IMG/VR virus record: IMGVR_UViG_3300032323_002843
Span: 1-64,000 of that record
From: a virus
Length of the DNA stretch: 64,000 bases
Strand: one strand, 5' to 3'
Shown here: one piece after another, positions 1-64,000 of the stretch
How positions within the stretch are numbered: position 1 is the stretch's first letter
How the letters are laid out: every line of letters starts with the position of its first letter
Notes under the pieces: generated by a model
The model's input: only the letters and a program-made list of their open reading frames with translations
Database searches by the model: none
What the model was told of the DNA's origin: nothing
Program-made: the position numbers and the translations under genes

Positions 1-906
1 AGTTACACCTCCATAAGCATTTAGTGATCCACTTACTATTAAAGAACCTGTTACTAATTCTTGAGAAGAAGTAATGACTTGTACAACAAGTGTTTGTGCT
101 GTTAATGTTCCGGCTACAGTAAAGTTACCAGCATAAGATGCTGTTGCAGCGTATGAAGCTGACGTTGAACTTGATGCGTAAGAGGCGGAAACTGAGGCGC
201 TAGCATATGAAGCGGATATAGCGTTTGAAATTGAGCCTGAAAAGTATGAGGCTGTTACTGCGCTTAAAGCTAATGAAGCAGTAGCTACAGAACCTGTTGT
301 AATATCATCTATGAGTAGTGTTCCATTTTTATCTGGAAATTGGAAGCTTCTTACTGTGTTAAGGGTTAAATTACCAGCATGAAAAACAATTTGTTTATAG
401 TTGCCTCCTGTTTGTCCAAAGTTAAATCTTAAGTCGTAAATTCCACTAGCACCTATTGAAGTATACCCATCACCATAATAAAATAAAGAACCTGTAGGCT
501 GTCTGAAATTTAAACTATAGTTATTAGAACCACTACCTTCTAGAACAAGATGTCTTGTAAAAAATGTATTAGTGTTAAAGGTTTTAGCACCTTCTACTGT
601 TTGGCTACCTGAAATATATACAATTCCAGCTACATACGAAGCGGATGTTGCATTTGCTGCTACTAAAGAGTAAGAGGATGTTGTTGCATTGTTTGCGGTT
701 CCTGCATTTAAAGCATATGAGGCAGAAACGGTAGAGCCACCTGATCCACTTCCAATTTCAACAATGGATTGGATGCTGCCTACTTGTTTTTTCATGTAGG
801 CCTTACCATCATAGGTATTAAGTGCTATTTCACCTAACTCTAATGAAGAGATAGTAGGAATTTTTCCAGGAACGCTACTGCGTTTGAGTTTAATATCAAC
901 TGCCAT
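1..906 (-). CDS. Tail fibre-like structural protein, 5' part (runs off window edge)
   Basis: Not in the ORF track. ATG at 906 reads MAVDIKLKRSSVPGKIPTISSLELGEIALNTYDGKAYMKK, a typical fibre N-terminal (Mtd_N-like) motif, followed by SASYA repeats. The frame appears open to position 1. Confidence 0.8.
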   Translation of the reverse strand, partial: MAVDIKLKRSSVPGKIPTISSLELGEIALNTYDGKAYMKKQVGSIQSIVEIGSGSGGSTVSASYALNAGTANNATTSSYSLVAANATSASYVAGIVYISGSQTVEGAKTFNTNTFFTRHLVLEGSGSNNYSLNFRQPTGSLFYYGDGYTSIGASGIYDLRFNFGQTGGNYKQIVFHAGNLTLNTVRSFQFPDKNGTLLIDDITTGSVATASLALSAVTASYFSGSISNAISASYASASVSASYASSSTSASYAATASYAGNFTVAGTLTAQTLVVQVITSSQELVTGSLIVSGSLNAYGGVT

Positions 907-987
907 ATTTATGTTACCCTTTTAACGAGCATGTGCTCAGGTTCTGCGGCTTATGTAAGCCGAGAATAAATATAGAGATGTATTAGC

Positions 988-1173
988 TTATATATCGGCT
1001 AATGGAGCTGCTTTATATTGGCGTCCAGTTGGATCCGCTGCTTGTAGTTCAGCGGCCTTATCAGCTGCTTCCTGTTCCGTATCGTAGATATATTCTGGGT
1101 CAGTTGGGTTGATTTTAGCGACCCATATCTGGGAATTTCCTGCGATAAATTCCATTAATACTATGTATTGCAT
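988..1173 (-). CDS. Small hypothetical protein (possible fibre accessory)
   Basis: 61-aa ORF whose start overlaps the upstream stop; lies in the fibre cluster. Confidence 0.6.
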   Translation of the reverse strand: MQYIVLMEFIAGNSQIWVAKINPTDPEYIYDTEQEAADKAAELQAADPTGRQYKAAPLADI

Positions 1174-1868
1174 TATTGTTTGTTTTTACAGTTATTAAGA
1201 TGCCATCTTGCTATACTACTAGGTGTACTAACAGCATTGCAGTGAGGGCATGTTACTTTAGGCATATTTAATGCTGCCTCTCGCATTTTTTGTTTTGTTT
1301 CTTCTTTATGATGTTTTCCAAACAGAAAGTGTTTTTCTCCTATCATAGAATCACTTATTTTTCTTTTTTGTTCTTCCGTATGTTTACATCCTAAATAATT
1401 TGGCTTTCTACCTTTTAAAGCTTCACTTATTTTTCGTTTTGCTTCTTCTGATTTAGGTTTACCTTTATTAGTATACCCAAAATTTTTATTATTTTGTTTT
1501 TGCTCTTCAGACATTTTTCTACCTTTAGACCACGTATTTAATCCTTTATGGGATTCACTCATTTTTCTTCTTGTCTTCTCACTAGCTTTAAGACCTAATC
1601 TTCCATCACCACCTTCAGTTAAATTAACTAATGTGCCTTCGTTAAATGCTTTACGGCCGTACTGTTTAATTAATTTCTGTTCTATCTCACATGCTTCTTC
1701 CCAAGATATATTTTCGTAAAGCACTTCTACTTCTAAACCATACTTGTCAACAGCATATTTCCATATTGGGGATCTTCTGTCTGTAGTGTATGCTCGTTTT
1801 TTATGTCTGCCTATTCCAATATAAAATACAGTTCCATCTTCATGTAAATGTCTATATACTACTGCCAT
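1173..1868 (-). CDS. Free-standing GIY-YIG homing endonuclease with NUMOD3-like repeats
   Basis: N-terminal VYRH...FYIG and EQKLI...NLTEGGDG, repeated (H/S)xExxKxKIS basic motifs, and a C-terminal CPHC...RWH..NC. Confidence 0.8.
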   Translation of the reverse strand: MAVVYRHLHEDGTVFYIGIGRHKKRAYTTDRRSPIWKYAVDKYGLEVEVLYENISWEEACEIEQKLIKQYGRKAFNEGTLVNLTEGGDGRLGLKASEKTRRKMSESHKGLNTWSKGRKMSEEQKQNNKNFGYTNKGKPKSEEAKRKISEALKGRKPNYLGCKHTEEQKRKISDSMIGEKHFLFGKHHKEETKQKMREAALNMPKVTCPHCNAVSTPSSIARWHLNNCKNKQ

Positions 1869-1872
1869 GACA

Positions 1873-1880
1873 ATAAATAT
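1873..1880 (-). promoter_or_regulatory. Putative late promoter motif ATATTTAT
   Basis: Same octamer recurs before ~18 genes; here it lies 4 nt upstream of the endonuclease ATG. Confidence 0.6.
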
Positions 1881-1914
1881 ATAGAACTTACGTTCCCCGG
1901 CATAAATTGCATTA

Positions 1915-4900
1915 TTATTTATTTTTAAGTTCGTTAATTTCTGCTTTTAGTTCTTTAATTTCTTTGTTAAGTTCCTTTACAGAATTTACCAAAGCTGAAT
2001 AAATAGCGTCTTTTTCAAGTCCAAGGTATTCACCCGGTTTTACTGCATCAGGCATTACTTCTTGTACTTCTTGTGCTATGAATCCAAATTGCTTACCATT
2101 GGTTCCATCTTTCCAATCATATGAAACAGGGTTTAGTTTTAATACATCAGATAGACCATAGGTAAGTGGTATGATATTGGTTTTTAATCTACTATCTGAA
2201 GGGTTAGTATTAGTTAGGAATCCTGCATTTGAATAAACAGTTCCTGTACTTAATGCTCCAACATATACACTTCCAAATGCACCTATTCCATTTACATAGA
2301 ACTTAGCTCCTTGAGTAGTTGATGTTGCGTTTACTAATACATCTCCACCGGATGTTATGCGCATACGTTCGTTGTTAGCTGTATAAAACAGCATATTTGC
2401 CGCATTAGTTGTTGCTGAATCTCCAACTATTGTACAGTTACCTTCTCCTAATAATACTCCTTGATTTGCTCCACTAAAAAAGCCATACCCGGTAACGTGT
2501 AACTTAAAACTTGGAGATGTAGTGCCTATACCTACGTTACCACCATATCTTTGAAGTGATAAAGGCATAGCATCTGTTCCTCTATTTAATGATTGAATAA
2601 AGGATACATTATTAGATTCATCAACACCTATATTTAGTAATCTACCATTTGCTCCACTTGTTGTTTTTACTATTAATTGTGCGTAAGTATCAATACTTGA
2701 AAATGTAGTTGTTCTATTTATTTCTAATAAAGTATTTGGGGATGTAGTACCTATACCTACGTTACCGCTTGTATTAACAGTTAAAACATCTGTACTTCCA
2801 TTAAATATTCTAAATATATTACCTGTATTATATAATTGGAAATCTGTTTGACTACTTCTTGAACCTACAACAATAGAACCAGCGGCTGATGGTTCTAATC
2901 TTAATTGTCCTGCTGAGGATAGATTTCCACTAAAGTATCCAGTGCCGACAACATCTAACCTGTATGCTGGTGATGTAGTACCTATACCAACATTACCTGT
3001 ATTATAATAAGCGTTAGCTCCACTTCTAGCAAAGACGTGGGATTTAGTATTACTTAGTGTTGCTGTTACACTTGCAAAAGCAGATGTTTCAAATCCTATA
3101 GACCAAGCCTCAGTTGCCCAAGCTGAAGTTTGTCCACCGAATCCTAAAGCAACTTCATCAATGAATACTTGAGGATAAGTCCAGGAAGATGCTAATTCAC
3201 CAATATAAACTACCATTCTAGATCCATTGTATCCAAAACGAACATTAGGATTTATATCGGTTGCTGCATCTCCTTCTACATATGCAAATGTATTATACCA
3301 AGAAGAATCTGGTTGGTAATTATACCCACCAAAATGAATTGTAAATGATCTATTTGTTGAATATTCATAAACTCTAGCTTTAACATGGTGCATTGTGTTG
3401 GTTAATCCAACAGGATAAGTAATTCTAATAGCGCCTGTTACAGTTGGTGTTGTAGTACTATATACACCACCTCTAGGTTTTACTAAACGAAATGGAGTAA
3501 CATCATCATTTATTGTATAGTCAGTAGCTATATTTCCAATTACATCTAATTTATATCCTGGGCTTGTAGTGCCTACACCTACATTACCATTACCATCCAT
3601 TGTTATACCACTTCCAATAGTACCAGCACCTGTTGTTACATAAAAAGTATTTGCAGCAGCTCCTGCACCTAAATTAGCATATCCTACATATCCACCATTA
3701 GATGAGTGTCCTATGTTTATTCTTGCATTAGTAGTTGTTGATGTAGCATTAATAACATCTGTTGAACCAATTACAAAAAGTTTAGCTGATGGCGATGTAG
3801 TGCCTATACCAACGTTACCACCTGCTCTAATAACCATATCAGCAGTAGAAGCAGATACAATAGTTCCTGCTGTAGTTGATCCTGCTGATTCGGCAAAGAA
3901 AGCAATTGTATTATCTCCTAAATCATAACCATTACCACCAAGTACAATTGCAGCACCTCTCATTGATGGATGATTATTAGTTGTAACTAACTGGTGGTTA
4001 GTATTTATAGTTAAGTTAGAACCAAATGTTAAATCACCGTGGTTATTACTTGTTATAGTAGAATAAAATCCTGTAAAGCTATCTAAATAGTTTCCTATTG
4101 CAACTGGTTCACTTCCTCCTCCAATTCTAGCTGCTCCTCTTACATCTAATTTAGTTGATGGGGATGTAGTGCCTATACCAACATTACCACTACCATTAAT
4201 GATCATTTCTACATCACCACCAGCATTTCTAAAATTCATCACATCACCTGCGTTTAATTTCCTAATGCTGTTATTAGTCCAATGAGTATCAGCTATCATT
4301 CCTACAGCATATGCATTACCATTAACATGAAGAAGATAAGAAGGAGATGAAGTGCCTATACCAACACTACCTGCTCCATTAATTCTCATTCTTTCAGTAG
4401 GAGCATTAGCTGAACCAGTAGTGCTGAATGTTATTACACCTTGTGTTACACCAATAGATGCAACAGCATATAGTGCACTATCGGCTGCTGAACCATTCCA
4501 GTTAAAAGACCATATTGAAGTATCACCTGATGTAGGGACATGCCATCTATGTCTTGCATTATTCCATCCTGAAGGGGTTAATGAGACACCAAAAGTTGTT
4601 GCTGTTGCACCTGCTAATCCTAATAAAGTACCGGGGGATGTAGTACCTATACCAACATTACAACCTTGAAAGTAGCTTGCTGCTCCATTATATCCTAGCG
4701 TTAGTACATCTCTAACAGCATCATTAAATGCTAAATGATGAGTAGTATTAGATACTATATATGATTTCCATTGAACTACATCATTGTTTAAGTATATATT
4801 TGGTACTGTAGAATTTATAATTCTTATACCACTACCTCTTACATCTAATGTAACAGTTGGTGCTACAGTGCCTATACCAACATTACCATCAGTAGTAATG

Positions 4901-7900
4901 CGCATTCTTTCAGAAGCAGCCATTGAATACGTAGCACCCCCTGCAAGTATACTTCCACTTGTATGGAAAGTAATTCCATCACTATAATACATTTTAATCA
5001 TAGATGAAATCCATCCACTATTAACAACATCAACTTGGTTATTAACTGAATTGCTTGCTCTTACGTTATGACCAAGAATGGTCATTTGTCCTGAAAGGGT
5101 TTGGCTTAAAAATCCATAACTGGAGACATTTAATCCTTGCGGACCAGTAGCTAAGGATGTTGCAGAAACAACACCAATAACTTCTAATTTATTGCTTGGC
5201 GATGTAGTACCTATACCAATGTTGCCTCCAGTTAATATTGTAAATCTAGATCCAATTCCTGATTCTATTATCCCAAAAGCTCCAGCTGGTACGTTACTAG
5301 CACCTGTTGGGGATTCTATTTGCCATTGTGAAGTGGAATTAGTTAATAATATTTGGGCTCTAGAAGTACCTGTTACTCTAAAACCAGCATCTGAACCTAA
5401 AACATGTAAAGTATTTAGTGGGTTTGTGGTTCCTATACCAACCAATCCACTAGCACTAACATATAACGCATTTACTGCAGATGCTCCATCTACTTCAAAA
5501 ACACCTCCGACTGTGCCTGAAACATGGAGACGAGTTGTTGGAGTTGTAGTGCCTATACCAACGTTACCTCCACGCGCATTTAATAGTAGATTATTATACG
5601 AAGTACCATTTACCATGGCTTGAATAAACCCTACATCAGTTGCAGTATTGAATCCAAAACTTAAAAGTTTATTTGTATTGGTAGCTCCTTGTAGAGTAAA
5701 TTGACCAAATGAACCAAACTCTGCAGTTGTTGTAGCGTCTTGTACAACAGACAATCTAGCAGGAGGATTTGTAGTGCCTATACCAACATTACCACCAGCA
5801 GTGATGCGCATAGTTTCACTTGATGTACTTCCTGCTGGGTATATTGCCAGGTATGCACTGGATCCGGATGCACCAACAATAGTTGGGACTCCAGCTCCAT
5901 ATGTATTTCCCCAACTAAGATTATATGTATTTCTTATAACTATACTTCCAAAAACATCTAGTGTATCTTTTGGCGATGTAGTGCCTATACCTACGTTACC
6001 GTTTGGAAATATAACCCTACCTTGATTAGCAGCATTATTAACAGCAAGTTGCATCATAGGTAACGCATCTATTTCAATTTCTAAACTTTTACCATTAGTA
6101 AAAAATGTATTTGAATAGTTTTGATAAAAATTTGTTGCTCCATAATCAAATTTAGATAAATTTAAAAGTAAATCTTTTGTAGCTGATTGTAATCCTCTAA
6201 TTTCTAATTTACCTGTTGGACTTGTAGTACCTATACCTACGTTACCTCCATCTAATATAGTCATTGATGTATCAAACGTACCACCACCACTCCATGAACT
6301 ACCACCACCAAAAAACAAGGTACCATTTGCCGCATATATTACAGCAGGGTTATTTGCTCCACCACTGTCTTGATTACCTAATAAAATAGCTGATGCTCCT
6401 GATGTACCTGTAACAGATACGCGAGCTGAATTTGCAAATACTTCTAAATGTTCTGTAGGGGATGTAGTACCTATACCTACGTTACCAAGTGCGGTAATTG
6501 TCATTCTAGTACTTTGTGTAGTAGTACCTGAAGCAGTTCTAAGTTTTATTTCTCCATTGTTTCCTGAAAATATATTTGTACTGAAATTTCCACTATCGTA
6601 TTGTGTCATATTAATACCATAGAAATCTCCTGTACTTGAATATAAATGAAAAGATTTTCCTGTAACATTCCCAAAATCTAAAGCAACTACAGGACTTGTA
6701 GTTCCAATCCCCACATTCCCCCCACTTGTTATGCGCATACGTTCGGCATTGTTAGTGTAGAACTGCATAGCTAAAGCTGAAACCGTGTATATGTAAGGAC
6801 CAATATTATTAGTACCAAAGAATGAAGTTCCCGTTGTGTTTTGAGCAATAAAATAAGCATCTGCTGAACTATCTGTATTTTGTACTCTTATTGCATTTGC
6901 TCCTGCTTTAACTACATCTAATAAATGCGCAGGACTTGTAGTGCCTATACCAACATTACCTCCATCAAAATATGAAGATCCAGTACTTTGAAGTCTAAAT
7001 CCTATAGCATTTGAAAGACCACTTGGTTTATAACCAATAACTGTTCCTCCACCTCCACTATCATCTCTAGATAATACTAAGACTCTATTTTGATCATTAT
7101 TAGTATTAATTTTACTAATAATAACACCATTACCATTAGTAGCACCAATAGCAACATCACCTCCCCAATCATTAGTTAACGTACCTACAGTTAATAGATT
7201 ACCTGATGTGCCTCCTATTTGTAGTTTGCCTATTGGAGATGTAGTGCCTATACCAACATTAGCGGCAAAATAGGCTAAATTACTTTTAAAATAAGCCATA
7301 TTAGTACCATTACTATAAAAGTACATAATATCACTATCATCATATCCTCTTATATATGTGCCATTAGAATAGCTATAAGCTCCCCAAAATATAGATCCAC
7401 CATCTGTTAATTGTACATCACCGGATCCTTGTACAAATAATGATACTCCTGAACCGTTGGATACTCCGTTATTAACATAAAGATTTCCTGATATATGGAG
7501 TTTGTAGGAGGGTGATGTAGTGCCTATACCAACATTACCACCATTAAAGATAGACGCTCCTGACGAGCGTATAGCTATTGTAGTACTTCCTGCTGCTGTA
7601 CTAGCATATAAATCAGCATCTATTCCACCAGCAGCATAAGCATGTATATTACCAGCAACGTGGAATTTTTCATTTGGTGATGTAGTGCCTATACCAACAT
7701 TTCCCGAAGCATTTATGACATATCTATAAGTAGTTGCAGTTCTATCATAAAAATAAAATACACCATCATTTCCACCTATAAAATCATATTCTCTACCTGA
7801 ACCTCCTGTTGATTTGAATTTAATTCTAGCTTCAGAATCAATAGTATAAATTGATCCTCTTACATCTAATTTTTCTAATGGGGATGTAGTACCTATACCA

Positions 7901-8736
7901 ACATTACCACTAGTGTTTATAATCATTGTTTGAGTAGTACCTCTATAAAATGCTAAGTTACCTGTACTCCAAGTGTTTACTTCTGTTTGTCCTGAAGAAA
8001 CACTCATACCTCCTATAGAACTACCATCATCATAAACTTTAAATTTAACATTGCTACCTGCTGAGTTGCTAAATGTACCTCCTAAACTTAATGTTTCGGG
8101 AGTTGCAGTTGAGACAGATGCAAGGGTACCAATTTGAAGTCTAGAAACTGGTAATGTGGTGCCTATACCAACCAATCCACTTGCACTAACATATAATGCA
8201 TTTACAGCACCTGCTCCATCTACTTCAAAGACGCCGCCTGTGGTGCCTGAGACGTGGAGGCGTACTGTTGGTACTGTTGTACCTATACCTACGTTGCCTG
8301 ATGGATATGTAATAACTAATCTAGGAATAGTTCCTGCTTCTAATATTTGAAAATCATCATTAACAGATTGTAAATTGTAATAATAATTTGTAGCACTTTG
8401 TAATCTAATATATCTATTAGCGGTTCCTTGTAACATTATATTACCAGCCACATTCAAAGCTTCAACGGATGATCCCCCATTTACATTTACAGTACTGCTA
8501 AAAGCAGCACCTATACCATTTAATGATCCAGTTATACCTACACTACCAGTAAACTGATGTGTGTTTGAGGGTATACTACCAAATTTGGTAGATCCTGTAA
8601 TCCACGAAGTGGATGACGTTATAGTTTGAGCTACTAACGTTGTAGCTGTTATTGTACCTGTTACTGTTAAACTACCAGTAATAATACTGTTGTTTTGGGC
8701 TATTAGCCCGTTTCTAGCTATAAATTCGTATGGCAT
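1915..8736 (-). CDS. Long tail fibre with ~24 GNVGIGTTSP modules and C-terminal S74-type intramolecular chaperone
   Basis: Repeated GNVGIGTTxP; C-terminus SDSRLKTNI...LNPVSYDWK...GFIAQEV followed by a coiled coil. Confidence 0.9.
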   Translation of the reverse strand: MPYEFIARNGLIAQNNSIITGSLTVTGTITATTLVAQTITSSTSWITGSTKFGSIPSNTHQFTGSVGITGSLNGIGAAFSSTVNVNGGSSVEALNVAGNIMLQGTANRYIRLQSATNYYYNLQSVNDDFQILEAGTIPRLVITYPSGNVGIGTTVPTVRLHVSGTTGGVFEVDGAGAVNALYVSASGLVGIGTTLPVSRLQIGTLASVSTATPETLSLGGTFSNSAGSNVKFKVYDDGSSIGGMSVSSGQTEVNTWSTGNLAFYRGTTQTMIINTSGNVGIGTTSPLEKLDVRGSIYTIDSEARIKFKSTGGSGREYDFIGGNDGVFYFYDRTATTYRYVINASGNVGIGTTSPNEKFHVAGNIHAYAAGGIDADLYASTAAGSTTIAIRSSGASIFNGGNVGIGTTSPSYKLHISGNLYVNNGVSNGSGVSLFVQGSGDVQLTDGGSIFWGAYSYSNGTYIRGYDDSDIMYFYSNGTNMAYFKSNLAYFAANVGIGTTSPIGKLQIGGTSGNLLTVGTLTNDWGGDVAIGATNGNGVIISKINTNNDQNRVLVLSRDDSGGGGTVIGYKPSGLSNAIGFRLQSTGSSYFDGGNVGIGTTSPAHLLDVVKAGANAIRVQNTDSSADAYFIAQNTTGTSFFGTNNIGPYIYTVSALAMQFYTNNAERMRITSGGNVGIGTTSPVVALDFGNVTGKSFHLYSSTGDFYGINMTQYDSGNFSTNIFSGNNGEIKLRTASGTTTQSTRMTITALGNVGIGTTSPTEHLEVFANSARVSVTGTSGASAILLGNQDSGGANNPAVIYAANGTLFFGGGSSWSGGGTFDTSMTILDGGNVGIGTTSPTGKLEIRGLQSATKDLLLNLSKFDYGATNFYQNYSNTFFTNGKSLEIEIDALPMMQLAVNNAANQGRVIFPNGNVGIGTTSPKDTLDVFGSIVIRNTYNLSWGNTYGAGVPTIVGASGSSAYLAIYPAGSTSSETMRITAGGNVGIGTTNPPARLSVVQDATTTAEFGSFGQFTLQGATNTNKLLSFGFNTATDVGFIQAMVNGTSYNNLLLNARGGNVGIGTTTPTTRLHVSGTVGGVFEVDGASAVNALYVSASGLVGIGTTNPLNTLHVLGSDAGFRVTGTSRAQILLTNSTSQWQIESPTGASNVPAGAFGIIESGIGSRFTILTGGNIGIGTTSPSNKLEVIGVVSATSLATGPQGLNVSSYGFLSQTLSGQMTILGHNVRASNSVNNQVDVVNSGWISSMIKMYYSDGITFHTSGSILAGGATYSMAASERMRITTDGNVGIGTVAPTVTLDVRGSGIRIINSTVPNIYLNNDVVQWKSYIVSNTTHHLAFNDAVRDVLTLGYNGAASYFQGCNVGIGTTSPGTLLGLAGATATTFGVSLTPSGWNNARHRWHVPTSGDTSIWSFNWNGSAADSALYAVASIGVTQGVITFSTTGSANAPTERMRINGAGSVGIGTSSPSYLLHVNGNAYAVGMIADTHWTNNSIRKLNAGDVMNFRNAGGDVEMIINGSGNVGIGTTSPSTKLDVRGAARIGGGSEPVAIGNYLDSFTGFYSTITSNNHGDLTFGSNLTINTNHQLVTTNNHPSMRGAAIVLGGNGYDLGDNTIAFFAESAGSTTAGTIVSASTADMVIRAGGNVGIGTTSPSAKLFVIGSTDVINATSTTTNARINIGHSSNGGYVGYANLGAGAAANTFYVTTGAGTIGSGITMDGNGNVGVGTTSPGYKLDVIGNIATDYTINDDVTPFRLVKPRGGVYSTTTPTVTGAIRITYPVGLTNTMHHVKARVYEYSTNRSFTIHFGGYNYQPDSSWYNTFAYVEGDAATDINPNVRFGYNGSRMVVYIGELASSWTYPQVFIDEVALGFGGQTSAWATEAWSIGFETSAFASVTATLSNTKSHVFARSGANAYYNTGNVGIGTTSPAYRLDVVGTGYFSGNLSSAGQLRLEPSAAGSIVVGSRSSQTDFQLYNTGNIFRIFNGSTDVLTVNTSGNVGIGTTSPNTLLEINRTTTFSSIDTYAQLIVKTTSGANGRLLNIGVDESNNVSFIQSLNRGTDAMPLSLQRYGGNVGIGTTSPSFKLHVTGYGFFSGANQGVLLGEGNCTIVGDSATTNAANMLFYTANNERMRITSGGDVLVNATSTTQGAKFYVNGIGAFGSVYVGALSTGTVYSNAGFLTNTNPSDSRLKTNIIPLTYGLSDVLKLNPVSYDWKDGTNGKQFGFIAQEVQEVMPDAVKPGEYLGLEKDAIYSALVNSVKELNKEIKELKAEINELKNK

Positions 8737-11700
8737 AATTGTTCTACCCTAGTTCACTTTCCCTAAGGTGGGGTTTTCAATAAATATTAGACTGTGCGGT
8801 AAGTTGCCTTAATAGCCCATCCAGGAGCGGAAACTGATTGCACTAATGCATTAGCACCACTTAATGCAACACTCATTGTTAATGCAGCTGCAGTTGAACC
8901 AATGTCTGGGGAGCTGTATTCAGTGTACTGAACATTTCCACTTCTCCAGTTACCGATTAATGTTCCTGCGCGTTGGTTTGATCCACTGAAAGCAACGAAA
9001 TCGAAGAATACACCGTTGTATGATGATGTTGGGATTGTTGCTAGTGTTGTAGTGCCTGATACTGAGGAGCTGTAGGAATTATAGTTGGCGTTTAGGAGTT
9101 GAAAGTCGCCTTCTACGTCTAGTTTGGCGATTGGTGTTGTTGTGCCTATACCTACATTACCATTATTGGTAATACGCATGCGTTCAGCATTCCCACCTGC
9201 TGCAAAAATCAAATCTGATTCTGATCTTACGCCAAAGGTATTAATCCCACCACCACTAACTATACCATTCCCATTCCCTATATATCCAACTACTGTTGAT
9301 GTATTAACTTGATATGTTGTGTAAAAGGTAGATGCATCTGATGTTCTAATAATAGCAGCTTGTACGCCACCTAATACATCTAATCTTGCTTGTGGAGATG
9401 TAGTACCTATACCAACATTACCACCAGAGGTGATACGCATACGTTCAGTAGCGTTAGTATGAAATGTAACTCCTCCTCCTGAGGCTGCATACATTTCAAA
9501 TAAACTATTAGTATTATCCCACCATATTCCTCCTTTAGTAGCTCCAGAACTATTGTGATCAAAAGTTATTTGAGTGTACTGCTGGCCAGTATTGTTTAAA
9601 TATAATTGATTTCCATTTCCTGCTGTAACTCCTATACCATTAGAGCCAACAACTGTTAATTTATAGTTTGGTGATGTAGTACCTATACCAACATTACCAT
9701 CAGCATTAATAACTAATTCATAGCGAGAATCTGTTTGGTTTTGAATACCAAACCCACCATTACTTACTCCTATTAGTTGGCTTGTAAGAAGGTATGTTTT
9801 AGAACCAATACCAGCTGATGCCATTTTTATTGAGGTAGTGCCTGAAGATTGATATAAATCTAAAGTAGCACTTGGAGATGTAGTGCCTATACCAACACTA
9901 CCTCCAGAGGTGATACGCATACGTTCGGAGCCATTAACCCAAAAACGCATAAAATCAGCACTATTATCATAAGTAATTCTACCTATAACCTTGCTATCAG
10001 TATCCCCGAATAATATATTTGCTTCATTATTTGTATCCCCAACAATTGATATTCCACCACCAGATAGGGTTCTTACTTCTAATGCATAAGCAGGAACTGT
10101 AGTACCTATACCTAATCCTGTAGAGGTTAGGCGCATTCTTTCTGAGCCTGATGCAAAGAAAAACATCCTTGCATCACCCATATAAATGGACTCGTTAGAA
10201 CCTAAACTTGCTCCATTAAATATACCTGAATAATTTGAATCAGAGTATGTTGTTAATTTTGTGGCAGCACTACCAAAACGACCTGTACCATTAACATCAA
10301 GTGTTGTTGCTGGGGATGTAGTACCTATACCAACATTACCACCAGATGTGATGCGGAGGCGTTCGGTGTTGTTAGTTTGGAGTGCTAATGGATGATTAGT
10401 TGATGTTCCAAAATAACCTACTCCACCACCATTAATAATTTCAGTGTTTGTTGTTCCATCGAAAGAACTTATATATCCATTAACTTGGAATGTTCTTGTT
10501 GGAGATGTAGTGCCTATACCAATACTTCCGCTTCTACCAGATATTATTCCACCGCCGCTACCTAATTTAATAGAGGCTACTCCTTGATCTTGTTGACCAT
10601 AGATACCAATAGTGTTTGCTACGTTTATATCCCACAATTCAGCATCATCACCACCTCTAAAGTACATTGCACCATTTGCATTAGCATAAACGGCTCCTGT
10701 TGCTCTTATATCTCCAGTTACATCTAATTTATAGGCAGGGGAGATAGATCCTATACCAACATTAGTTCCATTATCAAAAATAGATCCTGTTGTTAATGAA
10801 GTTGATGAAGCCCATCTAGCTATGTAGTTTGTAGAGCCACCAGATACACTTCCTCCACCACTTCCAGCAACTGTGATTACATCACCACTAGAGTTAACTG
10901 CTAAGTAAGCAGTTGCTGTACCAGCAAATGATGCTGTAGAGGTGTATGCTGGAAGGAAGAATTGTCTTGTATGTAAATTGAATTGAGCTACTAATGCATC
11001 TGATGCTGTATTAGTACCTCTTAAAATTCTAAAATATGGATTAGCATCATTTTGAAATACATCAAGCATTGATGCTGATGTGTACGATGTGCCTGCTTGG
11101 AAGAATATTTGTCCTCCTTCTGTTGTACTTTTAGGACCTAAAAATAAATTACCTTCTGAAGATACTGATGTAGCACCTATAGATACAGTTCCATTGACGT
11201 GGAGAGTAGTTGCTGGAGATGTGGTGCCAATACCAACACTACCAGAAGGTGTTATTTGATAAGCATAACTACCATCTGTGTTGTTATATAATCCAAAATT
11301 TCCATTATTTAAAGAATATAAATGCCAATCTTTACCTGTTGTTGATGTTGTATTATTTATTCTAATACTAGAAAGTAAACCAGTACCTGTTGATCTAATA
11401 GAACCAACTACATCTAAAGCTACAGATGGAGAAGTAGTGCCTATACCAACACTTCCTGCGTTTACATCAAGGATAATATCTTTACCAGATAACATATTTC
11501 TTATAATAAGATCTCCTTGAACACCTCCTGATACTATTTCGCTTCCACCTTCATATCCTATATATCCACTTTCAATATTATTACCATCAAATCTAACTGC
11601 TGCCATTCTATTAGCAGCGTTAGATGATAATCTAACAAGGCTTCTATTGTTAGTATCATATCCAATATCTAATTTAAATCCTGGATTTGTAGTACCTATA

Positions 11701-13866
11701 CCAACATTACCATCATTCTTAATTCTTATAGCCTCAGTGGTATTATTTGTTAAGAATTGAACATCACTATTTTCATAGTTTTGAAATCTTAAAACATTAC
11801 TATTATATCCTATTCTTAATCCATCTGTAGCTGTTGCTCCTGTTACTGAGTCTGTAATTCTGATATATCCAAGACCATCTGAAGAGCCATGAACATGAAG
11901 TACATTAGCTGGAGTTGTAGTGCCTATACCAACATTGCCATTACTTCCACTAATTAGCATTCTAATAGATCCACTAGTTTCAAAAGCAAGATCTTGAACG
12001 TCATTAGTACCTAATAATGCTTGAGCACCAAAACTATTTCCTCCTTGAATATAAACGTTTGTTGCTGTTGGAGCGAATGACGCTGATACTGCGTTTGTAG
12101 CGAACGAAGCACTAACAGCAGTTGATGCAAACGAAGCTGAAGTAGCATTATCTGCTCTTGAGGCGGTTCCTAATAAAGAACCAGTAATTCCAGTTCCTAC
12201 TACGTTTAATGATCCTGTTATACTAACACTACCAGTAAACTGGTGAGTATTGCTCATTAAACTACCGAATCTAGTTGATCCAGTTACAAAGTCAGTAGAC
12301 GATGTAATTGTTTGAGCAACAATTGTTTGAGCCGTTAAAGTGCCTCTAACGGTAAAGTTATCAGCGCTTGATGCTGTAAATGATGTGTTTGCTTGAGTTG
12401 CAAATGATGCTGAAATAGCATTTGTTGCGAACGAAGCACTTACTGCTGTTGTTGCAAATGAAGCAGATACTGCTGTAGATGAGAACGATGCTGATGTAGC
12501 ATTATCCGCTCTTGAAGCCGTTCCTAGTAAAGAACCAGTGAATGAAGTTGCTGTTGTACTTCCGCTTATGTTAAGTGAACCTGTTACTGTGTGAGTATCG
12601 GTGATTATGCTACCGATATTAACACCAGTTGGTGTTACTTCGAATTCACGAGCACTACCTGTTACTACAGTTAGGGAGCCTGTGATTTGTGTGTTGCCAC
12701 TAAATCTTGCAGTACCATTTACGTCAAACCTAAAACCTGCGTTAGTTTGACTATTTATAGCTACGTTACCATTATTAAAAATATTTAATCTTGGTGTATA
12801 TACTTGACTATTACTATTTGAACCAAAAACCAATGATAAAGTATCAACGTCTTTATCCCATATCATTCCTAAATCATATTGAAAACTATCTTGTGCAAAT
12901 AAATAAGCTGGTTTTGCTCCGGCAACGTTTGCAGTTCCTATAACTATTCTACTTACGTTACCATTTCTTTGTATTGCTCCTGCTGCATTTGTAGCTATAG
13001 CAAAATTATTAGAACCAAAAGTAATTGCATCATGAGTAAATCCAAACCTACTAGCATTACTTGAATTTATATAAGCATTTGCAACAGGTCCTACTCTTAA
13101 AGCAGCATTAAATACCCCCGTAAACGAACCAGTATTAAATGTAGGGTTAATATCTAATCCTACTAATACATCATTGTTTGCTGATGCTGTTAAAGCTGTG
13201 TTTATTAACTGACCCCTTGCTATTGCGCTTGATGCAGTTTCTGAGCCACCTAATGTTAATTTAGTTGCAGTACCTAATGTGGTTGTTCCTATTGCTATAT
13301 CGCCTTCAAAATAAGACCTATTACCTGATTGAGCATATATATCCCAATTACCACTAACACTGGTTTCTGCAGCATTATTAAATAATATACCGACATTAGC
13401 TACGCTACCTGCCGTTAAATTAGCTATTCTTAAAGCAATTTGTCTACTTACTGCACCACTACCTCCCTTAAATACATCTCTATAATCATAACCATTAAAA
13501 TTTGATATTGTTCCTGTACCTGTTACTGCACTTCCAACAGAATAAGCATTTGCTGTTGATGTTGTATTAGCACTAACATTTACTGCTGAGTTAAATCCTG
13601 TCATAGTTACAGCAGTAGATGGATTGTTTATGTCTGATTGTATACCGTTAACATTACCTGTATTTGTTGATGAAACAGTTGCAATGCTACGAATACCATA
13701 CATCTGACCCGAACTACTATTTACAGTATTAGAATTTACTATCAAGCTAGTATCACCATTTACAGCAGGTGCAGCATTTATTGTTGTAACCCCCTGTACT
13801 CTTGCACTACCACTTACATCTAACCTAAAAGCACTAGATCCAGTAATTCCAATTCCAACGTTACCA
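2515..13866 (-). repeat. Dispersed in-frame ~24-bp repeat GGT AAY GTW GGT ATA GGY ACT ACA (GNVGIGTT), ~37 copies across two fibre genes
   Basis: Plus-strand core GTAGTRCCTATACCWACRTTACC near 2520, 2744, 2975, 3797, 4165, 4640, 5771, 5978, 6224, 6464, 6938, 7241, 7516, 7885, 9400, 9676, 10318, 11689 and others. Confidence 0.9.
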
Positions 13867-15821
13867 AAAATGGTATGGTTAGAACCAGTTACTAATAAGC
13901 TACCAGTAAATGTCTGAGTATTAGCTAAACTATTACCAAATATATTAGATCCACTAGAATAAACAGTGCTTGAAGTTATTGTTTGAGCAATAATTGTTTG
14001 AGCAGTTAAAGTGCCTCTAACAGTAAAGTTATCGGCTGAAGATGCTGTTTGTGCTGTAGTTGTAAGTGAAGCAGTAGCAGCATAAGAAGCACTTGTTGCT
14101 GTTGCTGCATTTCCACTAATAGAAGCACTAATAAATGATTTATTTTCCCATTTAGCGGCAGTTGTATCATAAACTAATGCTTGTCCGCTTAGAGGACCTG
14201 ATATTAATACATCAGATAAGCCTGCTAAAGTTGTTGTTACTACTGATCCTCCACCACCTGATCCTCCTACTTGTCTAAATAAACCTCCAGGTTGGATATT
14301 GAATGTAGCATTATTAGTAAAATCAGCATCATATCTTGCAACAATAGCTCCTAAATAAATTGCATTTGCTGCAGTGTTTGGTGCTTCAACAAACGGTTCA
14401 TAAGGTATGTTTGATGTTGCATCTGTTTGTGTTGCATACACAGCATTACCGTAATAAACAACTATTGCTTTTGCTACTGAATTTGGAAAATAAAATACAC
14501 GTTGAATCGACCATCTGTTTTGGAAAATACCTGTTGGTACAGGTGTTAATACACCGTTGTTTGAATATTGTGATGGATCGATTGTTGTGTAACCAACCCC
14601 TCCATTTGTATCATATACCCAAGTAGAGCCTGATTGTCTGTATCTGAATATTTTAGATACATTAGTACCATTATCAGTGGCGTAGGATGGATTATTTGGA
14701 TCTACAGGATAGTTAGAACCAGGTGAATAAGCAGTACCGCTTGCTACTATTAAACTACCTGTTGAAGATCCACTAGGTGCTAAGGTATATCCTGATAATT
14801 TTAAAGGTCCAAATGCTCTATTAAATATATTTTGTTGTTGTTCAAAACCATATGCTACAGAAGGTTGTGTTTTAACACCGTTAATTGTAGATCCGTTTTG
14901 AAACAATACAACACCTATATTAATTTCTGTATCAAACTGTCCAGCAGCATATGGTGTACCTTGTTGGTAAATATTACCGGTCGAATCAATAGATACAAAG
15001 GCTTGTTGGTAGGATGCCGTAAGTGGTGCAATACTAGCTGATAAATTACCCCAGTTTAAATATTGAATAGTGGGGTATGGATTATCAGTTAAACTAGCGT
15101 TTAAATTTACAATAATACCACTACCACTACTAACTTGATATGTAGTAGATCCAGTAACAGCTGTAATTAAACCTCCATTTAATAAACCAGTATATAAGTT
15201 ACCTTCTAACCAACGTAAACGAGTTGTATTGGTGTATCCTTTACTATTTTGAGAGAAATATAAGTCATTTGTAGATCCACTTACAAAAATGTAAGAAGCA
15301 GATACTGAAGTATCTATATTTGTTGTTACAGGATCAAATCTATGGTATCCTGTTTGTCTAATATCACCAAATATTTGTACTGATGCTGTAGTAGCTGCTT
15401 GAGATCCTGAAATTATAATGCTACCAGATAATGTTGTATTACCAGTTAATGTATTGTTTCCTACTTGAGTAGTAGAACCACTTACTAATAATGAACCTGT
15501 AATTGTAGTTGATGAATTACGGAAGTTTGTTGTGCCAAATATATTAGTAGATCCACTAATATCAACACTGCCACTTAGAATAGTATTTCCTCTTAATGTG
15601 TTTGAACCACTAGTAAATAAGCTTCCAGTTACTGTTTGAGTACCTATAAATGTATTTGAACCAGTAGTAGCAAATGTACTACTGTCTTTACCATCTAATA
15701 AATCTGCATTATTAGAATAGCTAGAGGTTCCAAATAAAGAACCAGTTACACCATTAGTAACATTAAGAGAACTTAGGCTGGCGTCAGAGCCAGATACGAT
15801 GACTTTTTTCCAAGATGGCAT
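8787..15821 (-). CDS. Long tail fibre/structural protein with ~13 GNVGIGTT modules and SASFA repeats
   Basis: 2344 aa; N-terminus MPSWKKVIVSGS; SASFA/SASYA repeats; GNVGIGTT modules mostly in the C-terminal half. Confidence 0.85.
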   Translation of the reverse strand: MPSWKKVIVSGSDASLSSLNVTNGVTGSLFGTSSYSNNADLLDGKDSSTFATTGSNTFIGTQTVTGSLFTSGSNTLRGNTILSGSVDISGSTNIFGTTNFRNSSTTITGSLLVSGSTTQVGNNTLTGNTTLSGSIIISGSQAATTASVQIFGDIRQTGYHRFDPVTTNIDTSVSASYIFVSGSTNDLYFSQNSKGYTNTTRLRWLEGNLYTGLLNGGLITAVTGSTTYQVSSGSGIIVNLNASLTDNPYPTIQYLNWGNLSASIAPLTASYQQAFVSIDSTGNIYQQGTPYAAGQFDTEINIGVVLFQNGSTINGVKTQPSVAYGFEQQQNIFNRAFGPLKLSGYTLAPSGSSTGSLIVASGTAYSPGSNYPVDPNNPSYATDNGTNVSKIFRYRQSGSTWVYDTNGGVGYTTIDPSQYSNNGVLTPVPTGIFQNRWSIQRVFYFPNSVAKAIVVYYGNAVYATQTDATSNIPYEPFVEAPNTAANAIYLGAIVARYDADFTNNATFNIQPGGLFRQVGGSGGGGSVVTTTLAGLSDVLISGPLSGQALVYDTTAAKWENKSFISASISGNAATATSASYAATASLTTTAQTASSADNFTVRGTLTAQTIIAQTITSSTVYSSGSNIFGNSLANTQTFTGSLLVTGSNHTIFGNVGIGITGSSAFRLDVSGSARVQGVTTINAAPAVNGDTSLIVNSNTVNSSSGQMYGIRSIATVSSTNTGNVNGIQSDINNPSTAVTMTGFNSAVNVSANTTSTANAYSVGSAVTGTGTISNFNGYDYRDVFKGGSGAVSRQIALRIANLTAGSVANVGILFNNAAETSVSGNWDIYAQSGNRSYFEGDIAIGTTTLGTATKLTLGGSETASSAIARGQLINTALTASANNDVLVGLDINPTFNTGSFTGVFNAALRVGPVANAYINSSNASRFGFTHDAITFGSNNFAIATNAAGAIQRNGNVSRIVIGTANVAGAKPAYLFAQDSFQYDLGMIWDKDVDTLSLVFGSNSNSQVYTPRLNIFNNGNVAINSQTNAGFRFDVNGTARFSGNTQITGSLTVVTGSAREFEVTPTGVNIGSIITDTHTVTGSLNISGSTTATSFTGSLLGTASRADNATSASFSSTAVSASFATTAVSASFATNAISASFATQANTSFTASSADNFTVRGTLTAQTIVAQTITSSTDFVTGSTRFGSLMSNTHQFTGSVSITGSLNVVGTGITGSLLGTASRADNATSASFASTAVSASFATNAVSASFAPTATNVYIQGGNSFGAQALLGTNDVQDLAFETSGSIRMLISGSNGNVGIGTTTPANVLHVHGSSDGLGYIRITDSVTGATATDGLRIGYNSNVLRFQNYENSDVQFLTNNTTEAIRIKNDGNVGIGTTNPGFKLDIGYDTNNRSLVRLSSNAANRMAAVRFDGNNIESGYIGYEGGSEIVSGGVQGDLIIRNMLSGKDIILDVNAGSVGIGTTSPSVALDVVGSIRSTGTGLLSSIRINNTTSTTGKDWHLYSLNNGNFGLYNNTDGSYAYQITPSGSVGIGTTSPATTLHVNGTVSIGATSVSSEGNLFLGPKSTTEGGQIFFQAGTSYTSASMLDVFQNDANPYFRILRGTNTASDALVAQFNLHTRQFFLPAYTSTASFAGTATAYLAVNSSGDVITVAGSGGGSVSGGSTNYIARWASSTSLTTGSIFDNGTNVGIGSISPAYKLDVTGDIRATGAVYANANGAMYFRGGDDAELWDINVANTIGIYGQQDQGVASIKLGSGGGIISGRSGSIGIGTTSPTRTFQVNGYISSFDGTTNTEIINGGGVGYFGTSTNHPLALQTNNTERLRITSGGNVGIGTTSPATTLDVNGTGRFGSAATKLTTYSDSNYSGIFNGASLGSNESIYMGDARMFFFASGSERMRLTSTGLGIGTTVPAYALEVRTLSGGGISIVGDTNNEANILFGDTDSKVIGRITYDNSADFMRFWVNGSERMRITSGGSVGIGTTSPSATLDLYQSSGTTSIKMASAGIGSKTYLLTSQLIGVSNGGFGIQNQTDSRYELVINADGNVGIGTTSPNYKLTVVGSNGIGVTAGNGNQLYLNNTGQQYTQITFDHNSSGATKGGIWWDNTNSLFEMYAASGGGVTFHTNATERMRITSGGNVGIGTTSPQARLDVLGGVQAAIIRTSDASTFYTTYQVNTSTVVGYIGNGNGIVSGGGINTFGVRSESDLIFAAGGNAERMRITNNGNVGIGTTTPIAKLDVEGDFQLLNANYNSYSSSVSGTTTLATIPTSSYNGVFFDFVAFSGSNQRAGTLIGNWRSGNVQYTEYSSPDIGSTAAALTMSVALSGANALVQSVSAPGWAIKATYRTV

Positions 15822-15925
15822 ACTATATTACAATTTATACTGTGGTTAGATACATACACTTATGCCGTGTATATGCCTACTTCCTGTTAAGGCCTACAGT
15901 GTTGTGCATATAAATATGCAATAAG

Positions 15926-16204
15926 TTATTGCTTGCCTGATTTCTTTAAGTACAGGTTCTGTAGCTTTATAATCATATTATAAAACATTTCTACCTGATG
16001 CCCTTTCAAATCAGCATTACCTAATACCTTAAGTAAAAACTCTAATTCAGATAATTCCAACTCATTGTTTGATTGAGGTTGGGGTGTTGGTTGGGGTGTT
16101 GGTTGGGGTTGTGGAATAAATTCTGTTTGTTCTTGTTGAACAGGATTTTGTCCTACTACTGTGTTTTTTGAAACAAATGCCATAACTTTTTTAAAATTTA
16201 TCAC
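15926..16204 (-). CDS. Hypothetical protein with QPTP linker (possible fibre chaperone)
   Basis: 92 aa; PQPQPTPQPTPQPQ linker then a helical C-terminus; overlaps the upstream stop. Confidence 0.6.
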   Translation of the reverse strand: MINFKKVMAFVSKNTVVGQNPVQQEQTEFIPQPQPTPQPTPQPQSNNELELSELEFLLKVLGNADLKGHQVEMFYNMIIKLQNLYLKKSGKQ

Positions 16205-17301
16205 GAGTAAATATAAATATCACCACCGTTTGTTAACCACATATTACCAGTTCCGTTAGTGCCTCCCCAAGTTGGAGCAGCAGATGGAGCAGATCCCTGA
16301 TTGATTTTAGCAGATACAACATATTCGTCAGCTGTTACTGATGTTGATGTACCTGCAACATCATACGCCATTGCCCATCTTCCATAGGTACCAGCTGATC
16401 CTGCTTCAATGAAGAATGCAGAGCCTACACCAGATGCATTGTATTGAGCAATGATACCAGAGTCTTGTAATGTATTAGATCCACTATTAATTAAAATAAA
16501 CTGATCTTTAACGTATAGGTTTGTTGAGTTAATAAATGATGCAGTACCGTTAACTGTTAAGTCACCTTGTACTATTAAATTATTATTAAAGGTTGAATTT
16601 CCTGTTACTTGTAAACCACCAGCTTGAATTACAGAACCAGTAGCGATAGTTACTTGATTAGCATCTTCACTTATAAAGCTATTTGCTAAACCTGTACCTG
16701 TCCATTTTGTATGGTAACCAGAAGTTAAAGCAGCAGCACCTGAAATTCCTAATGTTACTGCAACTGAACCATTATATGATGATACGCTACCAGATAAACC
16801 AGAAACAAAGGATAATGCTTGTCCTAAAGCACCAATAAATGAACCACTAAATGAGCCTGTTAAGCTTGAATTAGCACCTGTTAATTGAATTGAAGTAGCA
16901 CCTGTGATTGTAGTGCCATTATCAGTTAAACTAGAATCAACAAATTTACCAGCACTAGAATCCCATTTAGTAACAATATTGTTAGCTAATTGAGCAGCAC
17001 CAGAAACAGCAACGGTTGCGGTTGTAGAACCACTATAAAGGAAAGGAACAACACCTGTACCTTGTGTTAAAGCAGGTAATTCAGCAACACCTTTAAAAGA
17101 TCCACTGAAGGAACCAGTCATTGTTACACCAGTAGCACCAGTAGTTGCTACTATATTTCCTGTACCATTAATTGGGGTAGTTGATAAGTTCGAAACTGAA
17201 CCACCACCGATTACTACTGAACCTGAGGTAAGGTTATCTACTTTTAATGCGGCTAGTTCTGCACTACTACCTGATACTATGACTTTTTTCCAAGTTGCCA
17301 T
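16201..17301 (-). CDS. Tail fibre-associated structural protein
   Basis: N-terminus MATWKKVIVSGS is paralogous to 8787..15821; contains the GDLTVNGT..NL.VKD..I.IN fibre motif. Confidence 0.75.
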   Translation of the reverse strand: MATWKKVIVSGSSAELAALKVDNLTSGSVVIGGGSVSNLSTTPINGTGNIVATTGATGVTMTGSFSGSFKGVAELPALTQGTGVVPFLYSGSTTATVAVSGAAQLANNIVTKWDSSAGKFVDSSLTDNGTTITGATSIQLTGANSSLTGSFSGSFIGALGQALSFVSGLSGSVSSYNGSVAVTLGISGAAALTSGYHTKWTGTGLANSFISEDANQVTIATGSVIQAGGLQVTGNSTFNNNLIVQGDLTVNGTASFINSTNLYVKDQFILINSGSNTLQDSGIIAQYNASGVGSAFFIEAGSAGTYGRWAMAYDVAGTSTSVTADEYVVSAKINQGSAPSAAPTWGGTNGTGNMWLTNGGDIYIYS

Positions 17302-17340
17302 TTGCTGAGTTTGTTAGAGTTGTCTAATAATAAATATTAT

Positions 17341-18471
17341 TTAATCTAAACCCACGTACATGTTTGTAGAGGTAAACCAAATACCTCCATTCGGTGCTAT
17401 GCCTGTTGGGTTTGATGATTGGGTTGCAAACTGTACAATGCTCTGCGAAACAGTCAATACAGGTTGCTGTGTTGTAAAATTTTTAATTATAAATAAATTA
17501 CTATGTAACTCAGTATTTCCACTACTAGATACGTTAAAGTATGTGGTGCTACCTGATTTTATTAAAAATAAATTTGTTGGGTTGGTTTGGTTTTCAATAA
17601 TTAAACTACTAGTAAAACTATTCAAACCAGTAAATGAAGCTGTACCAACAAACAATAATGTGTCTGCGTTTGATATAAACCCACTGCTTGTAGTTGAATT
17701 TAAACTTAACGAACCTGATATGATTACAGATTGTGAAAGTGGATTAACGTACGATGCAGTTAAAGTATAAGAAGCACTAGTTGAAGAACTAGCATATGAT
17801 GCGGATGTTGCTAATAATGTATAAGATGAACTAATAGCCCAGCTTGATGTGCCTTGTAAACTACCAGTTACACCACCATAAGCATTTAGTGATCCACTTA
17901 CTATTAAAGAACCAGTAACTAATTCTTGAGATGAAGTGATTATTTGCACTACTAAAGTAGTGGCTGTAATAGTATCTCTTACATTAAGTGAACCTGAAAT
18001 TGAAGCACTAGTATTAACTAGAAACCCATATGAACCAACAGAAGCTGTATAACTTCCACTTGCTATTTGGGTTAAATTTAAATCAACAAATGAACTACTT
18101 AAATTTTCAAATGATCCAGATAAAATAGAAATACTAGAACTATTGTTAGTAATTCTGGTATCAAACGAAGCACTATCTTGTCTGTAGCTACTACTTAAAA
18201 TTGCTAAGCTCCCACTTGTAGAGGTAATTCTACTATCAAATGAAGCACTAGCAGATACAAAAGTTGATGTTAAAGTATAATTAGGAGCAAGTGAAGCAGT
18301 TGCTGCAAAAGATGAACTTACAGCTTGTGAGGCAGTACCTAATAAACTACCTGTAAATCCATTAGTTGATGTAATAGAGCCAGTAATGGTCTGAGATCCA
18401 CTAACAAGCAATGAGCCTGTTATTGTTAGACCTCTACTAAAATCACTCTGTTTGACACCAAATTTAGCCAT
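17341..18471 (-). CDS. Ser/Thr-rich tail structural protein
   Basis: SGS/TGS/SASYA-rich; shares a segment with the gene at 1..906. Confidence 0.7.
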   Translation of the reverse strand: MAKFGVKQSDFSRGLTITGSLLVSGSQTITGSITSTNGFTGSLLGTASQAVSSSFAATASLAPNYTLTSTFVSASASFDSRITSTSGSLAILSSSYRQDSASFDTRITNNSSSISILSGSFENLSSSFVDLNLTQIASGSYTASVGSYGFLVNTSASISGSLNVRDTITATTLVVQIITSSQELVTGSLIVSGSLNAYGGVTGSLQGTSSWAISSSYTLLATSASYASSSTSASYTLTASYVNPLSQSVIISGSLSLNSTTSSGFISNADTLLFVGTASFTGLNSFTSSLIIENQTNPTNLFLIKSGSTTYFNVSSSGNTELHSNLFIIKNFTTQQPVLTVSQSIVQFATQSSNPTGIAPNGGIWFTSTNMYVGLD

Positions 18472-18473
18472 TG

Positions 18474-19733
18474 TTATGCGAATTTACCTATTGCTATTAC
18501 TTCATCAATAGATTCTAAAGAATATCCTAATGAAGCTGTGTTAAAAGTAAGCGTAACATTTCCTCCAGCTTCTACTAGTGTAACTAGATCTGGAGAGATA
18601 TTTTGACCGTTTATATAATAGTAGAAACTATCAACGGATGTTGGTGGAAGAGAAGATCCAACTGGTGGTTGTAATAAACTAGCACCTGTAAATATTGCTG
18701 TATTTGGTACAGTAATAGTATCTGCTGTTTTAGATACATTAGCATTTAAATAATTTAAATCACCAGCAGATCCAGGATCAATAGTTATATTACTAATAAG
18801 AACATTATTACCTCCACCAATAAATGATGTAGATCCAACTGCTTGAGAAGTTTGTGTTTGAGAAGCAGCATTAAAGGTTTCACTAGCATTACCTACAACT
18901 TCCATACCAAATACTACTTGTGAAGTAGTATACCCTAAACTAGAATTAGCTAATTTTTTATTAATGCTATCTGGTATTAGGTAACCATTTACTCTTAAAG
19001 TAATAGATGTTTGTGCAAATCTATCTTCACCAGTGTTGATAGTAGTAGTTGTAGCTAAACTATCTAACATTGTTCTAAAATGCCATCTATTTTCATCACC
19101 CCAATATGAGTCAGAAGCAAATTCAATCGCTTCAATTATTTTATTATTTTCAGCTACATAGTTTGTAAATACAACTACATCATATGTTACAGTAACATAG
19201 TCAGGTACAACTGACATGTAATATTGTTGAGATGGTTTTCTATTTGTTAATGCAGAAAAGCTATCATAAAAATTTTTTGCATTATATCTTGATGGAAATA
19301 ATTGAAATAAAGATACATTGTTACCATCTATTTTATTACCTAAGTTACGATTTTTTTCAACATTAGTTCTTTTGTATATAACTAAAGGAATAGTAAGTTT
19401 ACCATTACTATCTCTAAGATACCCATCAGCCTGTACTGATTGCCATCTTTCAGGTGATGCATATATTGTAGGTACAGCATGTGATTGTCCGTCTAAAACA
19501 ACCATAGGTTTAATTACGTTATCAAAATAATATTTAATAGCATAATCAATATCTTCTAAACCAACATTAATGTCTTTTATTTTATCGTTTTTACGAGATA
19601 TTTCGTAAGCACGATTTTTAGTAAATAAGCTATCAGCAGAAGGTTTACCTTGGCTTTGTAAATAAGCTGGTGGTAAAGCCTCTTGTGTAACTTGAGACTG
19701 ATTTTTCGGTATTGGTTTACGAATACGGGTCAT
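18474..19733 (-). CDS. Tail terminator/sheath stabiliser (T4 gp15-like) with C-terminal extension
   Basis: VPTIYASPERW...PLVIYKR...PDYVTVTY motif pattern; follows the neck genes. Confidence 0.6.
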   Translation of the reverse strand: MTRIRKPIPKNQSQVTQEALPPAYLQSQGKPSADSLFTKNRAYEISRKNDKIKDINVGLEDIDYAIKYYFDNVIKPMVVLDGQSHAVPTIYASPERWQSVQADGYLRDSNGKLTIPLVIYKRTNVEKNRNLGNKIDGNNVSLFQLFPSRYNAKNFYDSFSALTNRKPSQQYYMSVVPDYVTVTYDVVVFTNYVAENNKIIEAIEFASDSYWGDENRWHFRTMLDSLATTTTINTGEDRFAQTSITLRVNGYLIPDSINKKLANSSLGYTTSQVVFGMEVVGNASETFNAASQTQTSQAVGSTSFIGGGNNVLISNITIDPGSAGDLNYLNANVSKTADTITVPNTAIFTGASLLQPPVGSSLPPTSVDSFYYYINGQNISPDLVTLVEAGGNVTLTFNTASLGYSLESIDEVIAIGKFA

Positions 19734-20116
19734 TATATTCTACCTTTTCTTTGTAATTCTAACATTTTATCCAAAGCATTCATTGCTCTAAATAATTTAT
19801 TATATAAAGTATTAATTTCTTTAGCTACATTCTTAATATCAGGATTAGAAGAAAAAGTAAATACATCAAATTCTTTTTTATTTTGAATTACTTCTCTTTT
19901 AACCTGGTCCATTTTAGGTAAATTAATTACTTGAGAAGATACAGTTTCAGGGCGATTTGGATCTGGTGGCATTTTAACCAATAAAGATCCTCTTTTTAGT
20001 AATTCTTCATATTCTTCAGGAGTTAAATCAGCCATAGTTACTTGTTTATTTGGATCTCTATCCATATAAATTTTACTTGGTCTGTTTAACTCGTTGATAA
20101 TGTCTAATAATTTCAT
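19733..20116 (-). CDS. Hypothetical protein with MKLLDIINE leader
   Basis: 127-aa ORF coupled to its neighbours. Confidence 0.7.
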   Translation of the reverse strand: MKLLDIINELNRPSKIYMDRDPNKQVTMADLTPEEYEELLKRGSLLVKMPPDPNRPETVSSQVINLPKMDQVKREVIQNKKEFDVFTFSSNPDIKNVAKEINTLYNKLFRAMNALDKMLELQRKGRI

Positions 20117-20126
20117 TTTATATAAA

Positions 20127-20468
20127 TTAATATGATCCTACTTTTATAATTGTGTTATAACGAGGTATAAATTGTAGTAAACCAGGAATTTTATTTTTAG
20201 TTACGGCGTCAATACCTATATCTTTAACTGATGTTTTAGCATCACCTCTACCAATATATTTCATTTTTAATAATGAATATTCGTATTTGTCATTTGCCTT
20301 ATTATCTAAAAAATCACTTTGTTCAATAGTAACAACTACAACACCATTCAATGCTCTAATCTCATTATAAATTTCAACCTTATTTTGATCGGCTGCTGTT
20401 TTAATAAGCACATCACATCTGAATATTGTAATGCCTTCGTTTAATAATATTTTACCTAATAGTCCCAT
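20127..20468 (-). CDS. Hypothetical protein
   Basis: 113-aa ORF coupled to the upstream gene. Confidence 0.7.
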   Translation of the reverse strand: MGLLGKILLNEGITIFRCDVLIKTAADQNKVEIYNEIRALNGVVVVTIEQSDFLDNKANDKYEYSLLKMKYIGRGDAKTSVKDIGIDAVTKNKIPGLLQFIPRYNTIIKVGSY

Positions 20469-21079
20469 TATGTACTATATTTTAATATATTTAATTTACT
20501 TGTTCTTGTTAAATATGCTGATAAAACATATAGTATTATTTGGTTTGGTGTATTACCTGCTGGTGGAACAGGTATTGCTCCTGCTGATCCGGGTAATGTT
20601 ACTACTTGCCTATCAATACTATTTATTTCATAATATCTTTGTTGATCAGTTATAATATCTCCTACTTCAGGAGTAAAATTATAAGTGGTTTCAAATTCAG
20701 TTTTGCTTACAGTTATTGTTATTGTTTGGTTTGTATCAACACCAAATTCAGTATCTGTATTTGTTATTACTCCTCTTTCAAGTAAACATTTTATCTCAAT
20801 TGGAGGATAATACCATTTTTCAAGGGCCTCTCCATAAATGTTCGGTTTAGTATTATACAAATCAATCTTAAAATATCCAACTTTTTGATTGGAATAATTA
20901 ATCTGAGCATTTAGATTATTATTAATAACTGGATTTGGTGTTACAGATCCAGTAGGTTGAATAGCCGATCCTGTCGGAGCAGGTGGTCGTGGTCCTGGAG
21001 GTGATGGAGGTGGCGGCAAAACTGTTGGAAGTTTTGGCGATGTTGTTCCTGTTGGTGGATATTTAACTATTCCTCCCAT
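20468..21079 (-). CDS. Head closure/neck protein (gp14-like) with Pro-rich N-terminus
   Basis: NIYGEA..K...PEVGDII...YYEI pattern; follows the gp13-like gene. Confidence 0.55.
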   Translation of the reverse strand: MGGIVKYPPTGTTSPKLPTVLPPPPSPPGPRPPAPTGSAIQPTGSVTPNPVINNNLNAQINYSNQKVGYFKIDLYNTKPNIYGEALEKWYYPPIEIKCLLERGVITNTDTEFGVDTNQTITITVSKTEFETTYNFTPEVGDIITDQQRYYEINSIDRQVVTLPGSAGAIPVPPAGNTPNQIILYVLSAYLTRTSKLNILKYST

Positions 21080-22746
21080 TAAAATATATAAATTGGTAAA
21101 GGTATTTGTTGTAATGTATCACGATGGAATTGAGATTCTTGTTGCTTTCTTTCCAACTGCCCTCTTCTAGAGGTTTCATTTAACATTTCCTTTAGTTCAG
21201 TAATTAAATTTTCTTTTTCTGTTCTAGCATCTGTAATTAATTCAGATCCTTGAAGTGGTCCTACACCTTGAATATTAAGATTAGCAAATTGAATACGAAT
21301 GTGTGCTTCAATTTCACGACATAGAGCTAAAGTATATTTTAATACCCAAGCTCTACCTACAGCATTAATTCTAGAATATATGGGATTTCTAAATGGTGCA
21401 TTCATTACATCCGTTACAATATTATTTCTAGGATCTTTTACAGCAGTAAACTTATCACTTATTTTTACATATTCAAAGAATAATTTTTTATTCTCGTATG
21501 GAATAGGAAATATTCTTAGTTTATTATTTTTAATATCAAATGACCAAGCTGCTTTTCTAATTTGATCGTTAAATTCAATTGCTTGAATTTTTTGAACGTC
21601 AAAGTTAATTGGCATCAATAAGAAGTTAATACCAGGAGAAAATTGACCAAATCCAAAAGATTCCAATAATGATTGGATACCAGTACCTGTACCCGCATAT
21701 GGGTCAAAGTAACGAACGATTGCAGGTGGTTCTTCATAAAATATTCTTCTAACTTCAATTCTATCACCTGGTTCTAATGATGCTGAAGCTAAAGCCCAAG
21801 CATCTAGATCATAATCTTGAATACCAGCTGTCATTTGTAAAGCACCACTAATAACATTATATTTTCCTCCTACTCCTACTTCTGAGGCATAATCTTCAGC
21901 AATTGTTGTAGTGATAGTAGCTAAATTGTTACTGATTAATCTATTGTTTAATGCTGGGGCATTAGTGTCTTGAATGTAAACTGTTGGGATAGAACCAGTA
22001 CCAAATACAGGTGATCCACCTGCAATTTGAGGTGATGTTACATATGTGTAAACATAAGAACCAGTAGTTGTGATAACATAAGGATTGTTTGTTGTACCTG
22101 ATCCTGATGTTAAACCACCAAGTTGATTAAATTGATTATAAACAAATGTACTTAAGTCTAATTGAATACCTAATACTTGGTCTGTATAGTCAGTAGCAAA
22201 TGTTAATGTTTTAACTTGTTTAGAGTCAAGTGCAATAAAATCAGATAATGAAGCTGATATAGCATAAATTTCACCATCAGCTATTGATTGAGAATAAGCT
22301 GGGTTGAAACCAATTTCTTTCCAAGTTGCTAAACGAGGACCTGACCAAGATACTGGTGAGTTAACATCAATACTATTAACAAAAGTAATCTCAGCATTAT
22401 TAAATGGTTGAGAATCAGAACCTTCAATATTAATATAATTGTCTCTGATTTTGAATTGATAAACCATATTACCATAGGTGGTAACTGCTTCTTCATAAGC
22501 AGCATATACAGTTAAATCAGTAATATTTAATTGAGCAGCGCTAGCTACAAAATTTCCTGTAGCAACATCATATGTTGGGCCAGAAATACCTAAACGCTGT
22601 GCAACAAATCTAGCAGCATTTTTAGAATCTCTAACAAACTCTGGGTCGTTTGTATAGTATTCAAACGGGGTATTGCCTTTAACTGGTGTTAAGTATGCAG
22701 TATCTCCATAATATACGTCGTAAAGGTCTTTGAGATTAATAGCCAT
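21079..22746 (-). CDS. Neck/head-tail adaptor (gp13-like)
   Basis: WVLKYTLALCRE...GSELITDARTEKENL C-terminal pattern; located downstream of the capsid gene. Confidence 0.6.
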   Translation of the reverse strand: MAINLKDLYDVYYGDTAYLTPVKGNTPFEYYTNDPEFVRDSKNAARFVAQRLGISGPTYDVATGNFVASAAQLNITDLTVYAAYEEAVTTYGNMVYQFKIRDNYINIEGSDSQPFNNAEITFVNSIDVNSPVSWSGPRLATWKEIGFNPAYSQSIADGEIYAISASLSDFIALDSKQVKTLTFATDYTDQVLGIQLDLSTFVYNQFNQLGGLTSGSGTTNNPYVITTTGSYVYTYVTSPQIAGGSPVFGTGSIPTVYIQDTNAPALNNRLISNNLATITTTIAEDYASEVGVGGKYNVISGALQMTAGIQDYDLDAWALASASLEPGDRIEVRRIFYEEPPAIVRYFDPYAGTGTGIQSLLESFGFGQFSPGINFLLMPINFDVQKIQAIEFNDQIRKAAWSFDIKNNKLRIFPIPYENKKLFFEYVKISDKFTAVKDPRNNIVTDVMNAPFRNPIYSRINAVGRAWVLKYTLALCREIEAHIRIQFANLNIQGVGPLQGSELITDARTEKENLITELKEMLNETSRRGQLERKQQESQFHRDTLQQIPLPIYIF

Positions 22747-22778
22747 TTATAAGTAGTATTTAACACGTATAAATATAA

Positions 22779-23447
22779 CTATTTTCCGTATTCGTATTCA
22801 AGTATCTTTCCGACTAGATCTGATCTGTGGTTTTCTTTTAATTTAATCCACTTGATTTCTTCGATTTTTTTAGATAATTCGATAACATAACTTAAGCCGT
22901 TTATTTCGCCTGTATTTGACTTGATATCGGTCTGTTCGTTGTCACCGTTAATAACAATCTTACCAGTTTTACCCAGGCGTGTCAATATGGCTAGCATTTC
23001 ACCTTTAGTTAAGTTTTGTGCCTCCTCGACTATCAGAATATCGTCAATTGTTTTACCACGGATGAACTGGACTGGTAATGCTTTTACCTTACCATCCTCT
23101 ACTAGTTTAGCTACTTCTTTTTTATCTGAACAGCATTTGTTTAGATTTTCTAGTAGCGCCTCCATATATGGATCGAATTTACCGTTGATATCACCTGGTA
23201 AAAATCCTAATGATTTACCAACTTCCACAGCGGCACGTGTATTATATATACACTCAATTTGTTTTTTCTTAAGGAAATCTAAGGCGGCTTGAGCACATAC
23301 TAATGATTTACCACTACCTGCTCTACCTGTTATAACCACTACTTGGTTTTCAATTATTAACCTTTTTGCCTCTTTTTGCTCTTCGTTTAATTGAACAGCA
23401 TTGATAACTTTAATGTCGTTTTTTCTCTCACGATTAGGTTCACGCAT
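22779..23447 (-). CDS. phoH: PhoH-family ATPase
   Basis: GRAGSGKS Walker A, LGFLPG, FIRG.T, EEAQN, LTRLG, GD..Q.D and HRS motifs. Confidence 0.93.
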   Translation of the reverse strand: MREPNRERKNDIKVINAVQLNEEQKEAKRLIIENQVVVITGRAGSGKSLVCAQAALDFLKKKQIECIYNTRAAVEVGKSLGFLPGDINGKFDPYMEALLENLNKCCSDKKEVAKLVEDGKVKALPVQFIRGKTIDDILIVEEAQNLTKGEMLAILTRLGKTGKIVINGDNEQTDIKSNTGEINGLSYVIELSKKIEEIKWIKLKENHRSDLVGKILEYEYGK

Positions 23448-23477
23448 GTATAACGATTTGGTTACGTATACATATAC

Positions 23478-23509
23478 AAAAAAGTGCCTGACCTTACGGG
23501 GTCAGGCAC
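23478..23509 (-). terminator. Rho-independent terminator after the major capsid gene
   Basis: Minus strand GTGCCTGACC-ccgtaa-GGTCAGGCAC followed by TTTTTT. Confidence 0.9.
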
Positions 23510-23547
23510 CAGAGCTATAATACTGAGACTATAGCGGGGAAGTTATA

Positions 23548-25173
23548 TTACAAAGTGTTTAAACCAGCAACATATACTTTACCATAGTAGTCAGGACGGA
23601 TCATCTTCTTAGCGTAACGAGTCATCAAACCTTTACGTGGAGTGAAGGTATTTGGATCGTAAAGAAGTGGAGTCATGATCAATGGAACATATGGAGCGAA
23701 TACAGCACCGCATTCTAAGAATTGAGCACCTTTGTAACCCATTAAGATTACGTTCTCAGTCATGTAAGGGTTTTTGTAAACCTTATAACGAGAATTTAAA
23801 GTACCAACTTTCTGAATACCGAAGTTGAATTCCATTTTCTCACCATCACCATCAGAAGCAAATCCAGGGATTGATTCTAAGATAGTAGCGATAGTTGGAG
23901 AAGTTACTAAGAAATTAGCACCACCACGAAGAGTTAACTGATGGATAGTGTTAGATACTTTTTGTAACTTAGTTCCTAAAGTTTGGAACCAACCACCTTG
24001 TGTATTGTAGAAACCTAAGTTGCTATTAGCTACACCAGAAGCGTTTACAGCTTGGTTGTTAACAGCAGACCAGTATTCAGTTGTGAAAGCGTTCTCAATT
24101 AACATATCTAAGATTTCTAAATCGATTTCCATAGAGATGTATTGAGATAAGATACCAGTTAATTCAGCTTCAGCATCAATGCTATGGTAAGCATTTAAGT
24201 CTTGAGCGAATTCTGGAGTCCATTGTGCTTTTAACTTACGAGTTTTAGCAACGATAGCTTCAGATTTTAACTGAACGTTGATTTCTGGGATAGCAATAGC
24301 TGAAGAGCTAAGAGCGTTTGGATAACCACCATCGCCACCATTACCAGAACCACCAGAAACTGATTGATCTTCGAAATCACCACGTGCAGTAGCAACTGGA
24401 GCAACGTTGAAGAACAATGTTACAGTTTGAGTAGGGCTATTAGCTACTAATGAGCCAGTAACGATAAATGAAGCTGTATTGTTAGATACAGTAGTGAAAG
24501 CTTGTAATACATCAGTTACACCGATAGAACCAGAGCTGAATACGAAAGCACGGATACCATTCTGATCAGCAGCTGATGGAAGTGGAACTAAGATCTTCTT
24601 CCAACCAGTAGCAGCAGAAGCTGAGTAGTTAGAATCCAAGTTAAAGTCAACCCAAGTTGTTGAACCAGTGATAGCAGCAACAGAAGCTGAGAATTGGTTG
24701 ATAGAGTAACCGAACTTACCAGCACCATAAAGTGATTGAGAAGTGATATCAGTTACGTTAGTAGTTTGGTTAGCACCGTAAAGTGAACCACCAGTTTGGA
24801 AAGGACGAACACCTGTACCATACTTGAAATCAAGATAGAATACAAGACCTGAAGGTAAGTTCATCGGCTGTACAGAAACGAATTCTTTAGCAGCGATTTC
24901 ACCGAATACACGGCGAACTAAAGGTAAAGCTACACCGTTCCAAGCTTCTTGAGAATAAGAACCACCACCGATAGTAGCAGTACCTGTAGCAGAAGCTTCG
25001 GTTACTAATTGTTTAGCCTGATTCTCAAGGAGAATAGACATTGTGTTTTTGTCAGTAGTAGTCTTGATACCTTCTAAAAGGCCAGATTTTTCCCACTTGC
25101 TAGACAAACGTTTTGCATCTTCCATTACACTCTTGTATTGGTTAGATGACTCTAATAATTGTTGTACGTTCAT
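23548..25173 (-). CDS. Major capsid protein (T4 gp23-like)
   Basis: LLENQ, LPLVRRV, VQPM..PSGLVF, AKTRKLKAQWTPE.AQDL.AYH.IDAEAEL, APYVPL and TRY motifs. Confidence 0.96.
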   Translation of the reverse strand: MNVQQLLESSNQYKSVMEDAKRLSSKWEKSGLLEGIKTTTDKNTMSILLENQAKQLVTEASATGTATIGGGSYSQEAWNGVALPLVRRVFGEIAAKEFVSVQPMNLPSGLVFYLDFKYGTGVRPFQTGGSLYGANQTTNVTDITSQSLYGAGKFGYSINQFSASVAAITGSTTWVDFNLDSNYSASAATGWKKILVPLPSAADQNGIRAFVFSSGSIGVTDVLQAFTTVSNNTASFIVTGSLVANSPTQTVTLFFNVAPVATARGDFEDQSVSGGSGNGGDGGYPNALSSSAIAIPEINVQLKSEAIVAKTRKLKAQWTPEFAQDLNAYHSIDAEAELTGILSQYISMEIDLEILDMLIENAFTTEYWSAVNNQAVNASGVANSNLGFYNTQGGWFQTLGTKLQKVSNTIHQLTLRGGANFLVTSPTIATILESIPGFASDGDGEKMEFNFGIQKVGTLNSRYKVYKNPYMTENVILMGYKGAQFLECGAVFAPYVPLIMTPLLYDPNTFTPRKGLMTRYAKKMIRPDYYGKVYVAGLNTL

Positions 25174-25206
25174 TTTAAAATGAATTAAAAATTAAAATTA
25201 AATTGT

Positions 25207-26337
25207 TTACTTAATACCTGCAAGCATTTGCCATCTTGATACAGTAGCATCTACCTCAACGATAGGCTTCTTAGGGGCAACACCAGCAGCTTTAGAAGCA
25301 AATCCTAATGATTCTTTAACGATGCTCTTCTTAGATTTTTCAATAGCACTGTTCATAGATTCAAAAATTGCTTTAGCTTCTTGTGCAGTAGTTGCTTTAT
25401 CAAATTGTGCAATTACTTTAAGTTTTTGTGATTCGTTCAAATTCTTAGCTTTGAAGATTTTGTTAACATAAAGTAACTTAGCGTTTAATAAGTTTACTTC
25501 GTGTAACTCGTTACGAAGAGCTTCGATAGTATCGATTGCTTCTTTCATTTCTTCTTTGTCTTCTTTTTTCTTGTCTTCTTTTTTCTTAGCTTCGTACATT
25601 TCTTCTGTATCGTCAGCTTCGTCAATTGAATCAAGTTCAGCTAGTAATTCTTCTAAATCGATTTCGTCTAAATCTTCGTCTTCTTCAGCGATTTCTTCAG
25701 TTTCACCTTCCATTTCACCGTCGATGTTTACAGCCATTTCTTCTTCACCACCCATATCGCCCATGTCAGCGCTCATGTCACCCATTTCTGGAGCTTCGTC
25801 ACCGCCAATTTCAGCAGAGATGATGTCTTTGATAATGTCTTTTAATTCATCAACTGTTAAGTCAGTGATTTTGTCTTCGCTTTCAGATTCGTCTTCTTCA
25901 GACTCTTCTTCTTCTTCTTCTGTTTCTTCTTCTTCTTCTTCTTTAGCTTCGTCCATTTTTTCTTTATCTTCTTTCTTTGCTTCATCAAGCTCATCTTCTT
26001 TGCTTAATTCAGCTAAAATTTCAGATAAATCGAAATCTTCTGAAAGCTCATCTTCGTCGCCTTCTTCAAGAGCGAATCCTTTAGCTCTTTCAATATCTTG
26101 AGAGATATCATCAGTATCGGCAGAAGCGAAGGCAGATGGAAGTGATTCTTCCATTTTTTCTTCATCTTTTGCTTCATCTAAATCATCATTATCCATTTCT
26201 TGTAACTTTGCAGCTAACATGGATTGAAGTTTAGGAGCTAAGGCCTCTTCAAGGGCGGCTTTTGCGTTTGCTAACGCTGCTTCGCGAACGGCTTTAGCGT
26301 CGGCGATAGCCTCTTTGAATAAGTCTTTGTTTGACAT
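25207..26337 (-). CDS. Prohead scaffold/core protein (gp22-like)
   Basis: Very acidic coiled-coil protein directly upstream of the capsid gene; LHEVNLLNAKLLY; ends RWQMLAGIK. Confidence 0.8.
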   Translation of the reverse strand: MSNKDLFKEAIADAKAVREAALANAKAALEEALAPKLQSMLAAKLQEMDNDDLDEAKDEEKMEESLPSAFASADTDDISQDIERAKGFALEEGDEDELSEDFDLSEILAELSKEDELDEAKKEDKEKMDEAKEEEEEETEEEEEESEEDESESEDKITDLTVDELKDIIKDIISAEIGGDEAPEMGDMSADMGDMGGEEEMAVNIDGEMEGETEEIAEEDEDLDEIDLEELLAELDSIDEADDTEEMYEAKKKEDKKKEDKEEMKEAIDTIEALRNELHEVNLLNAKLLYVNKIFKAKNLNESQKLKVIAQFDKATTAQEAKAIFESMNSAIEKSKKSIVKESLGFASKAAGVAPKKPIVEVDATVSRWQMLAGIK

Positions 26338-26440
26338 TGTCCTTAAATTTAATTACGGAAATAAGATTATTGGGAATCTTAATAGGGGTTTTTAATTATA
26401 CCCAGGTTACATAGAATTAGTAACCTATTATAGGATGATC

Positions 26441-26448
26441 ATAAATAT
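26441..26448 (-). promoter_or_regulatory. Putative late promoter motif ATATTTAT (scaffold/capsid operon)
   Basis: Recurrent octamer ~100 nt upstream of the scaffold ATG, followed by a structured leader. Confidence 0.6.
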
Positions 26449-26474
26449 ATGTAGATACTTAAAACCGCGAATAA

Positions 26475-27017
26475 TTAGTTGTTTCCCTTAGATTTATCGT
26501 ATACCTTTTTAGCAACAACAGCTAAAATAGCACCTGCTATTGCTCCTAAAACGGTTTCTACTATATGAGATGGAGACTGTCCTAACATTATTTGAGTCTT
26601 AGTTAAAACGTCTCCTGCACTTGCTAAATAATATGCCAAAGCACCCCCACCAACTAATCCAGTCCAAAAAGAACCACCAACATCTAACCCTTCTTCTTCA
26701 TTAATTGGGTTATCTTCTGCTTTTTTAGCCATGCTTAATGCTAATTTTTGAACTATAGAAGAATCAATATTTTCAGATAATTCTGATGGATTAATTCCTG
26801 ATTGGCTTAATACGGCTTGCAGTTGTTTAAGAGCTTTTGGATCTTTAGATATTTTATCAGCTATGTTATCAACAACAGGAGATTTTTCTAAGCTATTAAC
26901 TACTTTTGTTACTTGAGAAGCAGCATTTTCAGGAGATACTTCTTGATTTTCTTCGGCTTCATTAATAATGCCAGCTAAGTGCTGCATTCTTTTGATTTCG
27001 TTGATTTGTTGTTTCAT
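26475..27017 (-). CDS. Hypothetical protein with N-terminal RMQHLAGI motif and two C-terminal hydrophobic helices
   Basis: Start moved to ATG 27017, just downstream of the ATATTTAT motif, giving MKQQINEIKRMQHLAGIINE. Confidence 0.7.
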   Translation of the reverse strand: MKQQINEIKRMQHLAGIINEAEENQEVSPENAASQVTKVVNSLEKSPVVDNIADKISKDPKALKQLQAVLSQSGINPSELSENIDSSIVQKLALSMAKKAEDNPINEEEGLDVGGSFWTGLVGGGALAYYLASAGDVLTKTQIMLGQSPSHIVETVLGAIAGAILAVVAKKVYDKSKGNN

Positions 27018-27028
27018 GGATATAAATA

Positions 27029-27643
27029 TTAACAAAGAGGACAAACCCCAGTTGCGTTACAAATAATCTCAGTTATTAAACCATTTACTTTACTATAATC
27101 TTTTACTGACATATGCTTTTTAGATTCAGCTAATGTCATATATGCTTGTGGGGTTGATGGTACTGATACTAAATCCCAACACAGTAATTCAAAATCGTCT
27201 TGTACTTCAACAGTTTCACCTAATTGCTTAACTGAACCCATACCACGAGATGAGATACCAAGTGGAATACCTGATAATATAAGTGCTTTAGCAATATTAC
27301 CACTTGGTGTAGGTAATAATTGTAATTTACCCATTAAATCGTTTCCTTTCCACCATACTTCAGTAATAACGTGTGATGTATTTGATAAGTTAACAACAGA
27401 TGCTTCAGGGTGATCGAGTTCTCCTAAAGCAGTACGTGTTTTTACAGGACCTTCTGCATATTTTTTAACTTCTCTTTCAAGAATTTCGCGAGGATATACA
27501 CGACCGTTACCATTCTTTTGTTCTGCTTCTTGTAATTTACCAACAAGGGTAACAAGAGATTTACCTTCACCTAATTGTTTATTTTCAACAATTGTAATGT
27601 TTGCTGTTTGGAAGGGAGTATGGTCTATTAATAAAGATTTCAT
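27029..27643 (-). CDS. Prohead protease (T4 gp21-like)
   Basis: NGNGRVYP, GELDHP, SH, GISSRGMGS and DLVS.PS motifs. Confidence 0.95.
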   Translation of the reverse strand: MKSLLIDHTPFQTANITIVENKQLGEGKSLVTLVGKLQEAEQKNGNGRVYPREILEREVKKYAEGPVKTRTALGELDHPEASVVNLSNTSHVITEVWWKGNDLMGKLQLLPTPSGNIAKALILSGIPLGISSRGMGSVKQLGETVEVQDDFELLCWDLVSVPSTPQAYMTLAESKKHMSVKDYSKVNGLITEIICNATGVCPLC

Positions 27644-27647
27644 ATTA

Positions 27648-28925
27648 TTATTTTTCTAGTGCTGCTAACGGATCAATCAAATTATCACGCCCATCAAAAT
27701 ATTCATCCATAGCCATTGCTATATCATCTATTTCTTGATCATCACTTTCCATTTCTGATAATACTTCACGTACAATTTCTTCAAGTTGTGATTTGAATTT
27801 TTCAAATGAAGCACCTAAATCTTTACCACCATAATTCTTACGTAATGGAGTTAAGCGATAAAATATAATATTACCAGTATCTTCATCAAAATCACTATCT
27901 GGTTGTACATTAAATTGTAATTTTAATTTTTCAATTGCTTCACCAGGTAAGGCATCCCAATATTGAAATCTTAAAAGAGCTTCATTTGGGTCACTAGTTT
28001 GTTGAATTTGAATATCATCAGATAAAGCTTTTAATGTAGCGTTACCATCTACAAATTGCATTACTTGTTTAGCAACCTCATTTGGTTCACCAATTACATT
28101 AAATCTAGCTTCTTTAAGCTTTTTTTTGTCTTCAGCTTTAGGCATTTTAACCTTTTGCATTTGGTTAACTAAATCAACCAATTCAGCTGTTTGTTTTTTC
28201 TTAGCTTTCTTTTCTACTGGAGCTTTTACTTTAGGAGCTGAAGGTGATTCAACACCAGCTAGCTTTAATGCTGTGTAGTAATATGGATTTTCAGCTAAAT
28301 GATCTAAAGCAATTTTTTTAGCTTTATCTAAATCATCAGTATGTTCTAATTCAACCCTAATACCCATACGTAATTCTTGTGGATGGATTTGGTTTGGATT
28401 TAATTCAGCTTTAACTTCTTTTTTCTTTTTAGCTTCATTTAATTCTTCTTCCATTGGGTCAAACTGAGACATGATAGCTTCTTCACCAGCTTTTTCATCT
28501 TCCATTTTTTTAATCATTGCTTCCATTTCATCATCTTCACCTTCATTCTCATTAGTCCAATCAACATCAGAATCATCTACTGGTTCGTTATAGTTGTCAG
28601 CATATGCTTTATTACCAACTGATTCTTCTGGATATTTAGTTGCTAAATCATCTTCATTTATGTTATACTTAGCAGCTACCTTAGCAATAGCTTCAGCATA
28701 TGAATTGCCATCTTCCATTTCAGATTCAAGTTCATCTAAAAGATTGTTTTCTCCTAAAGCAGCTTCAGTTAAGATAGCTTTGTTTTTAAGGATTCTAACA
28801 GCATCATTAAATGAAGTTACGTTAGTAACATATTGAGGCATAGTCATACGTAAATTTCTCATGAAATTAACTTGAGACATTCTGCCTTCTTTTAAATCGC
28901 GGTATTGGTTTTGTATACTTTTCAT
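27648..28925 (-). CDS. Acidic putative head protein containing a DUF5661-like domain
   Basis: Start moved to ATG 28925; ELRMGIRVELEHT...IALDHLAENPYYY. Confidence 0.7.
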   Translation of the reverse strand: MKSIQNQYRDLKEGRMSQVNFMRNLRMTMPQYVTNVTSFNDAVRILKNKAILTEAALGENNLLDELESEMEDGNSYAEAIAKVAAKYNINEDDLATKYPEESVGNKAYADNYNEPVDDSDVDWTNENEGEDDEMEAMIKKMEDEKAGEEAIMSQFDPMEEELNEAKKKKEVKAELNPNQIHPQELRMGIRVELEHTDDLDKAKKIALDHLAENPYYYTALKLAGVESPSAPKVKAPVEKKAKKKQTAELVDLVNQMQKVKMPKAEDKKKLKEARFNVIGEPNEVAKQVMQFVDGNATLKALSDDIQIQQTSDPNEALLRFQYWDALPGEAIEKLKLQFNVQPDSDFDEDTGNIIFYRLTPLRKNYGGKDLGASFEKFKSQLEEIVREVLSEMESDDQEIDDIAMAMDEYFDGRDNLIDPLAALEK

Positions 28926-28929
28926 ATTA

Positions 28930-29058
28930 TTATCTGCCTTGTCCTCTGTAAGCTTTTGGCTTTGGAGTGTGTTTATTGAATGATTTTTGAGCTGATCCGT
29001 TTTTGCGTTTGCCAAAAGAAACTTTATTAGGGTTTCCTGCTGCTTTAGCTTTTGCCAT
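28930..29058 (-). CDS. Small basic protein ending YRGQGR
   Basis: Not in the ORF track: MAKAKAAGNPNKVSFGKRKNGSAQKSFNKHTPKPKAYRGQGR*, 42 aa. The ATG overlaps the upstream stop and the ORF fills the gap. Confidence 0.75.
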   Translation of the reverse strand: MAKAKAAGNPNKVSFGKRKNGSAQKSFNKHTPKPKAYRGQGR

Positions 29059-29588
29059 TACTGCTGAAGGTTTTTAATTTTATTGTTAAGATGGTTTACC
29101 ATTTCTGAAATAGTAGCAACATTCTTTTGGGTTGCTTTCCAGTATTTAATTCCTTCTTCTCCTTCGCTTAATTCTTGTTTCATACGAGATGTATATTCTA
29201 CAATACGATCAATTTCTTGTAATTTGCGTTTTACTTCACGAATTGCTTTGTGTAATTGTTCGTTTTTAGTACGGAATTTAACATCATTTTTGAACTTAGA
29301 ATATGTTACTTCGTTAAGTAATTCTTGTTCGATGATCTGTAATAGTGTTTCGTTCATTGAAGATTTTTTACCAGGCCATAATTCTTTATAATCAAGTACT
29401 TTGGAATTTTTAGGCATTCCTTTAGCAAGTTTCCAACCTTCTTTTTCAGCATATTTGGTAGCGGCATTTGTTTTTTGCCCTGGTTTACCAAAAGCAGCAG
29501 GGGTTAAATAACCAGGAACACCAGCAGAAGTAGAAGTTTCTTCTAGTTCTTGGCGTACTAATTCTCTTATATATTCTTTTAAATCCAC
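29058..29588 (-). CDS. Hypothetical head-region protein (LKEYIRELVRQELEE leader)
   Basis: 176 aa; coupled to its neighbours. Confidence 0.7.
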   Translation of the reverse strand: MDLKEYIRELVRQELEETSTSAGVPGYLTPAAFGKPGQKTNAATKYAEKEGWKLAKGMPKNSKVLDYKELWPGKKSSMNETLLQIIEQELLNEVTYSKFKNDVKFRTKNEQLHKAIREVKRKLQEIDRIVEYTSRMKQELSEGEEGIKYWKATQKNVATISEMVNHLNNKIKNLQQ

Positions 29589-30442
29589 TACTTAACAGAT
29601 TTTAATTCGTCAATTAATTGATAATACTGTAATAACGAAACTATATTTTCATCTTTTACGTTTTGAGTCTTATCTAAAGGATGTAATAAAGTAACTACCT
29701 CAGCTAATTTAATCTGAGTAGTTTTGTCAGCTACTGTAGGAATTAATGTGTTAATTTCTTCAGTAATAACTTTAAAGTTATTGTTAACAAAATCACGTAA
29801 TTTAGTTGTGTTAGTGATGTTGTTGATAAATTCTTTTAATGTTAATTTTTGGCGATCTGATAAAGTAGCATATTTGCTATTGAATTTTTCTAATAACATT
29901 CTGTATGCTAAAATACGAGATCCCTTATCCATACCAGCATATTCTTCCATTACACGATCCTTAACACCTTCTTTATTTACCTCTTTACGAGTGATGTGTT
30001 CAAGTAATGTAATTTTATTATCGATGATTTGCTGCGGTTCAGTGAATTCCAATGAATTGTGAGCTTCAATTAAATTGAATGCAGCAGCGTATTGCTTATA
30101 ATTGCTGATTTTGGCTTTAAAGAATTCTTCTAAATCATATGATTCACGAATGTCCTTAATTAAATTATATTTTTCCTTACGTAAAGCTGTTTTGTTTAAA
30201 CGCAAAGAAGCCTCTAACGTTGAATTAATGAACGTTTCGGCTTTAGCTTCAGACAATGATTTAGGCTGAATTAATGCTTGATATAATTTATATTCTTTTG
30301 CTAGTTCAGATTTGCTAAAATACTTTCTAACCAATCCGACAGCAGCAGAATCCTTATTTGATACAGTATCAGATGCGATTTGTCTTACGAGCAACTCGAA
30401 TAATATTCCTGTATTCTTAAATTTGCTGTGTTTAATTTTCAT
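29588..30442 (-). CDS. Helical head-region protein downstream of portal
   Basis: MKIKHSKFKNTGILFELLVRQI start at ATG 30442. Confidence 0.75.
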   Translation of the reverse strand: MKIKHSKFKNTGILFELLVRQIASDTVSNKDSAAVGLVRKYFSKSELAKEYKLYQALIQPKSLSEAKAETFINSTLEASLRLNKTALRKEKYNLIKDIRESYDLEEFFKAKISNYKQYAAAFNLIEAHNSLEFTEPQQIIDNKITLLEHITRKEVNKEGVKDRVMEEYAGMDKGSRILAYRMLLEKFNSKYATLSDRQKLTLKEFINNITNTTKLRDFVNNNFKVITEEINTLIPTVADKTTQIKLAEVVTLLHPLDKTQNVKDENIVSLLQYYQLIDELKSVK

Positions 30443-30475
30443 AATCAATAGTGTGCACTACCTATAAATATGTAT

Positions 30476-32353
30476 TTACTGTATATCCTTGATATTTTTT
30501 TCGTCTAATAGTGATGGTTCTTGATCAGGTCCCATTACGATTTCCTTGCGCTTACCTTGTAAACCTTCAAATAATTTCTTATTTCGTTGGTATTCAAACA
30601 TTGCTTTTGGAGTACCGCTACCTTCTTCAGGTTGATTTGCAGTATATAATGTACCGTTTTCAATACTACCTAATGGATCTTTACCTAATGGGTCACGTTG
30701 TGTACCTTTAATAGATGCTTTTTCTTTAGGACGACCAACAGGACGATCTTCGTCATATCCCGGAGGTACAGGACCATCAATATCCATTCCTGCTCTACCT
30801 TTACCATATAATGAAGCTAAATCATGTGGAGTACCATATGATTTACCAGTTTTAGCTGGATCATTACCTTCATTTTCAATTTGGGCTAAGCGGAATACAC
30901 GTTTTTTATCTTCAATTACTTGATCACGATAATCATCATATTGATCTTCACTAAATTGGAATACTTGATGATAAATCCAATCTGAAGGTAATAAATTTGT
31001 ATCTTGTATTGATTTAGCTAAGTCAATTTTTTCCTTCCATAATGCTACTTTTTCTTGTTCGTAAACAACAGACGGAGTAGTTAATGATAATTCAAAATTA
31101 GTTAAGGCTTCACCATCATATCCCTGAACATATAAGTGTACTAATGCAACTTTATACAGTTCAGACAAGGCAATACGTTGAATACGTTCAACTGTGCGAG
31201 CGAAGCGAATATCTTCAGCAGCTAATGTAGCTTTACCTTGTAAATCTTTTTCAAATCCAAAATATGCTTTAGGTACTTTAAGAGCAGCTAACATTTCATC
31301 ACGTAAGAACGCAACGTCATCAATAGCATTATATTCAAGACCCTTAATAGTATCAATCTTAGTTGCAGTATCGTTACCACGAGTTGGAAGATAAAAGTCT
31401 TCCATCATATTCATCATGTTGTAACGTAAGTTATACTCACCTGTTTGTTGATCCATGAATGGAGTTTTCTTCATCTTCTGCATAATCTTCTGCATGTAAC
31501 CATCTACCTCATTTGGAGGAATGTTACCAACATTTACAGTGAATACGCGTTTTTCCGGGGCACGTGTAATACGATGCAACAACATTGCATCTTTCATTAG
31601 CACATACTGCTTATAAGTTTTACGAGCAGGCTCAATGTACGATCTACCATAAGGTAAATAGTTAGCGTCAGTTAATAGCCTAAAGTGAGCAATTTCGTAG
31701 TTTTCAAATTTAATTTTACCATCTCTATCTTTCACACGTGATACAATACCACCAGCCGCGATCACCATTGGATCGATACGGAAACACACATAAGATGGGT
31801 TTTCAGGATCTTGTCCTTCTTCACGAACCATATCATATACTGAAAGTGGGGTAATATTATATACACCAAATTTTTCAGCAATTTCCATATGTAAATACCA
31901 GTCACCGTATTTACACATATTTCTAACCCACATCCATAAATTAAACTCAATGTTTAAAACATCGTAGAATAAATTGTATAAAATACGTTGGATATTTTCG
32001 TCAGCGCTTCTGATTTGTAATACTTCTCCTGACTCATTTTTTAGAGTAGATTCATCAGCAATAATATCTAATGCGGATGATATGATTGATTCTGTATCCA
32101 TTGCTTCATAATCAGTGTATAACTGAATACGAAGTGTTTGGTAGTTCATCGTTGGGTTATATGGCATGTTTGCACCATAACGATGAAGCTTTGTAAATCT
32201 ATCTATGAGAGCGTTTGTTTTTACGTTACCATAGGCTTGCATGTGATCTACGTCTACTACCTTTAGTTGATTACCACCAACATTTCTGATGATAACATCA
32301 GTTGAAAATAGACGTGTTAGCCTAGTAAACAAACCTGGTTTTTGATCTGCCAT
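30476..32353 (-). CDS. Portal protein (T4 gp20-like)
   Basis: DAMLLHRITRAPEKRVF..NVGN.P, EDFYLP.RG and ALKVPK motifs. Confidence 0.93.
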   Translation of the reverse strand: MADQKPGLFTRLTRLFSTDVIIRNVGGNQLKVVDVDHMQAYGNVKTNALIDRFTKLHRYGANMPYNPTMNYQTLRIQLYTDYEAMDTESIISSALDIIADESTLKNESGEVLQIRSADENIQRILYNLFYDVLNIEFNLWMWVRNMCKYGDWYLHMEIAEKFGVYNITPLSVYDMVREEGQDPENPSYVCFRIDPMVIAAGGIVSRVKDRDGKIKFENYEIAHFRLLTDANYLPYGRSYIEPARKTYKQYVLMKDAMLLHRITRAPEKRVFTVNVGNIPPNEVDGYMQKIMQKMKKTPFMDQQTGEYNLRYNMMNMMEDFYLPTRGNDTATKIDTIKGLEYNAIDDVAFLRDEMLAALKVPKAYFGFEKDLQGKATLAAEDIRFARTVERIQRIALSELYKVALVHLYVQGYDGEALTNFELSLTTPSVVYEQEKVALWKEKIDLAKSIQDTNLLPSDWIYHQVFQFSEDQYDDYRDQVIEDKKRVFRLAQIENEGNDPAKTGKSYGTPHDLASLYGKGRAGMDIDGPVPPGYDEDRPVGRPKEKASIKGTQRDPLGKDPLGSIENGTLYTANQPEEGSGTPKAMFEYQRNKKLFEGLQGKRKEIVMGPDQEPSLLDEKNIKDIQ

Positions 32354-32385
32354 TATTTTATTTTAATTATACCAATAAATATTTA

Positions 32386-33969
32386 TTACCCTAATATCCA
32401 TGACATATCTTCGAATTGACCACGTCCGTTATTTACCATATACGGGTTTTGTTGGCCGCTAGGTAACATAGGAACTGATGTGTCAAATCCTGTTCTAGAT
32501 ATGCTTGATATCATTGCTCTGTTTAAATCCATTCCTTGTTCATAAAAACGCATCGCTGTATCTCTAGTGAACAATCCAATACCTAATGACATTACTAGGT
32601 CATCATTGTACCCGTTTTGTGCTTGTGCTTTACCATTTTGCCAGATAAACACACGTAATTCTTCTAATAAACGCTTAGAATGGAATATAAAAGCCTTTTC
32701 TCGAATATACGACTCCATTTTTGAGATAACAAGTGGTCTTGTCTTTGCTGATGTAGTAAATCCAGGAACTGTTTGTTCAGATTCCATTTTACTTAACCAT
32801 TTATCTATTTGCATTTCACCATAAGCACGAGGTGAATAATACATTTTAGGATACCCTTTATCTATGATGGTATTAACGACATCCCAACCGACATTAGCAT
32901 TTTCAACCACAAGTAAAGCATTATTATACTCAGTAGCAACAGAAACAAGCATATTACCATAAGTACGAGTGTCAACTTGGGATTTATATTCTGCCACTTG
33001 TTCACACGTTGTAGCATCGATGACATGAAACGCTGAGTAGTCCGAACCATCTCCGCGAGCAACGTCAGCACAAACCAAATACTGCTTAGTATAATCAGGA
33101 TACTGCCAAACCCAAAAATCGCCACCCATAAAGCGGCGTTCAACAGGCTCTTGTATATAAGTTTCTTCATAAAAAGATAATAAATCAGGTTCAACTACTG
33201 AATTACCAGAACCTAAGAAGTCACAGTCATATTCTTGAGCAAATTCACGTGGTGACATGTTTGCACGCTCTGTAGCTTCCCACTTTTCATCTCTATCAGG
33301 ATGTAAATCCCATCTTAATTTAATCGCTTTAAATTCATTCTTCCCTATTTCAGCCTCACTATACATTTTATGAAACCAGTTACCAACACCGTTTGGAGAT
33401 GATAATGCTATAATTCCTCCACCTGTTGCGATGGTTGGTTTAATACTTGTATAAATTCTATCAATTCCTTCAATGAAGGCAGCCTCATCCACAATCAATA
33501 ATGAAACAGCATAAGATCTACCTGCATCTGATGCAGCTGATGTAGCAACAATTTGAGAGTTATTGGCTAGTTTTAGTGATAGTTTATTATCTGATATTGG
33601 TTTTTGATTGCCTCTTAACCAAGAAGGTAATGAATTGTACATAAACTGTACTTTCTCTACCATCCCTTTAGCTGTTTCTTGCTTTGTCGCAATACACAAC
33701 ACGGTTTTATCCTTATTAAATAGCATTGTCCATAAAGCAAATCCAGCTGATAGTGTTGAGATACCTAACTGTCTTGATTTATTAATAATACTAAATCTAT
33801 TAGCTCTAAGATCATTTAATACATCCTCTTGGAATGGATACAAATGAAACAAAACTCTACCTTTAATTGGGTGAGTAATATAACAATATTTTCTAAAGAA
33901 GTGTACAGGGTCTGTGGCACATTTGATGTATTCAGCCTTGATTATTTCTTTAATATTCGCTTGACTCAT
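32386..33969 (-). CDS. terL: Terminase large subunit (T4 gp17-like)
   Basis: KSRQLGIST, LLIVDEAAF, SSPNG, QEYDC.F, DVARG.G.DYS and DDLVM motifs. Confidence 0.95.
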   Translation of the reverse strand: MSQANIKEIIKAEYIKCATDPVHFFRKYCYITHPIKGRVLFHLYPFQEDVLNDLRANRFSIINKSRQLGISTLSAGFALWTMLFNKDKTVLCIATKQETAKGMVEKVQFMYNSLPSWLRGNQKPISDNKLSLKLANNSQIVATSAASDAGRSYAVSLLIVDEAAFIEGIDRIYTSIKPTIATGGGIIALSSPNGVGNWFHKMYSEAEIGKNEFKAIKLRWDLHPDRDEKWEATERANMSPREFAQEYDCDFLGSGNSVVEPDLLSFYEETYIQEPVERRFMGGDFWVWQYPDYTKQYLVCADVARGDGSDYSAFHVIDATTCEQVAEYKSQVDTRTYGNMLVSVATEYNNALLVVENANVGWDVVNTIIDKGYPKMYYSPRAYGEMQIDKWLSKMESEQTVPGFTTSAKTRPLVISKMESYIREKAFIFHSKRLLEELRVFIWQNGKAQAQNGYNDDLVMSLGIGLFTRDTAMRFYEQGMDLNRAMISSISRTGFDTSVPMLPSGQQNPYMVNNGRGQFEDMSWILG

Positions 33970-33983
33970 GTATATAAATATAT

Positions 33984-34013
33984 AAAAAAGGCCCGCCCTT
34001 GCGGACAGGCCTA
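33984..34013 (-). terminator. Rho-independent terminator
   Basis: Minus strand AGGCCTGTCC-gcaa-GGGCGGGCCT followed by a T-run. Confidence 0.85.
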
Positions 34014-34034
34014 GTTATGTGGGGGCGTGGGGTA

Positions 34035-34718
34035 TTATTTTACTAACATCAAGTAAGCCAATCCACCAATCACTACATAGCTTCCTATGCGTTGGAATTT
34101 AGATTTTACTTTTAACTTGTTGTATTGTAATTCTAATTTTTGATATTGTCCTTCCCATCCTGTAATTTCTTTATCTTTATTAAGGATGATGTTTTTGTAG
34201 TTAAGTTCTTTATTAGCATATTTTCCAATAATACTATCTTTAACAGTTACTTTACTTTCTAATGTAGTGATAGAACTATCTTTTAATACAATAATTTGTT
34301 TAGCACCATCTAATTCTACTAAATCCTTAGCAACACTTACTAATACTGGTTGTGCTACTGGTAATGGGTTAGTTACTGTATCTTTAGGGTAACGTCTGTT
34401 AAGTGAACTGATTAATTCTTGTTCTGAATAAGAATCAACATTATTTTTCTCAATTTCAATTGTTTCAACAATCTTAATCACTTTTACTTTTTGATGTGCT
34501 AATTTATCTTCTAAAACATCACTAACTTGATTTAATGAATCAATTGCAGCATCTTCTTTAGCGATTTGATCATATAATGAATCGTTTACTTTATGTAAGC
34601 TATCCATTTGAGATAAAAATGCTTTATGCTCAACATTGTTGTTACATTTTTCAAATAATACACTACCGATTAATATTGCTATTACAGCAAATAAAACAAT
34701 TGGTAAAACTTTTTTCAT
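34035..34718 (-). CDS. Membrane-anchored coiled-coil protein (possible spanin-like)
   Basis: Hydrophobic segments at both ends flank a long coiled coil. Confidence 0.5.
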   Translation of the reverse strand: MKKVLPIVLFAVIAILIGSVLFEKCNNNVEHKAFLSQMDSLHKVNDSLYDQIAKEDAAIDSLNQVSDVLEDKLAHQKVKVIKIVETIEIEKNNVDSYSEQELISSLNRRYPKDTVTNPLPVAQPVLVSVAKDLVELDGAKQIIVLKDSSITTLESKVTVKDSIIGKYANKELNYKNIILNKDKEITGWEGQYQKLELQYNKLKVKSKFQRIGSYVVIGGLAYLMLVK

Positions 34719-34723
34719 ATATT

Positions 34724-35671
34724 TTATTTTTTTATACCTGCGTAATATTGCATTCTACCTTTTACCCATTCATCTAATGGTTCTTCTGTTTCTACATCTT
34801 CGATATCAATAGGCTCATATTTTTTACCTGTAGCCTTTTCTTGACGTTGTTGTAAGTATTTAGAAGAAGCAACTGCGTCAGCGATACGTTTTTCTAATGA
34901 TGCTTTTAAATCACGTAAACGTTGTAATTCGTCTGATGGTCTATCACCAATATCACCAGCAACACCTTTTGATTTCTTTAATTTTAAGATGTTAGATTTA
35001 GTAGCAGCTAAACGATTTTCTAAATCAGAAACTTTCATAAATGCTTCATAATCAGCATCTGACATTTTAGCAGCAGATACATCTGCTTTTTCAATATCAC
35101 CAATTTCTGGTTCTTCATCTCCAGCAGCCATTGCTTTAGCAAAAGTAGCATCAACTTCTTCATCGCTCATATCACCTTGAATAAAACCAAATTCATCATC
35201 GGTGGTTGCTTCAGCACCAGCATCAGCAGCAGGGCGACTTAAACGTGGAGCGCTTTGTGTACCTGATGGTACAATTGTACCATTAGCAACAAGAGCCATA
35301 AAATCAGCATTAATTGGATTTTGCTTATCATATCCTAAAGCACCAGCTACATCAATTTTTGACATTGGTTCTTCTGTAGACTGCATTGCAGTGATAATTC
35401 TAGCTTTTTTACCAGTAAAATCAGCAGCAGCTGCATCAGGAGCTAATTCATATCGTACTGCAACGTTTGCCATTTCGTCAATTTCTTCTTCAGTAATATC
35501 TTCTCTACCTGAAGATAAGTCAGATTTTTGTGCCTGCAAAGCTTTAATTTTAGCATCAATAGCTTTCATTTCAGCGTCTTTAGCCGTTTTTTCAGCAGGA
35601 GATATGTCCGCTTCGTTTACTGCCTCAGCAATAGCGGTGCGAATCATTTCTTTTAGTTCAGATCTTTTCAT
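34724..35671 (-). CDS. Acidic putative internal head protein
   Basis: Probable start ATG 35671 (MKRSELKEMIRTAIAEAVNE); ends RMQYYAGIKK. Confidence 0.7.
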   Translation of the reverse strand: MKRSELKEMIRTAIAEAVNEADISPAEKTAKDAEMKAIDAKIKALQAQKSDLSSGREDITEEEIDEMANVAVRYELAPDAAAADFTGKKARIITAMQSTEEPMSKIDVAGALGYDKQNPINADFMALVANGTIVPSGTQSAPRLSRPAADAGAEATTDDEFGFIQGDMSDEEVDATFAKAMAAGDEEPEIGDIEKADVSAAKMSDADYEAFMKVSDLENRLAATKSNILKLKKSKGVAGDIGDRPSDELQRLRDLKASLEKRIADAVASSKYLQQRQEKATGKKYEPIDIEDVETEEPLDEWVKGRMQYYAGIKK

Positions 35672-35699
35672 TTTATCGTTAATGTTATGCATATAAATA

Positions 35700-36218
35700 T
35701 TAAATGTTTTGTAAAATTGTAGCGATACGTTCCTCAGTTGTACCCTCTATTGTAATTAGTCGTTGTGGTGGATATTCAGCTAAAGACATTTTAATAACCT
35801 CATCAATTTTACGTCTATAATGTAAATCAGTTTCACGAACACCATTATCTTCCATAATAACACCACGAGGATCAACATAAATAACTAAATCATATTGATT
35901 ACGAAGCATCATAGCTGCTTCAACAAATGTACGTTTATCAAAATCACTAATTGATTTAGCTCCTAATGTAAATGCACATACATCCCATATTGTTCTGTCT
36001 GTAATGATATTTGGTTGTAGTAATTCACTAGCACGTTCAGCTAAAAATACAAACTGACCTGGTAATGTAGAATCAGTATTCAATGGAATACCTAAATCAC
36101 GTAAGTATTTACTACGCTCAGTATGTACACTATGATCTTTAAATTGATCTAATTCACCTAATGCTCTAGCTAATGTAGTTTTACCTACACTCATTGTACC
36201 TGCTAATCCTATTCTCAT
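35700..36218 (-). CDS. NadR/Ttd14-like (AAA_28) P-loop ATPase/kinase
   Basis: GTMSVGKTTLA, ITDRT..D and DNGVR motifs. Confidence 0.8.
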   Translation of the reverse strand: MRIGLAGTMSVGKTTLARALGELDQFKDHSVHTERSKYLRDLGIPLNTDSTLPGQFVFLAERASELLQPNIITDRTIWDVCAFTLGAKSISDFDKRTFVEAAMMLRNQYDLVIYVDPRGVIMEDNGVRETDLHYRRKIDEVIKMSLAEYPPQRLITIEGTTEERIATILQNI

Positions 36219-36460
36219 TTATTTCTATTATTTATTTTTTTCATTTGACGTGCTGTCTTCTTTTCCTGCTTAGCTTGCTTTATTTGTTGCTTAATAGCCT
36301 TTTCAGCACCCGCCTTATACTTAATATCAACGTTAATAGGACCATGAAATTTATTTAAATCGTATGTCCATGTTTCAATAGTATATTCATCTTCATAAAC
36401 ACGAGTGAATTTACGTGGTGCTACTGCTGGTTCTATTACTGCTGGTCTTCCTCTACTCAT
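36215..36460 (-). CDS. Small basic hypothetical protein
   Basis: 81 aa; overlaps the next gene's start. Confidence 0.65.
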   Translation of the reverse strand: MSRGRPAVIEPAVAPRKFTRVYEDEYTIETWTYDLNKFHGPINVDIKYKAGAEKAIKQQIKQAKQEKKTARQMKKINNRNK

Positions 36461-36487
36461 ATAATAAAGATATAATCTTTACTCTGC

Positions 36488-36718
36488 TTAAACTCTAGCG
36501 CCTGCTGCTTTACCAACTGCGGTTTTGTAAAACGGAACACCATTAGCATCTTTTTTAGCTGCTTCCCATTGAAATTTAGAGTATTTGATTCCAAATAAAT
36601 AATATTCAGCAGCACGCTTATTACCTTGTGGAATGTAAGCGGGGCCATCAAAATTATGCATTTTACCATCTAAGTAGTGTACAATACTACCATCTGTTGT
36701 TTTAATTTTTTTAGTCAT
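36488..36718 (-). CDS. Hypothetical protein with GKxHxxDGPA motif
   Basis: DGKMHNFDGPAY...YYLFG, a common phage repeat unit. Confidence 0.7.
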   Translation of the reverse strand: MTKKIKTTDGSIVHYLDGKMHNFDGPAYIPQGNKRAAEYYLFGIKYSKFQWEAAKKDANGVPFYKTAVGKAAGARV

Positions 36719-36723
36719 TGTTT

Positions 36724-38025
36724 TTATTTTATTAAATTTTCTGCAATATAAATCCCATGTGCACCTGATACTGTAATACCTCTAGCTGATAGGGCATCAC
36801 CAGCAAAGTGTACATTTGGATATTCTGTTAATGATAAGTTATCATAGTTTACTAATGGTTCAGGTGATAAGTACTTTACTTCAGGCATATACATACCCCA
36901 ATCATCACCAAATTCAAATACTTTATCCATTGATAGTATAAAATCATGAATGTAGGTAGCATATTCTCCTAATACTTCATAAAACCTAACTAAAGTATCA
37001 ACTGGATAAGCAGCCACAGTTGTTCCTTCGGATGTTAATCCTGGGGTGCGAGTACGGTTGGGAGAATAATATAATCCTTTTCCATTAACTTGTAGTTTTG
37101 ATACTACATCTCTACTCCACTTAAATGGATCTTCAATACCCTTAATTTCCATTAATATACCAAAGTTAGTCATATCATTTCTAAATTCTTCACCTTTCTT
37201 AGCGTGACCATTGTAGCTAACATCACCATATGTTTCTTCTACAGCAACATAAGCTGCATTGTTATTAGTACAGAACGATCTTAAAGATACATTATCAAAT
37301 TTTTGATATAACTTAAAGTCATAAGATACATCAATTAATTTCTGGAAGTATTTTTGTGGTGCTTCAAATCGAACACCAATTTGTACTGATTTAGGTTCAT
37401 TAGGTAGTTTATAATCATCAGCTAATTTTTGAGCAAAATCAATACCTGATTTACCTACTGCAAATATTAATTCATCATAATTAGTAAAGGCTCCTAATTC
37501 TTCTTTACTATTAGTAGCTGTTATATAATTTTCCTTAAAATTAATACTAGTAACCTCAAAGTTCCAAGCAAATGTAACACCTTTATCTAACAAATATTGA
37601 TACCATGTTTTAGCAATTTCATGTAAGAAATTAGATCCAATGTGCCATACAGGGAACATTCTCAAACCAAAATATGGTTTAATAAATTCAGGTTCTTCCT
37701 GAGGATCAGACATGAATATTTCTTCTGGTTTAGGGTGGAAGCGAGTAAAGTTATCTACTACTTGTTTCATTAATTCCATTGCTTTTTCTTCACCACAGTA
37801 TTTTGATAGTTGACCACCAATTGAGGTGTGGTATGTTAATTTACCATCACTCCATCCACCAGCACCAAGCATACCAGTCATTACCTCTTCAGGTAAGCGG
37901 TTAATTGGGTCATTACCCTTATCTATAATTGTGATTAGGCTACCATCATAGCCATTATCTACTAATTTAGTAGCGGCATTAATACCTGCTACTCCTGCTC
38001 CAATGATTACTATTTTCTTATTCAT
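36724..38025 (-). CDS. FAD-dependent oxidoreductase (COG2509-like)
   Basis: GAGVAG Rossmann motif, GAGGWSDGKL, GVRFE, RSFC, NGH and GD...ARGI. Confidence 0.85.
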   Translation of the reverse strand: MNKKIVIIGAGVAGINAATKLVDNGYDGSLITIIDKGNDPINRLPEEVMTGMLGAGGWSDGKLTYHTSIGGQLSKYCGEEKAMELMKQVVDNFTRFHPKPEEIFMSDPQEEPEFIKPYFGLRMFPVWHIGSNFLHEIAKTWYQYLLDKGVTFAWNFEVTSINFKENYITATNSKEELGAFTNYDELIFAVGKSGIDFAQKLADDYKLPNEPKSVQIGVRFEAPQKYFQKLIDVSYDFKLYQKFDNVSLRSFCTNNNAAYVAVEETYGDVSYNGHAKKGEEFRNDMTNFGILMEIKGIEDPFKWSRDVVSKLQVNGKGLYYSPNRTRTPGLTSEGTTVAAYPVDTLVRFYEVLGEYATYIHDFILSMDKVFEFGDDWGMYMPEVKYLSPEPLVNYDNLSLTEYPNVHFAGDALSARGITVSGAHGIYIAENLIK

Positions 38026-38042
38026 AAATTAAATTAAACATG

Positions 38043-38073
38043 TAAATATAATAAAAAATTTTGCCTTTTCAAA
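38043..38073 (-). promoter_or_regulatory. Bacteroidota sigmaA-type promoter
   Basis: TTTG-N19-TATATTTA upstream of the oxidoreductase (consensus TTTG-N19-21-TAnnTTTG). Confidence 0.55.
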
Positions 38074-38106
38074 ATAGAAGGTGGCCCACCTTTTGGGGTG
38101 GGCCAC
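38071..38106 (-). terminator. GC-rich hairpin/terminator
   Basis: GTGGCCCACC-ccaaaa-GGTGGGCCAC followed by CTTCTATTTT. Confidence 0.75.
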
Positions 38107-38159
38107 TACTCCAATATGATTATCTCTTACGAGCGAACGGGCAATGAATCCGTTCTGTC

Positions 38160-39020
38160 TTATTCTTCTTCGTCTAGTCCTTCTTTTTTAGGTTTACTTT
38201 TACCATAAGTTGGTTCAAAGTAAATCACAAATCTTACTTTTAATTTATTTCCTATTTTAAAGCTAGTTTCTCTATCAGTTGGACCTTGTATTAATGATGT
38301 TTTAATCATACTAGCAAAGTCTAATTTTTCTAATCCTGTTTTGATTTGTTTTTCTAAAACATCACCCATTTCATCTACGTTAGTTCTAGAAGCAACATCT
38401 TGTCCAAATGATAATTCTCTTAATAATTTACCATATACTACTCTTACTTGTATATCTTTACTAGATGTATTAGTTACAAAAGCGTAGAATTTATCTGCTG
38501 AGTAGTATGTTGTTTGTAGTTGGGTATTAATTTTATTATCTTTGCTGGATTTAATCTCAACTATTTTACCACCTATAATAGCGTCTTGTCCTCTACCTTT
38601 ATTAGCAACATCGCTAGCTTCAACATTTTTTACTTTATTAGAGTAATTAATAATACATGTTTCTACTTCTTTACCAATATTACTTTCACGCTCAGGCACT
38701 AATTCTTCTCGTCTCCAATCAGCAATAGTATTAACTACTTCAGGAAATACAGTTCTTAATTCGCCCATTTCTGAGGAATAATGTTGTAAAGTGTAAGATG
38801 CTAGTTTATCAAATACTTCTAGTTTAGTAAGAACACTTTCATCACCAATATATGAAAATATATTAGTTAATTGATCGTCTTGATCTTCATTTAAAAGATC
38901 AATATTAAATTCTTTTAATATTTCGTCTAATATAGCTTTCTTTTTTGGATTGTTTATATCAACAATCCCATCATGGCATCTAAATGACCATTCACGTAAT
39001 ATTTTATCTATAACTGTCAT
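38160..39020 (-). CDS. Hypothetical protein with possible PD-(D/E)XK nuclease domain
   Basis: GKEVE...GQDAIIGGKIVEIKSS; N-terminus IDKILREWSFR...LLNE. Confidence 0.55.
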   Translation of the reverse strand: MTVIDKILREWSFRCHDGIVDINNPKKKAILDEILKEFNIDLLNEDQDDQLTNIFSYIGDESVLTKLEVFDKLASYTLQHYSSEMGELRTVFPEVVNTIADWRREELVPERESNIGKEVETCIINYSNKVKNVEASDVANKGRGQDAIIGGKIVEIKSSKDNKINTQLQTTYYSADKFYAFVTNTSSKDIQVRVVYGKLLRELSFGQDVASRTNVDEMGDVLEKQIKTGLEKLDFASMIKTSLIQGPTDRETSFKIGNKLKVRFVIYFEPTYGKSKPKKEGLDEEE

Positions 39021-39544
39021 TATGCTGCTGGGGTTTCTTCAGGAGTTTCTTCTTCTGCTGGAGGTGTTTCTGATGGTATTTCAGCAGCAGGTGCACTTGT
39101 AGCTGCGCTAAATGCTTCAGCACCAGCATCAGGTTTTTTCATTTCACCTGCACCACCATCTTTTTCATCAACAGCATAATCTAATTCTAAAACATTAGCT
39201 ATGGCTTGTTGAGCTCTTTCTAATTCACCTAAATTTTGTGTATTATATTTTCTACCAGCTACTTTAACTGTATAATTTTTTCTTCCATCATATCTAATAT
39301 TAAAATCTTCTCCATTGATCATTTCAACCATAAAAGTTGTTGGTTTAGGAGCAATAATAGATACATTAGTAACAAAACGAGCAAAAGCAGGAGACATTAA
39401 TCTTTCCATTAGGTCTTTTAAACCAGGAAAGCGATATACTAGATACATTGCTCTTGTAGCTTTCTTTTGGCGTTGCTCTTCTTCTTGAAGTGCTTTACGA
39501 ACAGCTACTTTAATGTATTTTTCTAATATTAATTTTTTATTCAT
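39020..39544 (-). CDS. Hypothetical protein
   Basis: 174 aa; helical leader and acidic Pro-rich tail. Confidence 0.7.
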   Translation of the reverse strand: MNKKLILEKYIKVAVRKALQEEEQRQKKATRAMYLVYRFPGLKDLMERLMSPAFARFVTNVSIIAPKPTTFMVEMINGEDFNIRYDGRKNYTVKVAGRKYNTQNLGELERAQQAIANVLELDYAVDEKDGGAGEMKKPDAGAEAFSAATSAPAAEIPSETPPAEEETPEETPAA

Positions 39545-40013
39545 TATCTTTTAGTTCGTGAAAACCTTGAGCTGCTTGCTCAATATAGTTTTCTGCTTTA
39601 GCGATATGGTCTTGAATCCATCCTGGGATATTACGTTCAGTATTGCCAAGTTTTTGTCTTAATTCGATAATTGCTTCTGCAATTGCTTCTAGGCTAGACA
39701 CAGCCATAGATACTTCGTGGTCATCACCTTCTTTAATATTAGCAGCTATTGCTTTACGACGATTAGCTAAGTACTTATCTGTTTTATCTACTTTACCATC
39801 GTTATTAATATCGTCATCTTCTTTACCTACAGCATCTAATTTTTCATCCATAGCACGTTTTGTAGCAGTAGCATACATTACTGCTTCAGCATCTTTGCCA
39901 TAGCGTTTTTTAAAGTCGCCTTTTGCTTTTTTCATGCCCTTAACAAGGGTTTCCTTCTCCTTCTTTTCAGAAGAAGTCATCTTTTTTTCTAGTAAATCAA
40001 TTAGCTTTATCAC
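39537..40013 (-). CDS. Hypothetical protein (MIKLIDLLE leader, EF-hand-like DINNDGKVD)
   Basis: GTG start; contains VMYATATK and DINNDGKVDKTDKYL motifs. Confidence 0.7.
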   Translation of the reverse strand: MIKLIDLLEKKMTSSEKKEKETLVKGMKKAKGDFKKRYGKDAEAVMYATATKRAMDEKLDAVGKEDDDINNDGKVDKTDKYLANRRKAIAANIKEGDDHEVSMAVSSLEAIAEAIIELRQKLGNTERNIPGWIQDHIAKAENYIEQAAQGFHELKDNE

Positions 40014-40383
40014 TTAAAAAACGTAATTTATAAAGTAAAGAATATATTAATGCAACAAGTTCATCTACTTGGTTTTGAATGTATGAATCTTGAGCGATCA
40101 TACCTCTACTTTTTTCAATGAACATTACTAATGTAATAAAGTAAGCTATAATAGCATCACAGCTTTGATATTCTTGCAAAGATACATTACTATATCCTTC
40201 AATAATACCGTACTTACCTTGATAAGATTCAACTAAACCATCAATAGCATCCACAATCTCTTCGTAAAATTTCTTTAATGCTTTGTGAGCAGCAAATGAT
40301 GGAGTTTGCAAATGAAAGATGTGTGCCTGAGTACGGGCAGACATCAATGTTGATATGAATTGTCCTATTATAGCGTTTTCCAT
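39997..40383 (-). CDS. Ferritin/Dps-like four-helix protein (DUF5856-like)
   Basis: HIFHLQT.SFAAHKAL..FYE...D.LVESYQG...LYKLRFL. Confidence 0.7.
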   Translation of the reverse strand: MENAIIGQFISTLMSARTQAHIFHLQTPSFAAHKALKKFYEEIVDAIDGLVESYQGKYGIIEGYSNVSLQEYQSCDAIIAYFITLVMFIEKSRGMIAQDSYIQNQVDELVALIYSLLYKLRFLSDKAN

Positions 40384-40850
40384 TATTTCTTAGCTAATGG
40401 TTTTTTCTTTTCTTCTTTCTTTTCGTCAGCTTTAGGCTCTTCTTTCTTATCGTCTTTTTTATCAGCCTTCTTATCAGCTTTTTTTACAGCTGGTTTTTTA
40501 GCTTTTTCGATAAGACCCATCATTTCTTTAACTTTTTCAGTTTCAGAAGATACTTTACCTTCAACATCAGAAATTTGACTATCAAGCATTTCAGCTAATT
40601 TAGCATGAGCAGCTTTGATTTTTTCTAATTCGTTTACAAATTTTTGCATATGAGCGTATTCAGCTACGAATCCAGATGTTTCACCACCTTCAGCAATTTG
40701 GTATTGACCCAATGCTTCTCTCATACTTTTAAGGCTTTGTAATTCTTTTTTAAGGTGTACTAATTTTCCACCGCTTTTTGGTAAGCCGCCTTTCTCCATT
40801 GCTTCTGCAATAGCTAATTTAATGACGTTACGTACTTCTGTAATATTCAT
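40383..40850 (-). CDS. Coiled-coil protein with Lys/Glu-rich tail
   Basis: 155 aa; ATATTTAT motif upstream. Confidence 0.7.
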   Translation of the reverse strand: MNITEVRNVIKLAIAEAMEKGGLPKSGGKLVHLKKELQSLKSMREALGQYQIAEGGETSGFVAEYAHMQKFVNELEKIKAAHAKLAEMLDSQISDVEGKVSSETEKVKEMMGLIEKAKKPAVKKADKKADKKDDKKEEPKADEKKEEKKKPLAKK

Positions 40851-40881
40851 GTTTTGTATTTTATATGTATAAATATGTTAA

Positions 40882-41904
40882 TTAGTCCAAATCCTCGAGA
40901 CCTGTGTCGTCTTTAGTTAAATCACGAGCTATGTCGCGCATTTCACCACTAGCCCAATTCTTTTGAGCTGGTGTTAATTCGTCGTTAATTGAATTTTCAA
41001 TAAATGGGAAAAAATCGCTATCTGGTAGTTTGTATAATGATGCAAAAAACAATTCACGTACACGTGGATCATCTATTTGGCTTTGGTTATATATAGCAGA
41101 TATAGCATCATAAATAAATTTACCATACTGTAAATCACGAGGTTCATTTGATAATTTGTCCACAGCTCCGACAATCGCTTGGTTTTTTTCTTTATCGGCA
41201 CCAAAGCCTTCAGTTCCAACAATTTCATATAATCCTTTTACAATTTCGTGAACGAGCATTGGATAACAAATAGCACGAGCTTTAATTACAAATTGCTCAT
41301 TTTCTTCATCATATTCCATCTCGCTCTCGCCACCTGGTGTATTTTGTTGTTGTGCAATCATAGCTAGCAACATAGCGATTGCATTTTCATCATCATATAT
41401 ACCAAATGATAATTTTAATATTTCATTATATTTTTCTACTAATTCTGGGTTGATAGCATCTAGATATTCTTTAAATAGCATAAACCCAAATGCACCACGA
41501 ATAGACGCACCTTGTGTAATACCATTGATGATACGACGTTTAGCTTTCATCTTTTCAGGATCATCTTCACCAAAATCTGGTAATGATGGGTCTTGTTCTT
41601 CGTCTGGTTCAGGTAATTTAATATCTTCCATATCAACTATCTTAGCATCAATTTTGATGTTTGCGTAGTCAATAATTGGATAGGCATCAGTTACCATTTG
41701 AGCAGCTACCATATCTAATTCATCTCGATACCCATCTTCAGCTTGTACTATCTCAGGTACTAAAGTAGCAGAACGCATAACGGCTTGTCTCAAATCCTTG
41801 TTGCCAAGCATTTGACGTAAAGAAGCCCCCGATTTGCCTTTTAATGTAGCAATCGTTTTAGGTGAAAATATCTTTTCGTATTCTACTTCTGTTAATTTAG
41901 CCAT
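40882..41904 (-). CDS. Hypothetical protein (HExxKG motif)
   Basis: KRRIINGITQGA...LVHEIVKGLYE. Confidence 0.7.
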   Translation of the reverse strand: MAKLTEVEYEKIFSPKTIATLKGKSGASLRQMLGNKDLRQAVMRSATLVPEIVQAEDGYRDELDMVAAQMVTDAYPIIDYANIKIDAKIVDMEDIKLPEPDEEQDPSLPDFGEDDPEKMKAKRRIINGITQGASIRGAFGFMLFKEYLDAINPELVEKYNEILKLSFGIYDDENAIAMLLAMIAQQQNTPGGESEMEYDEENEQFVIKARAICYPMLVHEIVKGLYEIVGTEGFGADKEKNQAIVGAVDKLSNEPRDLQYGKFIYDAISAIYNQSQIDDPRVRELFFASLYKLPDSDFFPFIENSINDELTPAQKNWASGEMRDIARDLTKDDTGLEDLD

Positions 41905-42152
41905 TATTTTTTAGACTTAAAACGTTTAACAATTTTAGCTAACATCTCATCTTCGTTCATTGAAGCCTTTGGTTTTGGCTTAACATCCGGATTTCCTAGT
42001 GGACGACGAGGCTTTGGTTTTTCACCTGGTTTACCTGGTGCTACTGCTGGGTCTGGAGATGTTGATGGTTTGCTAGGTGCTGTTGCAGGTCCTTCAGAAA
42101 GTACCTTTGCAATCACTTCACGAATTACTTCTTTTAATTTATTTTTGTTCAT
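41904..42152 (-). CDS. Small Pro-rich protein with LKEVIREVI leader
   Basis: 82 aa; coupled to its neighbours. Confidence 0.65.
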   Translation of the reverse strand: MNKNKLKEVIREVIAKVLSEGPATAPSKPSTSPDPAVAPGKPGEKPKPRRPLGNPDVKPKPKASMNEDEMLAKIVKRFKSKK

Positions 42153-44799
42153 TTTTTTCGTTTATATGTTTACGAAGTAGTTGTTTAAATTCTGTTATAT
42201 GTGTGGGATTAGCACCTAAATATTCATTTACAAGATAATTATGAACTTCTGCTAAACCACGTTGTTGTAATACGTTTAATAAATCTGATGGGGAATTTAA
42301 TGATAATGCATTATTACCACTAGCGTTACCGGTTAATACGTAATTACTATTACCTGGTTGGACATTAATAGATGCTATAATTTGTTGGTTAGCCAATCTA
42401 ATAATATAAATCTTACTACCACTAGGAAGAGACATAACTCTACCTACACGACCTGCTGTTCCTAATAAATTATTACGACGAGCTGCTCCTCTATCACCAT
42501 TTGGATCAACACGAGAGGCATTAGTAACATTTAATCTTCTCATAATTGCTCTTGGTAAGCGTAAGAATGCTACATCTAATCCAGTTTCATCCATTACTTC
42601 ACGAACGTTAATATCACCTGCTGCTGCTGGAGCTGCTGCAGGACGAGGAGCATTTGGTTGACCTGCTGGTCTTCCTCTTCTACCAGTTGTAGGAGCAGCT
42701 GTAGCAGCAACTTGACCACCTAATAATTGTCTTGCTAATGCAGTTGGTACATTTGCTTTAACTAATTTACCAGATTGATCAGATATTTTAAAGCTTTCTC
42801 TTGGATTTGCTGTATTAATAAGTAAAGCTGTATCACCATTCATAGCTGGTTTTAATTGACTATCTGCTGTTACTGGTGGGTTATTAGCTATAAAAGCTTT
42901 TTTAGAAGTTGCCATCATTGAATAGCCTTGACTACTTAATAGTGTTTTTAAACCATTAGAATCAAATGCTTGGTTTGTATTTCTTAAATAATCAAAATAC
43001 GATGCCCATTGACTAGCATCTAAGTTATTACTAGTATCTCTACCTCTCCAATCACCTCCTCTTCCACCATAACCATAATCAACAAGTGTTCTTTGTTGAC
43101 GAGGATCAATTGTAGAAGGCATTAAAAAGAATTCTGATCTTGATGTTCCTCCATCTGAAGTTAATACTACTGCTGAGGTTTCCCCTATTTGTACTATTCT
43201 TTGATTATAAGGAATAGCATTAACAACAGACGTTAGTGCTTCTTTATCTATAGTTACAGGAATATTTTCTTTTGTTTTAAATACATTTAATGCATTTTGT
43301 TGGAATGATTCATTATCTTTAGAATCAACAAATACTTGTTGTACCTCTTCATTATCAAATGGAACCGATGTTATTTTACCATTTTTATCTATTTTATATG
43401 AAGAGAATGAATTTGAGTCTAATATAATTTCTCCATCTTCTATTGGTTTAACTATTAGTGCAGAATTAGGATCATTTTTAGCATTATCTAATACTCTTGT
43501 AATTAAATCTTTATCAATTACTTCGTCTTGAGATAATTTAAGTAAATTCTTTAACGGAATTTTGTCTAGTTCTGGAAAGTCTAGTAAATATTTTGATGTG
43601 CGCTTATTTAATTTAATATCAGGGAAGTCATCTTCTGCTTGATATAATCCTACTTTTATATCATCACCTAATTTTAGTTTTACAATAGTAGAACCATCTT
43701 TAGTAACATATAGTCGTTCTGCTGATGGGACATCCCATTTATTAGATTTAACTAAGAATTTTTTAACTTCAAAAGGAATTATATCTGTAAGTAGATATTT
43801 TAGTTCAATTTTGTCTCTCATATTTGCTATGATTGACTTAACATCTTGATTTGAAAATTTCTCTAAGTTTTTAACTAATATTAAACTACTTACAATACCA
43901 GCATTAGTAGCAATAAAATTAGCAATCTGAGGGTATTTGGGTAGATATTTTTCTACAAACTCATCATTTTCTATATCTTTAAATAAATCCCCTCTATCTT
44001 TTCTAACAACTAAATATTGTTTTTTAGTTTCAAACGGAAATTTAGTCCACTCTCTAATAGTAACAGCTTCGCGTTTATATTGTTGGTTGACTTTCTCTTT
44101 TGTAGATAAAGGAATATATTTAAATATGTTTTGTAAACCTCTAACTGATGGGAAATTTTGTTCAATAAAACTCCATGGTTCCCATCTACTCCACTCTGTA
44201 GCTCTACCACCAACATCGTTATTTGATCTGTCTGATGCTTTGTAAGTATTATCACTACCAACAACAACAACAAAGAAACTTTTACGATCACTATCAGGTA
44301 AATTTGTATCTCTTACGAGATAAAATGTTGGATTTTTTCTATCAGAATCATAACGATAATTACCAAATGAGGTTTTAGTAATACACCAAGATTCTCCCCT
44401 ACCAAAATTTAAACAGTTTTCCTCTTTAGAACCATTATATATAATTAAACCATTTTCATTGTAAACAACGTCTGGTGTAATATCATATTCTTCTACAGGT
44501 TCTTCAACACCTTTAGCTGATGTAACTATTTTAATTAGTTGAGATAAAGGAACTATAACTTCATATTTACCACCAACTTGTTTTACTAAATCTGTTCCTC
44601 CTTTAGAAATAATACCTGGTTTGATTTTGTCAAAACGATCAACATATGCTTTTAACTGGCTATCAGTAATGTTAATATTCAAATCATCAGCTTCTTGTTT
44701 ATAGTGCTGGATGATTTGGTCTAATAATGCTTGTTTATATTCATTCAAAGGAAATGAACTATGAACTACATGTAATATAAATTTATCTATTGGTCTCAT
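42139..44799 (-). CDS. Large hypothetical protein (possible PcfJ-like G..WC motif; AT-hook-like RRGRP)
   Basis: 886 aa; CLNFGRGESWCIT and TGRRGRPAG. Confidence 0.65.
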   Translation of the reverse strand: MRPIDKFILHVVHSSFPLNEYKQALLDQIIQHYKQEADDLNINITDSQLKAYVDRFDKIKPGIISKGGTDLVKQVGGKYEVIVPLSQLIKIVTSAKGVEEPVEEYDITPDVVYNENGLIIYNGSKEENCLNFGRGESWCITKTSFGNYRYDSDRKNPTFYLVRDTNLPDSDRKSFFVVVVGSDNTYKASDRSNNDVGGRATEWSRWEPWSFIEQNFPSVRGLQNIFKYIPLSTKEKVNQQYKREAVTIREWTKFPFETKKQYLVVRKDRGDLFKDIENDEFVEKYLPKYPQIANFIATNAGIVSSLILVKNLEKFSNQDVKSIIANMRDKIELKYLLTDIIPFEVKKFLVKSNKWDVPSAERLYVTKDGSTIVKLKLGDDIKVGLYQAEDDFPDIKLNKRTSKYLLDFPELDKIPLKNLLKLSQDEVIDKDLITRVLDNAKNDPNSALIVKPIEDGEIILDSNSFSSYKIDKNGKITSVPFDNEEVQQVFVDSKDNESFQQNALNVFKTKENIPVTIDKEALTSVVNAIPYNQRIVQIGETSAVVLTSDGGTSRSEFFLMPSTIDPRQQRTLVDYGYGGRGGDWRGRDTSNNLDASQWASYFDYLRNTNQAFDSNGLKTLLSSQGYSMMATSKKAFIANNPPVTADSQLKPAMNGDTALLINTANPRESFKISDQSGKLVKANVPTALARQLLGGQVAATAAPTTGRRGRPAGQPNAPRPAAAPAAAGDINVREVMDETGLDVAFLRLPRAIMRRLNVTNASRVDPNGDRGAARRNNLLGTAGRVGRVMSLPSGSKIYIIRLANQQIIASINVQPGNSNYVLTGNASGNNALSLNSPSDLLNVLQQRGLAEVHNYLVNEYLGANPTHITEFKQLLRKHINEKNEQK

Positions 44800-45302
44800 T
44801 ACTTATTCAACTTTACTTTTGCTTTCTTAGTATTAGGCACAAATTGTTTGTTTGATGCTGCTTTTTTCTTTGAGGTAGCAGCGCGCTCAGCTTTAGTTAA
44901 ACTATTTGCTTTAGCACGAGGTAAACAACGAGTTGTTTTATTACCTTTTTTCATTGTACCACAAGGTCCAGTTATGTTGCCTGCTGTATCAATACGAACC
45001 CAATCTTCTTTTTTAAACCAATCACGAAGTGATTCATTTAAACTATTATCGTGTCCACATTTATGACAAAGATATGGATCATCACCACCCTTCTCTAAAT
45101 CCCACTCCCAACCACAATTTTCACATTTAACTTCGTCTTCATCACCTTCCATTAATCCTTTACACACTTTAACAGCACGACCAGAAAGGTAAGCTGATGG
45201 TTTTTCACCAGCAGCTCTACGACGATTGTAATAAGCTTTGCCTTTAGGACATAACTTTTTTTCAGCTATTATGTCTTGTAATATTTCGGTCAGTTTAATC
45301 AT
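44799..45302 (-). CDS. Basic protein with Cys motifs (DUF5872-like C-terminus)
   Basis: MIKLTEIL leader; CENC...CHKC; SLRDWFKKEDW...CLP.AK. Confidence 0.65.
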   Translation of the reverse strand: MIKLTEILQDIIAEKKLCPKGKAYYNRRRAAGEKPSAYLSGRAVKVCKGLMEGDEDEVKCENCGWEWDLEKGGDDPYLCHKCGHDNSLNESLRDWFKKEDWVRIDTAGNITGPCGTMKKGNKTTRCLPRAKANSLTKAERAATSKKKAASNKQFVPNTKKAKVKLNK

Positions 45303-45307
45303 GTCTT

Positions 45308-45961
45308 TTATTTATTATAATCCCAATTAGTATCAGATGGACGCCATTTACTAAAATCTTCTGATTTCCAAATTTTAGTAGAATATTTAAAATATGGTTT
45401 TTCAGTTATATCATTAGTTCTACTTGGTTGATACCATTTAGTTCTATTGTTTGGCTGAGCACATATTTGTCCATTATCTAATTTTGATACATTATAACAC
45501 TTATGTTCATTTGGTGTTTCACTCCAACCACAATCTATTTCATTTGGGTCAGAATGTGCTGTATCAATTGTAAATAAATATTCACCTTCCATAACGGATT
45601 GGTCTTTCATCGTAGTATACGTTTTAACACCTCTTAACACTCTCTTTTCAATTACTGATATATTGTACGATAAACAATCCCAAAGCTGTAGGAAATCTAA
45701 TGGAAACACTTTATCTGTTGATTTTAGTGGTCTCCAACGAAACGCATGAATTGGTAATTTATCATATACAGCACCAAAGGTATCAATATATGTTTCAAAT
45801 AACAATGCACGGTTGGGGATAGATTTTACACTAACCCAATGTCCTTTTTCCCACTCACCATCTCCTAATAATTTACCTTTTTCGTCTTTTTGAAAATCAT
45901 ATAAAAAACGTTTATCAATATAAACCTCGATTGGTGGTATATTTGCTACTAAATAAGCCAT
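45308..45961 (-). CDS. Phage hypothetical protein
   Basis: YLVANIPP...LPIHAF...LQLWDC...AQPNNR. Confidence 0.75.
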   Translation of the reverse strand: MAYLVANIPPIEVYIDKRFLYDFQKDEKGKLLGDGEWEKGHWVSVKSIPNRALLFETYIDTFGAVYDKLPIHAFRWRPLKSTDKVFPLDFLQLWDCLSYNISVIEKRVLRGVKTYTTMKDQSVMEGEYLFTIDTAHSDPNEIDCGWSETPNEHKCYNVSKLDNGQICAQPNNRTKWYQPSRTNDITEKPYFKYSTKIWKSEDFSKWRPSDTNWDYNK

Positions 45962-46278
45962 TACTTATTTCTTATTAATAATTCACCTAATACCTCTAAA
46001 CGACCAACTTCACGTTGAAATTCGGTTTGAGTCATGTTTAATGATATCTTTTTATATGTTTGTTCAAATTCTTTTTTAGCCGCTTCTTTATCGAATTTAC
46101 CTTCAGCTGCTTTTTTATAGTACGGAGCCTTAACTTTAAAATGATGCCATGTTAATAGAGATAATCCGCCTTTTTCTTCAGCGGTAGCAGCAATTTTAGC
46201 AGCACCTTTACCACGAACAGTAGCAAAATTTTCAAATGTTTCTTTTACTTCTTTTAATATATCTGATAGTTTAATCAT
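45961..46278 (-). CDS. Hypothetical protein (MIKLSDILKE leader)
   Basis: Start moved to ATG 46278, which removes the overlap with the upstream gene. Confidence 0.7.
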   Translation of the reverse strand: MIKLSDILKEVKETFENFATVRGKGAAKIAATAEEKGGLSLLTWHHFKVKAPYYKKAAEGKFDKEAAKKEFEQTYKKISLNMTQTEFQREVGRLEVLGELLIRNK

Positions 46279-46279
46279 A

Positions 46280-46660
46280 TTACCATTTTCTACAAGACCA
46301 GTATCTAGCTTTAGTACGTGGTCCTGGGTTAGCACAATTATGTCTTGCTCTGAAGGCAGCGCGGCGTTTAGGGTTATTTTTCTTAATATTCATTCCCTTA
46401 GCACCAAAGTTAACTTTTACAACTTTACCAGTTTTAGGGTTTTTAACATACACCTTAAATTTCTTACTGTCACCGCGCATTGGCTTACCTAATGGTACAG
46501 TGCGACCTTGATACTTAGCTTCAAGTAAACAGTCACAATCAGCTTCGTTAAGTTCTTGTTGATACGACTCCATGAACTCAACAAATTCTTTTATGTCTTG
46601 TTCATTCTCAACGTCGTATTCTAATATTTCTTCTTCTAGAAGTTCTAATAATTTAATCAT
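46280..46660 (-). CDS. Basic protein (DUF6321/DUF5754-like) with acidic leader
   Basis: KKFKVYV...VKVNFG...RRAAFRARHNC...ARYWSC. Confidence 0.7.
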   Translation of the reverse strand: MIKLLELLEEEILEYDVENEQDIKEFVEFMESYQQELNEADCDCLLEAKYQGRTVPLGKPMRGDSKKFKVYVKNPKTGKVVKVNFGAKGMNIKKNNPKRRAAFRARHNCANPGPRTKARYWSCRKW

Positions 46661-46941
46661 ATACTTCCTGTACGTTTATCTGTTAGGTATTTAATTTCGG
46701 TACGTAATGCTGCCACTTCAGCTACTAATTCTAATATCTGTGCACGCATTTCATCTTTTTCTTTTGATGATTCAGCAAGTAATGCTTCTAATTTAGATAT
46801 ACGATCTTTGCAATCATGACGAATAAAATCTTCGTCACGTTCTTTGCGCATTGATTTTTTTTCATAGAATCGGAAAGCAGCGGCACTACCAAGAACGGTA
46901 ATGGCTGTCATTAGAACTGTGTATATATTATCGGCATTCAT
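46657..46941 (-). CDS. Single-TM plus coiled-coil protein (holin-like?)
   Basis: N-terminal hydrophobic helix followed by a coiled coil. Confidence 0.5.
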   Translation of the reverse strand: MNADNIYTVLMTAITVLGSAAAFRFYEKKSMRKERDEDFIRHDCKDRISKLEALLAESSKEKDEMRAQILELVAEVAALRTEIKYLTDKRTGSI

Positions 46942-46970
46942 TTGCTGTACAAGATGATTACCAATAAATA

Positions 46971-47552
46971 TTAAGAAGCAATAGTGTCCTTTAATTCTTG
47001 AATGTGATCCTGTACCTCTTTGGTGAATTTCTCTTTATCAACACCTTTACCTTTCCATGTTTCTATATCACCCTGTTCAGTTACGAATTGATCATCAACT
47101 TCACTATTAAAGTCAATTAAAGCATCTTCAAGATCTTTAATATATTGCTTAACACCACCACCAATAAGGTTTTTAGCGTATTCTTCAAATCTGCCCTGGC
47201 GTTTTAATTCAGTCTCATAAGCAATAACACAATCAAAACATTTACTATGGATGGGCCACATTTTTTTATTTAATGTGTTATTTTTCATTGCTTTACCACA
47301 ACTAGGACATGCAATGGGTAAATTTATAACTTTTTTTAATTCATCAAAACGTGTTACTGTTTGTTTAATACCGTTTTTGATAGTCCATTTCTTACCATTC
47401 TCTTCCCATACATCACCTTCATTATGTTCTATTTGTGCTTTAGTATAACCTACCTGAGTAACGGTTTTAGCAGTATAATCTTTTTGAATAATATTACGCA
47501 TTCGCTGAACATCACGTTCGCGAAATTCGCGTTTTAGCATATTGTCGCTCAT
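46971..47552 (-). CDS. Zn-finger hypothetical protein
   Basis: EGDVWEENGKKWTIKNG; CPSC...CFDC. Confidence 0.7.
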   Translation of the reverse strand: MSDNMLKREFRERDVQRMRNIIQKDYTAKTVTQVGYTKAQIEHNEGDVWEENGKKWTIKNGIKQTVTRFDELKKVINLPIACPSCGKAMKNNTLNKKMWPIHSKCFDCVIAYETELKRQGRFEEYAKNLIGGGVKQYIKDLEDALIDFNSEVDDQFVTEQGDIETWKGKGVDKEKFTKEVQDHIQELKDTIAS

Positions 47553-48019
47553 TATAAACCTAATTCTTTAAGTTGCTTAATTGTATTAGCTGCTGATGTG
47601 TGTAATATTCCTATACCACCCTTATCATTCCATTCTTGGATAGTATTAGGTAAATCATCAATTAGAATTCTATTTTCACCTGAGAATAATTGCTTTTGTG
47701 CTCTCGGATAGAAATAGGCGTTTTTATAGCTATTTTGTAGGTGCATTTTTAACCAAGCATCTTTACCAACACGAGATGTTTGGCTGCGAGATGGTGATGA
47801 TAAAATATATGGTTTATACTTTTTAATATAACGCCATAATTCTTGTCCATCAGGCATCCAGGGCAAATTAGCCCAAAATGATGGACCTTCAGCATCTATA
47901 GGTTCCCAAAAAGCATTATCGCCTTTAGCAAATTGTTTTGTATGAACGCCTGTTGCGTCATAATAACCTTTTTCAAAATCGACAAGGACACCGTCCATGT
48001 CACAAAAAATTTTATACAT
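47552..48019 (-). CDS. HAD-family 5'(3')-deoxyribonucleotidase-like protein
   Basis: DMDGVLVDF, ILSS, K..W and LIDD motifs. Confidence 0.85.
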   Translation of the reverse strand: MYKIFCDMDGVLVDFEKGYYDATGVHTKQFAKGDNAFWEPIDAEGPSFWANLPWMPDGQELWRYIKKYKPYILSSPSRSQTSRVGKDAWLKMHLQNSYKNAYFYPRAQKQLFSGENRILIDDLPNTIQEWNDKGGIGILHTSAANTIKQLKELGL

Positions 48020-48021
48020 AA

Positions 48022-49287
48022 CTATTGATATATTTCTTCGTGTTGTTTACCAAAATCTCTTAATAATACTCCTGCTTTAGCGTTTGCTTCATTTTCAATG
48101 TCACTTCCGGTTTTACCACTTTCGTAGCTAATACGGCCATCTTCGTCTTGTTTACGGTGTACTAATTCATGTGCTAATGTTCTTAATATATCACCCATGT
48201 TTCTGTTTCCGCAATACACCCATATTTTATTGCTATTCGGATCAAAATATCCAAAACTCCTCATTTCCTTCGCTTTAGCAGTATCATATGATAGAGCTAA
48301 GTTACGGGGAGGATTTTGAATTTCCAAGTTTTTAATAGCATACTTTATAAATTCACCAATGGTTGCAGTTTCGCTTTCGTTTAACTTACCTTCCATTAAT
48401 TTGGTTTGTTTAGGTTGACCTAAATTTAATGTTGCCATTAGTACTTTAGCTATTTTACCTGCTTTACGTAAAGTCTGGCCACCTTTAACTAAATGGTATT
48501 TGTCTTTATCGTAATTTAATATTAATGGTATTTCGCCATCACTATTTTCTTCTTTATTTTCTAGTTTATCTAAAATATCCTTAGATAATACAATCATATT
48601 TCCAGCAACAAAGGCATATAATACATCAGGAATAGGTACATTAAATTTATCTGCTGCTATTTCTATTTCGTGTCTTGCTTTATCAACGATAGCTTGATAA
48701 GCATCATCTACATTTTGATATTTTCTTTCTTCTAATGAAATTTCTTCACCTTTATCTTCTGCAGGTGGTAATTTTTTACCAATTGTATTTGCAAAATCAG
48801 TTAAATTAATTCCATCAGGTATAAATTGAGCAATAGCATCTGCATTATTTGATTGAATAGCATTTCTTAATCCTGTAGCATTTACAGCATCAACAGTACC
48901 TGCATCAAATACTTTTGCATTTGGATAATCCATACGTTTAAAACGGCTAGCATCATCTTTACCAAATGCAACTATAAAATTAGTATCAGGATTTTCTTTA
49001 ACTAAATTATAAGTTTCTCTAACAGGATTTTCTAAAGCAACTCTTATTTCAACATTGTTATCTAAAAGTGTTTTATATAATTCCCATACAGCAACACTTT
49101 CATCTGCAGTTACACCTTCACGAGTTTTAGGTGATACTAACACAACTACCTGATCAGCATTTTGTAATAGTTTTTTAACTACTTCAAAGTGACCCCTGTG
49201 TGGTGGTTTAAAAGCACCTGGGAAGACAGCTATTGTTTGCTTGTCTTGTTCAAGTAATGTGTTTGCTATGTATTGTCCTAAATTCAT
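48022..49287 (-). CDS. HIGH-type nucleotidyltransferase fused to a C-terminal HExxH (zincin-like) domain
   Basis: FPGAFKPPHRGH at the N-terminus; RTLAHELVH...ENEANA at the C-terminus. Confidence 0.75.
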   Translation of the reverse strand: MNLGQYIANTLLEQDKQTIAVFPGAFKPPHRGHFEVVKKLLQNADQVVVLVSPKTREGVTADESVAVWELYKTLLDNNVEIRVALENPVRETYNLVKENPDTNFIVAFGKDDASRFKRMDYPNAKVFDAGTVDAVNATGLRNAIQSNNADAIAQFIPDGINLTDFANTIGKKLPPAEDKGEEISLEERKYQNVDDAYQAIVDKARHEIEIAADKFNVPIPDVLYAFVAGNMIVLSKDILDKLENKEENSDGEIPLILNYDKDKYHLVKGGQTLRKAGKIAKVLMATLNLGQPKQTKLMEGKLNESETATIGEFIKYAIKNLEIQNPPRNLALSYDTAKAKEMRSFGYFDPNSNKIWVYCGNRNMGDILRTLAHELVHRKQDEDGRISYESGKTGSDIENEANAKAGVLLRDFGKQHEEIYQ

Positions 49288-50051
49288 TTTAAAAAGCTAT
49301 TTACTTTATTTTTAGCATCATCTGTAGATGAAAACTCTGGAGTAGATTGGATTAATTGCTGAATACTGCTATTTAGAGCTTCAATTTCAGCTTTCTTTTT
49401 AGCTAATTCATCTGGTGTGTATTCTTTACCACTACCTTTAACTGTTTTAAAGAATCTTTCTTTTGCAATAGCAGGATCATATTCTAATTTACCTTTAGGA
49501 TCATTATTAATTAATACGAATTTATTACCAAACGCTTGTTCGTATGTACCAATATTACTATTTACACCAGCCCATGTTTTTAAAACAATAGATGGTGGTA
49601 ATGAACGACCTCCAGCTTTATCACGATCAGCATTACGTTGTAATGATGTGTAAGGTGAAACCCAAATCATGACCATCATTGTATCGTAGCCTAATTTTTC
49701 TAATTCGTCTTTTTTCTTTAATAAAGGTTTACTAGCAGCACCAGTACCATCAATAACAATGTTTTGTTTAGCAGCGGATAACTGTGCATATTTTTCTTTA
49801 GTAGCTTTTTGAGCTTGACCCATTAATTTGCCTGCTTGCGATAATTGATCCTGATCGAAATCTGCGACTTTTAAACCTAAACCTGCTGCTTTAAGTAATT
49901 CTTCATAGGTGTCATCGACATTAATTACAGTCAAATTTTTCGGTATTAATTGAGCAGAAGTGAATGTCTTACCAGATCCAGCAGGACCAGCCAGGAATAT
50001 AGCTTTTGGTTTGGATTGTATTTCTTTTAATAAATCTAGTAACTTGATCAT
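49284..50051 (-). CDS. Zeta-toxin-like/AAA_33 P-loop kinase
   Basis: Start moved to ATG 50051 (MIKLLDLLKE); LAGPAGSGKT, INVDD, IVIDGTG and RN..R motifs. Confidence 0.8.
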   Translation of the reverse strand: MIKLLDLLKEIQSKPKAIFLAGPAGSGKTFTSAQLIPKNLTVINVDDTYEELLKAAGLGLKVADFDQDQLSQAGKLMGQAQKATKEKYAQLSAAKQNIVIDGTGAASKPLLKKKDELEKLGYDTMMVMIWVSPYTSLQRNADRDKAGGRSLPPSIVLKTWAGVNSNIGTYEQAFGNKFVLINNDPKGKLEYDPAIAKERFFKTVKGSGKEYTPDELAKKKAEIEALNSSIQQLIQSTPEFSSTDDAKNKVNSFLK

Positions 50052-50113
50052 ATGTGAATATAAATAGGTGACCTGGACGAGCCAAGCCACCTATAAATAT
50101 TTGTAGTTTTTAA

Positions 50114-51316
50114 TTATTGTCCCTTAACTGGGAAACGTGTCCATCCATTTATCCATGTTGGTTTAGATATAGTTTCCATTTCAGCTTTAGTATAGCTTAC
50201 TTCTTTGTTACCTTGTGATAATGCTTTTATTTTTATATCAGCAGCGGTAAACACTGTAGATGTAGATCTAAAGTTTAATAATGGGTCGAATGACTGTACT
50301 TCATTATTTTCAAACTTACTAATACCATCTTTATAAGCTTGTGCTGTTTCATTTGATTCAATACTAAATCCACCTTTTTGATATCCTAATATTTTAGAAT
50401 TAGTCATTGTAAACTGTGTTGCACGTCTCCATCTTAAACCTAGATTGTGGTTTGCTAATGAAGCAGCATCAAATGGTCCAATCAGTACCATACTATTTAA
50501 TTTAGGATGTGTAAATGGTTGAGCGGTTGAGCCTGTACCATCATTATCACATTCTATACCATTTCCAGCATCACCATTATCTACAAATTGTGGATCACGT
50601 TTTGAGATACTGTTTGTTATAGTTCCAGTATAACCAAAATCAAAATCATAATCATCATCTGCAGTAGCAAAAGCATATAAATTTTTAGCATTTACAGTAC
50701 CACCAAAAAATTCAAACGCATCATCGTTAGCATAAATAGTTTGAACATTCTCAATAATTGTTCCACTACCAACACCACCTAATGTTAATGCATTGATTTC
50801 GGAGTTTGGCATTGCTGCAATTCCAGCATATTCAATACGAATAAATTTTAAAACACCACTATTATCTAAATCATTAGTACCACCATAAGGACGACCAATA
50901 CCACCTTCGATAGTTGGTTCTGATGATCTGTTGGTTTTAGCACGGCCTAAAATTACAATACCACCCCAATCGCCAGGAGACCTCTCGCCGACGTTTTTGC
51001 CTGAGGTGAATATAATTGGTTTTGTAGCTGTACCTTCAGCTATAATTTGAGCCCCTCTTTCAATACACAGGGCACCTTTTTCAGCAATATCACTTATAAT
51101 AGTGGTACCTGGTTGGATGATAAGTTTAGCACCATCAGTTATGTAAACATATCCTTTTAAAGTCCATGTTTTGTCTGATGTTAATGTAATTGTTGTGTTA
51201 ATGTTACCGCTTAATGTTGTTGATGTAGGGACATTAATTGGTCCTTCACCTCCACCTAATTCTTTTTTGCAGGAAAATAGTCCAATGATAGCTAATAGTG
51301 TTAATAGCTTTTTCAT
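50114..51316 (-). CDS. Beta-helix lipoprotein of the type encoded beside TonB-dependent receptors
   Basis: Lipobox LFSC-KK; AEGT...PIIFTS, GDWGG, DNSG.L...RIEYAG, GVGSGT and DD.FEFFGG motifs. Confidence 0.85.
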   Translation of the reverse strand: MKKLLTLLAIIGLFSCKKELGGGEGPINVPTSTTLSGNINTTITLTSDKTWTLKGYVYITDGAKLIIQPGTTIISDIAEKGALCIERGAQIIAEGTATKPIIFTSGKNVGERSPGDWGGIVILGRAKTNRSSEPTIEGGIGRPYGGTNDLDNSGVLKFIRIEYAGIAAMPNSEINALTLGGVGSGTIIENVQTIYANDDAFEFFGGTVNAKNLYAFATADDDYDFDFGYTGTITNSISKRDPQFVDNGDAGNGIECDNDGTGSTAQPFTHPKLNSMVLIGPFDAASLANHNLGLRWRRATQFTMTNSKILGYQKGGFSIESNETAQAYKDGISKFENNEVQSFDPLLNFRSTSTVFTAADIKIKALSQGNKEVSYTKAEMETISKPTWINGWTRFPVKGQ

Positions 51317-53556
51317 AAGTTTAAGTTTAATGTTAATGAAATTATTTGTTCGTTGTTTGTTTTAATTAAATCACCTTTTGTTTTTTGGTAATAAATGGAT
51401 GGCTGCGCAAACACATCACTTATTGCCAGTTTAAGTTCACCTTTATTTATTTTATGTAAGTATACTACATCTAAAACGTTTCTAGAATTTTCAAATATAT
51501 CAGCATATCCTTGGAAACCAACTGCTGATATTCTATCTCCTACTCTATTATAAGTAATGTTTAATGTTTCTTTTTTCTTGTGTAAATTAATACCACCATT
51601 AATAACGTAATTAGATTGACCTTGCATTTGTCTATTTAATCCTTTTACATTTGAATTCATTAAGGATGTATTAGTATAAAAATCAAACCATCCATTTATT
51701 TTCTTACGAATTTCTATTTCAACACCATATAACACAGCAGATTCTGGGTTAGTGTAGGTTAGTAGTAAATTAGATGGTACTGATCCGTCTGCTACTATTT
51801 GTTCAATTGGTTTGATAAAATTTTTACCAAATAAACTTACAGATATATTTTCACCTGCTTTTGGATATAATTCCCATTTTAAATCTAAATTATATATGTC
51901 AGATTTTTCTAGATTAGGATTACCTAACAATTGTGCATTACGTACAAAATCATAATAAGCAAAATTAGCTACTTCTCTAAATTCAGGACGTGCTAATGTT
52001 TTACTTAATGAAAATCTATACTTTGTTTTTTCTAAATTGTAAGAAAGATTTAATGATGGAAGTGGATCTAAATACTTTCTATTTACATTTACTCTAGTAC
52101 CACTAAAGTCAGCTGTTTGTACATTAAATAAATTGTATTCTGTTCTTAATCCAGTATTTAATTTCCATTTACCAAAATCTTTATCATACATTACAAACCC
52201 ATTAGCTAAATCAAAATCAGCTGTGTATCTATCTGTATTATTAGTAATTTCATTTAACATATCAACAGCATCGTATCTGAATATTCTTGCTTGAAAGTTT
52301 CTTAAGCGTTTAACGTATCCACTTCCAACTTTAATATCACCAAAATCTTTACTAATGCTTCCATTAAAACTATTTTCATCCATTACACTCCAAAAACGAT
52401 ATGTATCTCTCCAAGCAACAGCATAAGGTTCATTTATACCTAATGATTTAGTGATTGGATTAACTCTATAGTCAGGTTGATCACGTAACATTAAATTATG
52501 TCCTAAATTAATATCCCATGTTTTAATTTTAGCATCAAACTGAGTGTTAATAGATGTTTTAATGATATTGTTTGAAGAATTACTTCTAACATTTTGTACA
52601 TTATCAAAATTATCACCATTACGAGTTAAATAAGATTCTTCAACTTGGTTATTAAATAATGTTTTTAAGCTATAACGATTAACTCCTAAATAAGTTATGT
52701 TTAATAATCCATTTAATGATTTTACATTAGTAAATGATGTGTCCTTATATTTGTAAGCTAATTCAGTTGATGATTGATAATCTTGTCTATCAATATAGTT
52801 TAATGAATATGAATTACGAGCTACAGAACTAAATAATACGTTCCAATTATTTTTCTTAACACCAAATGATAAAGCACCATTAGCATTAGGAATAGATATA
52901 AATTCTTTAGCTAATGGAGATGAAATTAACTTAGTATATGCTCTTTTATCTCCGTTTCCACTAATACGAAATTTGTATGTAGAAGGAAAATTAGATGGAA
53001 AATCAACACGTTTAACCAATTTAAAGTTTTGATTTGTAGATATTAATCCATATCCACTACCTAAACTTAAATTAAGAAATTTACTAGATACTTCTTTAGT
53101 TGATACTTGAATTAACCCACCAGCAAAATCACCTGGTAGATTAGCTGTAGATGATTTATTTACAACTATATTATCTATTAAACTAGAAGGTATAATGTCA
53201 AATGAAAATGCTCTACGGTCAGGTTCAGTAGAAGGAAGCAATGTTTTGTTTAACATTGCTAAATTGTAGCGATCAGCTAACCCTCTAACTAATACAAATT
53301 TATCGTTTTGTACCGTGACACCACTTACACGCTTTAAAGCATCACTAGCAGTTCTATCAGGTGTTTTTTTAATAAAATCAATTGATACACCGTCAGATAC
53401 AGCTAGATTATTACGAACAATGTTTATAACAGCAGCTTCAGTGGATTTTTTGCCTGTAGAACGAATTGTTACTTCAGACATTGTTTTATTAAATAAAGTA
53501 TCTTGGGTAAAACCAAAACCAGGACACAATAGTAATAGGACTAATATGTATTTCAT
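51313..53556 (-). CDS. TonB-dependent receptor
   Basis: Signal peptide; plug motifs DALKRVSGV, VRGL.DRY and GDFAGG; barrel motifs ARPEFRE, GNPNL and DLKWELYP; C-terminal alternating beta strand. Confidence 0.9.
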   Translation of the reverse strand: MKYILVLLLLCPGFGFTQDTLFNKTMSEVTIRSTGKKSTEAAVINIVRNNLAVSDGVSIDFIKKTPDRTASDALKRVSGVTVQNDKFVLVRGLADRYNLAMLNKTLLPSTEPDRRAFSFDIIPSSLIDNIVVNKSSTANLPGDFAGGLIQVSTKEVSSKFLNLSLGSGYGLISTNQNFKLVKRVDFPSNFPSTYKFRISGNGDKRAYTKLISSPLAKEFISIPNANGALSFGVKKNNWNVLFSSVARNSYSLNYIDRQDYQSSTELAYKYKDTSFTNVKSLNGLLNITYLGVNRYSLKTLFNNQVEESYLTRNGDNFDNVQNVRSNSSNNIIKTSINTQFDAKIKTWDINLGHNLMLRDQPDYRVNPITKSLGINEPYAVAWRDTYRFWSVMDENSFNGSISKDFGDIKVGSGYVKRLRNFQARIFRYDAVDMLNEITNNTDRYTADFDLANGFVMYDKDFGKWKLNTGLRTEYNLFNVQTADFSGTRVNVNRKYLDPLPSLNLSYNLEKTKYRFSLSKTLARPEFREVANFAYYDFVRNAQLLGNPNLEKSDIYNLDLKWELYPKAGENISVSLFGKNFIKPIEQIVADGSVPSNLLLTYTNPESAVLYGVEIEIRKKINGWFDFYTNTSLMNSNVKGLNRQMQGQSNYVINGGINLHKKKETLNITYNRVGDRISAVGFQGYADIFENSRNVLDVVYLHKINKGELKLAISDVFAQPSIYYQKTKGDLIKTNNEQIISLTLNLNL

Positions 53557-53583
53557 TAAATGAATTTAATTCACTTATACGTA

Positions 53584-54369
53584 TTATTCTTTTATTTTAA
53601 CACTTGTTGGTAATAATTCCGTCATAGGTTTAAAATCTGGGTTTTCTAGTTTATATATTTCGTATATATTTTTAAACATTTTAAAATTAGTTTCAATTTC
53701 ATTTACGAACTTTAATTCCCATCCTTTACCTTGTATCTTTCCGTTCTTTCCTTCACCACGAGTATTTGCTTTAACCCATAAGATACCTGTGTGAGTTACT
53801 TTCTCATCGTGTGTTTCATTCCATGCTTGAGCATAAGCAGCTAATTGTAAATCATAAGACGTATGTAAACTGTTCGATGTCTTAAGATCTAGTAACCATA
53901 TGTTATCAAACATTCTAACAACTAAATCCGCTGTACCAGCATATTTGTGTTCGTCTGAGAATAAATGATATTCTGTTGCAATTAATTCTGGTTTATGTGT
54001 GTTCCAAAAATCAGCAAAACGTAAAATCATTTTCCAAACCTCAAGAGAGTACTTAGCACTCCCATCAGGATAAATCCAATTTATTTCTTCTCCATTTAAA
54101 AACGCATCTACAGCTGTGTGTACTTGAGTACCTTCACCTGCTGCTTTAGATGCAATAATATCACTATTATGTCCTACATCTTTCAACCAAGAATGGAAAA
54201 ATTGATTTTTAGGGAAATAATTTAAAACAGATGTTACGGATGGATAATATTCACCATTACGTCTGTAGAATCTACTGTCTAAAACATTAACTTGTTTATC
54301 CCCTTCAGCGTATTCAACAATACGTTTGATTTTAGGATCTTTGATAATGTTTACATTTCTTTCGATCAT
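53584..54369 (-). CDS. PD-(D/E)XK exonuclease-like protein
   Basis: YPSVTSVL, GT.VH, YAGTADL, DLKTS and QLAAY motifs. Confidence 0.85.
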   Translation of the reverse strand: MIERNVNIIKDPKIKRIVEYAEGDKQVNVLDSRFYRRNGEYYPSVTSVLNYFPKNQFFHSWLKDVGHNSDIIASKAAGEGTQVHTAVDAFLNGEEINWIYPDGSAKYSLEVWKMILRFADFWNTHKPELIATEYHLFSDEHKYAGTADLVVRMFDNIWLLDLKTSNSLHTSYDLQLAAYAQAWNETHDEKVTHTGILWVKANTRGEGKNGKIQGKGWELKFVNEIETNFKMFKNIYEIYKLENPDFKPMTELLPTSVKIKE

Positions 54370-55307
54370 ATTAATTGTAATTTTTTCTCAAGCAAACTCT
54401 GTAAATTCAGAGGTTTTGTTTGCTCAATTGTGTTAAGAAATTGTTCAAAACCAATTTCATTAGCGTCTTTACCTTCCATTTCTACTAAATACACTTCTTT
54501 ACCATACGACATTAACTGTTCAGCTTGTTTTAAAGCATCTTTTCTAGCATCAGCATCTAAAGCAATATAAATACGATTAACAGAAGATTCGACTAATTTT
54601 TTCATTAGTTTATCATGTAATACTTTACCAAACAAAGGTATAACATTACGTTTGATAGTAAGTGCATCAAATATACCTTCAACAAGTATAATTGGTGCAT
54701 CCCAGTTTATATATAACTCCCATCCAATAACGTCTTTAGCGGATGTAGGAGGATTTTTATATTTTCTTAATGATGGTTCTTTGTAATCACGAGCAATAAA
54801 ATAATTTAGTTTACCTAAACTATCATAAGATGGAATAACAACACGGTATTCATATTTTCCTTCTTTACAAAAACCAATATTATATTTTATAACGTCGTTT
54901 TGTGTAATACCACGTTTTTTTAAAAATTTTAAAGCGTGTTTGGCTTCAATTTGAGCAATTTTATTTTCAACTTCGTCTGATAGTGAAATAAATTCTTTAG
55001 GTAATTCAAGAGCGCCTTGTGCAACGTGTTCTTCTTTTTTAGAAGGAACAATTAAAATATTTAATTCAGCTATTTTATTTTGTGGTGCTTTAATTTTCTT
55101 AAATAATGTAAGCAATGTTTTACCCTTAGCACCACATACCCAACAATGCCAGAAATTTTCACGTTTTGATGTTGTACGTAAACTAATTTCCATCTTATTT
55201 TTGTGATGAGTACAGAATGGACATTTAAAAGCATAATTGCCTTTACTAGTTGATTGTCCTTTACCTAGCACTGATTCGACTAGGAATAATAGAGCTGTAT
55301 TATCCAT
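54366..55307 (-). CDS. DNA primase (Zn finger plus TOPRIM)
   Basis: CPFC...HCWVC, LVEGIFD, ALDADA and KDANE motifs. Confidence 0.9.
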   Translation of the reverse strand: MDNTALLFLVESVLGKGQSTSKGNYAFKCPFCTHHKNKMEISLRTTSKRENFWHCWVCGAKGKTLLTLFKKIKAPQNKIAELNILIVPSKKEEHVAQGALELPKEFISLSDEVENKIAQIEAKHALKFLKKRGITQNDVIKYNIGFCKEGKYEYRVVIPSYDSLGKLNYFIARDYKEPSLRKYKNPPTSAKDVIGWELYINWDAPIILVEGIFDALTIKRNVIPLFGKVLHDKLMKKLVESSVNRIYIALDADARKDALKQAEQLMSYGKEVYLVEMEGKDANEIGFEQFLNTIEQTKPLNLQSLLEKKLQLI

Positions 55308-55312
55308 AACCT

Positions 55313-55343
55313 GTAATATACGAAATAATTTTGCCTATAACAA
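55313..55343 (-). promoter_or_regulatory. Bacteroidota sigmaA-type promoter
   Basis: TTG-N20-TATATTAC-AGGTT-ATG upstream of primase. Confidence 0.5.
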
Positions 55344-55766
55344 GTCTTTGGTAAAAAATTTACCTAATATATTATCGTTATAGGATCTATGACTACCAAT
55401 TAGAACTTCTTCTTTACACTGGTAGTGCATTTCGTAGTATGTTAGTTGTTTTTTAGTTGCGCACTGCTTATATATCCAACATTGGAAATTTTTTTCACCA
55501 TGTTCTTTAATATCAGCGAGTAATTGCTTATTAGAACCCCAATATGTTTTCCAATCGCTTTCAACACGAATAATTTCGTGAGTTGGTTTGCGACCTGGTC
55601 CTGTTTGTTCTGCTAGTTGTTTTTTGGTAAGCTTATACTTTTTATTATTCCAAAACACTTTTTTACCAATATAAAACCTTCCAGTTTTAATATTAGTAAT
55701 TTTATAAACAAAACCATAATATTTTTCGGGATTTATTACATCCCAACTTTTCCATTTAGATGTCAT
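55335..55766 (-). CDS. SegE-like GIY-YIG protein
   Basis: GFVYKITN...FYIGKK, ESDWKTYWGS and YNDNI motifs. Confidence 0.8.
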   Translation of the reverse strand: MTSKWKSWDVINPEKYYGFVYKITNIKTGRFYIGKKVFWNNKKYKLTKKQLAEQTGPGRKPTHEIIRVESDWKTYWGSNKQLLADIKEHGEKNFQCWIYKQCATKKQLTYYEMHYQCKEEVLIGSHRSYNDNILGKFFTKDLL

Positions 55767-56115
55767 ATTTTACAACAAATGTCATGTCCGTATCAGGGGA
55801 TACCATAATTGGTTTACCAAACTTAGCCACAGCTAATAGATTATCATTATCATCGTATAATCCGATTTGAGTAGCATATGTGTAGAAATCTGAGCCTGTA
55901 GCAAAATCTCTTACAGTACTATCGATTGATCCTGTTAAAGTATAACCGCCATTTCCATTAGATACTATATATTGGCTGCCTGATATACGCAGTGTTGAAT
56001 TATAAGATAAATTATAATCACTGTCTTTTACTAAACAACGCACCTCATTTTCATAAACGGTATGTTCGTTTTTGAATGATACTGTAAAAGAACCTGTATG
56101 TACTACTGCTGGCAT
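55756..56115 (-). CDS. Structural protein; apparent C-terminal half of a split baseplate/tail gene
   Basis: YATQIGLYDDNDNLLAVAKFGKP aligns with FPTAVGMYNDNNELLAIAKLSQP at the C-terminus of 59842..60855. Confidence 0.75.
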   Translation of the reverse strand: MPAVVHTGSFTVSFKNEHTVYENEVRCLVKDSDYNLSYNSTLRISGSQYIVSNGNGGYTLTGSIDSTVRDFATGSDFYTYATQIGLYDDNDNLLAVAKFGKPIMVSPDTDMTFVVKYDI

Positions 56116-56735
56116 GGATATAAATATTTATCTAGATTATCTTTCCAAAGAAATTTAGTTACATGTTCATTGTAGTTAGGTTGGTAAAAATATGGACTAT
56201 CTTTAGGAGTTAAAATAACATGATTATTGGATTCCATAGCTAAAAAAAGATCTGTAAATTCCCCTTTTTCTAAAGCCATAGTAGATATGTCCGCTAGTGT
56301 TTGAGCAGACTCAGCATTTGGAACAATGATAACCCCTGGTGCTAATACGTTATATGCTCTATAGTAAAAATCATCATATTCTTCTAATCGAATAGGAGCT
56401 TTCATTCCTCCGCATTCATATGTACTACCAGACCATATTATAGCCAATATATTGTCAGGAATATAGAATTCTTCAGGAGGATTAACAAATACGGCTGAAT
56501 CATCTTCCATATAAATAAAAGGGAATATGTTTATCTTTATTGATTCCTTCATTAGGTTAATAAAATCAATGCTCATTCCGTTTTGTCTAGGATGAGTTTT
56601 TGTATTATAAGGGACTCTATTATATTTTAATCCTAATTCTTTACATTGGTTTTCAATAAATTCTTTTTCTCTAGTATAAAATTCATTATTAGGATAATAA
56701 CCATGAATATCTTTAAATTTTATTATTGTAGACAT
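56103..56735 (-). CDS. Glycosyltransferase, GT25-like
   Basis: PFIYMEDD, R.YNVLA, D..LA and P.FYQ pattern of phage GT-A/GT25-like enzymes. Confidence 0.55.
   Translation of the reverse strand: MSTIIKFKDIHGYYPNNEFYTREKEFIENQCKELGLKYNRVPYNTKTHPRQNGMSIDFINLMKESIKINIFPFIYMEDDSAVFVNPPEEFYIPDNILAIIWSGSTYECGGMKAPIRLEEYDDFYYRAYNVLAPGVIIVPNAESAQTLADISTMALEKGEFTDLFLAMESNNHVILTPKDSPYFYQPNYNEHVTKFLWKDNLDKYLYPCQQ
56120..56127 (-). promoter_or_regulatory. Putative late promoter motif for the split C-terminal gene
   Basis: ATATTTAT-ATCC-ATG, the same context as the motif before ATG 27017. Confidence 0.6.
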
Positions 56736-57478
56736 ATTTCGTTATTTTGTATATTAATTAATCTATTTTTATTTTCTAATAAAATCTTTTTATGGTTATC
56801 TACATCTAAACCAGGATAACGAGTTTCTCCAATCCCACCTTTATCACTTACTCCAAACATAAATTTTTCACAAGGAACTGTATATGGAGGATTAAAATGG
56901 AAATAAGTATTTATATAACTTTCATCATTTACTCCAGGTTCGTAAGGAATTTTTTTATCTTCTAATTGCCATTCTCTAAGAGTAGTACAAAAATCAATCA
57001 CACGATCTTTTTTACCACCAAAAAATGCACCGTAGTGGTAAGTGTAAGGTAAAGGACTATCTTCAGGAACATATGCTTTTGATTGAGGATTTCTATCAAA
57101 ACCAGCTCCGTTTTTTAGCCAATCTCTATTACCATAATGTTCACCACCTACTAAGTCTCCAAGAAACCATTCGTCGGTAAAACCTGCATTTATATTAGTA
57201 TCAGCATCAAAATAATATAAATAATCACTTTTACAATTAGATAAATTAATTATATTTTTGAATTTTGAATTAGTACCATCTACCCAACTAGTATGTTGTT
57301 CATGATGGTATTCTACATCAATATTATCTGGTAGATATGGTTTAGGATCTGTATCTGAGAAGAAATAAAATGTAATTTGCTTATCACCTTTATAGTAATG
57401 TGCAAATCTTTTTACAAATCTAATTCCTAAAACAAAATATGCATTTGTAGCTAGTATAACGATTCCTATATTAGACAT
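56723..57478 (-). CDS. Glycosyltransferase family 6 (ABO/alpha-1,3-Gal(NAc)T-like)
   Basis: IGIVILAT..Y, FYFFSD, YLYYFDAD, R..QSKAYVP, Y.GAFFGG and DESYIN motifs. Confidence 0.85.
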   Translation of the reverse strand: MSNIGIVILATNAYFVLGIRFVKRFAHYYKGDKQITFYFFSDTDPKPYLPDNIDVEYHHEQHTSWVDGTNSKFKNIINLSNCKSDYLYYFDADTNINAGFTDEWFLGDLVGGEHYGNRDWLKNGAGFDRNPQSKAYVPEDSPLPYTYHYGAFFGGKKDRVIDFCTTLREWQLEDKKIPYEPGVNDESYINTYFHFNPPYTVPCEKFMFGVSDKGGIGETRYPGLDVDNHKKILLENKNRLINIQNNEICLQ

Positions 57479-58422
57479 GATTTCTGGGCTGTTTCTTTAA
57501 TTTCATTAAAATATAATTTAGAACAAAATTGTTCATCAAATGTGTCTTCAATATTGTATGGTAGTTGTTGTTGGTATATTCCTTTGTAAAAATGTTTTCC
57601 TGTTCCTGTCACACCAGCATTGTGAAATATAGTTGTTTCTTCCCATCTGTGTTTTGGGTCAGTAGCCCAACTAAAATCCATTTCAGGTACTACTTTAGTT
57701 TCGTTTCCTAACATCCATCCATTCCAAAGAACAGCCCACATATCAGCACACCATATTTGAAGTTCATGGTATGTTGGGTTTGCTGCTTTTTTAATATTAT
57801 TTAATTCAGTTATTTCTTTAAATAGTTTTTCACTATCGCGTTCAACAAATTCCCAGAATGCCCAATCAACATTTTTCATTAGATATTGAGCACCCCCTGA
57901 ATTTGAATTCATTAAGCGTGGAATTAATGGGTTCATTTTAGTAATTTCACACATTTTATCATATACATCTAATCCTTTAGATATGATATAATCATAATTA
58001 ATGTATGAATTTGTATTGCTTAAATACCAAATTTTATCGCTTAAAAACGCATTAAAATCAGGCTTACGAGTAAATACAATATCACAATCATGATAGAAGA
58101 TCGCCTCAGATTCCAATTGAGGATGCGCTTTAAAGTGCTGTTTTAATATATTAGGGCGTACAGACGAAATATAGTATATAGGTTGTTCTCTAGTATCTTG
58201 ATAAAAGAAGAAACGAACCTGATTGTAATGTGCTGCTAGTTTATCCCAAGCATCAACATTAGCTTGAACTGATGTAGTTAAGTCGTTTGGATTCCAAGCA
58301 ACAAGAATATCAATGTTGTTTGGGTTAATTCCATGTTTAATAAAATTATTAATCATTACTTCAACCTGCCAGGCATAATAAAGTAGCCTTGGTTGTACAC
58401 AAATGTAGCGTAGATTTTTCAT
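57466..58422 (-). CDS. Glycosyltransferase resembling HPAT/SERGT (GT95/GT96) protein O-glycosyltransferases
   Basis: YYAWQ, Y..SVRP..L..HF, YHDCDIVF and WCADMWA motifs in the order seen in those families. Confidence 0.6.
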   Translation of the reverse strand: MKNLRYICVQPRLLYYAWQVEVMINNFIKHGINPNNIDILVAWNPNDLTTSVQANVDAWDKLAAHYNQVRFFFYQDTREQPIYYISSVRPNILKQHFKAHPQLESEAIFYHDCDIVFTRKPDFNAFLSDKIWYLSNTNSYINYDYIISKGLDVYDKMCEITKMNPLIPRLMNSNSGGAQYLMKNVDWAFWEFVERDSEKLFKEITELNNIKKAANPTYHELQIWCADMWAVLWNGWMLGNETKVVPEMDFSWATDPKHRWEETTIFHNAGVTGTGKHFYKGIYQQQLPYNIEDTFDEQFCSKLYFNEIKETAQKSCLI

Positions 58423-58425
58423 AAC

Positions 58426-58457
58426 CTAATATAAGTAATTTAATTTATAATTCCAAA
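58426..58457 (-). promoter_or_regulatory. Bacteroidota sigmaA-type promoter for the glycosyltransferase trio
   Basis: TTTG-N20-TATATTAG-GTT-ATG. Confidence 0.5.
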
Positions 58458-58464
58458 TTGTTTA

Positions 58465-59838
58465 TTACGGACACAGTGTTGTAGCAACAATGAATCCACC
58501 ATTATCTACTTGGTAGCTGTTTGCACCAGTTCCTTGAGAGTACCATTGGTTACCTCCTATTATAGGAGTCACTCCACACTCACCATTTACATATAATCTT
58601 GTAGGAGTTAAAGCATTGTCAGTATCAAATAATGTTAAACTTCCTAAATGAGCACATGCAGTGGCATTAGAAGGGTATAAATATATTTGTTGACAAGCAG
58701 CTGTTGTGGTAGTTGTTGTTGTACTAGTAGTAGTTGTTGTAGTAGTAGTTGTTGTTGTAGTCGTAGTTGGTGGTGGTGTTGTAGTTGTTGTTGTTGTACT
58801 AGTTGTTGTTGTTGTTGTAGGTGGTGGTGTTGTAGTTGTTGTTGTTGTACTAGTTGTTGTTGTTGTAGTCGTAGAAGGTGCAGTTGTAGTAGTAGTTGTC
58901 GTACTAGTTGTTGGTGTTAATGTTGTTGTGGTTGTTGTTGTAGAAGTTGTTGTAGGGGCTGTTACAATAGCAGTAACTTTAGCCTTATTACTTCTTAAAG
59001 TAATAGGACAAGAACTAGCAACTTCAGCACTTATAGTATAGTAAATAGTATAAGTACCAACCATAGTAGTAGTTAACAAAACAGTACCGTTACTTCCTGT
59101 TGACCAATAAGCTAAATCAGAAGCACTACCTGATAGTAATATTGAACCTGTATTTAAGGTTCCACTTCTTCCATCATCATTAAGCGATGCTGAAATTGTT
59201 TTTGGAGAGTCTGTAGTTAAAAAACTTCCACTATCATTTTTAGCTAGTGGAGGTAGAGGAAACATTAATTGATAATCTTGATTAGTTATAATAGCTAATC
59301 CTTGAGCATAAAATATATTCCCAACATGAGTTTTACTTCCAGAGTAATCAAATAAATTTCCATAAGCATCATCTGTAATATTATATGCTGATGATGATAA
59401 TTGAAAATTGCCAGGAAGTACTTTATTACCAAAAACGCTTTGATTAATTGCTATTACACGAATCCCGTCCATTGCTCCTGTAGGGAAATTAACAATTAAA
59501 TTATCGTTATCATTGTAAATAAAATAAGAAGAAGTAGGACGTTGTTGAGAAGCAGACTGATAATTGTTTAGGGTAAACATTAACGAGCTTGTGTTTAACG
59601 AAGCTGTATATGTTTGATAAAACATTTGGTTAACTTGAGCGTAAACTAAACGCTCATATTCACCTTCAGTAACAGGATCATTATCGGCAGAAAAAGCTCC
59701 TGTAACGTTTGTGCCTTTATAAATAGTTAAATAGCCAGATGAAGTAGGGTATGGACAATAAGGTAAAGTCCATTGTTTATTAGCTTGGTTTGCTACAACT
59801 GTAACGTCTGATCTGCTTAACTGTTTGAATGAAGACAT
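58465..59838 (-). CDS. Structural protein N-half fused to Ig/cadherin-like domain, mucin-like Thr tract and Cys-containing tip domain
   Basis: KVLPGNFQL...ITDD...GNIFY matches the N-half of paralog 59842..60855; PLAKND...GTYTIYYTI is Ig-like; followed by an 84-aa Thr-rich tract. Confidence 0.8.
   Translation of the reverse strand: MSSFKQLSRSDVTVVANQANKQWTLPYCPYPTSSGYLTIYKGTNVTGAFSADNDPVTEGEYERLVYAQVNQMFYQTYTASLNTSSLMFTLNNYQSASQQRPTSSYFIYNDNDNLIVNFPTGAMDGIRVIAINQSVFGNKVLPGNFQLSSSAYNITDDAYGNLFDYSGSKTHVGNIFYAQGLAIITNQDYQLMFPLPPLAKNDSGSFLTTDSPKTISASLNDDGRSGTLNTGSILLSGSASDLAYWSTGSNGTVLLTTTMVGTYTIYYTISAEVASSCPITLRSNKAKVTAIVTAPTTTSTTTTTTTLTPTTSTTTTTTTAPSTTTTTTTSTTTTTTTPPPTTTTTTSTTTTTTTPPPTTTTTTTTTTTTTTSTTTTTTTAACQQIYLYPSNATACAHLGSLTLFDTDNALTPTRLYVNGECGVTPIIGGNQWYSQGTGANSYQVDNGGFIVATTLCP
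58702..58953 (-). repeat. Coding low-complexity tract (ACA/ACT)n encoding an 84-aa Thr-rich mucin-like segment
   Basis: Runs of Thr6-14 punctuated by S and PPP. Confidence 0.95.
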
Positions 59839-59841
59839 GCA

Positions 59842-60855
59842 TTAATAGTCTAGTTTGATTCTAATTAGAGCTTCTTTAGTAAAGTCTTTTGTCAATGGTT
59901 GACTTAATTTAGCTATAGCTAACAACTCATTATTATCATTATACATACCTACAGCAGTAGGGAATGTTTGAGGATTATCAATTAATGTAGTATATAATAA
60001 GTTACCATTAGCATCTATAATAGATGGATTTGTTGTATAGTTAAATTCACTATTTTTTACTCTTGTGAAGAAATATCTTGAAGATACTGTTTCAGATGAT
60101 TGTAAAGTAAAGCTACTTGTTGAAGATCCACTTACAATTGAATTATATAATCCTAAAGTATTATAACTTGCTGAAGAAGTACGCTGGTTCATGTTTGCAG
60201 AGCCAGTAATATAAGGTAATAATGATGTTGATGATTGTGAAGTTGCGTTTAATACAATAACATTAAGATCAGGGAACATCATTCCATAATAAGAAGCAGA
60301 AGCAGCAGCTGTGTAACCAGTACCATTACTACCACTAATTATATAATATACTTCATTTTCACCAATAAAGCGAGTTAAATTTGTAGTACCGCTATCATCT
60401 GTTAAATAAATAATACTGCTACCACTCTTTAAAGCTAGGTTAAAAGAACCTGGTTGTAATGATTCTTTGTAGCGGTTACGAGCAAAGTTTAAAACAAATA
60501 TTTGACTTGCTGTAGTAGCGCTGTTATCAAAGCTAAAATTTACTGTTTCAGTTCCGTAAACTAAGTTTCTATATTCTCCATATACAACACGAGAAGGAGT
60601 ATATCCACCTGTAGGAACATTATTATTAATTAGAGCAGAGCCGGATCCAAATAGGTTACCATATTGAATACTAAATTGTACAGCTGAGCTTGATAAAGAT
60701 GGAATACCATTATATACATCTAAATAATATTCAGATGTTGTGCTTTGGCTAACAAAATTACTTGAATTTGCATTTACATCTCCACTCCAAAAACCACGTA
60801 TTACGGTTTCTGAGCTAATTACTGAATCTTCTGGGGTGTATCTTACGAATGACAT
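59842..60855 (-). CDS. Baseplate/tail structural protein
   Basis: Located in the structural cluster; KESLQPG, RVKNSEFNYTTNPS and ELLAIAKLSQP motifs. Confidence 0.7.
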   Translation of the reverse strand: MSFVRYTPEDSVISSETVIRGFWSGDVNANSSNFVSQSTTSEYYLDVYNGIPSLSSSAVQFSIQYGNLFGSGSALINNNVPTGGYTPSRVVYGEYRNLVYGTETVNFSFDNSATTASQIFVLNFARNRYKESLQPGSFNLALKSGSSIIYLTDDSGTTNLTRFIGENEVYYIISGSNGTGYTAAASASYYGMMFPDLNVIVLNATSQSSTSLLPYITGSANMNQRTSSASYNTLGLYNSIVSGSSTSSFTLQSSETVSSRYFFTRVKNSEFNYTTNPSIIDANGNLLYTTLIDNPQTFPTAVGMYNDNNELLAIAKLSQPLTKDFTKEALIRIKLDY

Positions 60856-60863
60856 AGTTTATA

Positions 60864-61526
60864 TTATATTGTTGATACTTTTTGAATATTAAGAGGAATT
60901 GTAATTCTAGCTCCACTATCTCTACCAATTACAGTAAAGGTTGTAGTTAATTGAGTTAAATTAGAACCAAATAATGTATTAATTGTAGTACCTGTTAATG
61001 TGAATGAAGTACCAACTTGAGTTACTGATAATACAGTTCCTGTAGTTGTGTTTAAATTTCCTGTAGGTTCAGTTGTAGTAATACCTGTACCTGTAAATGT
61101 AGATACTAAACGAGAATCAGCAATTGTTGCAGTGTATCCATTAGCTTCAAATGTACTTGTAGCACCTAAATAGTTAAGTGTTTGTGGAGTAATTGTTAAT
61201 GAAGCACCTTGGCGTAAAGTGATACTGTTATAACCTAAGTTAATAACTGGTAGTTTAGATGTGCCACGAGGTAATGTTACTAATTTGTAACGCATTACTT
61301 GTGATTCGTTTGGAATAGCTTCTAATACTGGTGTATTTTCAATTGCTTCTCCATAATATGCAGAGCCTGATGGGTGGGTTGGATTATATAGAGTATAATC
61401 AATTTCATCATCTGCTAATGCAAATTGTGTGATTTGAAATGAACCATCATTACGAGCCAATAATTCGCGGCCCTTCGTGGTTAATATTGCATCTACTGTA
61501 ATTACTGTAGGATTTAAAATTGCCAT
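60864..61526 (-). CDS. Baseplate/tail structural protein
   Basis: VDAILTTKGRELLA...FALADDEIDY; late motif upstream. Confidence 0.7.
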   Translation of the reverse strand: MAILNPTVITVDAILTTKGRELLARNDGSFQITQFALADDEIDYTLYNPTHPSGSAYYGEAIENTPVLEAIPNESQVMRYKLVTLPRGTSKLPVINLGYNSITLRQGASLTITPQTLNYLGATSTFEANGYTATIADSRLVSTFTGTGITTTEPTGNLNTTTGTVLSVTQVGTSFTLTGTTINTLFGSNLTQLTTTFTVIGRDSGARITIPLNIQKVSTI

Positions 61527-61563
61527 AGTTTCTTATTGTGTATATACTATAAATATGTTAAAT

Positions 61564-62298
61564 TTAGAAGCCTCCGCCGTTAATATTATCTATGGCTGGC
61601 TGGTCGTTAAGTAGTTTTTGTTTAACTTCTTTAGTAATGGTATCGATATTAGCTAATACTGTAGGAGAAATATTTTCAGGAATTAAAAATCCGTATGATG
61701 TTTTTCCACTTCTTTTTGTAAAAGATAATATTACGTTAGTTTCATCTTGTCTTCGAGATAATACTAGAAAACGAGTATATGTTTGATTTGCAATTTCGGA
61801 TTTTAATGTAGCCGATAATTCAATATCTAACCCAGCATGTAATAAACCTGCTTGACTATACACATTTAATACTCTTGCTTCTACAAATGTATTATCTGAA
61901 AGATATATTAATATAATATCAAAAGGGTTAATAACAAAATTATAGTCAACATCTCCATAATCATCATATAAACTACTACTTACAGAGCCAGATAATGGGT
62001 TTGGTACAAATAAATAATTACCTCCATGAAAACCACTTACACCAGGTGAAAATATAATTTCATTTGAATTAGAACCGGTTGCTATAGAGGCACTGCTGAA
62101 ATAAGGATATGGTGTTGAGGCATAACCTAAAGAAGCAGCTAGTGAAGATACTTTTAAAGCACCAGTCCCTAAAGAAGCAGTAAAGCTTCCAGTAGAATTA
62201 CCTTCCATTTGAAATTTAAATATTAATTTTTCTCCTACATTTAATGGTGTAGAAGGAATATTAATATTAAACGTTGTATTTATTGTTTTTTGTGCCAT
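61564..62298 (-). CDS. Hypothetical structural protein
   Basis: 244 aa, SGS-rich, in the structural cluster. Confidence 0.65.
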   Translation of the reverse strand: MAQKTINTTFNINIPSTPLNVGEKLIFKFQMEGNSTGSFTASLGTGALKVSSLAASLGYASTPYPYFSSASIATGSNSNEIIFSPGVSGFHGGNYLFVPNPLSGSVSSSLYDDYGDVDYNFVINPFDIILIYLSDNTFVEARVLNVYSQAGLLHAGLDIELSATLKSEIANQTYTRFLVLSRRQDETNVILSFTKRSGKTSYGFLIPENISPTVLANIDTITKEVKQKLLNDQPAIDNINGGGF

Positions 62299-62307
62299 TT
62301 ATTATGT

Positions 62308-64000
62308 TTAATTAGCATAGTAGTCACAGTTATTATCTACAACTACTGTTAATTGTGTTCCTCCGATAGTTAATACACTACCATTAGTAGCATATTGACC
62401 GTTTATTACTAAATATGATCCTTTAGTATAGTTAGTAGTACTAGATCCCATTGGAGTATTACCAGTTACATTTCCACTAGTTGTACCAGCAGTAATAGTT
62501 AAACTATTTCCAGTATTTATATTATCATCTTCACTAATTACATTACAAGCATTACCAGAATATCCTGTAACAAAGGCCGAACTAATAACAATATTAGTTG
62601 ATGGAATTGCTTCAGATAATGTAAAGTAAAAATCTCCACTAGTATAATAAGTAAAATATAATGTTGATGATATTGGATCACCTGCTACAAAATATTGAAC
62701 ATCTTTTTGTAGTAATGTTTCTCCACTAGAACCACTTTTCCATACTTGTAAAGACCAAGTAGCATTGTTTATAGGACTTGTACCTACTGTATAATCAAAA
62801 GGTAAACTTATCTGAACTAAATGATCACCAGTTTCTTGGACTGAATATGTTGGGAATTGGGTTACAGATCCTGATCTAAAGTATTGTGATCCTTCAATGG
62901 TTCTATCAAAGATGTTGTAAACATAGCTTCCACTTAAAGGATAAGTATTACTACCTCCACTTCCGCTAATATAAGAGTTTGGATTTAGTGTGTTTTGAGC
63001 TGTAGCTAAATATGCATTTAAATCTACTGTGTTTAAAAATGCTAAAATATTATCTGATCCTGTAGGGCCAAAATATAAGATAGGTTCATAAGTATAACCA
63101 CTATCAAATATTGATTTTTCACCATCAGTAATTTTTTGATTACTATATAGTTGATTATTAAATTGAGATATACTTCCTGTATCATTTTGGATAAAGGTAT
63201 TTTGTACTTCTACCCAATGTTTATTACGAAGGTTTAATTCAGTTAAATTACCTTCAATATCAACTAAATATTTTAAAGCAACATTATTGCGTTTAGGTAA
63301 AAACCTACTATTTACTACTTCTGAAAATAAACCTAGTTTAAGTACATTTTTATCTATAACTGCTGTTTTACCATACGAAGTATCTCCATCAGTATATGTG
63401 TTATATTTTGCACTGCTTAATTTAACACCATCATATCTTGATAATTGATGTGTTTTTAAAGTTTCATATGAATCCTGTAATTGAACAGGAGTTAAAATAA
63501 AATTTTGAGTACCAAAGATAGGTTCTGCTAATTGTCTATTTCTAGAAATTAAACTACTAGAAACATTATTTAACATTACGTTATAATCAGTATGATTAAA
63601 AACGTAAATTTGTCCTGGTGTTAATGTACTTGATGTTGGGAGCAAATAGGGATTGAAAGTTCCACTTTCAAAATATTTGTAAGTATTTATATAACTTCCG
63701 GTAAATACACCATTATAATAAGCTGCTTTACTACCAGTTAATCCATAATAAATGTCTGTATATTCAGTTCCGATAGTTGGTCCTGCTATACTGCCTGTCT
63801 GTACTTCAATTTCTGATGTAGCTGAAGGATTAGCATAAGACCATTTATTTCTTTCAAGTATAGGTGAACTAATAGTTACACCAGTTGATAAACTTGTTCT
63901 TGCAGGAATAAAATCCTGTAGCATTTTGAACAATGAATTATCAAAAAATTGTATTAAACGAATAAAGCTATTATAATCAGTTGCAGCAATTGAACCACTT
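62308..64000 (-). CDS. Large baseplate-type structural protein, 3' part (5' end outside window)
   Basis: The frame stays open from 63933 to the window edge (SGSIAATDYNSFIRLIQFFDNSLFKMLQDFIPAR). Confidence 0.75.
   Translation of the reverse strand, partial: SGSIAATDYNSFIRLIQFFDNSLFKMLQDFIPARTSLSTGVTISSPILERNKWSYANPSATSEIEVQTGSIAGPTIGTEYTDIYYGLTGSKAAYYNGVFTGSYINTYKYFESGTFNPYLLPTSSTLTPGQIYVFNHTDYNVMLNNVSSSLISRNRQLAEPIFGTQNFILTPVQLQDSYETLKTHQLSRYDGVKLSSAKYNTYTDGDTSYGKTAVIDKNVLKLGLFSEVVNSRFLPKRNNVALKYLVDIEGNLTELNLRNKHWVEVQNTFIQNDTGSISQFNNQLYSNQKITDGEKSIFDSGYTYEPILYFGPTGSDNILAFLNTVDLNAYLATAQNTLNPNSYISGSGGSNTYPLSGSYVYNIFDRTIEGSQYFRSGSVTQFPTYSVQETGDHLVQISLPFDYTVGTSPINNATWSLQVWKSGSSGETLLQKDVQYFVAGDPISSTLYFTYYTSGDFYFTLSEAIPSTNIVISSAFVTGYSGNACNVISEDDNINTGNSLTITAGTTSGNVTGNTPMGSSTTNYTKGSYLVINGQYATNGSVLTIGGTQLTVVVDNNCDYYAN

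Follow-up and report, generated by a model that had tools for sequence, protein, structure and literature searches.

The window analysed here, a whole stretch of 64,000 nucleotides from an 87.9-kb IMG/VR phage record, carries amid the phage replication genes a pair of overlapping genes encoding a TonB-dependent transporter (TBDT) and a beta-helix lipoprotein, a candidate surface "lid". The genes are intact, lie in genuine phage genomes, are widely spread and are under purifying selection, and their bacterial relatives are linked to phosphate genes. We think it probable that they form a host-derived, two-gene auxiliary cassette for phosphorus scavenging in lytic-type freshwater phages of Bacteroidota, the hosts probably being Aquirufa-like Cytophagales.

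The two genes and their products

An earlier note on this DNA, made from the letters alone, had described an intact TBDT gene overlapping the gene of a lipobox-bearing beta-helix protein, and both ORFs are indeed found (Table 1), with 747 and 400 aa and an overlap of 4 bases. Its remark that the pair is as AT-rich as the rest of the phage also holds, the GC content being 0.29-0.32 in the pair and 0.29-0.39 across the 64-kb window. The upstream exonuclease is separated from the TBDT by 27 bases, in which no terminator-like site was called, and a hairpin 20 bases past the lipoprotein stop closes the cassette. For the kinase-like protein downstream the start is probably the ATG at 50051, preferred over a GTG at 50090 that falls within this hairpin. 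A scan of the window for tRNA genes found none. A sigma-70 promoter scan gave 40 sites (shuffle mean 48.2); Bacteroidota promoters are outside its model, and nothing was drawn from it.

Table 1. Features of the cassette and its surroundings (positions in the window).
Feature	Position	Strand	Basis
Upstream flank: PD-(D/E)XK exonuclease, phrog_298	53584..54369	-	Pfam, PHROGs
Predicted TBDT, short form: signal peptide, TonB-box-like motif, plug, 22-strand-type barrel	51313..53556	-	Pfam, AF2, Foldseek, alignment
TBDT signal peptide, residues 1-18, ends FTQ	53503..53556	-	Sequence, alignment
TonB-box-like motif SEVTIRS, residues 27-33	53458..53478	-	Alignment with relatives
Plug domain PF07715, residues 57-146	53119..53388	-	Pfam
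Beta-barrel, residues 160-747	51316..53079	-	AF2, Foldseek
Surface-lipoprotein candidate ("lid"), right-handed beta-helix	50114..51316	-	Lipobox, PF28492, AF2, VIA-align
Terminator-like hairpin	50064..50094	-	13-pair stem, 6 G-C, T-rich tail
Downstream flank: P-loop kinase-like protein (Zeta_toxin/AAA_33 Pfam)	49284..50051	-	Pfam
phoH homologue, same phage, context only	22779..23447	-	Homology

The larger gene is, by sequence and model, a predicted TonB-dependent transporter, with a plug, a large barrel and a signal peptide. Pfam places the plug with an E of 1.4e-7 (32.5 bits, against a cut-off of 23.9) and OMP_b-brl_3 at residues 402-737 (E 5e-25). The AF2 model is confident over the barrel (pLDDT mostly 80-92) and of low confidence in the plug, a region with many invariant columns in the family alignment. 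Searched with Foldseek, the model gave 210 PDB matches at E <= 1e-3; among the matches listed all are TBDTs, the top one being PhuR (8the, E 1.2e-19). The N-terminus is a hydrophobic leader of 18 residues, read from the sequence. SEVTIRS aligns with LSEVVVR of the long-form and bacterial relatives (see below) and is similar to the TonB box DEVVVTG that the available text of Gray 2021 (PMC7782687) gives for Bt1763. A SusC/SusD glycan importer was considered and rejected: neither protein has a SusD Pfam match, and the lid has a beta-helix fold where SusD is TPR-like. The NCBIfam search of the TBDT at E <= 0.01 returned TIGR01782 only (160.8 bits, under its cut-off of 310) and no SusC model.

The lipoprotein has an N-terminal lipobox (LFSC, with the cysteine at residue 16) followed by KKELGG. 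Its AF2 model (pLDDT 92.1, pTM 0.90) aligns with AlgG at a Z of 24.0 in VIA-align (wide), which identifies it as a right-handed parallel beta-helix, and at Z 20-23.6 with tailspikes, pectate and alginate lyases and NosD. The precomputed Pfam (38.1) assignment is PF28492 (Beta_helix_4). A PDB sequence search gave chance-level matches only (E >= 0.34), and Foldseek against the PDB gave nothing at E <= 1e-3. That this beta-helix could be a phage tailspike or depolymerase was rejected in view of the lipobox, the operon with a TBDT and the chromosomal orthologues that are paired with TBDTs.

Residence and spread in phage genomes

The record also encodes a major head protein, portal, large terminase, endolysin and baseplate wedge proteins, and the same exonuclease directly precedes the TBDT in seven other IMG/VR contigs. 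Both junctions of the cassette are bridged by contigs from runs of three studies (one of these runs, X2, is from the same study as the possible source sample). The lipoprotein is also encoded in a 171,171-bp record that has direct terminal repeats and a completeness rating of 100%. Strong terminase matches were found in pair-bearing records of 209, 162 and 326 kb, in a search of the pair-bearing records other than L014 and L021; only matches at E <= 1e-39 were used, phrog_2 being a weak phage hallmark that was positive in 11 of 14 cellular control genomes. At least one further ORF of the window phage is common to 49 of 80 viral loci, against 0 of 18 bacterial ones, and homologues of the Aquirufa chromosomal flanks were sought in the same 80 viral loci and found in none. 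The PHROG tally, made over 24 of the 31 "pair-only" viral loci with their 141 neighbours, consists of family counts rather than verdicts for each locus. The bridging contigs, the complete terminal-repeat genome, the shared phage ORFs and the absent Aquirufa flanks rule out a host flank as well as the chimeric assembly that the earlier note had proposed to look for at the junctions, and the pair resides in a genuine phage genome.

Relatives of the TBDT are encoded on at least 124 IMG/VR contigs. In the 80 stretches kept, both genes are present in 74, and in the remaining 6 a contig end interrupts the locus. The PHROGs search gave no family for either protein, only 5 of 50,697 GenBank phage records matched the TBDT, and a search of GenBank phage DNA with 6 kb around the pair gave no match. 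Literature searches over main texts found no description of this cassette. The claim that such a pair is unusual in phages is therefore right for PHROGs and GenBank but not for IMG/VR, with its at least 124 stretches. Within the window phage's own family the cassette is sporadic, as a check of related phages suggested beforehand brought out: it is present in 1 of 9 near-complete related genomes and, at the site that it occupies in the window, in 1 of 56 evaluable loci. This site, which follows the exonuclease, is hypervariable. Since it is so rare in this family, its benefit would be conditional.

The tree groups 56 IMG/VR TBDTs in a clade with viral members only (SH-aLRT 98), whose sister group comprises 10 Aquirufa/Spirosomataceae copies and 6 viral ones. 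In the scorable phage-phage pairs, dN/dS is 0.06-0.18 for both genes, indicating purifying selection, and dS among viral copies reaches saturation. All family-invariant columns (71 in the TBDT, 35 in the lipoprotein) are kept in the phage proteins. The cassette is cellular in origin and is maintained under selection in phages. Alternatively it might be passenger DNA, a recent host capture, neutral or in decay, that plays no part in infection, or an artefact of assembly or provirus trimming; this is in keeping with a record that is linear and 52% complete by CheckV, with the absence of the cassette from most relatives and with the hypervariable site. We regard it as very improbable and as already contradicted, given a viral clade that is old, diverse and virus-only, with saturated dS and dN/dS of about 0.1, a phage-like GC that differs from the 0.38-0.44 of Aquirufa, bridged junctions, and a cassette in a complete terminal-repeat genome. 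In one run (X20, for which RNA is only guessed from the library text RNA-Seq) short contigs resemble portions of both genes and of their flanks at 88-95%, which is no proof of transcription.

Bacterial relatives and the phosphate connection

In bacteria the two genes are adjacent in all 22 loci surveyed (three of 25 candidates, L091, L140 and L147, had been dropped before the count for a short contig or miscalled ORFs), and homologues of the lipoprotein occur in 260 of 401 sampled genomes. A phosphate-linked gene lies within three ORFs of the pair at 14 of the 22 loci. The 125 neighbours at these loci are headed by the Pfam families PBP_like_2, OmpR-type regulators, histidine kinases, PHO4, Metallophos, Porin_O_P and PhoU_div; PBP_like_2 is a PBP family that includes PstS. 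In the nearest bacterial relatives, those of Aquirufa (69-72% identical), genes for an alkaline-phosphatase-superfamily protein and two PHO4 transporters lie downstream of the pair. The phage pair itself has no phosphate-gene linkage, its neighbours being replication genes.

A published counterpart with this architecture lies in the phoBR operon of Flavobacterium johnsoniae. According to the available text of Lidbury et al. 2020 (PMC8115612), Fjoh_0545 is a TBDT (pf07715, pf13715, pf14905) and Fjoh_0546 the lipoprotein FII with a pectin-lyase fold; both are strongly induced by Pi depletion, with fold-change values of 8.02 and 9.91 for their transcripts, and Bacteroidota are often without PstS-type high-affinity uptake. 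TBDT/beta-helix-lid proteins are among the most strongly phosphate-induced of Flavobacterium. The order, TBDT and then lipoprotein, and the pectin-lyase-type beta-helix of the latter are common to the phage and Fjoh pairs, and bacterial relatives of the phage pair have porin O/P-like, PhoR-like and PhoB-like neighbours; the phage pair, in contrast, stands amid replication genes and not by phoBR. The earlier note had suggested that such pairs are induced by phosphate starvation and had pointed to the phylogeny and neighbourhood of bacterial homologues as a check; the Fjoh induction and the phosphate genes at 14 of the 22 loci both agree with this. Its additional argument from phoH fares less well: the gene is there, but it lends the phosphate role little weight.

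Two further systems are comparable. BT4055/BT4056 of Bacteroides thetaiotaomicron consists of a non-SusC TBDT beside a pectin-lyase-superfamily lipoprotein, a putative non-SusD lid; a lid role and a proximity conserved in 621 genera are reported, proximity being kept across Bacteroidota as in our 22 loci, and phage copies go unmentioned in the available portion of this preprint (Price, bioRxiv 10.1101/2023.03.17.533168). As in export signals, an acidic residue comes after the lipobox cysteine of the phage lipoprotein, a further point in common with BT4056. In Caulobacter crescentus the surface lipoprotein ElpS (CC0170) adjoins the TBDT CC0171, is made on phosphate starvation and is tied to phosphate mobilisation, with no change of intracellular phosphate detected in Caulobacter in the available text of Le Blastier et al. 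2010 (PMC2996285). Unlike the phage lid, ElpS comes from an alphaproteobacterium, and a type II secretion-dependent protease releases it (PMC2996285); it is reported to be only distantly related (PMC8115612; bioRxiv 10.1101/2023.03.17.533168). By architecture, synteny and Pfam family, the phage pair would be of the Fjoh_0546/BT4056/ElpS kind; induction by phosphate starvation is published for the Fjoh pair (PMC8115612) and for ElpS (PMC2996285) only.

The cassette could also import something needed for a different reason, such as a metal, cofactor or carbon source, in which case the phage clade would not share the phosphate link seen in bacteria. The cited parts of PMC8115612, PMC2996285 and bioRxiv 10.1101/2023.03.17.533168 give no family member with a known substrate, 8 of the 22 bacterial loci have no phosphate-linked neighbour within three ORFs, and the fold of the lid is common to polysaccharide lyases and epimerases. 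Besides, a "TonB-dependent receptor SusC" has been noted in the megaphages Mar_Mega_1 and LR745206 and read as serving carbohydrate uptake, in a preprint whose available text mentions neither a lid nor a phosphate link (bioRxiv 10.1101/2021.07.26.453748). Like ours, this TBDT is phage-borne and has been interpreted as auxiliary. A relative of the lipoprotein is encoded nearby in LR745206 too, in reversed gene order; identities to the window pair are 26% for the TBDT and 35% for the lipoprotein. We nevertheless hold a different substrate to be unlikely: the closely related Aquirufa pair lies directly upstream of the phosphatase-superfamily gene and PHO4 transporters, phosphate genes head the neighbour tally, and neither the phage nor the listed bacterial loci have a SusD-like partner directly beside the TBDT (SusD-like genes are among the neighbours in a few bacterial loci).

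Phage genes for phosphorus acquisition are known chiefly from cyanophages, whose pstS and phoA are Pho-regulon auxiliary genes encoding a periplasmic binding protein and a phosphatase. As in that case, ours would be host-derived phosphorus-acquisition genes of lytic aquatic phages, sporadic among relatives; they differ in encoding an outer-membrane importer with a surface lid, and in the phylum of the host. By this analogy, the cassette would be to Bacteroidota phages what pstS is to cyanophages. For its expression, membrane insertion, substrate and benefit we infer the following course. It would be co-transcribed with the phage replication genes and so uncoupled from host PhoBR control, because no terminator-like site precedes it and a hairpin follows it. 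Both proteins would reach the outer membrane via the host Sec, Lol/lipoprotein-export and BAM machineries. There the lid may capture a phosphorus-containing substrate, which the TBDT, energised by the host TonB, would import, so that more phosphorus becomes available for making a phage genome of about 170 kb. If this is true, viral reprogramming of nutrient uptake extends to Bacteroidota, many freshwater phage lineages keeping an energised outer-membrane import unit of barrel and lid. The polymorphism in its presence could be tracked in lakes against phosphate availability.

Long and short forms of the transporter

The window TBDT consists of Plug and OMP_b-brl_3 without the CarboxypepD_reg N-terminal domain of the bacterial relatives (Pfam), a domain typical of Bacteroidota TBDTs; the Aquirufa copy has Plug, CarbopepD_reg_2 and OMP_b-brl_3. 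Long viral and bacterial TBDTs align with one another over this N-terminal domain, and the Aquirufa domain set is like the one listed for Fjoh_0545. Of 62 distinct viral TBDTs, 35 are long, with an extra N-terminal segment aligned to the Aquirufa domain, and 27 are short; in the window copy the signal peptide ends right at the position that about 80 residues of N-terminal domain occupy in the long forms. The junction of the deletion is the same in every short form of the alignment. The first tree required at least five changes between long and short forms; a single clade of short forms was not rejected for the plug part (AU p 0.185) and was rejected for the barrel (p 3.9e-8), a topology test weakened by the group having been named after the first tree was inspected. 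Several independent losses of the domain were dropped as an explanation in view of the identical junction and the conflict between plug and barrel. The barrel has had a different history from that of the N-terminal part, and one deletion spread by recombination fits better. Deletion of the N-terminal domain in a SusC abolished growth, according to the available text of PMC7782687, so that activity of the window TBDT, in which this domain is missing, cannot be assumed.

These forms bear on a further alternative, remodelling of the cell surface, which the earlier note had named as a means of superinfection exclusion. The phage TBDT and lid would replace or mask a host outer-membrane protein that acts as receptor; superinfection would be blocked, or progeny kept from sticking to the debris of lysed cells, and import would be irrelevant. 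TBDTs are common phage receptors, the loss of the domain in 27 of the 62 copies might reflect a change of job, the differing histories of N-terminal part and barrel are expected of genes in conflict, and the cassette turns up sporadically in the population. On the other hand, the TBDT retains the TonB-box-like motif, the plug and every family-invariant column, the genes stay together wherever contig ends do not intervene (74 of 80 loci), and purifying selection acts along both; a mask would not need an energised transporter plus lid. We therefore judge remodelling quite unlikely.

Phosphorus scavenging also allows a bolder version, which we consider doubtful: the cassette would harvest phosphorus-rich polymers (extracellular DNA, nucleotides or polyphosphate from lysed neighbours) outside PhoBR control, and the domain-less form, moved by recombination onto different barrels, would be an adaptation by which the transporter escapes the TonB pairing or the biogenesis checkpoint normal for the host. 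If so, the phages offer a natural experiment on an enigmatic Bacteroidota domain; in any case, natural variants with and without it could reveal its role. That phages retain an uncharacterised TBDT/beta-helix-lid system suggests that it is important enough to steal, and their compact, diverse copies are a route to finding the imported substrate. The phage lid has 400 aa, as against 440-1016 aa in many bacterial lids.

Gene products and placement in the phage genome

The TonB-dependent transporter (TBDT) and beta-helix lipoprotein ("lid") ORFs overlap by four bases, and the earlier note had described both correctly in every particular. In the transporter, an 18-residue leader and the TonB-box-like SEVTIRS precede plug and barrel (from the sequence and the TBDT alignment A4). 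Pfam Plug was matched at residues 57-146 and OMP_b-brl_3 at 402-737, and the NCBIfam TonB-Xanth-Caul subfamily model matches under its cut-off. The AlphaFold model, built with 34 aligned relatives, is confident for the barrel (residues 160-747) and poor for the plug region (pLDDT <50 over residues 1-154), despite this being the best-conserved stretch of the alignment; the shallow 34-row alignment may be the reason. Foldseek gave 210 matches to solved structures at E <= 1e-3 (PhuR the best, 1.2e-19), and the model falls among solved TBDTs. At the C-terminus (window 51316-51336) the viral TBDTs have NLNL or finish on a comparable aliphatic residue, and those of the Aquirufa type have NYNF or NFNF (alignment A4). 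Barrel assembly usually goes with an aromatic last residue.

The N-terminal signal of the lipoprotein ends in LFSC, and nearly all copies carry an acidic residue after the lipid-anchored cysteine, described as a feature of Bacteroidota export signals (Price preprint, bioRxiv 10.1101/2023.03.17.533168). The protein is modelled as a right-handed parallel beta-helix (pLDDT 92.1, pTM 0.90) that resembles the epimerase AlgG (VIA-align Z 24.0) as well as tailspikes, pectate and alginate lyases and NosD (Z 20-23.6). Its precomputed Pfam match is PF28492, named Beta_helix_4 in Atlas, and the helix is lined by numerous Asp, Glu and Asn positions without variation in the family (among them D116, D151, D198, D220, D221, D226, E162, E255, N252).

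Features of the cassette and of the bacterial loci compared (L numbers), with locus coordinates for the latter
Feature	Coordinates	Strand	Remark
TonB-dependent transporter	51313-53556	minus	747 aa ORF
Beta-helix lipoprotein	50114-51316	minus	400 aa ORF
Terminator-like hairpin	50094-50064	minus	13-pair stem, just after lipoprotein stop
Small ORF	L093:7769-8236
Small ORF	L094:5518-5988
Small ORF	L096:4435-4890
Small ORF	L132:7275-7799
Small ORF	L134:7193-7810
Small ORF	L136:9310-9840
Small ORF	L138:9342-9848

The parent IMG/VR record (87,908 bases, classed linear, 52% complete) encodes a major head protein, portal, large terminase, endolysin, baseplate wedge proteins and phoH, and its 103 filtered ORFs share one strand, apart from five that are short. 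The phoH gene (window 22779-23447) adjoins that of the major head protein (23548-25173), distant from the TBDT cassette. Upstream the pair is flanked by a PD-(D/E)XK exonuclease, after a 27-base gap, and a primase, and downstream by a P-loop kinase-like gene and a cytidylyltransferase. Its GC content (0.29-0.32) is like that of the phage, with 0.38-0.44 in the nearest bacterial loci.

Chimeric assembly, one of the outcomes named in the earlier note as refuting it, can be ruled out. The exonuclease-TBDT junction recurs in seven other IMG/VR contigs, and Logan contigs of other sequencing runs, from three studies, bridge the junctions: TBDT/exonuclease in runs X2 (53251-53638) and X4 (52768-53681), TBDT/lipoprotein in X4 (50946-52020) and lipoprotein/downstream in X6 (50072-50372), X2 coming from the study of the possible source sample. 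Besides, the lipoprotein gene occurs, in a different place, in a relative's record that has direct terminal repeats, is 171,171 bases long and has a completeness rating of 100%; this one contig is the source of both the pair-bearing locus L051 and the exonuclease-bearing locus L168. The pair is thus phage-borne, as the earlier note had held.

Origin and spread of the phage copies

When 83 distinct TBDT sequences were placed in a tree rooted with more distant bacterial homologues, 56 IMG/VR sequences fell in one clade (SH-aLRT 98), the sister group of which (support 97) comprises ten Aquirufa/Spirosomataceae and six further IMG/VR sequences. Among 121 sampled genomes of the Aquirufa family, only the Aquirufa genome itself gave a lipoprotein match at E <= 1e-150. 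The topology and this sample together suggest that the phage cassette was captured long ago from Aquirufa-like bacteria and has since been passed among unrelated phage backbones. When phage copies are compared in pairs, dN/dS is low (TBDT 0.06-0.18, lipoprotein 0.07-0.14; synonymous sites are saturated in the most divergent pairs), indicating that selection keeps both genes in phages, and with this and the junction support we consider a neutral passenger or an artefact most improbable.

TBDT relatives are encoded in at least 124 IMG/VR stretches and were matched in 5 of 50,697 GenBank phage records. Four of these five are short gut contigs or distant, and the other is the 635-kb megaphage LR745206 (26% identity, reversed gene order). 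Both genes are visible in 74 of the 80 viral loci kept, a contig end cutting the remaining six. At least one further ORF is common with this phage in 49 of these 80 viral loci, versus none of 18 bacterial loci; its endolysin occurs in 14 (mostly at 73-95% identity, two at about 31%) and its baseplate wedge protein in 5 (mostly about 34-42%). No homologue of the genes flanking the Aquirufa pair appeared in any of the 80. In the 24 loci that share only the pair, the PHROG families among 141 neighbours include peptidase, endolysin, tail sheath, DNA polymerase and thymidylate synthase. Strong terminase matches in pair-bearing records of 209 and 326 kb (both 100% complete) and 162 kb (95%) place the pair in jumbo phages too. 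Jumbo phages are the source of the pair-bearing loci L027, L063 and L072 (records G417, G418 and G416), which have genes on both strands; among these records is the one of 326 kb, rated complete, and those of 118 and 142 kb are rated 39-46% complete. In many phage genomes, then, the TBDT/lid cassette is intact, host-derived and under selection.

A further peculiarity is the missing N-terminal domain. In bacterial relatives, some 80 residues between signal peptide and TonB box form a CarboxypepD_reg-like domain, confirmed by Pfam in the Aquirufa copy and aligned over in the others. A matching segment is present in 35 of the 62 distinct viral TBDTs in the tree (824-854 aa), and the other 27, including the window copy, are short forms without it (747-757 aa). 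In alignment A4 all short forms share the same junction, a leader ending in F-S/T-Q running directly into DTLF, the last strand of the domain. A tree of the barrel part requires seven changes for the short forms and rejects a single clade (AU p 3.9e-8), whereas one of the plug part requires three and does not (p 0.185); the short-form group was set after the first tree had been seen, so that this test is indicative only. The common junction and the contrast between both trees would be explained most simply by a single deletion, moved between cassettes by intragenic recombination. In the SusC protein Bt1763, deletion of the domain abolished growth with the protein still made, and Gray et al. 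(2021, PMC7782687) suggested that it might act in biogenesis or in selecting between TonB paralogues, which makes purifying selection on the domain-less phage copies noteworthy.

A variable accessory site

Within the family of this phage the cassette is sporadic. Through the exonuclease we found 80 loci (L155-L234), 56 of them with enough downstream sequence to judge, and the pair follows the exonuclease in one and is absent from 55, in ten of which the kinase gene comes directly after. The lipoprotein was found anywhere in only one of ten large related records (one of the nine rated at least 90% complete). In a contig of run X4, from a relative with about 87% identity, the sequence passes straight from position 50101 to 53627, skipping the pair. 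This joint is just upstream of the terminator-like hairpin, which puts the insertion point between exonuclease and hairpin and marks the region as a variable accessory site.

Just past the exonuclease (about locus 9780-13500) the site is hypervariable in this family of ~170 kb phages, the unrelated inserts that relatives have ahead of their kinase or cytidylyltransferase genes ranging from 0 to ~4 kb. One related phage (L184:9820-10980) has a lipoprotein relative, 45% identical, directly after the exonuclease with no TBDT detected in the locus, possibly a solitary lid gene. Within window 50051-50094, the listed GTG start of the kinase-like ORF (50090) lies inside the strong terminator-like hairpin, and the true start is probably ATG 50051 (MIKLLDLLKE...).

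Phosphate-type neighbourhoods and predicted role

Homologues of the cassette are embedded in phosphate-acquisition neighbourhoods. A lipoprotein homologue (E <= 1e-10) occurs in 260 of 401 sampled Bacteroidota genomes, and each of the 22 surveyed bacterial loci has a TBDT (915-962 aa; in Aquirufa, 845 aa) immediately upstream of the lipoprotein. [quoted passage not shown] Among 125 neighbours (three ORFs on each side) the top Pfam families were PBP_like_2 (5; a PBP family including PstS), Trans_reg_C (5), HATPase_c (4), PBP_like (4), PHO4, Response_reg, HisKA and Metallophos (3 each), Porin_O_P and PhoU_div (2 each). Counted by locus from clusters and annotated representatives, porin O/P-like proteins neighbour the pair in 7, OmpR-type regulators in 5, PBP_like_2 and histidine kinases in 4 each, PHO4 in 3 and PhoU_div in 2, with at least one phosphate-type neighbour in 14 of 22.

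The literature agrees with these neighbourhoods. In Flavobacterium johnsoniae, the TBDT Fjoh_0545 (pf07715, pf13715, pf14905) and the pectin-lyase-fold lipoprotein FII Fjoh_0546 lie within the phoBR cluster alongside OprP, PhoR and PhoB, with transcript fold-change values of 8.02 and 9.91 upon phosphate depletion, and the lipoproteins concerned make up a major exoproteome fraction (Lidbury et al., 2020, PMC8115612). ElpS is surface-anchored and produced on phosphate starvation, and its gene adjoins the TBDT CC0171 (Le Blastier et al., 2010, PMC2996285), and BT4055/BT4056 are treated as a TBDT and a non-SusD lid, reported to cap the barrel, whose proximity is conserved in 621 genera (Price, 2023, bioRxiv 10.1101/2023.03.17.533168). 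By architecture, synteny and Pfam family rather than direct alignment, our pair seems to be of the same kind.

Taking these parallels as a guide, we favor, with reasonable though limited confidence, that the cassette boosts the import of a phosphorus compound during phage replication; the earlier note had proposed a nutrient-scavenging module, possibly for phosphorus. Transcription would run from the replication genes into the pair, as the 27-base gap has no called terminator-like site and the hairpin comes after the pair. Host machinery would export both proteins and the lid would be positioned on the cell surface, as the acidic residue after its cysteine suggests. Surface remodelling or superinfection exclusion, the other role raised in the earlier note, we consider unlikely; import of another substrate is slightly less so. 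Under the phosphorus reading, import would rise while the ~170 kb genome is being copied, without waiting for the host PhoBR response.

Phosphate genes in cyanophages are textbook knowledge, and the cassette would join this known class of phage auxiliary genes for phosphorus acquisition. For megaphages, an earlier preprint lists TBDT genes among the auxiliary genes under the name 'SusC' (bioRxiv 10.1101/2021.07.26.453748). In our literature search, neither a Pho-type TBDT/beta-helix-lid cassette borne by phages (virome auxiliary-gene tables could hold unremarked instances), nor its occurrence across freshwater phages, nor the form without the N-terminal domain was found described, and there was no paper with phrases such as 'phage-encoded TonB-dependent'.

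The bacterial loci have some features of their own. Beside the pair, on the lipoprotein side, 7 of 22 loci have a small conserved ORF of 136-205 aa, without a Pfam match, which is missing from the phage cassette. Many of the 6,534 lipoprotein representatives (50% clustering, E <= 1e-3) have two to five tandem domain copies; many bacterial lid relatives (P0241-P0253 and others, and loci such as L143, L144 and L146) are either long proteins with two to five tandem Beta_helix_4, reaching 2,403 aa, or tandem gene duplicates beside one TBDT.
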